A DNA stretch of 64,000 nucleotides from Patellaria atrata CBS 101060 (GCA_010093705.1 MU006091.1:620001-684000); one strand, 5' to 3'; counted from the stretch's first letter, positions 1 through 64,000 are shown. Made by a program: numbers and translations. The notes: generated from the letters alone by a model not told the origin.

Positions 1-1493
1 TTAGCCCTTTCTTTGAGAATTGAGACCCGACGATATCATGGCGTTCCCGTCGGGGCGATACGGCAGTGGCCTCTAGCAAGGGGAGGGTTACGACTTTGCA
101 GTATAGCGAAGTAACCTGAGTAGGGGAGTGAACGCCTCAACTATCCCCGCTCTAAAGAGCTGAGAGAAACTTATACAAACTATTGATAAAGCCGGTATCC
201 CCGTTTCTTTAGTATAGCAAGGAACCAATGAAAGCATTACGGTTCAAGCAAACTCCATCTTCACCATGCGAGTCAACAGAATTGAGTTTGTGTCCGAACC
301 TGACAACGATTCTACCGCGACTAATAATTGATGAATGAACGTAAGACTGTTGTCGGTTGTCATGAGGTACCTTCGTGGTTTCGCTACTACGGGGTCCGCC
401 TCACTGATTTAGGGCAGAAGTTCGTCAAAGCAAACTTTGTATCCCGGGGATCATGTAGGACAATACACGTGGAAACGATTGATAGTACAGTAACACTGAT
501 TTAGGGGACTCAAATAGCTGAGATAGTGACTAGGCTCACTGCTCCAACAGCGTCATCGGTAAGGTAGGTTGTTACATCCACTCCAAATACATGTAGTCAC
601 CTAATAAGGTACTCCCACCGTCTGCATGCCAACGCAGTGACAAAGTAAGAATGGATGTCGCGATACTCGCCACGAAAATGTCTGTACGAAAACTAAAAGC
701 GGGAAGCTTGCCGGCGTACCAAGAACCGACTCGGAAAAAGCATCTTTTGAATTTACTCCCCCCACTGCATTCTGCCACCAATTTGGGATTTGGGCTGTAT
801 TGACGCCTCCATTCGAACCCCTATTCTGAAATGGATACAAAACCGAAGAGGGGGAAGGTTGATTTTTACCTACTTTTGTGTTTCTAGTAGTTCTATAAGT
901 GATCAGATATCAGCTTTCTTCCACAACACCAAACAGTAACCTAAATTTTACCAACAAACGGCTTTTTGAGCATTGACGACTCGCCAAAAGATTTAAACAT
1001 CAGTGCCATCCGATCTTCAACTCTGTCACAGCGTCTTGACCCGGAGAATTGGTGCCAGACTAGCCTGCCGAACGACTAGTAGGCCGGTGTCTGATCTGTG
1101 TGTACCTGCAGCTCGGAGCCTCCCTTGACTCCCTTGAACTCTCTTCCTCCACTACTCTGATCCTCCATCCGCTTTGACAATTTTTTCATCAAAGGCCGCA
1201 CACTCGCTGTCACGGCGCTCAAAAGCCCTGTATTCTCCGCCGGCAATCGCCCGCACCGGAGAGAGCGCTGTGCTCTTACCTTTATCACTTTAATCGACCG
1301 CTGTTTCTTCGACCTTCTGAAAGAGGTAACGGAAATTCCGGCGGTACCTAATTGCTGGGACCGAATCCCTTCGAGAATCAATTTCCAACCCCTCGAATTT
1401 CACAACACTCTCATTTATCTCCCTTCCTCCCAGAGAAAATAATTTTGCCTGATTACTTACGGTTGGCCATAACAATACTCTGCGAGCACTATA

Positions 1494-3171
1494 ATGGGAC
1501 TTTTCGGTCGCAAGAGCTCTAAACCTACTATTCCAAGTAGTCCGGACTCCCAATCTATGATCTCGAATACATCACTAAAGTCTCCTCCTCTCCCAAGAAG
1601 CGCGAGCGGTGCAGCACTGGCCATGTCCATGAACTCTTTGCTAGATATCCCTCTCCCGAGGGCACCAGATCCCAATCTCGATCCTGCAGGTTATCTTCGA
1701 AGCATATATGCAGTCCGGGAGAGAACGAGGCTAGTTCTGGAAAAAGCAAAGAAAAATCAACTAAAACATTTCATCGTGGACATGTCTAAATTTTCAGAAA
1801 CTGCTGCGTACGTTGTTTCTATAATCAAGGTATGTTTAGCCCGCCATAGACATGGGTAGTTTCAGTAGCTAATTCCCCTTGCCCTACTCATTAGAGAGAC
1901 TTTGCCCCTGATTATTCGTCCATACCACCACATGGGCGATGGCAACATTTTGAGGTAGGGGGACGTCCACGTGTGGATCAATTGATGGCGACCTGGCCGT
2001 CGAATGTGGACCCTCAGGAACGCACTCGACGTCTGATTGATCTATTCTTGGTATCTGTATTACTAGACGCTGGAGCTGGAACGAAATGGCAATACAAGAG
2101 CAAGGAGTCCGGCAGAATTTACCGACGAAGTGAAGGTCTCGCGGTTGCAAGTCTAGAAATGTTTAAGACAGGCTTGTTCAGTAGTAATCCCGATGAACCC
2201 TGCCAGGTCGACGGTGCTGGCCTTAAGAAGCTTCAGGATGATCCGAAACTAATGGCAAGAGGATTGCAAGTTACGGAGGAGAACCCTATCGATGGTCTAG
2301 AAGGTCGTACTAATCTTCTTGTCCGACTTGGGACCGCACTGCTGCAAAATCAAGATATTTGGGGGCTCGATGGTCGTCCAGGAAACATGCTTGGTGAGTT
2401 AGTCATAATTCGATCAAGGTATTTAGGCTAACCATGAGCAGATTATCTGCTATCGCACCCATCAACGCAAGCCACTTCCGTACCTATCATTCCAGTTCCA
2501 ACCCTGTGGTCCGTGCTCATGGATGGTCTAGCTCCAATTTGGCCATCCACGCGTACGCAAATCGACGGCATCTCGATTGGCGATGCCTGGCCATGTTCTA
2601 TCATGCCTTCACATCCCACTCATCCTTGGGAAAATATAGTCCCCTTCCATAAGCTCACCCAATGGCTCGCCTACTCACTCATGACACCGATGGCAAAGCT
2701 GATGAATTGTCAATTCGCTGGCGTGGAACTCTTGACAGGACTTCCAGAGTATCGTAACGGTGGTCTTTTGATAGATACTGGGCTTATGACTCTCAAACCA
2801 GAAGATACTGAACGAGGACTCTTGCAATACCAGATGAACGCACAAATCAAGGGTCAACCGAATGTCGAGGTCGTCCCCATGTTCAAACCGGAAGACGATG
2901 TTGTTGTGGAATGGAGAGCAGCGACAGTTGGATTCCTTGACGAACTATTAGCGGAGGTCAACCAACTCTTGTATCTCAGCGGATCACAGGCTCTCTCCTT
3001 GGCGCAGATGTTGGAAGCAGGCACTTGGAAGGTATATAAAAATTTCTTACCCATATAGATCTCAGCCACTAACTGGAATGATTGTAGGGCGGACGAGAGA
3101 TTGCTGAAGTCTCAAGGCCGAACACGAAGGAGCCGCCCATCATGATCTTGTCGGACGGGACTGTTTTCTAA
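1494..3171 (+). CDS. URC4: URC4/urg3-family (DUF1688) uracil catabolism protein, 4 exons
   Basis: Introns 1830-1894, 2394-2441 and 3032-3087 join the ORFs in frame. Family-typical motifs: IPPHGRWQHFEVGG, DLFLVSVLLDAGAG, RSEGLAVASL, PFHKLTQWLAYSL, TGLPEYRNGGL, EAGTWKGGRE, C-terminal SDGTVF*. Confidence 0.88.
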
Positions 3172-3765
3172 GATACCCCTTTATTTTTCTCGGTTTTCCT
3201 AGCGAACCCTATGCACTCCTTGGAGACAGACATCTTCCGTTTTGGTTGGCCTCTGCCGCACCTATTGACGTATAAGGTAGGCTTCAATTAGCTGGTCACG
3301 AACCATGATTTCCTTCTTTGTTCATATGCTTAAGTGACATCTATGATGATTTCAACCTCATGCATCTTCATTCGATTGAGATATAGGGGGCGTAGGTTCA
3401 GGGACTCAGGGTGGCTGAAAAGAGAATCTATATTGTTGGACTCAAGGTCGGAAACTGGAGGCATGGACCCTTAATTAGAACTATAGCAGGGTGTATGAGT
3501 AACTCGAAGAAATGATATGTAAACGCCTTCAAGAGTAGACCGATTGTTTTCTTCAGTAATGTGAGATTTATCTTTGATGGTATTTTCCTTTGCTGGTACT
3601 GCAAGACGAGAAGCCCATTCCCTTTTGGGTAACCAGCTTTGCGGGATGCAGCAACTGACTCGGAGCTCCTGACTATACATCTCCGTTATCTTTCATGCCA
3701 AAATAAAACACCACCTGCGGTACGTTACGAATACGTCCAAAGAACCAATACATTGTACGATCAGG

Positions 3766-4959
3766 ATGAATAGCGGAAAGAGGCAGAAGCAGCGAAAGGT
3801 GCTGCTGATGGGCAAAAGCGGCGCTGGCAAATCGTCCATGCGATCCATCGTGTTCAGCAATTACGTCGCCAAAGATGTGCGCCGACTTGGGGCTACAATC
3901 GATGTGGAGCATAGTAATATCAAGTTTATGGGCAATCTAATGTTGAATCTCTGGGATTGCGGTGGGTAAGTCTTCCTGACCTCAATACTACCCCAAATTA
4001 TATTGTTGTTTTGTTGTTTTGTTGCTGATCATGTCGCGTGTCGACGAAAAGACAGGACGGCTTCATGGAAAATTACCTCACACACCAGCGCGAACACGTC
4101 TTTAGTAACGTAGCGGTCCTCATCTTCGTATTCGACGTAGAGTCTCGCGAGTTTCAATCCGATCTAGTCGACTACTCCTACATTGTGCAGGCGCTGGGAG
4201 AATGTAGCCCGCAAGCTAAGATATTCTGTCTAATTCATAAGATGGACCTTGTAACAGCTCGCCTCAGGCTACCACTGTTTGAAGAACGCATAGAGTTCAT
4301 CCGAGGCTCCTCTGAAGGATTCAAGGATTCCGTTGACTTCTTTGCGACGAGTATATGGGACCAGTCATTGTACAAAGCATGGACACAAATCATATACTAC
4401 CTTATACCGAATGCTTCTACGATCGAGAGCCTGCTGCAGCAGCTTGCTGAAGTAATCGACGCAAGAGAGCTTATATTGTACGAGAGAACAACTTGCTTGA
4501 TGGTAACACACGTAACAAGGGGATTAGAGGGCCAGAACCCATTTACTGATCGATTCGAAAGAATATCAAGCATCCTGAAGACCCACAAACAATCTATGGC
4601 GTATGTATATACAGATCAACAACAGGGAGGTTCGGAACTGATGAAGCGGTAGGAGACATACAGGTATACCGGCAGGGAGCGCGAACTTTGCTGAAATGCA
4701 AATAAAGACATCCCGCTTCATGTTCTTCATTACGCGGCTAACGGAGAACACAAACCTTGCAGCTTCTATACCACCATCAGAGCAGGTGTTCAATGCGGCG
4801 CGAGTCAACATTCTACTGGCCAGACATAGATTTGCTGAGCTGGATATTTCTAACAAACCAAGGGCTGGATTGAGCCATGCTTATCAACGCACAAGCGATG
4901 GTGAGGGGCATAGAGGAGCGCAAGACGTGGTCGGCGAGGCGTCTGGTGTTGAATCCTGA
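3766..4959 (+). CDS. GTR1: Rag GTPase Gtr1/RagA-B (TORC1 activator), 3 exons
   Basis: [61 protein letters not shown]. Introns 3966-4051 and 4601-4652. Confidence 0.95.
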
Positions 4960-6500
4960 AATTGGTGCGCTTGATACGTACCTCATGACTAAGTTATTGG
5001 GAACTGTGAAGATCTCTCACTTTATCTACAGTATACGGGAATGACGGGATCGGAACATTTTCTAGGATACCCTTTTCACAATCATATGGAGTCTTATTAT
5101 GACGAAACGACCATGGCCGGCGCTCGACCCAAGCTGACACGACAGCCGCCGCATAGACCAGCTGTAGGGAGTGGATTCCGGGTCTTGAGCGGGTTTTAGA
5201 CGGGCTTTATAGACAAGGAATTGGCTGATATTGCAGCCGGCTATGTTGGCGGTAAGGCTTGAGATGTACCGAACGGCTCCCTAAGCGTTAAAGGGTATGG
5301 TTATTGCTGGGGAAATCTACGGGGCGTCGCGGGAGTCCATGGGGAGCAAATCCGGGTGATAGATGGGCAGGACGGCAGCGGACGGGTTTCTACAATCTAA
5401 CCAGTTCAGGGGGGTTCACTAGAATGACTACTGCGTGTTCGTCAAGTTCGTTAACCCGCGCCGCCAACCAAGTTTTGTTCTCCAAGGGTATTGTGGTTGT
5501 CGCATAACCCAGATCCGCCATGTCAACTGCCTCCAACGGCAACGTTTGAGTTCTAAGAACGGTCGTGAGGAGTTTAGGGACCTTGCAACTTGTCATCGCC
5601 CCGGTAGATATGCCTGTAATTGTAAAATAGACGCAAATCTTACTGCGTCTCTTGCAATTTCGTCAGGTCGCAACCCTCAGTGGCTTGAGGGAGTTTTTGA
5701 AGCTTTCCAGGTTGGCTCAGGATCATCATACAGTAGGTACTGCACTGTACGTGCTTTGCCGGCCGCTGGCGAACCTGGAAAAGGGACTGGGGGATGCCCA
5801 GTTGCCCAGTTGACCACGGCTTTGGTGGTGGCTGCACTGGCTTCTGGCAAACTTCATACCCGGGCTCGTAGCGAGAAAACGACGGCATCATAAGCAGAGC
5901 ACAGCCCAAACGTTACCCTAAGAACCCCCAAGGGAAACCCTACCTCATCGGCCGTGCCGTGATACAGTACACACATACCCGTACGCACATTTCTCTGCCA
6001 AAACGGCGTTACATACCATCATCTGTCGTGAGACCAGTTCTTCCCCCTCTCTGAAAAAGACCTCTCCTCAATCTTACATCCAATATCCAGGAGCCCAGTA
6101 CTTTGGTGTTGTGTATTGTACATACCTTACATATATTATTCCATCTCTGTATTTCTTCTTACCCACATATTTAAACCAATCATCGATATTCGATCCGATC
6201 TCCCGTTAGCTCATCCTATGCCCTGGCGACTTGGACAATTGGGATTCGGGTGCTGTATATTGGAGATCATATCAACTTACTCACATGTAAGTCTATCGGG
6301 TGTAAAGTCATGGATTGCGGGAATCTGCTTTCTCATCCGCGCCCTCGAGCTATGCCGGTATTGTAATTGCTGATACCATATTCCAGGTACAGTACTTTGA
6401 CATCAGATGATCTTCTAGAACAATTGAAGAAACCACAAACTATATTTACTGAGTCGGCTTGCATGTCTGGCGCATTTGTTGATTGCTGTGTACGAATACG

Positions 6501-9228
6501 ATGTATAACGGCAAGCAAGCTCTCCATGAGCGTCATACTGGTGCGCAGACGTCCAACATCGACTCCGCAAACATAAGCGCACCTGGTGTAATGTCACGCC
6601 CACTCCCTCCTCAATCACTTGGGACTACGTCCCCGTACAACCTTTGGTCCCATCACCGTGGTAATGAGACCAGTTCTGCGAAAGTCGAACCTCCCAAACT
6701 TCCGAACCAGAGTCATAAGCTTCCAAGTTTGCGATCCCTCCTAAACTCTCCTCCACCCCCCTCGCCGGCATTCCCGCAATACCAATCGCCCATCTTTAAC
6801 CCTACGAATACTTCATACCACGCCCATATTCTCCCTCCGGTCTCCTCCTCGGCAAGCTCCCATACCCCTTCAGCATCACAGACGGCGTTTGCTAAGGTCT
6901 TTGATACTACGCAAGAAGAGCAAACAACCAATGGACTCAACACTCACGATGTACCTCCAACGCCACGAGTTGTCGGTGCGAATTACTTAGGTCAAGACAA
7001 CCCAATACATGATGTGGAAATGAAATCTGAGACCGATAGGTCAGGGGGGTCTCATATCAATATCTCAGCTAGCGGGACTATCCCAAGGCCCATACGGCGG
7101 CGCGGGGAACCTGCTGCGAGACGTACCACCAGAACATCAAGGTGTATTGGCCAGAAAGAGGTTCCTGGCGAAGGATTGTGCTATGTATACGAAGATGGCT
7201 CGTATTGTCGTACTGTGATTGACGGGGAACCCGTCAACCCGTCTTGGGGAATTACCAAGGCCGGTAAACCACGAAAAAGGCTCGCAGCAGCCTGTCTGAC
7301 CTGTAGGGAAAAGAAGATCAGATGTGAACCTTCCTTGCCTAAATGTGTGCAATGCCAGAAGTCGCAACGGACTTGTCGGGGTGTCGGTAGTCAGCAATCA
7401 ACTCCGGCACCTGCTGTTGAGAGTCCTCGTACAGTGATCGGTTCTCCATTGGTACCTATAACAGGAGATATCTCTATGGATAACAATCATTTCGACCATA
7501 CTCCAACCAACGCGTCTCAGGAAGAGATTCTTGATTCGATGAGATCTGCAGCCAAAGAACCCATTCCATATTCTTCTACACCTCCAATTGTAACTGGAGA
7601 TCTACGTACGCACGCAATGAGGGACCGCCAACGCCTCAAATTTGGACATCCGTTCTTCAAGTACTTTGACAGCGAACGGGACAATTCTGACAGTCCAAAT
7701 CCAACCTCAGCGGATTCTCTAGCTCTAGCATGGGAACGGGACCCTTACGAAGCGGACAAAGAATTGACTTTGTACCTTTTAGAGACTTACTTTACGCATA
7801 TAGAATCAGCGACATACTGCATGTTCCCAAAGAAAGAGTTCATCTCATGGGTCAAAAACTGCAAGAACAAATCTCAAGATGATCGGATGCTTTTATATAC
7901 CATTCTCGCCATGGGCTCCAACTTCACCTTTGACAAGGCGAAACGAGCCGTGGGGAAGCAGTTTGCTGCTATCGCTCACCATGCTGTGCTAAGTCGTTTC
8001 GCAAAGTATACCCTACAGCTTCTCCAAAGCAGACTCATGCTTGGGCTTTACTACTTCGCTCGCGGAAAGAGTCACGATTCCTTTGATTTAAGCGGCTCTG
8101 CCCTGCGTTCTTTAAGTGCACTCAATCTGAACTCGGAGGATGGCATCTTAGAATTAGCGGATGATGGCCCCTACGAGTACGACTTCGACCGCGCGATGTC
8201 ATTAGAATGCCGCCGTAGGACTTTCTGGGCCGCATTCCTGATGGACGTAAGTCATTCTTTTCTCTCGTCTGTTCCATTTGCTAACGCCGTCTTAGCGCTA
8301 CAATGGCTTTTGTGGCGGGACACTCTTCGTGATCCAGCTCGATGACACTTTCGTCCGCCTCCCGTGTCACGAATGTGAATACGAAACTGGCAAACTGATC
8401 AGTACAACCCCTTTCTTCGACAATGATGTCGTCGACACAAGTATTCCGCATCCGGAATCTCTCGGCGCAATGGCTCACCTCACCCTTGTCTCCGCCATGT
8501 GGGGCGAAGTACTCTCCTTTACAACCCGTTACCTGCATCGACCAGCACACAAATATGCCGCCGCATACGAAAATTTCTACACCACCATCCTTACCCGCCT
8601 CGACAAGTGGCGGGGCAGTCTACCCCCATTATTTCGCTGGAGCATTGAGAACATGGACGTTGCCATCAGGGATGGATATGCCGGTACCTTCATCTCCCTG
8701 CACGCCCTCTACCACGCCTCCATCATCCGCTTGAACCGTCATGTCCGTCTCGACGCCGTGTCCCAATCCACCCAGTCCCGCAACCTCGCTCAGGCCCGCC
8801 ACCATGCGAAACTCCTTCTCCCCATTATCGCGAGCGTAGGCAAGCGCACCCGCGATGCTCGCGGCTGCGATCCTGACTTCGCGTTTTCCACCCCTTTCCC
8901 TGGCTACTCCTTCATGCTGGCCGTGGACGTGTTGGGCGCATGCGGCACGTTGAAGGAGTTACCGCCTCTGATCGACCAGCTCGAATCAGGCCTCGAATGC
9001 GTGGACGAGCTGGCGGACTTTTGGGCCAGTGGGAAAGCGCAGAGGAAGGCGGTTAGGACGAGGGTAGAGTTGCTGACGCAGGTGGCGAGGGATGAGGACG
9101 CGAAAGAACGGAAGGGCAATTGTTGGAGGTTGGAGGGGGAGTTGGATAGTGCGTTTGGGAGGACGGAGGATGTGGTGTATGGGGTCGGTGATTTGGTCTA
9201 TTTGGGCGTGGTTGGGGTTGAGGATTGA
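6501..9228 (+). CDS. Zn(II)2Cys6 transcription factor with fungal-specific TF middle-homology domain; start codon uncertain (6501, 6591 or a spliced upstream start)
   Basis: CLTCREKKIRCEPSLPKCVQCQKSQRTC binuclear cluster. ECRRRTFWAAFLMD|RY is joined by intron 8247-8295 (GTAAGT..GCTAAC..TAG). Confidence 0.92.
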
Positions 9229-9927
9229 GGGGGTTTTCACTATCATACCGCCCGTGTCGTTTAGGTCCATTCATACCCTTTACGCTACATACGGTTGCCT
9301 CTCAGCGGCGAGAAAAAGATACCCCCTCCCCAAGGCCTTTCTTCCGGTATATATTTCTTTGCTGTCTAGTCGCCCCGACAACTGGGGTAGGATGGGACAT
9401 GTACATACTTTTCTGTATCGACTTTATGAATGTTTGGGTTTAGGGCGTCGTGGTTCTTTGGGTTTGAAGGATATGCGTGTGTACTGTACACGTGTGTGGT
9501 GCACTTCTCTTTTGGGCTCATGGGATCTGGGGCTGGGAGAGGGGGGATATACTGGTGTTTAATTGCTTTGGTAGTATATACATTTATGCTTGTGCTTGTT
9601 TTTGGGCTTGACCTTGTGAGTACCACCCGGATTCGAGAATTGCGAGATGAGACTCAAAACTACGCCTTCATCGTATAACGATGATCTGGGGGCGGATACG
9701 GTGGTTTACGAAGTATATATAAGTGGGAAAGGGGAGGTTTGTCCTTAGCATTTCTCTCCACGTGAAGAAACATGTACTCGTATTGATTAGGTATATGAAC
9801 ACTTTCAGTCTCTTCGTCCGATAGACTTTCCCCTAATGCATCATCGCATGTCAGAAGGCCCCAAGAGATTCCCATAACTACCTAAGTCGCGCTCCAGCAG
9901 GAACCCAAAGCTCATATCCCCCAACCC

Positions 9928-11384
9928 TCACACTTCGTCCGCCCACGGAATCGCAGCCTGCGCACCCCGCCTCTGCACCGTCACGCTCGCAGCGCGATTC
10001 GCAAACTCGACCGCCTTGCCGACCTCGAATTCGCAGCCCTCGGCGCTGTTTACGCTCCGCTCTTCGCCGCGCACGTCGGATTGCTGTTTCGCGGCGGGCG
10101 AGCGGGCGAAGGCGTGTTCGGCGACGCAGATGGTGTAGGCGCCGACGAAGGTATCGCCAGCTGCGGTGGTGTCGAGGACGGGGACGCGGCGAGCAGGGAC
10201 GAGGTGGCCGTGGAGGTTGTGGCTGGACATTGTGTGCGTGTGGTAGAAGACGCCCTGGATGAGAGGGGTGAGTGGTGGTCACGTGGTATGACGGTGTGTT
10301 CAGGGGGTTGGGGGAGAGGGTCACTTGGAGGGGGATTGGGAGAGGACGTACGTGGCTTCCGAGAGTGATGATTACGTTTTGAACCCCTTTTGCGATGAAT
10401 TTGTTTGCGATGGAGCTGAGGTCGGCGTGCACGTTGACTTCTTCGGGTTGGAGACCGGCTAGGATGGCGGTTTCGGTCTCGTTCATGATGAGGTGCTTGA
10501 GCTTTTTGTAGATGCTGTCGGGAAGAGGTTGTGCTGGTGCTGGATTGAGTACGACCTATGCAATTGATTAATAAGGACGATGGAAGCGTAGTAGAGGAAA
10601 ATTGAAAAATGGATTTACATTGGTGTTTTGACCTGCGAAGTATTCCATTAATCCTATTACCTTGAAAATCCAACATATCAGCGTCGTCTTGAGCAAGGTG
10701 TTATCTCTCCAGTCCATTATGTGTCTTGAATCAACTGGAAGACAACCAAACTGCCAGCACCGTACTTACCACATCCAACTTTATCTCAAGCTGAAGTACC
10801 ACAACATCTCCATGACCTCCACCATCCTCCCATTTCTTCACCCTACTAATGGCGTCATCCAAACCCAACCCATAGTTCGCTCCTGGCGCAAGCAGAATCC
10901 TATTCTCCCCCGTATCCTCTTCAACTAGAATCACCGCCGTCCCCGTACTCTCCCTCTCATCCCTCCTTATCCCCCCACAGCCTATATCCTCGCTCTTCAA
11001 ATGCATTAAAAACGAGTCTCCATATGAATCCGCGCCCACATTCCCAATCATCGAGACACTAGCTCTGGCGCCTTGAAAGGCACCCGAGTGAGCGGACGCA
11101 TCTCCCAGACTTGACTGGGATGATTCAAGATTTTGATAAGATGGCAGTGCTGGTTCTGTTGTAGGAGACTGTCCGGGTCTAGGCTTAGAGCGAGAGAGCC
11201 GCGCACAGGCGACTGCTTGGTTTGCACCTTTGCCGCCGAAACCAGTGGTGAAGCTCTTTGCTGTGAGGGTCTCGCCAGGGCCTGGGATGCGAGAGGTGCG
11301 GGTTACGAGGTCGGTGTTTATGGAGCCTATTACTACTATGTTAGGGATTGGGGAGGCCATTCTGGTATATGGTTGCTGGTTCAT
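9928..11384 (-). CDS. RBK1: Ribokinase (PfkB family), 4 exons; start at 11384 or 11360
   Basis: VVIGSINTDL, GGKGANQAVACARL, LQLEI, VVLNPAPA, LIMNETE, ITLGSHG, DTTAAGDTFVGA. Three GT-AG introns, including a short VIGLMEYFAGQNTN exon near 10619-10661. Confidence 0.92.
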
Positions 11385-11729
11385 TAGATGAGGGAGTTGT
11401 TAGTCGTTGGAACTACATGAGAACTGGAGAGCTCGCAGACAGAGATCCTTCATTCATCACTCGAGTAGAAGCAGCTGAGCCATCAATGCTTGACAGGTCA
11501 TCCTTTTGCCATCGTCTACTACTGAGTATGCAGTTGCTGTGTTGTAAACAGCACATGTCCGTCCCCAGCGTCATAGCTTTAGTAAGATTAGCCGAGAATA
11601 AGCCATATCCATCTCAACTCTGCTAGCTGCGATTCTCAATCGAGTCACCGCTAACACGCAAATCTAGCTAGAGAAACCACCTCCTCGCAACGATGATAAA
11701 CTGGCAATCTCCCTCTCCCATCTTCCTAG

Positions 11730-12284
11730 ATGCGTCCCGTCGTCGTCGAACCTTACAATCCTCAATGGCCGCTCCACTTCTCTCAAATAGCGTCTGAGCT
11801 CATCAACACACTTCAAGACGTTGATATCTTGCGCATCGAGCATGTCGGCAGCACATCCGTCCCCTTCCTCGCAGCCAAACCCATCATAGACGTCGACATC
11901 GTCATCCTGCCTCCCTCCCTTGAGTCCGTTATATCCGCGCTCACCGCCTCTGGGTATACCTACCTCGGTGAAGTTGGAATCCCAGACCGGCATACCTTTC
12001 GTAAGGTCTCAGCGGTACCAGATCGCAATCTATACCTTTGCATCGAGGGAAGTGCGAGTCTACGGAACCATCTCTGTGTCCGAGAATTGTTGCGGAGGGA
12101 TGAGGCGCTGAGGGAAGAGTATGCGAGGGTGAAGATGGAATTGTTTGCGAGGGGGTTGGATATGGACGAATATTGTGAGGGGAAGAATGAGATATTGCAG
12201 AAGATTCTGGAGAGAGCGGGGATGGGAGAGCGGGAGAGGGAGGAGATTAAGAAGGCGAATACTAGAAGCCTGGAGGATATTTGA
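11730..12284 (+). CDS. Stand-alone GrpB/UPF0157 family protein (nucleotidyltransferase-like fold)
   Basis: Intronless 184 aa ORF: V.PYNPQWP..F, IEHVGSTSVPFLAAKPIIDVDI, GY.Y.GE.GI, NHL..R..LR, Y...K, Y.EGK. Confidence 0.88.
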   Translation: MRPVVVEPYNPQWPLHFSQIASELINTLQDVDILRIEHVGSTSVPFLAAKPIIDVDIVILPPSLESVISALTASGYTYLGEVGIPDRHTFRKVSAVPDRNLYLCIEGSASLRNHLCVRELLRRDEALREEYARVKMELFARGLDMDEYCEGKNEILQKILERAGMGEREREEIKKANTRSLEDI

Positions 12285-12479
12285 CGTCGACTGAGTACTA
12301 AGACCACTTGCAATTATGGCATGTATTGATTATATTCTGAGAAACCGAGTTATTCAACTTATTCTAGAAACAGCAACAACAGGGAGGAGGGCACCGAGAC
12401 GTGAATCCAATCTTCTCGCCGCCATTGCAAGCTGTCAAGGGAACTCATCTCCCTAATACTGCCAAGAACGCACCGTCGA

Positions 12480-13010
12480 GCGTCGCGGAATCGTCTATTC
12501 ACCCCTCTCTAGCCGCTTCCGAGCTGCGGTATTAGCGATGAAGAGTTCTCCCTTCCGAAGAATGTGTGGTCCTAGGTTTCCACCTCTCCCTTCAACGTAA
12601 CAAGACTGTACCTGGGTTTTTGACCACCTAATGCAGGGTTGATGGCGATTCGTCTAAGTCATAGATTCGATTAACTCTTATGGCACACAGTTATCAGCGA
12701 GGAGGTTGTACGGCATGGTTTCGTTATTAAACCGTTTTCTCGCCACGGCCAGTACAGCACGTTGCAGTTTAAGTACAAACATTAGCTCTTCTTTCTTGTT
12801 ACAAAGCAGTTAAACTCTTCGAAGACCTCTCTGTCCTACCACTCGAAATGGTATTTCTCGCCTAGTGGACGCTCCAACTTCAAACTATTTTCCATCGTAT
12901 TGTACAGGCCAAAGCAGAGTGGTGTGTGAAATCCGATTGTACAAGCACCCAACGGTCGCGATCAGCTTCCTGTGTGGACGGTCCTAAAGATGGATACGAT
13001 TTTACTGTAC
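12480..13010 (-). pseudogene. Possible decayed BTB/POZ-domain gene
   Basis: Minus-strand fragments KIVSIF/GPST..DRWVLVQSDFTHHS, KYHFEW*DREVFEEF and ELMFVLKLQRAVLA..RIYDL..STLH*VV recall fungal BTB proteins. They need several frameshifts and stops. Confidence 0.28.
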
Positions 13011-13425
13011 AAGAAGGCTGAGAATGCGTAGTATGTGTACAGTACAGAACGATAAGCTCGCAATCATACGAATGACAGTGACGGCTTCAATCAGTGTGTT
13101 GCACACTTACTCTAGGACATGTCCCTAGCTTTATTTCAGACTCCACGGGGAAGCGAAGAGTATATGAAGAATATACCGTCACGTGTTATTTCTAAGCGTA
13201 CCGAGGACAGAGCTAAGGTACCTTACCTTATGAGGTGGAACTGGAGTACAAAAACTGCTTGGTACAGTAACCTTCGTTAATTCATAACCGTGTGGCAATC
13301 TAAGAGGATTTGCCTTGATGAAGCTAGGCACTTCCAATTAACCTGGTCATGGCATTTACTTGCCAAATTCCATCAGACGATATAATCATGCGCTAAACCA
13401 TTTTGGGTAGTCAGCTTGCATATTA

Positions 13426-13966
13426 ATGTGCTCAAATGGACTCACGGTCTCACGGTCTCACGGTCTCTCACCAGCCAAGCTTGGAGCACATCAACTTTTC
13501 TTTACCATTCTTTATTATCATCGTTATTATTATCATCATTACAATAGGTAAGATACCGAGCCCAAACCTAAAAGCCTAACCTAGGTATTAAATACAATAC
13601 GAACCTCCCCCTTTCATCCCACCAACCGCTAAGCATGTACGGTACATGTTTATCCAGCAAACATTCCATGTCCCCGCCATGTCTTCCGTCCCCTGCTTAA
13701 GCTACTATGTATATCCAGATGTTGTATACGGTACAATAATATTCAAGTACTGTACAGTACACTTAGCCGACCGTCTCCACTCCCCACACACGCAAGTAAC
13801 CATCTGTTTGTCATTCCATACTTTCGGGTCTGGATTGGCGCCACCTTTTAAGACTTACCATCATATCGGAAGCCTCTGACAAAGTCATTAATGTAAAAGC
13901 CAAACATCTTACTGGAAAGGAGTAAAGGCTTTAACAGGACCAGAAAAGAAGAAAATAAATGTGCTC
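13426..13966. promoter_or_regulatory. Three ATGTGCTC elements (Mac1-type copper response element-like) upstream of the metalloreductase
   Basis: ATGTGCTC at 13426-13433 (+, reads TGTGCTCA), 13484-13491 (-) and 13959-13966 (+). Confidence 0.55.
13441..13467 (+). repeat. 8-bp tandem repeat (CTCACGGT)x3
   Basis: ctcacggt ctcacggt ctcacggt ctc, read directly. Confidence 0.9.
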
Positions 13967-14111
13967 GCGATCGACGTCTAGAAGGATATATGAAACCTAT
14001 TTAGACCTGCAAGTACAGTAGAGAGTACCACCTTACCTTCTCAAAACCTTGTTAACCTCTACATACATACACACAGAGAACATTGAATTGGCACAGATTG
14101 ACAGCATCATC

Positions 14112-16271
14112 ATGAAGCTGCCACTTCTCCTTGCCCTTTCATTTCTCATCCAATCATCCTTCGCAGCCCACCTTACATCCTACAAATTCCCAGGCTACGG
14201 CTTCTCCTGGTACGATCCAGCATGTGGATTCGCCTGCAATAATGCCATCTCCAGCGCTCCGCTCTCATGTACATCTACTGAACACGGTCATTCCCATCAT
14301 GGGTCAGGACCAACATCTCCAGAATGTTACGCCAGCGACTCAGCCTATCTTACGACTTTAGCATATTGCATAAAATCAAACTGTGACCCCGCCAAAGTGC
14401 CAACATGGAAGAGGGAGAAGTATTGGGCCACGAAAGTGATTAGTGGTGCGAGTGTTGCGCCCAAGTGGGACTATTCGAGAGCACTTGAAGAGATCATTGA
14501 AGAGCCCACTGTCGAATACAACTCCAGCTCAGGAGCTGTTCTAAATGAGACCATGCTTGTTCCTATGGCGTCTTATGACATGAATTACAAGTTCAACGTC
14601 ATGTTTGACCATATAGAGATGCTTCAAGCTAGATATGTGTAAGTAAAAGTTCTTCCTTCTCGTTGTCGTGTTCGTCAACTGATGGAAATCAGCATCGTTA
14701 TCGTCGTCGTCGGTTTCGGAACGCCTATTTTGTTTACGCTCCTTGCCCGTCTTCCATTCATGACCACTGCTATTGACAAAATCCAACCTTATTTGGTTTA
14801 TCCTTCCATTTTCAGGGGTTACCACGTTCGTCCTCTGCCATGGCTTTTAGGAAACGCTCCTACTGTTGGACAAGCCCTATATATCGTCATGTTCTTCATT
14901 CTCAACCTCATCCTCGGTGCCGTCAACTACGACAGTACGCAACCCCATCCATGGTATTTTCCGCCCAAAGAGGAACTCCTCGCCTACATCGGCTATCGTA
15001 CCGGCCATATCGGCTACGCCCTCCTCCCACTCCTCATCCTCTTTTCCGGCCGCAACAACTTCCTCCTCTGGATCACCGACTGGTCCCACTCGACTTATCT
15101 CCTGTTGCACCGCTGGGTCGCCCGCATCTTCGCCATCCACGCCATCGTTCACAGTATCACCCTCTTAATAACATATACGGGCACTGGCAGCTACCCTACC
15201 GAGTCCACGCAGCCATACTGGCTATGGGGTATCGTCGCCACCGTCCTTACCTGCGCCATGCTCGTCTTCAGCCATCTCTACTTCCGCCGCCTGGCATACG
15301 AGGCCTTCCTCATCCTCCACATCCTCATGGCCGTCTTCGTGATCGCCGGGTGCTGGTACCACGTCATCCTCAAATGGGGCTACAACTTCTACGACAACTG
15401 GCTCTTCGCCGCCTGCGCCGTATGGTTCTTCGACCGCTTGGTCCGCGTGCTTCGCATCGCTAAAAACGGTGTCCGCCGCGCCATCGTCACAGACGTAGGC
15501 GAACATCACGTCAGAATCGACGTCCCCGACGTGCGATGGGCGAGCATGCCAGGCCACGTAGCCTACGTCTACTTCCCCAGCCTCAACCCCCTACGCCCCT
15601 GGGAAAACCATCCCTTCTCCCTCAACTCCACAGCCCTCTTCCGGGACTACAAACACGTCTCCCACACCCCCGCATCGGGGTCATCAGCGCACTCACACTC
15701 CCCCTCCCGCTCCCGCCCAAGCCACGACCTCGAAAAATCAAACCCCACCGTCTCCCAAGCCGTCGTACGCGCAAACAGTACTGAAACCCAGGGAACCGCA
15801 GGCGTGACCTTCGTAGTCAAGAAAAACACAGGCCTCACCCGCCTCCTGAAGTCCCACGCGCGCCTCCTCACCCTCCTCGACGGACCATACCCGCACAACC
15901 CCTCGACCGGGATAATGCAGTGCGACCGCGTCGTCCTGATCGCCGGCGGCATCGGCATCACGGGGCTCCTGGCCTGGACGCGCGCGCACCCGAACGTCCG
16001 GCTCGCGTGGAGCGTCAAGGCGGGCTCGGAGGCGCTGGTCGCCGAGATGGGTGGGGCGCTGGGGGATCTGGTGGATAAGGAGGTCAGGGTTGGTGAGCGG
16101 GTCGATGTGGAGGGCGTGTTGAGAGCGGAGGCGCAGAGGGGGTATAAGAAGGTTGGGGTGGTGGTTTGTGGGCCCCCGGGTATGTGTGATGATGTTAGAG
16201 CGGTGGTGAGTGCGTTGGGGAGGCAGGGGCCTACGGTGTGGGAGTTGGAGGTCGATGCGTATTCGTGGTGA
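14112..16271 (+). CDS. Ferric/cupric reductase (FRE family) with signal peptide and Cys-rich CFEM-like N-terminus, 2 exons
   Basis: Signal peptide MKLPLLLALSFLIQSSFA. Intron 14639-14692. Heme His motifs LLHRWVARIFAIHAIVH and LHILMA..WYH. FAD motif ENHPFS, LDGPY, VLIAGGIGIT, VCGPPGMCDDVR, terminal EVDAYSW. Confidence 0.93.
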
Positions 16272-16774
16272 TTGAGGGACTCTGTGCTGGATAGGCGGAT
16301 CGCGGCGTTTTGTGTATTTGCGGGTGTGGGATGATTGGATTGCTCGGGCGGGGATTGTGAGATTCTGTACCTTCATACCTTTGTTTATATTGGCCAATTA
16401 AGTCAATTTTGCCGTTTTCGGTGGTTCTTTTTCTCCCTCTTTTCAGACGACAAGACAGATAAGACTGCAGTTCTAAGAGCATTTGGTTGATCCCAATTTC
16501 TAGGAGTATATCCGAAAGCACATGGGTACCCATAGTATAGGTGAGAGTTAAGAGAATACAAGACAGCTTCCCACAACAGTCGTGGGAGTATAGCCTCATT
16601 CTATTTCGAACCCAGTACTTATTTGCAGCTATAAATGCCTTTTAGATGAACATAATTGGAAATTTCACAAAAAGAGACAACCTGATGTGTCGCGATATAC
16701 CATCTATCTAAACGCAGCTACCATACAGTATGGGAGCAAAAAGAACGATTGCTTTCAAAAAGCAAAAAGTTAAG

Positions 16775-16867
16775 TGACTTCGCCCAGGCTCGAACTGGGG
16801 ACCTTCAGTGTACTGGGACTAGCCCATTCTGTTAGACTGACGTGATAACCAACTACACCACGAAGCC
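16775..16867 (-). tRNA. tRNA-Val(AAC) with 19-nt intron (16811-16829)
   Basis: Reverse complement reads GGCTTCGTGGTGTAGTTGGTTATCACGTCAGTCT-AAC-A[intron]CACTGAAGGTCCCCAGTTCGAGCCTGGGCGAAGTCA. Acceptor stem GGCTTCG/CGAAGTC, A and B boxes, and downstream T5 runs as Pol III terminator. Confidence 0.95.
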
Positions 16868-17056
16868 ATGTTATTTGTTGGAGAAGCGATGGATGAGTTA
16901 TACTTATAAATATTAAATAACAGTGGAGAAAAGAGGGGGCGTCGATAGATGGTTTTCCATCTAAGCCGAGATAAGATCGATCAGATATGGCCTTAGCTTG
17001 TACTACAGGCTTAGAGCTTCACAAGAGGAGCGACAGACGACTACATAGGAGCAGTT

Positions 17057-19136
17057 ATGCCTCCTCGTCCATCACTCCTCTCGAAATGGGCACAAATATC
17101 ACGGAAAAAGGGAGTGGGCTTGTTCTTCTGTCCTTCATGTTCCGTATGGCGGCTCAATGGACCTCGTAACGACCCTCCCTCGCGACAAACCCGCCAACGA
17201 TCTTCTATAGCGCGACCATATGCGCGAAATGTGTCGACTGTAGCTTCTTCAACAGCTATAAATCCACCACTTAATGTTTCAGAGAGATATAAAAAGCTCT
17301 ATTATGCGTTGGACAGATTAAAAGGACCAGCGGGGACGTATGTCAACCTGAACAGACTACAGTTAGCGTTGAAAGGGCTGGAAAGCGGAAGTCCTATTAT
17401 TCGAATAGCAAGTAGGTTCTGGAGAGCTTAGAAATTCTTAAATAGTTATCTAATGGTTTGTGAACATTTAGTCCTTAGCTTAGGAAATCCGACGATAGCA
17501 CGACGGCTGGCTAGACTTCTCCTTGCAGATCCACTAGGACCGAGCAGCCGATGGGAAGACCTGATAACACAGGAGAAAGATGATGGAAGGAGCTTGTTAT
17601 TACGGTACGATCAAATTCACTCATGCGACACGGATCATCTAATATGTGGATTGCAGGTACGGTGAGGAAGATGAAGTAGCTCCTCGTAATCCACTCCTTA
17701 AGACCATATTCGTACCATCTCCAATGTTACAAAGAAATGGACTGGAAATCATCATATCTTCACTCAATATCGACGTTGAGCCTCCAATCTTTGGAAATGC
17801 GGAGAGCCCTGTCGAGACCATCCTCACTCCCACACTTCAAACACCCATAAGCTCAGGAAGGACAACGATAGTAACCTACCCGGTTCATGGCACGATAATA
17901 GTTGGCGATGGGCTAGATAGTGCTATAAGATTCGGAAGATATACTGCTGGATTATCGAAAGATGATTTACCACCTCAGACAATCAACGTTGCATTCAATA
18001 TCCCATGCGCAGAAGTCAAAGAGATATCCTCTGCAGAGACAAATATAATGGACATTGGGGTAGCAGAGGACGCTCTCAAACTTTTCCGCAAGTCAATCGC
18101 GAACTCTGTATACTATGAGCAGGGCTGGTTCCGTAGTGGTATGCCGGCTTTAACCGAATGGCTCACTAAAGAGAAACAAACATCAGACACCTCAGTTCGG
18201 CCAGCAGTGATCCAGCTCATATCCACATTATTAGATGATGCACAGCGAAGAATTATAACAGATGAGAACCTTCGATTACAAACCATCACAGCTGAAACCG
18301 GTTTGTCTGGCACTAAAACTTCCATCATTGATTTGTTAAAGGACTGGGCCGAAGCATCCCATAACGAACTCCGCCAAGGTTTGGATTTAGCATTCCACGG
18401 CGCACATTGGAAAAGGATCAGCTGGTGGAAATTATTCTGGCGTGTCGACGATGTTAGCATGATTCTATCGGACGTGCTCGAGCGCCGGTGGCTCGTAGAC
18501 GCAGAGAAGGACATCGTTTTCGTCGCAGGCCGAATCGGTCAAGCAATATTTCAGAAGAGTCAAGGAGCAATTGACGCACCTGTCGTCAGGAGAACCCCGG
18601 AAGATACGAGCTCTATGAATAAGGCATCAGATAAATCCATATCGCGGATTAGGATCGCAATACCAGAAGTCGTGGATGATGGCGAACCCTTACTCCCAAA
18701 ACCCCGACCATGGCCCCAACTCATTGCAGAACAACGCGCTATTTTGTACGAGACCACAGTACCACGTCTCCAAGCACTCGCACAACAACTCATCCTCGAA
18801 ACGCTATCTACAACATCCCTCACGACGGCCTTATCAGTACTAATATACCTCTCCTTCCCTACATTTTCAGTCGTGGAAGCGGGTTCAGTCGCCGCTTTTG
18901 GACTTGTTTGGTCGCTAAGACGGGTGCAGACGAGGTGGGAAGATGCCAGAACGAAGTGGGGGGATAAATTGAGGGAAGAGGGAAGGAAGGTGTTGAAGGA
19001 GACGCAGAAGATGGTGAGAGAGTTTTTAGACCGGCTTGACGCTGTTGAGGCGGATGAGGGAGTGGAGGCGAGGAAGATGGCAGGTGAAGCGGTTGATCAG
19101 GCGAAGGATGAACTGGAGAAGGCAGTGCGGCGATAG
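17057..19136 (+). CDS. Conserved fungal protein, probably mitochondrial (Mmc1-like), 3 exons
   Basis: Arg/Ser-rich presequence-like N-terminus. Introns 17412-17471 and 17605-17656 keep frame. WAE.SH.ELR, W.KLFWRVDDV, two C-terminal hydrophobic segments then coiled coil. Family name is from memory. Confidence 0.7.
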
Positions 19137-19831
19137 AGTGATATACCATAGGCGAGGCGTTGTAGGATATCCACATGTATAATATGTTACTTACTAGAGG
19201 TGAAATGTCGAGTGTGTTCTTGTGAAAGAGAGGGGACAACAGATTCATTTTTATAAAAAGAAACTTTTTATATTTTCTCTTGTCTATTATATCAGCCGGT
19301 TCTAATTTCCTTACCAATGTGAGGATACCGAACCCATGTTTTGGGCCTTAATATCTTGATTCTAGGGAATGGTTTTCTCCTCATGGGTATTCATCTCCAT
19401 CCATATGTCAATGTCTATAACGAGAGGCGCCATTATGACAACAAAGAGGCAATAATGAAGAATGCTCAAGAATCATCCGGCTTCGCTGTCATCTTATTCG
19501 AGCGTAGGGTCGGGATTCCTTCAAAAAGCAAACTTCAATGTCTATACTTAGATTGCCAACTGTCCTAGCTATACCATAAACCTGCTATATCTCATTTCGT
19601 CTCCACGTCTACAGATCCGTTCATCTCTACCAACTCACTACCTCGTGAACACTCGGGAGTCCACAACCCATATGCCACCTCATCCTCTAGCGTCCACTCT
19701 GTAAAGCACCATGCTCCATAAATTCTTTTCCTCTTCTTCCCCTAACTCCACTACCATCTTTACTCTACTGGGCAACATCAATCTCATCCCAGCGTTTTCC
19801 CAAACGAAAACCCACCGTCTCAATCTTCAAA

Positions 19832-21138
19832 ATGCCCTTCTACAACCACCTCTTCAACCCCCCTTCCTTCCTATCCCCACCTCCATATGACGCTTCCTCC
19901 AACTGGGAATTCCTCGTCTTCACCCTGGGCGTCGCTTCCGGTGTCATCATAGTCCTCGCCACCAATTTACTCAGTTACCGCCGTTCCCCCATCCCCCCAT
20001 CCCCCAACCCACCACATCCTCCCCAGCCCGAGCCCATCCCCGAACCAAAAGCCCAGCCATCTACCCCAGCTCCCCCCCCGTTCCCCCCAATCCACCCAGC
20101 TCCCCCAACCCCCCGGCTTCCCACGCATCTCCTGTTTCCCCACACCCGCACCCACCGTGCCCTCCAAAATCCGTCCCCAAACCCGTCCCTAATCCCGGAG
20201 ACCACGATTTCGGTCTGGCGTCTCCGAAACCCTTCCCCCCTACACGCAATTTTGGCACGCTTCCCCATCGCGTGCGAGCCACGCTACCACTGCAGCCGAA
20301 CCCTATATATGCTTCTTCGACAGCGCCGAGTCGACGGGGTGAGGGTGAGGAATCGGGTAGGGTGTTTGGGGGGATAAAGGAAGTTGACGATGTGGGCCGG
20401 GACGAGGAGTGGGAAAGAGAGAGATCGGAAGAGACGGAGGAGCAGAGAGAAAGGAGGGAGAGGAGGTGGGGTGTTTATCACGAGTTTCCTACTTACGGAA
20501 ATGGCGAGAGGAACGGGAAGCGGGTTTGGGAGTGCCGGGATGCTTATTCGCAGGATGCGGGACGTCGGAGACGGAGGGGTGCGGTATCCGAGCAAGGGGG
20601 CCGACGTCCGGGTGATGACGAGGGCTTCAGAGGTGGGTTTCCCCAGCGGTACGATGCCCGCGGTCGACCTCTTCCGGTCGGAGAACAAGGGGATGCAGAA
20701 TCCAGCCATCCGCCTCCTGGTTCTCGACTGTATGATTCCGCTAGTCCGCCGACTGCGGTTCTGGGTTTGATTCGTCACACAGGGGACGAGTATAACGGTA
20801 ATCACACCCACTTTCCCAACTTCTCTGGCGTCTGTCATATCCCTGCGGCTCGTTCTGATACCCCCTCGTCTTCCCTCTCCTATTCCTCATTCCCTTACTC
20901 CTCCTTCTCCCTCTCCATGAGCGTAAATTTATTCGACTACAACCCCTTCCTCGCCCCCTCGACGCCGCTACCCCCCTATTCGCCTCCACCAGTTTATACC
21001 GTCCACGCCCGGCTTCAGCTTGACCGTTACGTCTGTCCCTGTGTGAATGGTGGGTTTGAGATGGATTCGGTCGGGGAGCCGGCGCCGGGGTCGAGGCAGG
21101 GGTCTGAGTTTTCGTCCTCAGATGTTTCTTTTTCTTGA
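19832..21138 (+). CDS. Orphan single-TM, Pro-rich protein apparently split by a one-base frameshift at the C8 run 20072-20079
   Basis: ATG in good context (CAAAATG) and TM segment FLVFTLGVASGVIIVLA. A second frame is open from 19891 to 21138; one extra C fuses the two into 435 aa. Confidence 0.5.
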
Positions 21139-22081
21139 GAGAGAGGAAGGGGATGGAGGGGGTAGGCCGAGGAGGAGGAGGGAGCCGGTGGGTTCGCATC
21201 AGTCTTGTTAACGGATTCCCGGGGGCAGTGGTGGGAGGGCGAGGGGAGGGAGGAGAAGGGATATGGGGAGGTCGGTGGTGATGGTGAAGGGAGATAATAT
21301 TAGGATTAGGGGGGATGAGCGATACAGTTTAGAGCCAGGAGTAACCAGAAGTTGTGGTTCCCACTTTTGGAGTGTTCAAATCCCTCATTCTACGTTTGAG
21401 TATTTATGTTATTTTATATTCTACTTTTATGAATCTGCAACATCTGTCCGGTGTGCTCCTTCCCTGATACTTCTTTTCTTCATCGATAGAGAGAATTTGA
21501 ATTTTGTTTTGGAGAGTTTATGTACTTTCGTGATATACCTTAACGGAGAGCGATTTGTCTGTCTTGCGATCCTGCCAAAGTTCGATATATCAGCGTAAGG
21601 CCAACAACCATGCTCTAAATATCTAAATGAGTAATAAATCATACAAACCCATCTTACTTCAGAGAACGAGTTTCCATGACTTCAATATAACTCTACACCA
21701 ACAGTCTCATTTTGAATTAGGTGTCAAGGGAGACTTACACGGAATGACTGAAAATGGTAGACCGTGTTCTCACTTTCAGAAAGGAGGCGTAATGTTGCAT
21801 ACGTGTATGCGGTATATTACTTAAAGGTGGAGGGAAAAGGTCTTCGAACGAGCTGTCCGATAAAGTGGTATCATCCGGTACTCTAAAAACGAGATGTACG
21901 ACCAGTTGTATGAGGGTCCATAGAATTCGGTCTCATTGCTAAAGTAAGTAATATCTACGCATTTGGGGTCTATGATGATGTGCTATGCATACCAGTGGCA
22001 TCATCAAGCATGCTTTCATAGTTTTTTCTGAACATGACAGGCTCCTTAATGCTCAATCCTAGCGATGCTTATCCCCCCTAT

Positions 22082-22858
22082 GGTAGGTTCGTCTGTAGAA
22101 TGAAATTATGGAGCGTATCGAAGGTTGTCTAACTTTCCACGCAGACCGATCTCGACAACGAGATAATAGTATAATTCGAACACTCCACGTAAACCAACTT
22201 CTTGCTGGGTCGAAGAAAATAGAGTGAGAGTCAATCCGCAACCAAAGATGTGCTAGTAAGGGACCCCGTGAAGCAAACCATGTGGGTGTCGTTGTCCCAA
22301 GGCGTACTGCACTGCTTAGGCACACCGCTACGTCTGCTTCTCGACTGCTTCCCCGACGATCTATTGAAGTTACCTACGATCGTATCCCGAAAAGAGCATT
22401 TTGAGATTCCACTGAGATGCAGGGTCCAACATGGGCACAATGATCGGAGTCTATAGACTCGCGTCATGGAAACAGGTGTGCTTTGGGGACATCTGGTGAG
22501 ACTGGTGAGATAAGAGGATGCGCCAGGAGCGCTTATTCGATTCCACAAGACGTTGCTGATCCTTTAGCACACCTTCACGCGAGCAACTCGAGCAGCTAGA
22601 CAAGGCAATATACGGGATGATCTCTTCGTTTCCGGAATGACGATTGGGGAGGAAGATGAAGGGGTGTTGATAAAGAATATTGCTGCATAAGAGCGCGATA
22701 TTTTAAGGATTTCGGTACATATCGAAAGACTAAAAGAAAATATTTGGACGGAGCTCCCTCCGATCCCCTTTGATACTAGTACTTGGATCTCTGTCTCTGC
22801 GAATAGGCCTTCTGAGGTGTGGAGGTCAATCATAACTCGAAAGACACATCCGATCTGA
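22082..22858 (+). pseudogene. Possible decayed gene of unknown family
   Basis: One frame reads as protein-like for about 260 codons, interrupted only by TAA/TAG stops (22130, 22172, 22190, 22220, 22454, 22511, 22565, 22688). Confidence 0.3.
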
Positions 22859-24740
22859 TCCAATCGGCCAGAAAGACAGAGTCGTCCCAATTATTTTTCA
22901 GTTTGATGATACAAATGACAAGCCTTCCCACACTCAGGAATCATGAGCCCATATTAGTAAATGCAATTTTCATTCACATCGTGTTGGGCTTTCCATAACC
23001 ATTGGTGCTACAACTACACCACCGAGGACGTCCTAAATTGGGAAAATACTACAAACTCTGTATACAGTGGTGATATTCACAATGTACAACTCGAATTGTT
23101 CCGATGAGGTAGTTGATTACTTTTGGATCGATATTGGTGGATGGATTGACGAAGTTCTACAGCATGATGTCAGGAGAGTACTTCTCGAATTCTGAGGAAT
23201 GTCATACCAAGGTGCTAACCAGAGAAGGACAAGTGTACAATTTGAGGAACAAAGCCGGACGGGATGATGCAGTTGTAGATCCAGCTCAACGGTTTTGATC
23301 TGCAACCTACGTAGTTGATGAGCAAAGAGGAGGACACTTACGCAAAAGGCAAAACATAGAGTGTAGCTGACGGATCTTTTGGGGACACCCGTAGAGAGTA
23401 CACGCCTACACGGAAAGTGCCACTTGTTACTTGCTGATCTTAAACATTAGAAACTACTGCTAGAAGGAATATCATGACTTAGGGCTCAGTATAATTCTGC
23501 GCTGTTTTACTATAAAATGAAATGGCTCAAGCAGTAAATAATGGGCTCGTAAATTTAGATGCAACCCCTGACAAGTTCAGCTGCAAGGCCTGCAAAGGCA
23601 ATAGCTGCCCTGGAAGTTTTACAAAAGTACAAATAATCCTTGAACGGAGTGTGGAGTCCCTGATAAAAAGCAAATTGAATGCTTAACGGTCTTGCGTAAG
23701 ACAAATTTGCAGAGGAGTGAAGTTAAAGAAGAGCCTTAACGTCACTTGGAGCTCTCTCATAGGATCGTCGACGAAAGTGGCGTCAAGATCATCCCTCTTG
23801 GCCTTTCGCTTGTTTTGACCCAGAAGTATGACATAACACTACTCAGAGAAGTCAGAGCCTCATCACGACTCCACTCCACTTAGTTGGTATTATTTGCCTC
23901 CCTATGATGTCTGCTATGATGATTGAATGTACTGACACATTATCCATCAGCAGAACAGTCAGAGTTCCCCCAGAAGAGACGTCAAGAGAAGGAACCACTA
24001 CCTCATACGAATCCATAATTCCTCAATATCTAACGCGCACGAACCATCAAAAGATTTCACTCGTCATATATGCACGGCCCATTCCAATAAGTATGCGGGT
24101 CCTACGGTACTGGTACGCATAGAACGCCAGAAAACCAGGACAACAAATCGACTCTGTGAATACTTTGGGATTCAGACTTCAATTTTCGTTTATATCAGCC
24201 GTAACTGATGAAAAGGTGTTCTTCTATACGGACCGGCAATAATATTAAATGTCCTGTACTGTACCTGTCAAGTTTCCCGCCAGTACATAGAATGGCCCGT
24301 TATCTATTGATCGACAGTGAGGAGTCGAGGGTGTGTCATCAGATGTTCGGTCCAGCAAAAGGAGGATGCAAGAATTCCACAAAAGATCCTTAAAGATCTA
24401 CAGGGTCTTTCCTATTTTCGATTCTAGCCGAATGCTGTAGACCCGCTCTTCCCCCTCTCACACCATGGATGGCCCCAATTCCGGCCTCACCGTTTGAAGT
24501 AATGATTCTCACCAAAGGACAAGGATTTGCCATCGGCAACCGCAGGTTCAGCCTCTCATATCATAATGTGATCTTTTAGCTTCACACCTAGGTGAGCAAG
24601 AGGGCATGATCGTCGGGCCTTTGACGCAGCAGCGCTCTGTACCCCTACGCCGGTGACGCCAATCCCTACCTCACGTACATCATTAGGCCTAGAAATGTTA
24701 CACAGGTCTCGACCCTCCTCCTTTTAGGTTCTGGCCCTGA

Positions 24741-24748
24741 TATATAAA
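24741..24748 (+). promoter_or_regulatory. TATA box of the small gene at 24897
   Basis: TATATAAA about 150 bp upstream of ACAAAATGG, followed by an A/C-rich leader. Confidence 0.5.
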
Positions 24749-24896
24749 GTCAATAGACGGCAGCCTCATCAGCTCTGTCTTCCCATAATAAGAGACTCAA
24801 TAACGTTTCACCTCAAAAAAAAAAATCTTGAAATACTATTCAATATATATCCATAAATTTCTCTCTAACCAACAACCAACATCTCTCATACACAAA

Positions 24897-25205
24897 ATGG
24901 CATCTGAACACTCTGGCGTTTACATTCAAGACGGTTTCTCGGAACCCATGTCGGCACAACACAGTTTCATGAACAACTTCAATGTTCATGATCCCGATCA
25001 AGCCATGTCTATGTATGCTCGGTATGTGGTACTCTTATCCACGTATCTCTGTCGCTTTGTTCTAACAATTTACAGAATCATGCATCAACATACAAAACAT
25101 CAACTTGATACCGCGACACACTCATCGAGGAGAAGATCGAATGGTGGATCTACTCCATCTCTAGATTCGTCGAACAACGGTTCAGTCAGCTCCACCGAAC
25201 CGTGA
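24897..25205 (+). CDS. Small (84 aa) hypothetical protein, 2 exons
   Basis: Strong Kozak CAAAATGG. Intron 25022-25075 (GTATGT..CTAAC..CAG). Spliced product has YARIMHQHTKHQLD then a Ser-rich tail. Confidence 0.75.
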   Translation: MASEHSGVYIQDGFSEPMSAQHSFMNNFNVHDPDQAMSMYARYVVLLSTYLCRFVLTIYRIMHQHTKHQLDTATHSSRRRSNGGSTPSLDSSNNGSVSSTEP

Positions 25206-26054
25206 AAACCGTACCCTCATACTTGTATAACCATCATTATCTTCGAAGTCTCTCCCAGCAAGTGGCTCAATAATCACATGGAGTTTCATCGAAGTCTGGG
25301 ATTGGGAATTCCTTTTTTAGCAAGCGATTCTGGAGTTGGCCTTTTCAAATTGTTCTAAGCATCGCAATGGCGTTGGAAATAATACATGGAACGCATTTGA
25401 GAGCCTCATTATGCGAAGCGCTCGCCTGTCATCGGCGTTCCGATACTTTACGATATTAAATCTGATCTGAGATTCAGACAGCATTTATGTTCTCTCGATT
25501 TAGTTGCAAAATTTTATACTGCAATACAACATGGATGATTGTGCAAAAACATGTCGTGCTCGTTTTCTTGATATTGGTCATAAGTGAACTTGAGTTGTGA
25601 TCTGCTTTCCTCTCCGAATACGCTCGATCAATTTGTCATTAAACTCATTGAAGTTGTACGGAGCACAGTAGAATTCCTTCATCTAGTAGACTCACATATC
25701 AACAGCATAGTTATCATCTGGAATCTGGAATATATATGATCGTCAGCATTGCCTGTGCGCAGGAACTAACACCTCTCGTGACTAGCGTCAGCCGCGTGAC
25801 TTGGCGCGTTGAGCCACTGCACGTTAAAGTCAGCGCGCCATTCAGAACGGATTGACCCCCTCCCACTTCTTTCTGTAAACACCAACCACAATATCCTCAC
25901 CAATTCCATTCTGCTGGACAAGGCACATTCTGAAGCCACAGGACGCAGAGCAAGGCTTCGCTTCAATATTATTGTTCCCCTGTTTTGGAATCTTGGATGC
26001 AATAGGAGACGTGCTGTGCACAGCCTCCTCTACAGTATAGGTAAAGCAACACGA

Positions 26055-28742
26055 ATGGCCGTGGTTTTAAGCGCCCTGCCCCTCGCATGTGTCCGTTTCC
26101 TGATGAGGCTGCTGGTTCAGCCTCAGTGGATTACTGATCCGATGAGGAGGCAATTGCGGTTTTATGGCCTTGCGGAAGACTTTCAGTATAAAAAGAGCAC
26201 AGTAAGGGAAAACATTGTAAAGAGCACGGAATCTGTCAGCGATACCAAATCGGACCCTTCGGATAACCAACGAGACAGTATGGCGGACGGTCACACCACT
26301 GTCATAACTGAAGTCGAGGTGCAACGGGTGGATTACAGAAAGACAAAGAGTACCGAGGCCGACGGTGACGTAAATGCCAACTCTACGATTGAAGCATTAC
26401 CACCTGCACTGGAGAACCAGAAATTTATCCAGGGGGATGTTGAGCAAGCTGTAAAGTTAAAGGATACGGACAAAGAACTTACTTTCCACATTTCCCCAAC
26501 GACATTGGCAAAATGTAAAGAAGCAGAGGAAAATTCCATTGAAAGCTTTTGGACCCATGAGCTATATGAAGGACCAAAGGGTGAAAAGGTCATAGTGGAA
26601 TACACTGCCAACATCTCGGACGGTGAGGTCTTAGCTAAAAAGTTTCTGGGGGAGCCCGTCCTGGGATTTGATATGGAGTGGGAGTATGGCCATCTCAAAG
26701 GACAGAAAGACGACTGGAATATTGCCCTCATCCAAATGGCTTGCGAGACACGCATTGGACTCTTCCATATCGCAAGGCATAAAGGGGATAGGCTGGAAGA
26801 CAAATTAGCCCCGACGCTACGTGTCATAATTGAAGATATGAATGTTCTAAAGGTCGGGTCATGCATTACTAAGGCGGATTTCTCCCGTTTACGCAACCGC
26901 TTCGAAGGATTGAATCCTCGGAACCCGCAAGATTTAGGTCCTATGCATAAAGAAATATTTTCTACATACCCTCGCAAAAATATCAGCCTAGCAGGCCTGG
27001 TTAAGTGGCACTGCAATGGCTTGACATTGAGTAAAGAACGAACCGTAAGATCCGGTCAATGGAGTCGACAGCTGAATGAGAAACAGATAAGGTACGCTGC
27101 CGCGGACGCATATGCTAGTTTCGTGGTTTATCACATCATGGCCCCTCAAGTCAAAGCCATACAGGAGAGCAACGCTTCAGCAGATGCTGCGGTCGAGGAG
27201 AATACGTCAACTGAAGTAACAGAGAGCCAAAACTCGACTGTTACTCCTAGAAAGGAGTCACAGACTCATCATTCGACCCTAGCGATCCTACGGCGGAGTA
27301 CTAGTTCCCGTGTCATGGATTTACCGTCCGCAAAACTTTACGAAGCATTACGCCTGAGCCGTAATTCTTTCGCTAAGAGGCAGGGAAAGCTCCCATACGA
27401 TTATGGTAAAAACCAGACTCTGGAAGATATAGCCTGTGCATGTCCCAGGACTGAAGAGGAGCTTAAGAATATCGACGGACTCGAACAACATATCGTGGAT
27501 GATTTAGGGGCCGAATGGCTAGCAATAATTGACTTACATCTAGCAGATGGTACTGTTCCCAGTGACTTGGAAAAGAAAGAATATGAAGACAGCGTCTTCT
27601 CCATGCACATATTCACTGCTCTTAGAGAAAGCAGGAACGCCCGAGCAGCACAACTGAAACTTCGTCCTTTTCAGCTTGCTTACAATAGGCATTTGGAGGT
27701 CATTGCACAGAAACGACCTCGATCAATTGCCGAGATGAGAGCCTTAGGAGGGCTCAAAGGTATGAGATGGGCTACACTCGATGGGTTAGAACAAGAATGG
27801 ATTAAGATCATCGAGGGATTCGTTGCTGACGAGGAGAGTACGCCTCCTAGTCAAGTCGAAACTAAAGAAGATGGAGAAGAAGCTCCCGCTCCCGCAGATC
27901 CCGCTCCGGAAATTGGACAAGACGGTCTAACTTTTGATACACTCATGGACATCAGTGAAGAAGACGTCAGTGAGGAGCAGACAATTCGGAATGCTCAGGA
28001 TGATAGCAGAGATAACTGTACTCACGTTGCAGGTGTAGGAGACATGAAGAGCACCGGCTCTCAGGGAGGAGTGAGAGGCGATTTACTACCTGCAACTGCC
28101 GCAAACCGGCCAAATTCTGTAGATCCGCAGGACTTGCTACTACTGGAAGAGCTTGGCGAGGATGACGGCTTACCGACCGAAAATGTACCCCTGGGGTCTC
28201 TTCCTAATCGTTTACTCGAGGAATTGCGAATTTTACGTTCGGGGCTCTCGCAGAAGCTTTCCCTGCCGCAGGAGTCGATAGCATCTGATAAGACCCTGCA
28301 GGAATTGAGTCTTAGACGTCCTCAAGTTCTTCCCGATTTAGTAGTAATCCCCGGCGCAAGCCATTTTGACCGAATTTGCAAACAGAACGGCATGGGCCTT
28401 ATTGCACATGTCAAAGAATATCTTGATACTACCGGAGAGGGGCTTTCGCAAGTACCAGCAACCGCATCGCCCATGGGAACTCCTGTTCCTGGGCATACAA
28501 AGCGCTTTCGGCGTGTATACGATAGTCCTGTCAGAAAAGGAGCAATCTCATTCGGTAGAAGTGTCTCGGATAAGACTATGTTGAATGTTGGAGAGCCAAC
28601 TGAGGAGTTCCCAGAGGGTGGCACAAAGTCCACACCGTCAAAAGAGCGTCGGTACTCTGAAGGATCGGTAGGCCGAAAAAGACCGTCACACCAGAGCAGT
28701 AATGCTCATATGTTTCTCTCAAACAAAAAATCGAGGATATAG
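26055..28742 (+). CDS. WRN/EXD2-like DEDDy 3'-5' exonuclease with three HRDC-like repeats; intronless, start uncertain
   Basis: ExoI VLGFDMEW, IALIQMA, ExoII KADFSRL, SLAGLV, ExoIII W...LNEKQIRYAAADAY. Three HRDC-like repeats with pattern L..LR..R...A..P....TL..IA..RP....L..I.G. Confidence 0.88.
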   Translation: MAVVLSALPLACVRFLMRLLVQPQWITDPMRRQLRFYGLAEDFQYKKSTVRENIVKSTESVSDTKSDPSDNQRDSMADGHTTVITEVEVQRVDYRKTKSTEADGDVNANSTIEALPPALENQKFIQGDVEQAVKLKDTDKELTFHISPTTLAKCKEAEENSIESFWTHELYEGPKGEKVIVEYTANISDGEVLAKKFLGEPVLGFDMEWEYGHLKGQKDDWNIALIQMACETRIGLFHIARHKGDRLEDKLAPTLRVIIEDMNVLKVGSCITKADFSRLRNRFEGLNPRNPQDLGPMHKEIFSTYPRKNISLAGLVKWHCNGLTLSKERTVRSGQWSRQLNEKQIRYAAADAYASFVVYHIMAPQVKAIQESNASADAAVEENTSTEVTESQNSTVTPRKESQTHHSTLAILRRSTSSRVMDLPSAKLYEALRLSRNSFAKRQGKLPYDYGKNQTLEDIACACPRTEEELKNIDGLEQHIVDDLGAEWLAIIDLHLADGTVPSDLEKKEYEDSVFSMHIFTALRESRNARAAQLKLRPFQLAYNRHLEVIAQKRPRSIAEMRALGGLKGMRWATLDGLEQEWIKIIEGFVADEESTPPSQVETKEDGEEAPAPADPAPEIGQDGLTFDTLMDISEEDVSEEQTIRNAQDDSRDNCTHVAGVGDMKSTGSQGGVRGDLLPATAANRPNSVDPQDLLLLEELGEDDGLPTENVPLGSLPNRLLEELRILRSGLSQKLSLPQESIASDKTLQELSLRRPQVLPDLVVIPGASHFDRICKQNGMGLIAHVKEYLDTTGEGLSQVPATASPMGTPVPGHTKRFRRVYDSPVRKGAISFGRSVSDKTMLNVGEPTEEFPEGGTKSTPSKERRYSEGSVGRKRPSHQSSNAHMFLSNKKSRI

Positions 28743-30978
28743 AATTTCATCAACGACTTGGTTCGGAGCCAGAGAAAGCATTTTCGGTCAAGGCTCATTT
28801 ACGGCGGCATCAATCTCTTTTATATTTTTTTTTTTTGGACATTCTTATTAGATATACCCCAATTGTATGACAGAATTGGCAATTTGGCGATTGGTGATAG
28901 TATTGCCGTTGGTACGAACTTACGAACAGCATCTGAAAGAGCAAACAGTTTCATGGTATTATGACATTTGGACGTTGGAATAGACAAATTTGAGTCCAGT
29001 ATGACGATCATTAGACCTATGATTACTCCGTGCGAAGTCACTCGTGATTACTGGTCAATGCTTGTAATCCTTATTAGTTCTTACATGCGATTCCTTTTAG
29101 GTTCTCTCTAAAGTTTAATCTACAGTAACACAACATCTACTTTGTACACTTCTGTGTATCCCACGCTCCCCATGTTCCGACGCTCTGGTCTAGGGGTTCT
29201 TGAAAGATAGACTGCGAAGGGGAAGTTGAGCTCACACTCTCCGTCCGAACTTTGCACACCCCCGGATGCTGCTCATCTTCGGTGAGCGCAAATGCGAATT
29301 GGACGGCGAGGACGGGTTTGTCGTGGAAGATGATTTTCTGACTGTGCCGCGAAAGTCACAACTGTCACGATGTACAGTACGAACATTATTGGCCAATGCC
29401 CCTTTTACAGCACCCGCGGCGACGTGTTTCAGCAGCAAAGGAGAGCTGGTGCCAACACTATCGTAACTGGACCGCTAGCGAAGATCTGGTCTAGCGGTTG
29501 CTGGGCGATCGGAGCTCCAAGGGCTTCTCGCAGCAACAGAAACAACTCACATATCGCATCACGCACTGTGCGACTGCTCAGTCCCGAAAGCCGCTCTCCC
29601 AGGACTTAACCCCCTTCCCGATGCTACAGTAATCGTCGCTGAGCTGACGGAAGCACTTGACGCTCATTCAGTCTGGGATGATGCTGTTCTCCCTCTTCGC
29701 ATCGAGAACGATGGACGAGTCAGCAACCAGCAAATAACAAAAGGCAACATCAACGTGCGGCCCCGAAGAATCCCAAGATGGCGTTACCTGTCCCTCGCTT
29801 TGTTTCTGCACCGGCGGGAAGTGGAACTCGGTGGAGATATTTATGGACGCTTTTGTGCAAAGGCGTGGCTTCTCATCCAGATTTGTACGTTCGAAGAACC
29901 CCTAATGCTTTGTACGCGAGACGATCAAACAGCCAAAATACACGTGAATCGTTCCTGAATTCCACTTCTCCGCTTTTCTCCATCCTCCTTGAGCTTAACG
30001 CTGAGTCGGAAATCCGAGGCGATCGAACGGCTCGGACGGTAACAGGGCACGCAGGGGCAAAAAGGTGAAAGAGGCGAGAAGGGACTGGCTCTAAAGGTCT
30101 TCCACGAATCAGACCTGTTTCTAGCAACGCTTGGTGCTTCTTGAGCCTTGAACCACGAGCTCAGGTCCAGCGCTCTCTCTAGTCTTTTTCTGCGTTGTAA
30201 CCTCACAAGATGCAGACTCTCTGCATGTTATGCACACTTTGCCCGCCAGTATGAGGCACGAGCTGACAGCTGGTTCGTCCAAGCGGGCAGGAGACAGGCA
30301 CACCATACACATTTTTGTGTCTGTCCACAACCGCAGTTTCCGTGGAGAGGTGAAATCAAGACAGCTGGCGTCTTAAGGCGTTTTTGAACCGTTCGGGGAT
30401 GAAACAGATTCTCTTCTCCAATCCTTTTTGAAGTCCATACACCCCTTCTGTTCTCTTGTTAGAAATTTCTGCCTTCTCATGTGCACCCAACCGACTATCT
30501 AACTGTGGTGCTCTCACTACTTTTTTGTTCCCGTCATTCCTTATTAGGTGTGCAGGACACTTATTCAACCCCATGTTATTACGATGTTCTAGTCCCCTGT
30601 ACAAATTGCCCAATTGAGAATCTCAATCTGTATCTGAAACCCTGCGACCTGCCTGCACGGACAGCATCTCCATAGACAGAGCAGGGCCACTATATCTGGA
30701 TTAAACCGTCCGATATTGCCGTCTATTAACTTTTGCCTCTGCCCCTCTACTTTGTCGGGCATAACCAACGCATTCCCTAACAGAACCCTCATTGGATTTG
30801 TGTCCCTCCTTAACAATCCTATATTCAACTTCGCACGATCCTTTCAAGGCTTTCGTCATCTTCTCATTCCATCCTTAAAACAGAGCACGACCCACAACCT
30901 TTACTGAACATATAGCTTGAAACATCCCGCTCTCCTTGATACAAAGACACAAGCTAGCAACAACAGCACATCACCAAA

Positions 30979-31078
30979 NNNNNNNNNNNNNNNNNNNNNN
31001 NNNNNNNNNNNNNNNNNNNNNNNNNNNNNNNNNNNNNNNNNNNNNNNNNNNNNNNNNNNNNNNNNNNNNNNNNNNNNN
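30979..31078. other. Assembly gap (100 N) within a poly-A tract
   Basis: N run flanked by AAA and A11. Confidence 0.99.
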
Positions 31079-31104
31079 AAAAAAAAAAGAGAGAAAGGAA
31101 AAAC

Positions 31105-32214
31105 ATGGAACCTAATTCTCCTGAACTTCAGCAACTCCAACAATGGTCCTTTAATAAGCCATACGGTCGAGGAGAACGTTCAGACAGCGCAGCGACCTCA
31201 CCAGATCCTGAAGATGTCGAACGGTTACGGATAACACCTGGGGCTACAGAATTAAATGAAGCATTGGAGAAGGAAACATTGTTTCAAGAGCGTTATATGT
31301 CCTCGGAAGAGGATCTATCACCAGGAGAATTGTCAAGCTGGGACTCCGAGGACGACGATGATATTAGTATTCACGAAGGTGAAGAATTTAGTATGGCTAA
31401 AGAGACCCTGTCTACGGAATCATCATACAGGAGAAAGAATGGAGATCTCGCGATTGTTATATCTATGGTCTCTGTAGGAAAACCAAAGGTTGTCGATGTA
31501 CCATTATCACCTATTCCAGACTTCAGACCATGCCGTTCCTCCTCATTGGCCAATGCTATGCCAGTTCTTCGAATACCTGGTTCTCGTCTCTCCACCATTT
31601 CAATATCAAGTCCTACATCTCCAAGGCGGCCTTCTACCGCAAGAGCATTCCCCATTCAGTCCTCATTTTCTTCGGAAATACCCTCACCACTGGCATCAGA
31701 ATTATCACAAGAGGAGGAAGAACCCATCACTTCACCAATAGTACAAGAAGAGTCTCGACCTAAGAATCGGAACTCAACGCACATACCAATCCGTGTGGAC
31801 ATCCCGTCTTTTCTCGATTCGGATCCGTACGCCTCTAGAATCGGTGCATTCCCCAATTCCCTCCGATCCTCCAAAACTGAGTCATCTCCCAAGTCCCCTC
31901 ACAAGCGATTGCGAAGCATATCTAAGTCACTCTCACTGGCAAAGATCGCAATCGCACAAAAAGTAGAGGGACGAAGCAATCCGAAAACACCACTCACACC
32001 CGCAACCCCTTCATCCTCGTTCAGTTCGCCGTACATGCCCAAGAACCGTCAGAGGATGGTTGCGCGAGGCGCGAATGAGCGCGAGCCAACGCTCGAGCTC
32101 CCACCCTTCCCCGACGAGACGGACGGCGATACTGAAGCCTCGTCCGGCGAGTTCGACGTCAAGCAGCTCAGAGTCAGACGAAGGAAGAGCCTGCTGAACT
32201 TGGGATTGGATTGA
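31105..32214 (+). CDS. Ser/Pro-rich, largely disordered hypothetical protein
   Basis: 369 aa intronless ORF with ATG in AAACATGG context. Short ordered motifs ERYMSSEEDLSP, VGKPKVVDV, MVARGANEREPTLELPPFP, RRRKS. Confidence 0.8.
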   Translation: MEPNSPELQQLQQWSFNKPYGRGERSDSAATSPDPEDVERLRITPGATELNEALEKETLFQERYMSSEEDLSPGELSSWDSEDDDDISIHEGEEFSMAKETLSTESSYRRKNGDLAIVISMVSVGKPKVVDVPLSPIPDFRPCRSSSLANAMPVLRIPGSRLSTISISSPTSPRRPSTARAFPIQSSFSSEIPSPLASELSQEEEEPITSPIVQEESRPKNRNSTHIPIRVDIPSFLDSDPYASRIGAFPNSLRSSKTESSPKSPHKRLRSISKSLSLAKIAIAQKVEGRSNPKTPLTPATPSSSFSSPYMPKNRQRMVARGANEREPTLELPPFPDETDGDTEASSGEFDVKQLRVRRRKSLLNLGLD

Positions 32215-33356
32215 GCGTCCCATGCAGACTCGACTTCTCCGAGAACTGAGTCCCCGTGCATCTTCCTTCGCCGATAAGCATGTTTGTGATCGTTGCTGCT
32301 GGGATCAAGTGCTTAGGGCGGGATGATGCAATTGGGACGAAAAGTTATGGAGAAGTGTCAGATTGAGGATGTTGGGCTGACGGGACGGCACATGTCCGAG
32401 GAGGACCGGCGTCCGGGATCGGGTAGTTGTGGTAAAAGGATATCACACTTGCCGAATCTCACGTTAAAAGAATGCACATACTACCCTGGTTCTTTATTAT
32501 TGCTATTATTTTTATTTTTTTTTCCCTTTTCTTGTTTATACCCTCGCTTTTTTTTTTTTTCAATTGGTTGGGAACTTTTATTCAAGATACCATTAGCGTT
32601 GCATGAATTTTCAGGAGTCTGATATCCTACACGATGGTGGCGTTATTTTCCGGCGGCATGGGTATCGCATTTACTCTGCCCTAACTTACCTCTTACGCTC
32701 TTTTGGCATGGTTAAATTTTTAATGCGAAGCGTCAGATAGAATTGGGTGTGGTAGGAGGAAAGGAGGTCTTGTGATATGAAGAGATCGCAGGGGGTTACT
32801 ATATTTTGCGGAGAAGGGGGAGGGTTAGGAAGGTAACTTTATGGAGATGGGGAGATGTTGGTGGCATGTTCATAGTTTCGAAAGATCGGCGTAAGACTGC
32901 GCTATACAACAGTATCCTATTCCTACCAAGCTGATGTTTTTAGCTCGAAAGCGTGAGACTTTTACTTTCTACACTTGTTATTTATCCACTATAGCTGACA
33001 CGCTGCGTCCGAATCTCATTCGGTAGCCCCGTATGCATGATGGTGCAATTCGCAAAACCCCCGGTTCCTTCTCTCCGCATCCCGCAATCGTCTCCCCACA
33101 CTCATCCACCAGGCCCAAGCAACGAAGTACGGTAAGGAGAATTTGTACGAAATCAGGCTAAACACCATCACTCACCGTCTTTATGGGAATAGTTGGGAGA
33201 TACGTTGTCTGGTAGGTAACGCTCAAGCTCTCTCGAGTCAGGCTCATACAGTAGTAACCGTACCCAAAGTACCGACAATACGCGCACGAACCTCCCGCCT
33301 CCCATTTCCAGTCGCCCGGTTACGCTTCCCTCCTCGTATCACTCTATTCCGGAAGC

Positions 33357-34223
33357 ATGAACGATGCGCTAGCCGACGAAATCATATCCATCAACGCGAT
33401 ATACGAGGCCGAGACTTTGGTCCCGCTCCCATCTGGAACGACCTCTACTTCAAACACTGATAATGGCAACGCGAGACTCGTGCTCCTCCATCTCCCACCG
33501 CCTAAGCAGATAACCCTCCGTCTCGCGTTTCCGCCCGCGTACCCGGACGCGCCGCCGCAGGTGCTGGGGATCGAACACGTCGGCCCCACCGTCGCAAAGG
33601 GCGAGGGACGTCTGGTCGAGGGTATCGTGCGAGACGTCATCACGTCGACGTGGCAGATGGGGGAGGAGTGTATATTCCCCACCCTCGAAGCCGTCAAGGA
33701 ACTCCTGGAAACTGTCATCGACGTCCCAGAAGCGTCTCCCGAGCGCGAAACCGAAGAGACGAGAGCGCGGGATGACCACAGCAGAGAACTGGGCGAACCT
33801 CCCCCCTGGGTCCTGAGCGACGCGGTAACGGAGAAGAAGAGCGTGTTCGTCGCGCGGTGTGCGCCTGTTTCCTCGCCCGCGGAGGCGTCGTTGTATATTT
33901 CGCACCTCGTCGCGACTGACAAGCGGGTTGCGAGGGCGACGCATAATATCTCCGCGTGGCGGATCCGAGGAGTTGGGGATGCGGGGGGGAGTGCTACCGT
34001 CTATCAGGACTGCGATGACGACGGGGAAGCGGCGGCGGGCGGGAGACTGCTGAGGTTGCTGCAGCTGATGGATGTGTGGAATGTGGTCGTCGTGGTAAGT
34101 AGGTGGTATGGGGGTGTACTGTTGGGGCCGGATCGGTTTAGGATTATTGGGGAGGTTGCGAGGGAGGCGGTTGTACGGGCGGGGTTTGGGAAGGAGGAGA
34201 AAGGAAAGAGAAGCAAGAGTTAA
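33357..34223 (+). CDS. YIH1: IMPACT/Yih1 family protein (RWD + UPF0029 'ancient' domain)
   Basis: DEI.SINAIY and FPPAYPDAPP (RWD). EKKSVFVA, ATHNISAWRI, QDCDDDGE.AAGGRLL.LL, VVVSRWYGGVLLGPDRF. Confidence 0.93.
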   Translation: MNDALADEIISINAIYEAETLVPLPSGTTSTSNTDNGNARLVLLHLPPPKQITLRLAFPPAYPDAPPQVLGIEHVGPTVAKGEGRLVEGIVRDVITSTWQMGEECIFPTLEAVKELLETVIDVPEASPERETEETRARDDHSRELGEPPPWVLSDAVTEKKSVFVARCAPVSSPAEASLYISHLVATDKRVARATHNISAWRIRGVGDAGGSATVYQDCDDDGEAAAGGRLLRLLQLMDVWNVVVVVSRWYGGVLLGPDRFRIIGEVAREAVVRAGFGKEEKGKRSKS

Positions 34224-34290
34224 AGGGGGCAGTTAGAGGTTAGGGGGCAGGGACTGGGGAGAAGTGCATAAAGGGGAGGTGGATATTGAG

Positions 34291-34314
34291 TTAAGGTTAA
34301 GGTTAAGGTTAAGG
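34291..34314 (+). repeat. Microsatellite (TTAAGG)x4
   Basis: Read directly; lies in the 3' region of the IMPACT gene. Confidence 0.85.
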
Positions 34315-34612
34315 GTTTCCCAAGTGGGAAGGGATATATCGTGTATATAGAAGCGTCGAGTCAAGATACCCCATAGAGCACGGTTAGTGCAAGTAGAATA
34401 GAGTCCATGTTATCATTATATACGTATCGTTTTACAAGATATCTAATACTTCGTCCTTTAGTACGGTGGACACCCCCTATCCCATTACTTCCCTTAACAA
34501 TCTTTTCTCCTCAGAACTCTTCTTCGGCTGTAATCCTCATTAAACCACTCCACTTTTAAGGAATTATATCAACCTCTTCCCATTCGATCCCATAAGCCAA
34601 ACCGACCAACCC

Positions 34613-35382
34613 CTAACCAAGCAACGGCCTCCTCTCTCCCTCCCCATCTCCATCCTCCCGTCGCTCCTTCCCACCCCCCCACCACTGCCTTCCCTCTTCT
34701 CCATCCTCCTTCCCACCCCTCACCCACACCCCCTCCCTAACCAACCAACCCCCCCAACTCCCCTCCACAACCCTCATCTCCCACCCACCGCTCCTCCCCA
34801 GCCCCGCCCCCTTCATCCCTCTCCAGAGCTTCCTCAAAAGCCACACGAGCAGCCAGAGGAGCAGTCCCGCGCCGATGGTCGAGGCGACGGTTATGAGGAT
34901 CGCGAGGAGGGTGTAGGTGGAGCAGTCGCAGCCGAGGGCGCGGGTGCGGAGTTCGTAGCGTTCGGGGCGGAGGGGGCAGAGGGGGTGGGTGAGGGGCGTT
35001 AGGATTGAGGGGTTGTGGGTGGAGGGGAGGGGGAGGCAGGTTGAGGACTGTGGGGATTAACCTTGGGGGTTAGGGGGTTGGAAGTGAAGATGTTGAGCGG
35101 GTGTGTTGGTTTTTTTGAGTGAGTGAGTGAGTGACTGACTAAGGGTCGGAAGTGGTGATTATGGTGATGAGAGCTGAGGCCTTTTGCGGGGAAGGAGTTG
35201 TAAAGGATCATTTGTATACGAGATGTTGGACTTACATACGGACACCATCCGCACCTGGCATCGTTACTCAGACACCTCCCGCAGCTCTGTATCCTCCAGC
35301 ACTTTCTGAGCCTCTCGCGGTCATCCTCACTGTAGCCCGCAGCGGAGAGGTTGAAGAAGGCCGGGAAATCTTGAGAATTCAT
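34613..35382 (-). CDS. PSI-domain single-pass membrane protein, 2 exons
   Basis: Intron 35048-35235 joins CWRIQSCGRCLSNDARCGWCPY to SSTCLP..CPLRPERYELRTRALGCDCST. TM segment follows; ends ERRPLLG. Confidence 0.8.
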
Positions 35383-35797
35383 TACTTCTCGGTCTGAAGT
35401 TTGAGGAGATGAGGCCGCTTTCTTCAATCGCGGGGAAGGGGCATAAAAGCGTGGTGAGCTCAGCTCTTAGTTGAGGCTGGTGGACGATGATGTGCTTTCA
35501 CACGCCGGGACGGAAGGATTTCCGTCTCAACTCGGATTATGGGAGCTGCAGGATGCATTACCCACACTTTGGGTATTGGAGTCCTCATGGCACGGGATAT
35601 GTGGTGCAAGTTAATTTTGATTGGATGGCTTTTTGATATTTACTGATCTGTACTTCTATCTTTTTAAGTATGTAAATGTTGCTCAACGCCAGAGAGATGC
35701 CCAAACGCCTCAATGTCCAATATAGGACTTCCCATGGGGTATTTTTGGTGCTAAATATTTCACAATTGAACTGAACACTACTACCGAATGATTCAAA

Positions 35798-37390
35798 TCA
35801 GTCAGTTCCCCTAGCTTTCGACTCCATCCATCTGCTTGCGCGATCACTCGGCATCTCTATAACCCTATGAAAGAGATCTGCGGCCCATATTGCTGTCGGA
35901 AATAAAATGCACCAGCCCACCATCCAGCCCACAGCAAAGCCAAAATCACTGTGATATCCGCCGGTCAAGTCCCAGATGGTCGGCATAATGCTATAGCCCA
36001 GAGAATGCAGAATGGGTCCGTGCACAATATAAAATGAAAATGAGATTTTGCCCATATATTGCGGAATCTTGCTAAGAAACGGTTTCCTAAGCGTTGTGGA
36101 GTGGTTGATCGCACACATGACCATGAAGCCGCCAACAGTATGCCAGAATCGGCGGGGAATGCGGTATCCCCACGGTGTCATAGCGATGAGGGTCCTGTAA
36201 CCGGGTGTTTTGTGAGGTTTCTCGTCCGGACAGGAGAGACAGTATAGCCCCATGATAAAAACAAGAAACCATCGCCACTTCGACGACCCAGCAATAGTAG
36301 GTTTTTCGGAGCTGCTTAGGGAACGAGTTGGGAGGCTAGGATCGTCTGATGTAGATGCGGAAGGTGAGGATATGCTAAGGAGCTGATCTACCTCTGCTGT
36401 GACAAAACCGGAAAGGAAGAGGACAAGTTCCCATCTATCCCAACGGATGCAGAATATAATCAAGGCGGAAACGATGCTAATGCGGTAAGCGGGTCGAGCC
36501 CTCGCGGTGGCAATGATGGCTAAGTAAAGAACCATACAGCTTCGGAACTCCAACGGAACAGTCCAAAGATGTGGATCGTAGACGTTGAAAGAAAGATCCC
36601 AATTCCACGGACTACACCAGGTGGAGACTGTAGCAAACCAGTCCGCAAACTGGCTTCCAAAGGTCTTCAAGATCGGGGGATGTTCCTCATTCATTCCCTT
36701 TATAGTCCTCCCATCATGCCTTACCTCCGTTGCATATGTAAAGCAGCCCAGCTGCACAGCGAGCATGACCAAAAAAGTGCTGCAGATGGTAGGGAGGTAG
36801 AGGCGGGGTCCCCGGCGGAAGAGGGAGGAGGAGCAGTTACTCAAAAGTTCGTCGTATCGTCGTTCGCGAATAAGTTTCAGCGGCTTGATCGAAAGAACAT
36901 AGCCCGAAATAACAAAGAAGACAGTAACCATTGCGCGACCGCTAGTTATGAGTCGTAGAAATGGTAGTTGGTGGATCCATGTGTAATCTCTTCCCTCAAT
37001 TTCAACGCCATAGCCGTAAAAGGGTATCTTAGAATAGGTAAACAAGAAATGAAAATTGAAAACGAATATACAAGCAATTCCTCTTAGGCCATCTAGAGCT
37101 GCTAATCCACGGGGTGGTCGTGCTGAGCCAGTGCTTCGATCAAAGTATCGGTCTCGCATGAAGCTGGGTAAAAGTGATAGCCACACCCCTCTCCAATCCA
37201 GTGGTCGTGCTATGGAAGAGGTTTTGTTCTGTAAAATAGCGATTGGGACATCATCGTCGCGCTGGATCTGGTTTCCAGTCAGGAGATGTAGCGACTGTTC
37301 CTCGGCAACATTAGAGGGTTGTTCGATCATCATCAGGACTCGCTGTATGAGAGATGAACATAGCAAACGAGCGGGAATCTGTTTAGACAT
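35798..37390 (-). CDS. Acyltransferase-3 (OafA-like) membrane O-acyltransferase; start uncertain (37390 or MM near 37333)
   Basis: LDGLRGIAC.FVFNFH, G.AMV.VFFVISGYVLS, RR.PRLYLP, HLWTVPLEFRSCM, YMGKISFSFYIVH, E.PS. Confidence 0.9.
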   Translation of the reverse strand: MSKQIPARLLCSSLIQRVLMMIEQPSNVAEEQSLHLLTGNQIQRDDDVPIAILQNKTSSIARPLDWRGVWLSLLPSFMRDRYFDRSTGSARPPRGLAALDGLRGIACIFVFNFHFLFTYSKIPFYGYGVEIEGRDYTWIHQLPFLRLITSGRAMVTVFFVISGYVLSIKPLKLIRERRYDELLSNCSSSLFRRGPRLYLPTICSTFLVMLAVQLGCFTYATEVRHDGRTIKGMNEEHPPILKTFGSQFADWFATVSTWCSPWNWDLSFNVYDPHLWTVPLEFRSCMVLYLAIIATARARPAYRISIVSALIIFCIRWDRWELVLFLSGFVTAEVDQLLSISSPSASTSDDPSLPTRSLSSSEKPTIAGSSKWRWFLVFIMGLYCLSCPDEKPHKTPGYRTLIAMTPWGYRIPRRFWHTVGGFMVMCAINHSTTLRKPFLSKIPQYMGKISFSFYIVHGPILHSLGYSIMPTIWDLTGGYHSDFGFAVGWMVGWCILFPTAIWAADLFHRVIEMPSDRASRWMESKARGTD

Positions 37391-38832
37391 TCAAAAGGGA
37401 AAATAGCAAAGAGAAGGTCCGCATAGTATTCACAGATTCAATACATCCAGGAGAAAGAAATGGAAAATAAGTAGGGGAGGGTTGGTAGTAATATTAAACC
37501 ATAGACCGGGTCGTCTGGTTTTGATAGAGGCGCGCACATGTGGATGGAGGGATTCCTGTATGGAGTCTCGGCGATTCTGCAAAATAAGGTTTTCCCTGAA
37601 TTTGCGAAACAATTCTGGTGCTGTAACAGTGGAGCGCTCTCCCGATATCGATAACGCTGAACAAATAGGATTTACCCCTATGAGCAACTATGTATTCTTC
37701 TTTTTCCAGCTTTAACTTGCTAAGGAAAATGATTCGCATCTTTTAACACTAGGCAAGAAGCGGTGGCCTTGGCCTCATTTGGGCAAGGAGACGGGCGGGA
37801 AGAATAGGGGCTGTCTATCAAAACCTCTACCTACTTCTGGACATTCTACCTCTCCAAAGAATTATTCGAACGTCACAAGAGGAGTAACTATTCAAAATGT
37901 ACAATCATGTTGTGCAACATTCGCTTGATACTCTATGTGACTCCGAGGACCCGGTCCTAAAACTGTACAAGCACGAGCAAACATTATAAACTTCAACAGT
38001 TTCGAGAAGGACCCGGAATAGATCAATAACGTAAGAAGAAGATATTTGATGAAATCTCGAAGGATTCATCGCATAGTTTATCCTATGCTTTGGAAAGACA
38101 AAACATCGCTTTGTTCGACGGAAAGTTAAAGAAAATCCTCAGACGAGAAGTGCAACACAAGTATTGAGCTGATATCTGGAGCGCGTACTAGTGGATGGGA
38201 GAATGCTTATACCATAACACGTAACGCTGCGTACATATTTAATCCATCAGTATATTATGGCGTAAATTGTCAAATGGAATTTTGGAAGTTGTTCCCTTGA
38301 TACATTGTAGCTGAACAACCATATTGGATTGAATGTGTGTCATACTCTTTTACATTTTTTCATGGTGAAATACAACTAGAATGTTTGACGGCCCCTCCGA
38401 GTTTATACAGAGCTTGTATGATAATCTCACTTGTCGGCGCAATCATTATTCAAGTACCGCACATGGGCGTTCCACGACGCTGTACAGTACAACCGAGAGC
38501 AAGATCAGAGCGCGCTGGTGTCAATCACATGCTGTTATGTGTACGACAAGCGTACAGGAATTCGTGAGTACAACTTTGATTCAGGGGAGATGTTTCTCTT
38601 TCCTCCTTTGTAGGATTTCCACACTAGTAGGTTGCTGTACGCTCGTTGCCCATATATATCGAAATATCCATGCATTGTACAGCCTCCTATCGATACAAGT
38701 GGACGGTAAACCGATAGTTGCGCTATGATAGGGTGCGGGTAGTAAGTTTGTTATCATTTATTTAATCGAGACGGGGGAAGTAAATGATATAAAGTTGATT
38801 GAATACTGATAATAGTTATGGTTAGACTTCAA

Positions 38833-40475
38833 TCACTTTTTACTGTTCCACTTCCGTCTCGCCTTTTCTTCGTCTTCTGCAGTCCACTCCCTTGGCAAGA
38901 CCGCGAAAACTAGATAAGACGTATGCGTCTTCAGCTCCGGTTCTGTCCTATGTACGAGTCGTCCCTCTTCCCACGCTTTGCTTACCTTCGCTCTCCCAGC
39001 GTTCATGGTCTCTTGGGCCTTCCCATTTTCATCCTTCAAATCCTCCTCTACCTCTACCTTACGCCCGTCTTTCCCCTTCGGGCCCCTTGGGCCTCTTCCC
39101 CCTTTCATCCTCTCTGCCACCCTCTCATCATGAAATTCCTTCCACCGCCCCTCCACCTCCTTCAACCGTGCTACTGCCTCTTCGACAGTGGCGGGACCTC
39201 CCTCGTCCCCTCCGATTCGCTCACGCCTCACTTCGATCTGTTTATGCTGGATTTCCACCATGTCGATGTCGCGCCAGCCTAGGGAGTGGAGCGCAGAAAC
39301 GGTGGCGGTGACTTGTTCGATGCATGGACTGAAGGTGCAAAGGTGGGTTGATGTTAGACGGTTCAGGGGAGATACGAAACGCGAGTCGGATGAGGTAGAG
39401 ATTGAAGTGGAGTTAGATGGGGTAGATGCGATGATAGTGATTGATCCGTCAACAGTCGGAGCAGAGGGGTTAGAAAGACGTGGGTTACGTGCCGCGCGGT
39501 CGTGTGCGCGAGCAGTACGGGTGAGGTGTTTGAGCGCAAGCCTGTAATTGAAATAACCTTATATTAGTGATATTGAATTGGGAAGCTGCGACTGGAGGGG
39601 ACTTACCATGGTGCGGGAAGGTCCAGGAATACAGCATTCGCATTCGGTGAAATGGGTGTTTTATCCCCGCCTTCCTCATTTGAAGGTTCGAGACTGAAGC
39701 CTCCGCTATACACGTCCCTATGCGTCACCGTCACAATCCCCTCGAGCCCATGCTCCGCAATCTCGCTGCTTAACTGTTTCGCTCTGTCACTGTGATACTC
39801 GAAACTGCATACTCTTCCGTATTTCCTCTTCCTCTTCTTTTTCTTCCTTTCCCCATCGTCCTCTGCTCCACCATTCTGCACCACTTCCACTGAGGCTGGA
39901 TACCCACTAAAAACGGCCCTTGCAGCGGCATGCGTGAAGCTCCCACTCCCCGCGCCTGCTTCGATAATAACATCTCCGGGTCGTACGCGCAACCGCTGCA
40001 GGATGTAGCTATAATCCGGTGTGTAGACGACCTGGGTCCTGTGCGGGAGAGCTAAAGTCCACAGTTCGGGCGTAGGCGGGAGGAGATGAGCGAATCCAGC
40101 TACAGTCTCATGTCCTGCATCGTCATCATCACCATAATTATCTCCTCGGTTATCTTCGCCGCCCGAATTTGGAGCATCTGCGTCACCTCGTTTGCGCTTT
40201 TTATTCTTGTTCTTGTTCGCGGTGGAACTCTTTGATGGCTTCTTAGAGATTGCAGTGGCGGAGATTTGGGTTCCCCAAGGCTGGTTGACAAGCGTAGAGT
40301 ACGGGTAGGAGCCGAACCGGGTATTTATCACTGGATCTACTGCTTCTGAGGTGGAGGAAGTATCGACGGAGGGGAGGAGGAGAGGTTGCAGGAGATCGCG
40401 GCGGAGGTAGAGAAGAGCGAGGCTATTGGGTGCAGAGTGAGTGCCTGGATCGAGGAAGGGGGAGGTTTTGAACAT
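38833..40475 (-). CDS. TRM61: tRNA m1A58 methyltransferase catalytic subunit, 2 exons
   Basis: PTPELWTLALPHRTQVVYTPD, EAGAGSGSFTH, FEYH, THRDV, FLDLPAPW (split by intron 39542-39606), CTFSPCIEQV, THTSYLVFA. Confidence 0.95.
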
Positions 40476-41650
40476 GAGTGCGGTTCCGATCTATCTGTAT
40501 ATGGGGTCAATTGGAGTCTTGATATTGGATCTTATGCCGCTGTTTGGTGGAGTAGCAAAATTTCCGTAAAGCTTTTAGCTAACCAATCAGAAATGAGAAA
40601 TATAATATTTCTATCTATCCAATCGGAGTTGACGAATATGAGACTTTATAAATCCAATTCAAGTAGTAGAAGTTCTTACAGGGTTAATATCGGCACGTGA
40701 TGATAAGAGCTCATACCTTTGCCCAAAGGCTCCTACCTTAGCAGTTAGCACTTCCGAGTTAGGAGATAAACCCCTTTTACTCGCAAATCTACCTTGGAAT
40801 TTACACCCGTCCCTTGATTACATCTGCTTCGACTATGTAGATTCACGCACAATCATACTACATTTGAATGTTGGATAAAGTCGAGTTCGAGCAGATGGAT
40901 CTCATTCACGGCGTGGTTGAATAAGGTAGGTGGTTGTCAACAGATTGTAATAGTCCCAGCCAGCTTCAGTCAACGGTTATACCATACTGTAGCCCTTCCT
41001 TTTAGCTTCTCGTACTCCACGTTGATCGGTGCAGGCATCAGGTTGGACCATGGTCAGGAGAATCGCGTGCCAGCGGTCCGTCCCTTCGCAGCGTCTATCT
41101 ATCATTCTATCTGTTTTCGACCATAAGGTACTAGGACAATTCCAGAGATGAACTACGCTCATTCTAGTAGGAAAAGGCTATTTTGCTCCTCTAATCCAAG
41201 CTTTCCTTACTTCCTCAAGGAACCGGTAGGACAAGCAAACTTTTCATTGTACTTGCTATTATGGATTACCATTCTATGACCGTTGTGCAACCTCAATAGT
41301 CTCTATCGTGCTTTATATCCGTATACTAGAACATGAACGCCACCCTGTTACCAGATATGAAAAACCTCTACCTACACATTAACCTCTTCTTTGTCTCTTG
41401 GCCATCTATTGTGGTTCTCATACATCATGGAGTTCTAAGTAGCCTATCGTGAGATACGAGACCCAGTATTACTCCCATAGGCGCATCGGAATGCAGCAAT
41501 TGATAGAATCAACTTCTTCCATGAAGGCTCTATAATCCTTTGTTTCTTTCTCTTCCTTTCAGTCCTCACCCCCAGTCTTGCACATTCATCGTATCATTTT
41601 CTCTTCCCTTATGTGTTTTACCAATCCAAACGTTGGTTGTTCTGGTTGAC

Positions 41651-43061
41651 ATGTCCGGGAAAAGCTCTGCTAGGGCATCAAACTTCGAGGATGAGTCTTC
41701 AACGAACATTGGATGGTCACAATGCTTCACACCTGCAATCATATGTACTTTGACTGCAATTCTCGTCCTTCAGCTGAGATGGTATTCACGCCTGGCTCTG
41801 GTGAGGATGGTTGGCTGGGAAGATGCTTTGATAACTTTTGCTATGGTTTGTTTTGTTGGGTACATAAGGTGTACAAACACTAATATACGACAGATTCTGT
41901 CCTTTATATATACAGTCCTTATAGGATGCCGTACGTTACTTCCAAATCGGTTTTATTCTTATATTGTAGAGAGGTGTCTTAGCTGACAGCGTAATAGAGG
42001 TAGGGATAGGGTTCGGAACAATAGACTGGATGAAGGATCCCCATAGGATACAGAAAATGACACAGGTTAGATTATATCCCCAACCAGTCTATTCGTCTCT
42101 CACAATATTCAGTACCTACTGGCTGGTAATACCCTGTACTCCATCCTCATCAATGTCACCAAAACCTCGATCATCGTGCAATACCTTCGAATCTTCTTTG
42201 GCAAGATATTCCGTATAATCTGCTATACCATCCTCATTATTCTCCTAGCAGCAATGTTATATGGCGTATTCGGGGCCATATTCCTCTGTAACCCCCCACG
42301 TAAGTATTGGATAAATGATCTTCCAGGTCACTGCTCGGACGCGAAAACATACTGGGTCGCATCCGCTTCCATCAACATCATAATGGACTTCGTCATATGG
42401 ATCCTTCCCATGCCGCTCATAAGCCAACTCCACCTCCCACTACGACACAAAGTCGGCCTCATCCTCGTCTTCGCGCTTGGCGGCTTGTATGTCCCCCCTT
42501 CCCACTCCGAAATCCATATCTCTTTCCACTAACCGACTCATGAAAAGCGTCTGCATAGCGAGCATCGTCCGCGTCGCCGTCGTCGTTACCGCCTCCAACT
42601 CCAACAACTTCCTCCGCTCCGGCGTCGCCGCCATAACCTGGTCCGCCGTCGAAGCCAACGTCGGCATCGTCTGCGCCTCGCTCATGGCCATCAAGCCCCT
42701 CATCATGCGCTTCTTTCCCGGGCTCATGGGATCGCAAAGCCCCTCGAGACACAATCTGCGCGTTAATACGATCGTGGACGAGGAGGCGGATAGTTGGGGG
42801 GCCAGCACGAGAGTGGGGAGTGAAGCTTCGGGGAAGAGGGAGTCGCAGTTGGGGCTGAGCTTTGGAGAGATGGGGGAGGTGGTATCTCCGCCAAGGGAGG
42901 TGTCGATGATGGTGGCGAGACCGAAGTTGGTACATACGGTTACGAGGAGTAGTCGGGGGAGTGGAGGGAGTCAGGGGAGCGGGGGCAGTGGGGGCTTGGT
43001 AGGGGGGACACAGAGGGCCGGCAGTCGGACGCCGGAGCACTTGATTGGGATCGCGTTGTAG
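41651..43061 (+). CDS. PTH11-like fungal rhodopsin-domain integral membrane protein (no CFEM), 5 exons
   Basis: LR.YSR, G.ED, G.G, K.SI..QYLRIF, F.C.PP.K.W..G.C, NI..D..I..LP.P, K.GL..VF.LG, S.VR, WS.VEANVG.VCAS. Four GT-AG introns. Confidence 0.88.
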
Positions 43062-44057
43062 GATGTTGTTGTGAGTGTTAGGGCAAATGTATAATTGCAT
43101 TGTACAGCGTTCTTATACTATATATAGTCGCATAATATAATCTCTTTCATGCTCGCAATGGCATGCCAAGTTTTGCTTTAGAGCTCAACAGAAGTCTTCG
43201 ATTTTCAACTTTGGAGCGCCTGGTGTGACTATGAAGGCCTGCTCTAACGTCTAAGGTATAGATATCACTCTCATACATGACTAGTTATGCGAAGTCCGGC
43301 CATTTAGCAAAGCCGTTCCCTGTGTGATCTGCCGTCGTCTCACAGTCCACTGGTCGAATTCACTCTATACCTTTTGCATAGTCCGGCAGGTTCAGAGGTA
43401 ATACTTGTTATATGAAATTTTACTCTGAGGGTATGGCCCACTATGTAGGTGCTGTTCGCTGCTGGGGTACATCCATTGTTTGGATACGGTCTGATGGATT
43501 GATAAAGTGCTTTGCTTCAATACAGTATGCTTCCTCTGTACAGTACCCGACACTTCTCCCGTACGGTCAGTAACTCCCGTCGTATGTGGTCGGCTACTTC
43601 GGTACAGTCCGTTTCTTAGGTGCAACTCATTGTTTGAGTAAACTTCAGCCGTCTTATACGGCTGGGTGAGTGTGTACGGTCCGGTCAAAGATGGTCTAGG
43701 AGTGAAAGGAAAGTAAGGTAAGCTATGGCTGCTTGTGAATAGGTAAGAACCTCGTGGCCCGAGGAAATCTCGATGCAGTATGTGGCAGCTTAGTATTCCT
43801 CCTTGTGTTCCATGTTTTGCGTGCATTACGACCTGAAGCACTACGTGCAACCGCTGCGGTAGAGTCCAGATGTCTCTTTCCGAAGCTGTACGCTTGCGCC
43901 AGGAAGAGTCTCCTACTATGTTATATATATAGTGTGAATCTACCAAGGGTCAGAAGGTTGATCAGCCCTGAGTTGTGTATGGTAAGTGCAGTATAGGGCA
44001 TAGGACCAAGATATCTCCCTTCGGAAATCATTATTGAGGATGGAGAATAACGTCGGT

Positions 44058-44492
44058 CTATTCGGAGATGAACCCCATCGCCTTCTTCCACCAACTATGA
44101 ATCCCTAGGCTATCCATCTTCGCAGCAAATGACCTTACTGTTTCGATCTCATAGCAGCCCACCGTTCGTATAGAATCCTGAAGCTCTGCTGCTACTGTTC
44201 TCTCGACAGGTGCTGGACGAGCAACGAGCTGATAGTCCTTATATCTTAACCTCTACATATATTAGGTATGAAAGCGTAACTGTTAGATGATGGTACCTAC
44301 CTGTACAGTATTAACCCACTGGTCTACGCTTTCTTTCTCTCCTTCGCAGTACATGATGCCTGGACTTCCCCCACTTCGGAGAAGTACGAAGCAGTTATAG
44401 TTATCTGCAGCTTTTCTAAGTTTAGCTACCTTCTTACGTGACGTGATATGATGGGTTTTGATTAACGCGTTGAATGCTCTTAATGATGACAT
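44058..44492 (-). CDS. Small protein resembling the RWDD2 C-terminal (DUF1115-like) domain, 2 exons
   Basis: Intron 44253-44300 gives THHITSRKK..L..GGSPGIMYCEG...V..WV..VQ|RLRYKDYQL...WWKKAMGFISE*. Confidence 0.72.
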
Positions 44493-44858
44493 TTCTCGGC
44501 AACCACAAAACGTTTACACTTCATGGTGCTACATCAGTGATATGCACCGTGAGATTTCGAACATGAAAGAAAGATGAACTTTGATATTGAGAGAGTGAGA
44601 TTGAGGTTGGAGCAAATTCACATTCTAGATGGTTCTGCCTTCCCTCAGAGCCTTGGTCGAAGCTTGAAACAAGTGGACATCTCTACAGTACCTTACCTAC
44701 CTACACCTCAGTACCTTAAGGTAACTCTCTGTTCTCTTACTTTCAACATTGTCCTCCTTCACTAATAATCACTACTTTGAGCTTCAGCAACTACTATATC
44801 CCAAAAAACACCATAATACCGACTCTCTACCGCCTTAGCGCTAAGCTTATCTAGCCAA

Positions 44859-46119
44859 ATGGACCAAGCTGCGCGAGGCAGCGCAGCCTTGAGTGCGGGC
44901 TTCTACACCGAAGCTGTCAAACAGTATACCAGCGCGATCTCCCAATCCCCAAAGGCCGTGGACTACTATATCAAACGTAGCACAGCATACCAGCGGACCG
45001 GTGACCATCAATCCAGCTTGAAGGATGCAGAAATCGCAGTAGTACTCGCCATGCAACGTGGTAAACGGGAGCTCATTGTCCAAGCTCAAATACGTCGAGC
45101 GATTGCCCTCTATGGACTAGGGAAATATGCAGACTGTGTGCACTTAACAAATATTATCAAGGAGCGTGGCACTTCTGATAAGACCGTACACATCTGGTCC
45201 TTGAAGGCTGAACAGAAATTGTCGCCTCTACCATCAGGTGACCCGGCGTTCGAGGTTTCTATTTCGGAAATACCGGACGTAGAAGTACCCAGCGCAGAGT
45301 CCGTCAAGATTGCAACTCCATTAGATACTGACAAGGTTAATCAGGAACAAAGAGCACAGGGAGCTGTCAGCGTAGGAGCCCAAACACCGGCAGATAAGAT
45401 CAAGCATGACTGGTATCAAAATGCTGAGTATATCTACGTCTCTATAATGGCGAAGGGTGTACCCAAGGATGAGACAACCGTAGATATTCAGGACGAATCC
45501 GTGAGTACTCTGAGACAAGATAACGTCATAGTATGCTAACAACCCGTAGCTCAATGTGTCATTCCCTATTGCCAGTGGATCAAACTTCAACTTCTCTTTG
45601 GATCCTCTCTTTGCTACTATTGACGCTTCAAAGTCCTCTTTCAAGATTGTCTCTACGAAAATCGAAATCACACTGAAGAAAGTAACGCCAGCTAAATGGT
45701 CAAAACTTGAAAGTACGCAACACATTACAACCTCAGATCCAGGTCAGGGCCCTAGCGATCAGAGTATTCTAGCGCCGATCCAGAACCATCGGCAAGCCGC
45801 ACCCTCTTATCCGACCTCATCGCGAACAGGACCGAAGAATTGGGACAAGCTTGCAGATGATTTGACTAAAGGTCCTAAGAAGGAAACTGAGGACAGCAAG
45901 AATAGCATGGATGATTTTGATGATGAAGAAGGTGATCCGGTAAATGGCTTCTTTAAGAAGCTCTATGCAGGAGCTGACCCTGATACCCGTCGTGCAATGA
46001 TGAAGAGCTATCAAGAAAGCAATGGCACAGCTCTCAGCACGAACTGGGAGGAAGTCAAGAAAGCACCTGTGGAGACAACTCCGCCTGATGGTATGGAGGC
46101 CAAGCCATGGGGCACATAG
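44859..46119 (+). CDS. SGT1: Sgt1 Hsp90 co-chaperone (TPR-CS-SGS), 2 exons
   Basis: TPR-like N-terminus. CS domain KHDWYQ..KIEITLKK..W..LE. SGS domain YPTSS..KNWDKL, FFKKLYAGADPDTRRAMMKSYQESNGTALSTNW, PPDGME. Intron 45501-45549. Confidence 0.96.
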
Positions 46120-46643
46120 GGGTAATACCCCTCTCATATTCCTTGAAGCGGTGGAACTCGGTGTTTAAAAAGGGTATGTTTATCTGGGTGCATTAGCGAG
46201 CATTGGGCCGGAATTCTGAGGTTTTGAGTTTTGCGGATTCTACCATTAGGACTTTGCTGGATCGATGGTATATCATAAGGGTCTTGTTATATGAATAGTT
46301 CGGTTTCCATGGAACCAATGGGAGGGTAGAGTAAACAGCAGAGACTCCCCGGTGGCCGTCGGATCCGATCACCGACCACTCATTATTCAGCTATATGTCA
46401 TTACAAACCAACTTTAATGAATTTCGGTGTTCAAAAGTCGATTTTAGAAGCGAATATACTTATGACTTCTACGCATAAAGTAGTTTCTGAATAACAGGTG
46501 ACGCAAATTGTAAGATGCCTAGTTCTAGTTCGTTACCGATTCTTACGTCAACGAAGTCCCTAGTGGGTGAATGAAAGAGAGTTCAACACCATCAACACCA
46601 GTATAAAGCGACAGGATCCAGATGGATAGCTCGCTCAAGGCGT

Positions 46644-48391
46644 ATGCATACTACAACTACTTTGCGGGGTACAATAGCTCGCATCGCCCTACTCAATTCG
46701 AAAGCTTCCACCAATCATTATTTAGCAAAGCCACATATCAGAAGTAACATTTTTAGTACTCAGCTTCGAAGATACAGTATGGCTACACCGTCGAAAGTCG
46801 AGCTCTCTCCGTCAGACAAGCCTACGTTTACCGTGGATAGTCTTTCTCAGGATTCAGCGGAGTTGACCTCGAAGCTCCTTCAGGAGAATCATGATAAACA
46901 TCACATATTCTTTAATAAAGGCGGCTTTCACGTGCGTATCACGAAACCGTAAATATCAAGTTTAGCATATTAATAGGTGTATAGAACCATATTGTGCATC
47001 ATCTCTTGACGGTATATGCGCTGGGAGCTTCCCCTGAAGCCATACAACGCCATTACGACAACAACAAGTCTTATCAGCGCACTGATCTCAATTTCGAGGA
47101 GAAGGTCGTAGAGGATATGCACGATCCGGCGAAGTTCAAGAAGTATCTCGGGGATCAGAAGTACTACTATGACTTCCTCGTCTTCTTTCAGTATGAGATG
47201 GAAGCAAAGGGCTGGCAAAATGTGGTAAATGAGTACTTATTTGGAGGCGATGAGAGGGCAGAAGATTTACTTGTCCGTCTGTATGCAGGTAAGAAATTTC
47301 CGCACATATTCCCAGCATCCTGAATGCTTTTGGGAAACTGTACGTGTATGCTCTGGAGTAGGCAGAAAGAGACCAGAGCACGATATTTATACATTAAGCA
47401 GTTATCTGACATCGTTTAGGCTTCCTCCATCCTCTAATCCACCTCGGATTCGGAGTCGAATTCCAACAACCCGCAATCGTCGCCGAAGCACTCGCTCAAA
47501 CTGCTGTACACGACAGCTGGATTGCTCCTCTCTTCCATGACTCGGAGAGGAAAGCGAAAGAAAAGACTTCTGGGTCAAAGTCTCTTGTCGAACTGCTCGC
47601 TGATATCCAAGCCAATGAAAAGATCCGGTCCGCACCTAAATGGAGCGATGGAAACAAGATCCGTGACGGGATCCTAGCGCGAGCGGGCGACGAGATGACG
47701 GATATTACGAGCCAGTACCTCGTCAAACCTGACGATGACTTGGACGAGGCGACGGCGAAATTGATGAATTCTGTGTGTACGTCAACCCCTATCTGTCCCT
47801 CCTCTTCTCCCGGCTTTTATATGAGGGAAATGGATCAACAATCTTGTCCAAGAAAATAAATGCTCACTAACATCTCCAGCCTACTTCACCGGCTGCTCCC
47901 AACAACCGCCCCACGTCCCCAAACTCGACTTCTACTACATCCATTGCCTGAACTGCTCCGTCTTCCTACCTTCCCTGCTATCGCAACCCTGGCTCTCCCG
48001 CCAGAATTACGCCCGCCTCCTGACCTGGAAAGGCCGCCTCGACCTCGCCATGTACGCATCCAGAGGTAGTCCCAAGCTCCTGCTCGATGAAGTCACGCAG
48101 TATACTCCCAAAACACTATCTCAAGGCTCCGCGAACGACTGGAGTAAGATCTTCGAGGAGATCAACAAGGTCGAGGACGACGGGCATTCGTCTAAGGTGA
48201 TCCGTGCGTTGGCGAAAGCGAGGGAGGTGTCTGCGAAGTATGAGTCGCACGATGAGTTTGTGCTCAAGGGTGGTGATTGGGAGAGGTTGGCGAATTTGGC
48301 GGTCGATTCGGTGCAGGAGGGGGAGAATTGGGTGAGGAGTTGTGGGTTTGAGGAGGCGTGGAGGGAGGTGCCGGAGAGGTCGAGGTTGTGA
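46644..48391 (+). CDS. Questin oxidase-like / AflY-HypA family oxidoreductase (DUF4243), 4 exons; second in-frame ATG at 46779
   Basis: HHIFFNKGGFH|NHIVHHLLT.YALGA, Y.DFL.FF..E, G|FLHPLIHLGFGVEF, DFYYIHCLN, DDGH..K.IRAL, W.RSCGF.EAW. Introns 46932-46984, 47289-47419, 47777-47879. Confidence 0.88.
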
Positions 48392-48501
48392 AGTGTAAAT
48401 ATTATGCATATGTATGTCTAGAGAGTGATGCAATAACGTACCTGGTTTGCTATAAGGTTCCCTCCTGTGAGACATGTTTTCTTTTGCGTGAATGACGGTA
48501 T

Positions 48502-48765
48502 TGTACGAAATGAGTAGATTGCTCAGAATGACTGACTGTACGAAATGAATGGAATGTACGAAATGAATGGANNNNNNNNNNNNNNNNNNNNNNNNNNNNN
48601 NNNNNNNNNNNNNNNNNNNNNNNNNNNNNNNNNNNNNNNNNNNNNNNNNNNNNNNNNNNNNNNNNNNNNNNTACGAAATGAATGGAATGTACGAAATGAA
48701 TGGACTTTACGAAATGAATGGAATGTACGAAATGAATGGACTTTACGAAATGACCGGACTGTACA
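48502..48765 (+). repeat. 18-bp minisatellite TACGAAATGAATGGA(ATG/CTT), spanning an assembly gap (48572-48671)
   Basis: At least 7 visible units. After the gap the ATG and CTT variants alternate; both ends are degenerate. Confidence 0.92.
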
Positions 48766-49017
48766 ATTGGTCGGAAAGTACTGATCGACTACGCTTGATT
48801 AGAGGATATGAAATGATCACACTTACGAAAAGCACAAGACTGCTTCCAAAGGTCCACATGAAACGACAAGACATATTGTACAAGGAACCCATATTTGTAC
48901 AAACATTGGAATTTTGCGAAAGAAAATCTATATCTATGGATCATCACGGAGGTGTAGACTACTAACCATACACTGAGAATTTCACAGTAGGACAGGTCGT
49001 CTCACAAAGACCTATGT

Positions 49018-49695
49018 TCAACGACCCTTTAACCCCCTCCACTTCTTCTTCACCGTTTTAACCTTCCCTCGAATGACTTTTCTCGCCTCTTCCCTTGAGA
49101 GCCCCAATTTCCTTAACAGCTCATCGTACTCCGTATGCGTATGCCTCACATGGGCTTCAACCGCTAACGATGTCCGACGTTCCATACTCTCCTTCCCGGT
49201 CCTCCCAACCCGTCCCGACCCCTTCATAAACGCGTGCCCTAGAATCTTCTCGCGGTCAGGGGAGGGCATTGCAGGGTACCGGACGGACAGAGCTTCCCGT
49301 GCGTTTATGATGTCGCGCTCGTCTTTGCGGCGGACGGCGGCTTCTCGCTTGTCTACTGTGAGGAGAGCTTCTTTTCTAACGGATTTGTAGACGGTATGGG
49401 GAACGAAGAGCCCAATTCGCTTCTTTGAGTTCTCTTGCTGTACAGATGTAAGAATTATGATGGACAGGATTAGGAATAAACCTACGTATACAACGTGAAC
49501 CACTTGGCCGGCTTCGTGCGTTAATGTTGTGCAACGGCGTGTTATAAATACGTCTCCTTTCTTTACAAAGGTATAACCAGGGGGTGGTCGTAGTTTGTGG
49601 AGGGACTTGCTTGGAATTGACTTTCCAGCTTTTGGCTTGTGCGGCTTCCTGATGTGGGACCTGGGGACGAATTTCTTCTTGTGCCTTACAGCCAT
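49018..49695 (-). CDS. DUF2293-family basic protein; probable in-frame intron 49438-49485
   Basis: PPPGY.FV.KGD..ITR.C, YP.MP..D...I..HAF.KGSGRVGRT, LAV.AH.RH.HT.YD.LL, R.EAR..I...V...W. Confidence 0.85.
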   Translation of the reverse strand: MAVRHKKKFVPRSHIRKPHKPKAGKSIPSKSLHKLRPPPGYTFVKKGDVFITRRCTTLTHEAGQVVHVVYVGLFLILSIIILTSVQQENSKKRIGLFVPHTVYKSVRKEALLTVDKREAAVRRKDERDIINAREALSVRYPAMPSPDREKILGHAFMKGSGRVGRTGKESMERRTSLAVEAHVRHTHTEYDELLRKLGLSREEARKVIRGKVKTVKKKWRGLKGR

Positions 49696-50956
49696 TTTGA
49701 AGCTAGGTTATATGCTGTACGATCAAGTTCTGAGGTTACCCGTGCCTATCAGGTTTGCTCGCTGGAAAATTGATTTTGGTAGAGACACCAAGCTGGCAGC
49801 AACTGTAATATAGACCCATATTCCTGTTCAATAGAAAGATTGCGAAATTAAAAGTTATGGACAAAGAAGGCCTTCAATAAGGTGTATAAAGCAGATTGCT
49901 TGTGTGCTGCATTGAGCTTTGGGAGTCGCTGAGGTTGTGCCGCGGAATATGCTGAGTAAGCGGCAGGCGGGGCGGGGCGGGAAATGGGGAGTGAATCCTT
50001 GGCTCGCTTGATCCTTTTGGCTATCGAAACGTAACTAGGAGGCTGTCATACTTGTAGAGCTACCTTATTGGAGAAGCTCAAGTGGCAAGTTTGGCGAGAT
50101 ATGAGCCTTGAAGGCTGACCTGCGATGTGTACTGTACAGCAGATGCAATAAAGACTGGAGCTACTTTGTATTCTGTGCCTAAGGTAGAAGAGGTTTCAAA
50201 GGTCAAACATGACGGAGCCCCTTCAGAAATCATACTATTCACTCATTATAAACACGTGGTTCGAAGAGTCAAAGTACTGTCTCGACAGTTGACACACCCG
50301 GCGGCGAAGATGTTAAAAAAGTCAAAAAGTAGGAGAAAGCTGCCGTAATTCTAATCATATCCTACCCCGCTGTTAATGACTAAACAAAGCTAGCTTATTC
50401 ACCGGATTAGAGCCTCAGGTCTCCTGAAAGTTTCAAAAGTACTTCCATTCATGTTGATGTGATTGACCTACTTGTACCTATTCCTTCACTATTTCACCCT
50501 CTAAGCGCTGGGGATAAACTCGAAGAAAACAGTCTCCTACCGAGTCGCGACCGTTCCATCTTGCTTAACAAACGTTCTGGGCCGAGGAAGCAAGCAGACC
50601 AGCAGGCAGCGACGCAGATCGCCGAGCTGATTTCTTCGACACACGACTCCAATTCAGCCCTACAATTAAGGCTTCAAGCTTGGGATTTGACACTCGACCC
50701 TCAATTGTTCTCCACGCCTCATTCTTAGCCAGCTCAGTTTACCTGTTTGCGCTCATTATCCCCGTCCAATCAGTATAGTTGTAACTCCACCCCGCCATTT
50801 GAACGCCGTCATTCCCTTCAAGAATACGTTGGTGGCCGCCACTTGCCTTGAAGACTACCTCCCTCTCCCATCTGTCGCCTCTCTTCTCCTACTTCTATCG
50901 ATCTTCACCTAAATCTCTGAACCCGAGTTACTCCTGCGATTTCAATCTCCGCCACC

Positions 50957-52993
<2,037 letters not shown>

Positions 52994-53719
52994 TCTCCGC
53001 GTTGGCTCCAATCTGCATCTTTCCTCAGATGGCGTATGTTCTGGGTGTAGGGCAATTTCATGTCTAAGTATTGATGAAGGAAGTCTTTTTGAGTGGACTT
53101 TCTCCTTGCTGGTAAAGTTGCGACGGGGTTTCTGGTATCGGTGGAAAATATAATGAGAATGACTGAGAGTAGAAGGATACTATATCCCATGTGACCGAAC
53201 AAAATGAGCGTGAAGACTAGTAGCCACCGTGTGTACGTCCCGTGTTCGAGAACACATCTCACCGTATCGTATTAGCTCATGATTTGAACCCTTGAATGCC
53301 TTGCTCACTTCCATCTCAGTATCTGTGGATAGAAAGATGTGACCGTAGCAGCTGATTTAATGCGGGATGTTCGAGAAAGCTCTCAGAAATCTTATGTTAC
53401 TTCACTATTTCTAAGATTCTGTCTTTGAAGAGTTTCGTTTCACAATACAAAACTAGATAAGGAGGGGAACGCGTAAACTTAGTAGGTCGGAACAAAGTTC
53501 TTCGGAGATAACGGAGGACATATAAACTAACCTCGATTTGGGTCTGATAGCATCGTGACGGCACGACTGCGAGCTCCGGCTGACAAAAGCCGACGGTAAA
53601 GGGAATTTCGGGTCAATATTTCGAGGGGTAATAGCCTTATAATTCTGACATCTCGGTCCCTGCTTCATACCTTGATAAGCTTAGGAGGTACCCCAGCTTT
53701 CTCTACCAATTCTGAAGTT

Positions 53720-55031
53720 ATGAGCAAGGGAGGAGCAATGTCCCAAAATATCCCCGATCTACCGGAGCCAGCACATCCAGAGGTAGATTCAATGTTAGGG
53801 AGAAAATTTGGGAAAGAGGTCGCCAATTATTTCTCAGGTGGATCTACCACTCGTATATATACGCTCCACATGAGTTGAAGTCTAATTGATCCCAGGTTCA
53901 CCCCTCAATCGAGTCTCTTTCCTCCGTACCGACCATACTTTCCTCTCCCGAGCAATCCAACACCCAAGTACCTCCTTTGTCCTCCTAAACAACCTATGGC
54001 CCCTAACAAAATCCCCCACCGAACTGGCCAGAATCTCATATAAAGATGTCGAACCTCTCATAGGCGAAGAACCCTTTTTCCAACCCGAAGAAGACCAGAT
54101 AAAAGGCTTCAACTCCAGCACCTACATCCCCCAACTCCTCTTCCTAGGCCTAGACACCCGAATCCCCGACTCCCTCACCTACAAAGAGTACTACACCGGC
54201 GCCCCCTACTTCGCGCTGGACGTCACACCCAAGGGCACCATCACCGACGCCGCAACGGCCCTCATCGAGACCCTAGAAGCCCGCTCCCTAACCTTCATCT
54301 CTGACCGCATGCTCCTCTCCCTCTCGGCCCACGACGCCGCCATCTACGCCACCGCCCGCCAGGTCATGGACTGGAACCTGCGCAATCCCTTCTGCGCGCA
54401 GTGCGGCTACCCCACGCTCTCCGTAAACGCAGGCTTCAAGCGCGCTTGTCCACCCTCCGACCTCGCCGCCGAGCTTCCCGCCCGCGAACGTCCCCCCTGC
54501 GCCACCCGCACCGGGATATCAAACCTCTCGTTCCCGCGCACCGACCCGACAGTCATCATGGCCGTAGTGTCGGCAGACGGCACAAAAGTCCTCCTCGGCC
54601 GCGGCAAGCGCTACCCGAAATATTGGTACAGCACTCTCGCCGGCTTCCTCGAGCCCGGGGAGTCCGTCGAGGAGGCCGTCCGCCGCGAGGTCTGGGAAGA
54701 GGCGGGCGTCAGGTGCGGTCGCGTTGTCATCCACTCTACGCAGCCATGGCCGTATCCGGCGAACTTGATGATTGGGGCTATCGGACAGGCGGTCCCGGGC
54801 GGGGAGGAGATTCACCTCGGTCATGATCCTGAGCTTGAGGATGCGAAGTGGTATGAATTTGAGGAATTGAGGCAGGCGTTGAGGGTGGGGACGAGTGGGT
54901 TGGGAGAGGAAGCGGGGCAGGAGTATAGGGAGGGGGATTTGAGGTTGCCGCCCAAGACGGCGATTGCGAATCAGTTGCTCACGGCGGTCGTGAATGGGTT
55001 TGTGGGGGTCGAGAGCGAGAGTAAGATTTGA
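53720..55031 (+). CDS. NPY1: NADH pyrophosphatase / NAD-cap decapping Nudix hydrolase (NudC family), 2 exons
   Basis: NYFSG|SPLNRVSFLR via intron 53838-53895. W..RN.FC..CG, FPRTDP.VI, Nudix box GFLEPGESVEEAVRREVWEEAG, QPWPYPANLMIG. Ends in SKI. Confidence 0.94.
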
Positions 55032-55492
55032 GTGTATTGGTTCATCTGTCTGGGCATATAGAAAAGAGTTGATATCTATGGTGAATTTAGCACAGCGGAT
55101 GATGCATATGGTACGATTTCTTAGGGTCAGAGTTGCATATGATTCGGGTTAACGAGTTCATGTTTTCATAGATCTGCTGAGCTCAGATGGAAATGCTAAA
55201 TGCAAGAGGGTATATACAGTGGTAAGGATAGACAATAAATGTAGATCGTGGAACAGAAACGTAGATAGCAGGAATGAACGAATCAACCATTCAAATTTTC
55301 ACCAATATCGAACCCTCGAATTCTTCCAACGCAGTTCTCAAACCGTCTAATAAACTAACCTAGACAGACCCGAAACTCCTACGCTCATGGTACTCGTAAT
55401 GTGCTATTAAGGTTTTTGTACGTACGTGTTCGCGGCTCAGAAGCCGCACGTGGATCATTCCGGTTGACCAGATTACGCAAAGTTGGGGGGAT

Positions 55493-58134
55493 TTACGAGA
55501 TACCCCAACTCGCAGCCATCCCCGGCACAGGACTGAGCGCCTGCTGCGGCACCTGTGGCATCGGGGGCGGCGGATACCTCCCCATGCTCTCCGGGGGGCT
55601 TGGACTGGAATATCTAAACGTCTGCTGCGGCGGCGGCGGCGAGCGGACCCTCTTAACGTCAGGGGGTTGAGGGTGTCCAGAGAGTCGCGCGATTTGCGGC
55701 ATCGGCGACGTCGGGGGCATCATTGGTAGCTGGTGGACGGGTTGTAGCTGGTAAGCGGGTGTCAGGCCAGGGATCTTGAAATCAGTTTGCGGTGGATATG
55801 GGTACCCTTGCTGTTGTTGTTGTGGCATTAACTGCTGCTGCTGTTGTGGCATTAATTGTTGCGGATTCTGCGGTTGGTTGACGGCGGGCGGGATCTGCAT
55901 TTGCGGTCCGGCCATCGGCATAGGTGACCATTCGACGTGGATTGGTTGGTCTTTGTTGAGGCGCTGGCCGTTGAACCCTAAGTTGTGAGCTATTGTTTAG
56001 GGGGGAAAAAGATGAGAGAAACTTACAGAGCTCGAAGCGTATGTCGGCTGGGCCGATAATGACGCGGACTTGATAGTTAACTTTGAAGTATTTAGGTCCA
56101 GCACTCCAGAAATGTCTGTTCTTGGCTTCGAATTGGCCTTCGTCAATGCTGGAGAGATCGGCTTGGAGCTCGCATATGACGTGGGTGTTTCCGTCTACGT
56201 AGCTAGGGAGATATCGAGGATCGATCTGTGTACAAACGATGCTGGTTGGAAAGCCCTTTCTAGGATCGCTAGGGGCTACTTTTCGGGTGAATTCGTGGAT
56301 TATAGGTGTATCTGATGACACGGGATCTCCTTTTCGGATGAACCATGCGATGGCATTGGCGACGTAGAGCTTTCCGGTCATACTATCTTTTTGAGTAGGG
56401 ACGTTTGCATGATCCGGGTTATTCTTGTCATAAGGGACTTTGCAAATCGTCCCATACGATGCTCTAGCGCACCTCCAACCGATTACTGCATGCCCAACAT
56501 GGAATTTACGGAGACGATCGACGACAATACCTTTGCAAACTGCAAGCTGGGGGTCTGGTGCGATTCGTACCTGCATCGTACGTCCGGACGATTGCATATT
56601 GCCGCCTATTCCGTACCGTTGCCGTAGTTGATTTTGGACATATGCGGAGTTTCCAAGACCACCTGAGAGTACAAGATGGCTCTGTACAGAATTAGTAACT
56701 AACAGTGTGATGGAGGGGAAGTTGAACATACAACTTGCTCCAATGGCATCTTTGTTCTGAGATTATGGAGCTGTGAATCGATCAACCGGAACATCTTCTG
56801 TACTTGCTTATCGAACAATCGCTGCAAATCTTCTCTCGTAAATCTCATTTCGCCATTGTCGATACCCATGGTCCGGTTGAGATAGTTGGTTGACAGATGT
56901 GGTACGGTGATGGAAAACAGTGGTGTATCACTTGGACCGCCAAACTCGCACTTGGTGTTCTGGAATTCTTTGCTCTTCATCATCTCCCATGCGGCACCTT
57001 CTGCACTTATACCTATTGGCATAACTCGGTTTGCTTCCTCTAGACGTGCGCGAACGAATCGTTCAAAATCAAAATCAATGGCTGCTGAACCGATCGTATC
57101 ACCTGAGGAAAGTTAGAGCTGTACAATCAAGTTCCGTTGAGATCAGACATACCAAAAACAACATCAAGCTGTTGGAGAGATATTGAGTTACTTTGAGCAT
57201 TCGTCACACGAAGGACAGAAAGATCCTAATCACATGATTAGTGGAAAGTATTAATATTAGACCAACCTCTTGGGTACGTACTGTGGTTCCACCACCGGCA
57301 TCGCATACTAACAATATGTCTCGTTCCTATACACGATTAGCACCAGCTTTTCAACCCAATTAATCAGGGAACTCACTCTGAATATACCCGAAGCTTCGGT
57401 GGAAGTATGCACTGCGGCAGCTTCTGCTTCAGTAAGTCCAACACTCAGTTTGTGATTGTACAGCTCTCCAAATCCAGCTCTCTCTAGCATCTGTCGAAAG
57501 TTCTCGACAATCGGAGGGCTCCATGTCGTGGGTACACTGGTGATGAACTCTATCCTTGCATTCTGCCATGTTGTACTCTGAAGCTCTGGACCAAGTTTGA
57601 ATTCGATATGTTGATACAGTCGTCGGAGGTAGTCCTCGCACCATCTCTCCACCTCTATGGACGAGTTGGGTGCTTCAGTCGGGCGATCTATTTGTGCCTG
57701 TCGAAGCCTCCCAGGATCTATGAACGTCTTGAACCATTCTCGATATTCCTTATCGTGGCCGGTTTGCTCGTGGACGGTTTCTGAAAGGAAGCCCCAAGAT
57801 GAAGGTGCCTTCGAGCCTCGGGGGTACACCAGGACGGTTGGGACTTTATTCTCGTTCGCTTGCCCTCTTCCTGGCCACTTTTGTATCCATCGTACAGTAC
57901 TGGAACCAATAGAAAGATTTGCGTATGCTACCCCAGTGCCTACAAGACGAAGTAGATGTCAGTTACCTTGCACCTACAATCGCTCGATATATTGAGGTGA
58001 ATTCGTCGGACCGTCGGGTCGGTATTGGCGACCGATGTGTCCCACCAAGAACATCAACGCATGAGTGGGCATTATAACTTACATGTCATGCCAAAGTCAA
58101 CGCCGACAATCATATCAGGTCTTTGGTTCTCCAT
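55493..58134 (-). CDS. Atypical HSPA12-like Hsp70-fold ATPase with Gln/Pro-rich tail, 7 exons
   Basis: Spliced motifs IVGVDFGMT|CTGVA, WPG..NKVPT, SVPTTW, EAEAAA, VCDAGGGTT|DLS, GSAAID..F, LVLSGGLGNSAY, PQLAV.KG. No canonical substrate-binding lid or EEVD/HDEL end. Confidence 0.9.
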
Positions 58135-59016
58135 CTTGAACTGTCTTTGCAGTTACACAACGACTGTACGTCGGTGAGATGTATATGTTTGAGGGATGAA
58201 ATGATGTCAAAGACAGCGACGGATATCCTCTACTACATTCGAACGAGCAGGAATGCGATCCAAGGTGCTTACAAGGCCTGGATGATCTGAAAATCGCCCT
58301 TTGGAGAGCGGGAGTGGGAGCAGGTCTCGATGTCACTGGGCTTTCATGGCTTCCTGCAAAGCCTCTCTTCCCACCCAACTTCATACAGGATTCACTGCCC
58401 ATCATTGGTCTATTTTTATTCAGTAGCGAGTTTCCGTTCCGAAATCTAAGCCTTGCATACCTTCTAGGCCCCATGTCGTACTTTTGTACTGTATTGATTC
58501 CTTCGTTGTTAGAACTACCGTTAAGTTCTAGCACCGCGTTTCATGCTACTTTACTTGCCACGCTTGCATCTTCCCAAAGTCTATACCTTTTCTTCTAGAA
58601 TCCCAGTTTTCCACATATTCTTCATTATCATGCATTAACATGCTAGCGTCAGTCTTTCCTCTACTGTACTGAGAGATTCCGATCAATCCACTGTTTTTAT
58701 TCCGGTCTCTCCGCGTATTAAAACCACAAGTCACCACACATGGTACCGTACGGGTACGTACAGCGTTAGGCATGCCACTGTGGCTGGTCTGATCCAATCA
58801 TGTAGTGTTACAGACTGGTTTAGTTAATGTGCTGAATTGTTAATCCTCGTACTTGCTGGCTGAGTTCAGCTAGCGTAATCCTGCGACGTTCCCAATAATA
58901 TCATCTTAGCTTTCTGAGGAATATTATCAGCCCTTCTTCCGCACCTTACCTTGCGAACTTCTCATGACATCTTAACCTCACCTCTACAGTCAGCGCTTTG
59001 AGAAGAGAACATTAAC

Positions 59017-60314
59017 ATGAATTTCGACATGGAACGTCGACAGGAATCTGGATTTGGATTTCCTACTTCTACCGATTCCAAAGTTGCGGAAGCCCCAAGC
59101 AGCGCGGATATTGGAGTCGGATTTACTCAGACGAGCAGTACTTTACCTGAAGCAACCCTCAGCCGCGACCAAGATATTACTGGGACTGCTTCTACCTTAT
59201 CATCAAGCACCAGTGCACCTACTGGAGCTCTTCAGACCAAGCAACCGGACAGAGACTCGGATAGCGGAGATGGTGTAGCAACGGGTGCTGTCGCTGGCAT
59301 TGCGATAGGGAGTGCCGTAGCAGGCGCCCTCATCGCCTTCCTGATATTCTTCTTCCTCTTCAAGAAGCGAGGCAATAGGAGGGCTGGTAAAGAGGCGGAG
59401 ATTGAGCACTTGAACCGATACAGTCCTGCAATGGCATCCACAGAGAAGACAACCGCATTGAAAGGAAAAGGACTAGAAGCTGGATCTGCTGCATTAGTTG
59501 TTGAGAGCCACCTACCTCAACCGCTTGAAGACGATGCTATTGCTTCAGAGTTAACGAAATTGAAGATCCTGATCAAGAATCACGTCCAGAGCTATTACCA
59601 TCTGTCAGCCGTTGACGCAAGCCAAATTGCTGCCGACACCAGAACCATCGAAGCAGCGCTCCCTGGAACAGCTCTTACGCCATCCAGACTCGCTCAGTTC
59701 ATCGCAAACCCTACTTCGCGATACGCAGCTCTCCGTCTAGCCATCGCTTGGGTTGTTATCTCCAATGTAGATGTCATGAGTCCCCCTGAAACGACACTCT
59801 TACCTCCCGCGGTGGCCAAATGCGTCGAAACCATGACCGGAATGGAAGGGAACGAAGAGGGTAAGTTTTCACTTTACCTGTCACCAACGAGACAAATCCT
59901 AACTGATCCACAGCCCGTATGGCCTTCCTATCAAAATGGTGTTCCATCACCTCTACGTTGATGAAGCCGACCTACAGCCGCAATCCATTCTCCTCTTCCG
60001 ACCCGCGCAATCACAACATTGCCAAAGCAGTTGACGCTCTAGAGGCGCTACTCCGCCCCTACGCATCCGACCGCGTCTCCATATCCGAAAGACGCACAAA
60101 CCTCGAAGAGATCGTACGTCGTGGCGCCAGTTTCGCGTTCCTCCTGTTCAGCCAGCCCAGTTTCTTCACCTTCGAGTGGGAAGAGCAGAACGGGACCGAG
60201 GCCGGCAGTCTCGTCGTCTTCCCCGCGATGCTCCAGGTTGCAGATGAAGCCGCAGTACCGTTGGCGCGACCGAGAGTATTCGGTGACATGGAAGTCGTGC
60301 GGCGGTTAGCTTAA
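59017..60314 (+). CDS. Single-pass membrane protein with Ser/Thr-rich N-terminus and a cytosolic helical + beta domain, 2 exons
   Basis: TM GAVAGIAIGSAVAGALIAFLIFFFLF followed by KKR. LPQPLEDD..LKILIKNHV..YY. Intron 59861-59913. LEEIVRRGASFAFLLFSQPSFFTFEW..LVVFPAML.V.DE. Confidence 0.87.
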
Positions 60315-61702
60315 AAACGATCCTTTTCCCTTTTTATTTTTTTATAATACTTATATGAAATGGAACGGGGTGGGTTAATCGCTCCCCTGGAGTTGAAATT
60401 GTTTCATTTACACCATCTGGGAGGAGTATTTGGGTTCTGCATCGTGAGATGGGTCTATGATAATACTAGATCTTTCAACATCCGACTCGTCTCCCCGTCA
60501 CCTTAGAAACCTCGCAATGCATGCAAATCACTATCGTGAGCAATCTACCCAAAAATTTCAGCCCCCATTATTCACCGGAACATGAAGAGAAACTCAGCTG
60601 CATTTTGGCCCCCACACTCTTTACCTTAGAACCTAACCGGTATGCACAAGCCTGCATGGCGTTTTCCAGGGTCCGGCTATCCCGGAATTGCGGAACATGC
60701 TTAATCGCACCTCTACTCCTCCCTACTTTACAATACAGCCCCATGAACTAATTACCTTACCTACCAACAGCGCCGTGGAAGCACTGCCTCCGTCCTCCGC
60801 AAGATCAGTTAGCTACGACTCATCACACACACACGTTTCAAGTAAAAGATTCACTGATCTGCTGTGGTGAGGTCATTTTCATGCGTAGCACTCGTTGGGA
60901 GCAATCAGAATGTTGCAGGTTGGGGGCCAGAATCCTGCGGTTCGGAAGTGCTAAAGAGGGTACTGAGACGTCGGCGTGGATGGTTTCAGAGCGGGAAAGC
61001 CCGACGATGACTAAGCGGCCCTTTGAATAACTGAGGTTTTTAAAAGAGTATTATGTAGAATATTTTAAAGAATAGCTCTTGAAGTATATATCTCGTCTTT
61101 TCTATAATATTATTATTATTAATATTAGATAGAGCACGAATAGGCTTTCAAACAACACCAAAGACACTAGAAATAAAGCGATATTGACTGAGATAGCTCG
61201 ATTCAAAGCTTCAACAACTCGGGATTTGTGGCACAGATTCCCCTCCCTTTTGAGAAGCCAGAAGCGCTGGAAATATTAAATTCTAGTTGAGCATTTCCTG
61301 TCGAACCAGCAGAGTTCACGATTACCTCATCGACTTTTTTCCTGCAGTGGACTGCTCTGAAACGGAAGCTGAGCTCAGCCTTGATACAGCGAATAGAGAA
61401 TAGTGGATGCAGGAAACTGACTATTCTAAATTAAGAGAAGGCGCGTATGGGCTCCCGTCATTGCTTATATTAGTAGAATACCGTAACTCGGGTTACTCAA
61501 CACCTCAACACCAACGAAAACTTGAAATTAGAAGCAAAGTAAAGTTCAAAGATCTTTACATACTATCTTAACATTTTATTTAGAAATCAAATATTTTGAA
61601 CATGTTCCATAACTGTCTCAAGAAAATCTCCTGTGCCAGCGCCCCCGCTTGTATGTGCACTCTTCGAGTGCTTCAAATTGAACCCGCTTTCCTCTATTTC
61701 CC

Positions 61703-63190
61703 ATGGCTTCCAGACTCACTCCTCCTATCGAACATAGACAAGTCAAAGCAGAATTATCTATCGATTCCTGTATCGGCCAGGCCATTGAACTAAAGCTATA
61801 CAGCCACTTCAAACGACACTCAATCCGGACGATTCTCCTCGATTCCAAGGGAGGAAACGGAAACGTGGACCTAAAAAGGAGGAATCGGAAGAACAACGAC
61901 GGGAGCATGTACAGTCTACGCCCAAGCCAGCTGTACCGTTCATACCCCTTAACAAGAAGGATCTTTCGAAGTTGAACAAACTCAATCGCCAGAAAGGTGC
62001 AGTAGAATCGTTCGAGAACATGACGAACAAGCGACCTTGATCACAATCAAACATTACAGACCCCTCTGAGGGTAACGGCACGACAAACTCCGCACCCTCC
62101 AACAAATCGTCGCTCTCGCTGCACAATTTGATAGAATTGTTGTTCAGCATGATCAAATACCCAAGCATGTCTAGACGTGCTTCGATTCCATAATGGAGTC
62201 TCAAATCTCGGAGGAGGACAAGCATGAGGTTACTTCAATTGCAAAGTCCTTGCGCGATAAATTTGTAGACGTCTTGAAGGCTGCGTGTCGGGAAGATGAC
62301 TCTGTCGAACTGATCTTTCGTGCTCTGGACTTAATGAGCACAACGCTTCTAGATAATACCTATGCTATTCGCCGGAAAGCTGGAAAGATATTAATGCGCG
62401 GACGATTCGGATAGTTAACTCATATTGTCTCAGATTGGAATCTCCTCCTAAAACCCACCGTTCAACACCAACGCTACAGCTCTGTCCTTCTGGCTAAGCG
62501 CCGCAATCAAACGAACGGTGCTCTCGACGAGTCAAGTACGTAGAAACAGCGTCATATGACTCCAGACAGGTCAGCATCGGCTATGCCGCCACCTTAAATC
62601 TCCGCTCAATAAAAACGACGGCAACGTAAAAACCCCTTTTCCGGATATGACGATAAGATTTCGCCATAAAATTGTCGTCGCAAAGTCCAAATCTCTAGGC
62701 GTCCCCGAGCTTCAAGCCAACGACCTTTTGAACGATCTTCAACTCTCTGGAACGCTCATATCATGCCCGATGCATCACGCCATGCTTCTTCGATTCTCAT
62801 CATTCGTCGTTGGAGGTAAATCGTATGGAACTGGCAAGATCCTGTATGAGGCTGAGAACCAAGCCGCGGTCGTTGGAAGCATGATGCTTGTAATGCAGAA
62901 CCAGGTCCGAACTTGTCGGAAGCGGGTCCCTTGAATCACCTCTAGCCTTTTCAATCTACAGTCAAGGCCCTATAATAGAGCTTTGGGTCCATTACAACAT
63001 CTCCATAGACGATGTCCGCTACTAAAACATGAAATTCGTCCAAATTTATCACGCGTCGGCTTTAGATACGGTGATGGCATTCCTGCTGGCAATACTACGT
63101 ATCATGCGATGGGTCAAATCCACAGTTCTGGACAACGTCGCAGAGAAGCTTTCGAAGGTGTGGAAGGAAGCTCAAGATATTGTCACATAA
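61703..63190 (+). pseudogene. Pseudogene of a fungal PD-(D/E)XK nuclease-fold protein (DUF7924-like)
   Basis: Fragments REDDSVELIFRAL..RRKA|DWNLLLKP, VKTPFPDMTI, LRF..FVVGGKSYGTGK.LYEAENQAAV.G, PLAFSI..QGPIIELWVHY, FL..I..IM.W. Internal stops, frameshifts and a mutated intron donor (GAAAGA at 62383; branch GTTAAC; CAG at 62433). Confidence 0.75.
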
Positions 63191-64000
63191 TCACTACACG
63201 CCCCACCGCTTCAGATCCATACTGTACTGTATGTTTATGATACCCGACCTTTTGTAGGATAATTCTAAAAAGCCCTATTATTTGATAAGATGAATATCTT
63301 CGAAGTTATTGGAGGTTAAAAAGCCGTATACGGATTAAAGATATAGCCCTATGGAAAAGGAGTGTTTCTACATCTCGAAAGTAATAATGTTCAAGGTCAA
63401 AACTTTTTGCAGTCCGTTTACTCCCGTCCGTGTATTAAACAAGGTAACCCCGTTTTAAGCCCTCTTACGCAGCCCCTACCTACCTCATTCCATAGTTTTA
63501 TGATCCGTACCTTAGAATCCGTGATACAATTTCGTACTTTGGAATTATAAAGTAATATACCCCTATTTATCTGGATTCTCCTTTCTCCTTTCTCCTTCTA
63601 CTCTCTATACCACAGTACTACTATGGAGCTAGAACCTGGCACAGACGGGAGGAAAATAGTTACAAAAGCCGTTAAAAAAAATTTGGCATCGGATATCCAA
63701 GGTCAGTACAGTCATGTCAAAGGATTTTCATATCCGAGCGTATACGTACAAGAGTCAAAACATACGACGTCAAAGGGGTAGTAAAAGTTCATCTATCAAA
63801 TTAGATATATCATTAGAAGACTATATTCCGGATCTCAGATCCAAGTCGCCTGCTCCTGGCCTCTCTTCTCAAGGCGCCAAATCCAACCTCACGTCGCCAT
63901 CCGCCTGCCCATGAAACCGTTTCGTCAACAGCGATTCTGTGCACGGTAGCGATATAGGGACAGGTTTGATCTCCAGCAAAAGGGGGCGACCCGTTAGTGC

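Follow-up and report, generated by a model that had tools for sequence, protein, structure and literature searches.

A gene for an HSPA12-like ATPase of the Hsp70 family (here gene A) and a gene for a single-pass membrane protein (gene B) lie head to head in Patellaria atrata CBS 101060, and because this adjacency is held across three classes of ascomycetes the two appear to be one working unit. The pair is contained in a stretch of 64,000 nucleotides (GCA_010093705.1 MU006091.1:620001-684000; hereafter the window, with positions counted from its first letter), in which gene A (55493..58134, minus strand) and gene B (59017..60314, plus strand) diverge from an ATG-to-ATG spacer of 882 bp (58135..59016) that is presumed to be a bidirectional promoter. 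As far as can be judged from sequence, a cognate two-gene module is strongly supported. The reading developed here, which is plausible if somewhat short of probable, is that genes A and B constitute a conserved functional unit of filamentous ascomycetes in which a receptor-like membrane sensor is coupled to an HSPA12-type ATPase.

Linkage and inheritance of the two genes

A first-pass annotation of the window had described two genes diverging from the 882-bp interval and proposed that they form a two-gene module; the gene models confirm the first point and comparison with other loci bears out the second. Among 37 metagenome loci, which come from a pattern scan favoring close relatives (32-54% identity) and are not independent (L010/L011, L003/L022, L020/L034 and L019/L033 are near-identical), an Hsp70-like gene is present on the opposite strand in head-to-head orientation in all 20 whose sequence extends 1746 bp or more upstream of the domain match; the remaining 17 have at most 1285 bp there, too short to show gene A. 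The partners are found on one contig, as judged by proxy, or with adjacent locus tags in 30 of 33 named assemblies, and those with the pair span Dothideomycetes, Lecanoromycetes and Leotiomycetes. Adjacent tags occur in six of the eight assemblies with sequential numbering (W97_02172/73, N0V90_008975/76, Q9222_000517/18, Q9223_004642/43, Q9176_005849/48 and L6R40_006162/63), and both partners are on equally long contigs in 24 of 25 JGI-type assemblies, equal size serving as a proxy for a shared contig. The three assemblies in which the partners are listed on separate contigs (Lentithecium, Letrouitia and Alternaria ventricosa) may represent non-cognate paralogues. Two pairs per genome are found in Patellaria (contigs of 1828131 and 735242 bp) and in Amylocarpus (165623 and 419988 bp). 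Flanks differ among the loci, and genes A and B alone are common to them and to the 40-64 kb part of the window. As to the putative nuclease pseudogene that the first-pass annotation had placed beside the pair, seven ORF pieces downstream (60752-63911) contain no Pfam family that rises above noise.

The two gene trees, whose covariation was put forward earlier as a check on the module, agree: they have 24 of 44 splits in common, compared with three or fewer under label shuffles, and the Mantel r of 0.94 between the genes is reached by none of 999 permutations, a congruence that is expected of any two vertically inherited genes and is no proof of co-evolution. The dN/dS ratio of the gene B cytosolic domain is 0.10-0.15 in four close pairs, and that of the ATPase is 0.02-0.07 in three close pairs and 0.43 in one. 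The gene B family is of low copy number and vertically inherited. On these comparisons, both genes are shown to be under purifying selection and to be inherited together.

It is conceivable, if rather unlikely, that genes A and B are co-regulated neighbors only, sharing a compact bidirectional promoter or chromatin, with products that serve the same or different processes and make no contact. Conserved pairs of divergent genes form a known class, and in fungi those with short spacers tend toward functional relatedness (PMC2871058). The spacer is indeed short, 882 bp here and about 530-1190 bp in related loci, a CTCAGCCTTGCGGCACAGC-like motif is conserved in the spacers of Pleosporales-type loci, and contact between the two proteins is something we infer from the linkage of their genes. 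Set against this, conservation of the spacer sequence is poor, and the window's own spacer lacks the motif. Furthermore, linkage persists over the three classes while the flanks scramble, pairing holds also for old paralogous pairs inside one genome, and a third conserved gene lies downstream in 20 of 22 informative loci (the window is without it), which argues for a functional cluster more than for a promoter accident. This third gene's product is for the most part disordered; its N-domain is helical, and a basic motif at its C-terminus is conserved.

The Hsp70-like ATPase gene

Gene A encodes a polypeptide of 747 amino acids in a spliced, in-frame model of seven exons on the minus strand (58134-58083, 57939-57377, 57326-57282, 57225-57153, 57102-56732, 56681-56027 and 55977-55493, the last including the stop), with GT..AG at every splice site. 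The public model M501DRAFT_1029446 (P0004) is equal in length to the gene A product and 100% identical to it over the 218-aa exon that served as query. The first-pass description of an Hsp70 with intact ATPase motifs holds up well. Three Hsp70 motifs are present in the correct order and are invariant or almost so across 56 homologues; a profile search aligns them with their counterparts in the nucleotide-binding domain (NBD) of mortalin (E 2.5e-4). The phosphate-1 motif, VGVDFGMTCTG (residues 10-20; 57932..58107, minus strand), is interrupted by intron 1 and aligns with VVGIDLGTT of mortalin. The phosphate-2 motif, VCDAGGGTTDLS (residues 212-223; 57217..57308, minus strand), is interrupted by intron 3; within it, D221 is invariant and D214, G216-G218 and T219-T220 are near-invariant in the 56 homologues. 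The adenosine-binding motif, VLSGGLGNSAYVQ (residues 372-384; 56634..56672, minus strand), is assigned from the mortalin alignment and from homologue conservation. The protein ends in a Pro/Gln-rich, low-complexity tail of 141 residues (55496..55918, minus strand; 26% Pro, 19% Gln) whose length varies among homologues, most of which are about 600-700 amino acids long.

Similar to HSPA12A and HSPA12B of animals, gene A has the nucleotide-binding motifs of Hsp70 in a protein too diverged for a solid match to PF00012 (20.1 bits, cut-off 20.6, in a Pfam scan). The family profile finds the NBDs of mortalin and DnaK at E 2.5e-4 to 7e-3, covering subdomain II only, and the match of solved Hsp70s to gene A is confined to the NBD; the canonical substrate-binding lid may be missing, as the first-pass annotation had it. 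In the ESM Atlas, gene A falls next to Hsp70/DUF8340 clusters and to one of chordate HSPA12A; the structural neighbors carry PF00012 (TM 0.63-0.96), and the chordate "Hsp70 member 12A.1" cluster stands at rank 25 with an Atlas feature score of 0.96. In its source database, one homologue bears the name "Heat shock 70 kDa protein 12A". Unlike the animal proteins, gene A belongs to a fungal clade in which some members carry Pfam DUF8340 and a C-terminal region of 180 amino acids is conserved, and it has a conserved genomic partner; to our knowledge, no such partner has been reported for animal HSPA12.

The membrane protein gene

Gene B encodes 414 amino acids in two exons (59017-59860 and 59914-60314, plus strand) that are separated by a 53-nt intron (59861-59913). 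The public model, M501DRAFT_929646 (P0001), is identical to the C-terminal 276 amino acids of this product; it begins at an internal Met and leaves out the N-terminus and the membrane helix. Because an in-frame, Ser/Thr-rich N-terminus and the helix are retained in all 30 related loci with sufficient sequence, the 414-aa model is right, and the truncated public model in Patellaria atrata needs correction. The architecture is that recognized in the first-pass annotation, a Ser/Thr-rich N-terminal part, one membrane helix and a cytosolic domain. The N-terminal part, presumed extracellular, comprises 89 amino acids with 31% Ser+Thr (59017..59283, plus strand), and is followed by the helix, GAVAGIAIGSAVAGALIAFLIFFFLF (residues 90-115), and the basic stop-transfer sequence KKRGNRR (59284..59382 for the two, plus strand). 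The helix is GxxxG-rich, with a Kyte-Doolittle 19-mer mean of 2.56, and its motif is kept in the family consensus. By eye, no signal peptide is evident at the N-terminus, and it is the positive-inside rule, together with Cys-rich relatives, that points to a probable N-out topology; the Cys-rich N-terminal module found in some lineages fits an extracellular position of this part of the protein.

Single-pass surface sensors of fungi include Mid2, Wsc1-3, Opy2 and Msb2, and the cytosolic tails of Mid2 and Wsc1 are short. Gene B is like these proteins in its Ser/Thr-rich N-terminus, single helix with small-residue motifs, basic stop-transfer and cytosolic part, and unlike them in its large, folded and conserved domain, hypervariable N-terminal module, Hsp70-like neighbor and lack of an evident signal peptide. 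It is unlikely that gene B is a Mid2/Wsc-type sensor of stress at the cell wall or membrane, in which an O-mannosylated stalk would gauge wall strain and the tail would have the ATPase as its own chaperone or transducer. The architecture fits such a sensor, some members of the family are named "Mid2 domain-containing" (UniRef) or "cell wall integrity and stress response component", and low copy number and vertical inheritance are in keeping with it. However, neither Mid2 nor WSC is among the best 25 of 80 Pfam families weakly matched by 71 gene B members, the matches among the families listed being to mucin and membrane-helix families only; the cytosolic domain is large and folded compared with the short tails of Mid2 and Wsc1; and a strain gauge needs no diversity of the kind found in the hypervariable N-terminal module of loci L014 and L032.

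A hypervariable ectodomain

In relatives of the window's gene B, whose own ectodomain is short and Ser/Thr-rich only, the ectodomain is hypervariable, with amino acid identities of 35-52% versus 81-97% in the adjacent part in six of six close locus pairs, and of 35-54% versus 58-87% in eight of eight congeneric pairs. DNA identity profiles show a variable island with sharp edges in otherwise near-identical haplotypes, and inside the island dS is raised together with dN. For L014 and L032 the island takes in the N-terminal module, which is non-repetitive, and some 140 bp of flanking DNA on the 5' side, and the stalk beside the helix is 87-97% identical. The hypervariable ectodomain lends some support to the first-pass suggestion of a conflict module; vertical inheritance, and purifying selection that acts strongly on the intracellular parts, take some away.

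A locus for allorecognition and cell death, resembling heterokaryon incompatibility, in which mismatched ectodomain alleles would lead to death and the helical N-domain of the third gene's product would be the executioner, is an improbable source of this pattern. Divergent ectodomain cassettes do occur within near-identical flanks, three such haplotypes (L009, L010 and L012) come from a single metagenome, Ga0265797, dS rises along with dN in the island, and one of 14 third-gene N-domains matches HeLo at E 0.029. The divergent haplotypes could, however, be those of close species or paralogues, and discrete, trans-specific classes of ectodomain alleles are not seen, identity simply falling with distance. 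HET and NLR domains were not found, nor was a clear HeLo domain, the fold matches of the third gene's product are to generic helical bundles (best Z 9.1) with no HeLo or MLKL chain in the top 50, and the third gene itself is missing from the window.

The cytosolic domain

The conserved globular domain of gene B, predicted to be cytosolic (residues 158-410; 59488..60299, plus strand), is modeled by AlphaFold as a helical bundle of nine helices with a small, five-stranded C-terminal sheet (pLDDT 93.8, pTM 0.90). The C-terminal pattern singled out in the first-pass annotation is real, in that no part of the gene B family is more conserved than FAFLLFSQP...VVFPAM. The most conserved stretch, FAFLLFSQPSFFTFEW...LVVFPAMLQV...PRVF (60132..60299, plus strand), covers the closing part of the last helix as well as the beta subdomain; across the family, P247 is invariant and F222, Q224 and P225 are near-invariant. 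The family numbers 846 representative clusters at E<=1e-3, and its members are hypothetical proteins of ascomycetes only. With the window's exon translations and P0001 as queries, no Pfam family was found for this domain and both GrpE and MIEAP were unmatched at E<=1; the two are also absent among the best 25 of the 80 families weakly matched by the 71 members scanned. A profile search of PDB sequences matched membrane-helix segments only, without GrpE, and Foldseek gave zero matches to the model at E<=0.001. In an exhaustive structural search of 48161 chains the best match, at Z 5.4, was an unrelated protein. The fold, modeled with confidence, is new in having no significant relative among solved structures.

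GrpE is a dimeric exchange factor built of long paired helices, a four-helix bundle and a beta domain. GrpE and GrpEL1 share with gene B a layout in which a small beta domain comes after the helices, and an association with an Hsp70-family ATPase (for gene B, by genomic linkage); gene B differs in being membrane-anchored, in its multi-helix bundle of about 250 amino acids and in having no sequence or profile match to them. We know of no solved structure of MIEAP/SPATA18, the C-terminal domain of which we take to be PF16026; the gene B domain was compared with it by sequence profile. That the domain is a membrane-anchored, GrpE/MIEAP-like nucleotide-exchange factor dedicated to the adjoining Hsp70, as earlier proposed, is highly improbable and, by the tests run here, not supported, because Foldseek, Pfam and PDB profile searches gave no significant GrpE or MIEAP match; the gene is tightly linked to that of an Hsp70-family ATPase and GrpEL1 (9bls_B) does appear in the structural search, but at rank 49 with Z 3.8 (rmsd 5.0, 93 residues), within the noise band described for helical models, and the domain itself offers nothing beyond "helices plus a small sheet" in favor of such a factor.

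A proposed receptor and its own Hsp70

The broader alternative in the first-pass annotation, a receptor acting on its own Hsp70, is the reading preferred here. In such a unit the variable ectodomain would sense a cue from outside, more likely of biotic or non-self origin than generic wall stress, and the conserved cytosolic domain would dock or regulate the ATPase at the membrane. The gene A ATPase, in the cytosol, would turn the cue into an ATP-dependent remodeling or signaling step, which in most lineages probably has the third linked gene's product as its target or partner, the window being without that gene. From linkage we infer that the two proteins bind each other, and the way gene B spans the membrane, the kind of cue and the unit's output are likewise inferred. 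Heat-shock and other known stress elements show no enrichment in the spacer, which weighs against this reading. A more ambitious form of this reading is doubtful, namely an undescribed surface recognition system of at least three, and possibly more, classes of Pezizomycotina, in which a receptor with a rapidly diversifying extracellular cassette would signal by way of the new cytosolic fold to an HSPA12-type ATPase, with a third protein in most lineages.

Dedicated partners that anchor Hsp70s at a membrane or at the ribosome are familiar from Tim44-mtHsp70, Sec63-BiP and Zuo1-Ssz1. Genes A and B would share with these the concept of a specialized Hsp70-family ATPase held in place by a dedicated partner. 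Unlike such anchors, gene B has no J domain or Tim44-like domain detected in the Pfam scan of 71 members (best 25 of 80 families), and we know of no anchor of the Tim44, Sec63 or Zuo1 type that is genomically paired with its Hsp70 in fungi.

A 2026 review (PMC13580251), in which Ssz1/Zuo1 is also mentioned, gives the function of HspA12 as presently unknown. A full-text search of the literature returned nothing relevant on DUF8340, on an ascomycete Hsp70 "protein 12A", or on hypervariable Mid2/Hsp70-like pairs in Pezizomycotina. The 846-cluster family of cytosolic domains, with no Pfam entry and no solved relative, deserves to be defined as a family and to have its structure solved, and a hypervariable ectodomain set in conserved flanks suggests an undescribed recognition function in fungi. 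A partner locked to a fungal HSPA12-like gene in three ascomycete classes provides a concrete, testable hypothesis on HSPA12 function. The surface recognition system, if real, would supply the first mechanistic context for HSPA12-type Hsp70s, as transducers of non-self or biotic sensing, and would fit the unexplained expansions of the HSPA12 subfamily in bivalves.

Gene Models of the Divergent Pair

In Patellaria atrata CBS 101060, a Dothideomycete, gene A encodes an HSPA12-like, Hsp70-family ATPase on the minus strand of the window and is best modelled with seven exons (58134-58083, 57939-57377, 57326-57282, 57225-57153, 57102-56732, 56681-56027 and 55977-55493). These splice into a clean 747-aa product. 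The database protein P0004 (M501DRAFT_1029446) has the same length and shows 100% identity over a 218-aa query exon. Gene B, on the plus strand, encodes a single-pass membrane protein of 414 aa in two exons (59017-59860 and 59914-60314), separated by an intron of 53 nt whose branch site is CTAAC. The start codons diverge from an interval of 882 bp (58135-59016), just as the first-pass annotation had it. In the public model of gene B (P0001), which has 276 aa, translation begins at an internal Met (59431), so that the Ser/Thr-rich N-terminus and membrane helix (window 59017-59430) are left out. Both parts are in frame in all relatives, and the homologues show the long form to be the real one.

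The 3' end of gene A adjoins a plus-strand exon of the NUDIX or NADH pyrophosphatase type (54309-55031; PF00293, E 3e-19, plus a zinc ribbon). On the other side, 3' of the pair, the window holds only short broken ORFs (60400-64000), and GC falls to 0.39-0.50. A nuclease pseudogene had been proposed beside the pair, which is not confirmed, as the ORF pieces downstream of gene B (60752-63911) match no Pfam family above noise.

Linkage and Co-inheritance

The pair is conserved, co-inherited and divergently arranged. That the two genes behave as one unit had been suggested from this single sequence, and it is borne out by metagenome loci, named assemblies, flanking genes and trees. A metagenome scan with two conserved gene B peptides, taken from a 10-sequence subset, yielded 37 loci, oriented here with gene B on the plus strand. 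By tblastn with the ATPase, an Hsp70-like gene lies on the minus strand directly upstream of gene B in 20 of the 37, and these are exactly the ones in which 1746 bp or more precede the domain match; the remaining 17 have at most 1285 bp there and so cannot show the ATPase gene. Start codons of the partners are ~530-1190 bp apart in the metagenome loci, and all 30 loci with enough sequence encode an in-frame gene B N-terminus (21-33% Ser+Thr) and helix. When ORFs from 40-64 kb of the window were compared with the loci, the two genes alone matched, except for one unrelated gene matching a single locus (L035).

Named assemblies give the same picture. Locus tags of the partners are adjacent in six of the eight assemblies with sequential tags, and both partners lie on contigs of equal size in 24 of 25 JGI-type assemblies. 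The exceptions to co-location are Letrouitia, Alternaria ventricosa and Lentithecium; further paralogues are listed for the Alternaria and the Lentithecium, so the proteins compared there may not be cognates. Paired taxa span Dothideomycetes, Lecanoromycetes and Leotiomycetes. Patellaria carries a second, paralogous pair on another contig, of 735242 bp (P0127 with P0011), and Amylocarpus a second, more distant one on a contig of 419988 bp (P0156 with P0118), so that each copy has retained its linkage.

When trees were built for 47 matched pairs, those of the two genes had 24 of 44 splits in common, whereas shuffling the labels 1000 times gave 3 at most; their distances correlate at r 0.94. The trees show co-inheritance with no partner swapping; agreement alone does not show co-evolution, since both genes follow the species tree. 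Purifying selection acts on both, with dN/dS of 0.10-0.15 for the cytosolic domain of gene B and, for the ATPase, of 0.02-0.07 apart from a single pair at 0.43, a value probably inflated by intron read-through.

The leading alternative to a physical partnership is co-regulation of neighbours without contact between their proteins. Conserved fungal pairs that are divergently transcribed from short spacers are enriched for functional relations (PMC2871058), a pattern that favours going from linkage to shared function, though not on to contact. In 15 non-redundant spacers no enrichment was found for fifteen motifs, variants included: the heat-shock element, STRE, Rlm1, SCB, MCB, AP-1, CDRE, PacC, UPRE, CCAAT, CRE, Ste12 and Tec1 among them. 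A triple heat-shock element occurs in 0 of the 15.

A CTCAGCCTTGCGGCACAGC-like element is conserved in the divergent promoter of Pleosporales-type loci, partly with a second inverted copy (L009:865-895; also in L010, L016, L019, L028, L002, L003, L004 and L017). Its 8-mers are found in 9-11 of the 15 spacers versus at most 6 in shuffles, and it is absent from the spacer of the window.

The ATPase

The earlier assignment of gene A as an HSPA12-like Hsp70 with intact ATPase motifs stands, on the strength of a profile match, a motif alignment and its ESM Atlas neighbours. None of the gene A exons, scanned singly, matches a Pfam family, and the whole protein scores 20.1 bits with PF00012, slightly below the 20.6 cut-off. 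A profile built from 56 homologues matches mortalin and DnaK in their nucleotide-binding domains (E 2.5e-4 to 7e-3). Three motifs, phosphate-1, phosphate-2 and adenosine, align there and are intact in the window's gene A, and preservation of the catalytic site is counted as established. In the ESM Atlas the product falls among ascomycete Hsp70/DUF8340 clusters, with a feature likeness of 0.96 to a chordate HSPA12A cluster and a structural likeness (TM 0.63-0.70) to bacterial Hsp70-like proteins. Its final 141 residues form a Pro/Gln-rich tail, and homologue lengths are variable, mostly ~600-700 aa. HspA12A and HspA12B are described in a review as having no helical lid and a function that is unknown (PMC13580251), and an older survey of 18 genomes found HSPA12 in vertebrates alone (PMC2266713). 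In one metagenome locus a short extra Hsp70-like N-terminal fragment lies at the contig edge, on the opposite strand and next to the main ATPase gene's 3' end (L013:9-107, plus).

A Membrane Protein with a Hypervariable N-terminus

Gene B is established as receptor-like, its intracellular fold being conserved and its N-terminus diversifying. Its residues 1-89 are 31% Ser+Thr and lead into a strongly hydrophobic, small-residue-rich helix (residues 90-115), followed by KKRGNRR and by a remainder presumed to be cytosolic. Ahead of the helix, gene B is far more diverged than its surroundings, even between closely related loci. In all six close pairs the pre-helix part has 35-52% amino acid identity and dN of 0.36-0.78, as against 81-97% and 0.013-0.11 for the helix and cytosolic part; dS is raised as well (0.81 vs 0.089 in adjacent sequence, L009/L012). 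DNA identity profiles show an island of 33-58% between stretches of 90-99% in the ATPase gene and the cytosolic domain. Across the compared loci (L014:520-975 vs L032; L003:8700-9800 vs L022; also L009/L010/L012, L013/L027 and L020/L034) the island has 33-67% identity amid flanks of 90-100%, and it extends over the 5' flank of gene B and the coding sequence of its N-terminal part. In the pair L014/L032 the cytosolic part is 99% identical, and the island begins ~140 bp before the start codon, takes in the first ~105 codons and stops abruptly, leaving the Ser/Thr stalk beside the helix 87-97% identical. Slippage of repeats therefore cannot explain all of it. Three such divergent haplotypes come from one metagenome. 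The same gradient is seen in all eight congeneric pairs of database proteins, with 35-54% identity in the ectodomain, 58-87% in the rest of gene B and 79-98% in the ATPase.

Depending on lineage, the N-terminal module is small and beta-rich, Cys-rich or, as in the window, a short Ser/Thr stretch only. Fast diversification of an outward-facing module would be the simplest description, and its cause may be balancing selection, cassette exchange or local hypermutation. A rival view takes gene B for a wall sensor of the Mid2 type, and another holds the cluster to be an allorecognition or death locus. No discrete allele classes common to several lineages were seen among the compared ectodomains.

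A Third Linked Gene in Relatives

Of the 22 loci in which gene B is followed by 1368 bp or more, 20 carry a third conserved gene, gene 3 (within L002-L034; examples are L024:4664-7102, L007:2623-4851 and L010:11724-14279), and L035 and L037 lack it. It lies on the gene B strand in 18 loci, starting ~0.5-1.1 kb downstream, and on the opposite strand, 2.7 kb off, in L020 and L034. In the window there is no trace of it (best tblastn E 0.12, best HMM E 0.92). The product of ~620-810 aa begins with a helical N-domain of ~150 aa, continues through a long, disordered middle rich in Ser, Pro and Thr, and bears a conserved basic, AKRRAAHARRMQLAFG-like motif at the C-terminus. Gene 3 matches no Pfam family at E<=0.01; with regard to a death locus, HeLo is matched by one of 14 N-domains, at E 0.029. 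A model of one N-domain (m5e82860ab2d9, L024:4754-5308; pLDDT 78.5) retrieves generic helical bundles only, including the CC domain of the wheat resistosome at Z 8.1, all below the Z level deemed meaningful for helical models. Profile comparison of the gene B domain with the gene 3 N-domain gives a probability of 0.3%.

The same N-domain also aligns to Sse1, Ssa1 and BiP in their helical lid domains (Z 7.8, 6.5 and 6.4). This likeness is curious next to a putatively lid-less Hsp70, yet it is within the noise range of helical bundles.

The Cytosolic Domain

Searched exhaustively with HMMER, the cytosolic part of gene B matches 846 representative clusters at E<=1e-3, 56 of them at E<=1e-30, and most full-length relatives among the 150 matches listed carry the match in the C-terminal part of proteins of ~350-520 aa. 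Distant family members also occur in Geoglossomycetes and Sordariomycetes. The family consensus retains the helix, an LPQPxED...IKNHVQSYYH block and an LFSQP...VVFPAL...PR.F block, the latter being the C-terminal pattern that the first-pass annotation had picked out by eye. AlphaFold, given a 71-sequence alignment, models the domain (residues 158-410) with pLDDT 93.8 and pTM 0.90 as nine helices followed by a five-stranded sheet.

The resemblance to GrpE and MIEAP that had been read into this domain is supported by none of the sequence, profile or fold tests. Against Pfam the domain gives nothing at E<=1; when the 71 gene B family members were scanned one by one, GrpE and MIEAP were absent among the 25 listed of 80 matched families, and those listed are mucin-like or membrane-helix models. 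A PDB-wide sequence profile search with the family returned membrane-helix segments only, and Foldseek against the PDB found none at E<=0.001 (best E 0.31). In an exhaustive structural search of 48161 chains the top match is a Cascade subunit at Z 5.4, and human GrpEL1 ranks 49th (Z 3.8, rmsd 5.0, 93 residues aligned), where guidance holds that Z below ~8, or ~13 for helical models, may reflect a common arrangement only; chains of BAG, HspBP1/Fes1 and Hsp110 are absent among the best 50. ESM Atlas neighbours are ascomycete hypothetical proteins only, none with a Pfam family. On these results the domain is an uncharacterised fold, apparently confined to ascomycetes.

Identity with GrpE, MIEAP or another exchange factor finds no support in the Pfam, PDB-sequence and Foldseek searches, and a GrpE-type exchange factor is a most improbable reading of the domain.

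Proposed Working of the Pair

The N-terminus of gene B would face outward, as the positive-inside rule and the Cys-rich relatives suggest, and would sense a variable external cue; the cytosolic domain would in turn bind or regulate the ATPase, which might then act on a downstream client. Taken as a whole, this receptor-plus-ATPase reading is tentative, with somewhat less than an even chance of being right. A literature search turned up no account of this pair, of DUF8340 or of any fungal HSPA12-like protein with a membrane partner; papers on Hsp70, gene order and allorecognition were general ones, none on the pair. Both components, an Hsp70-family ATPase and a single-pass surface protein, are of broadly familiar kinds. 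What is undescribed, so far as the literature search reaches, is the way the two are locked together, along with the new fold of the cytosolic domain and the hypervariable cassette.
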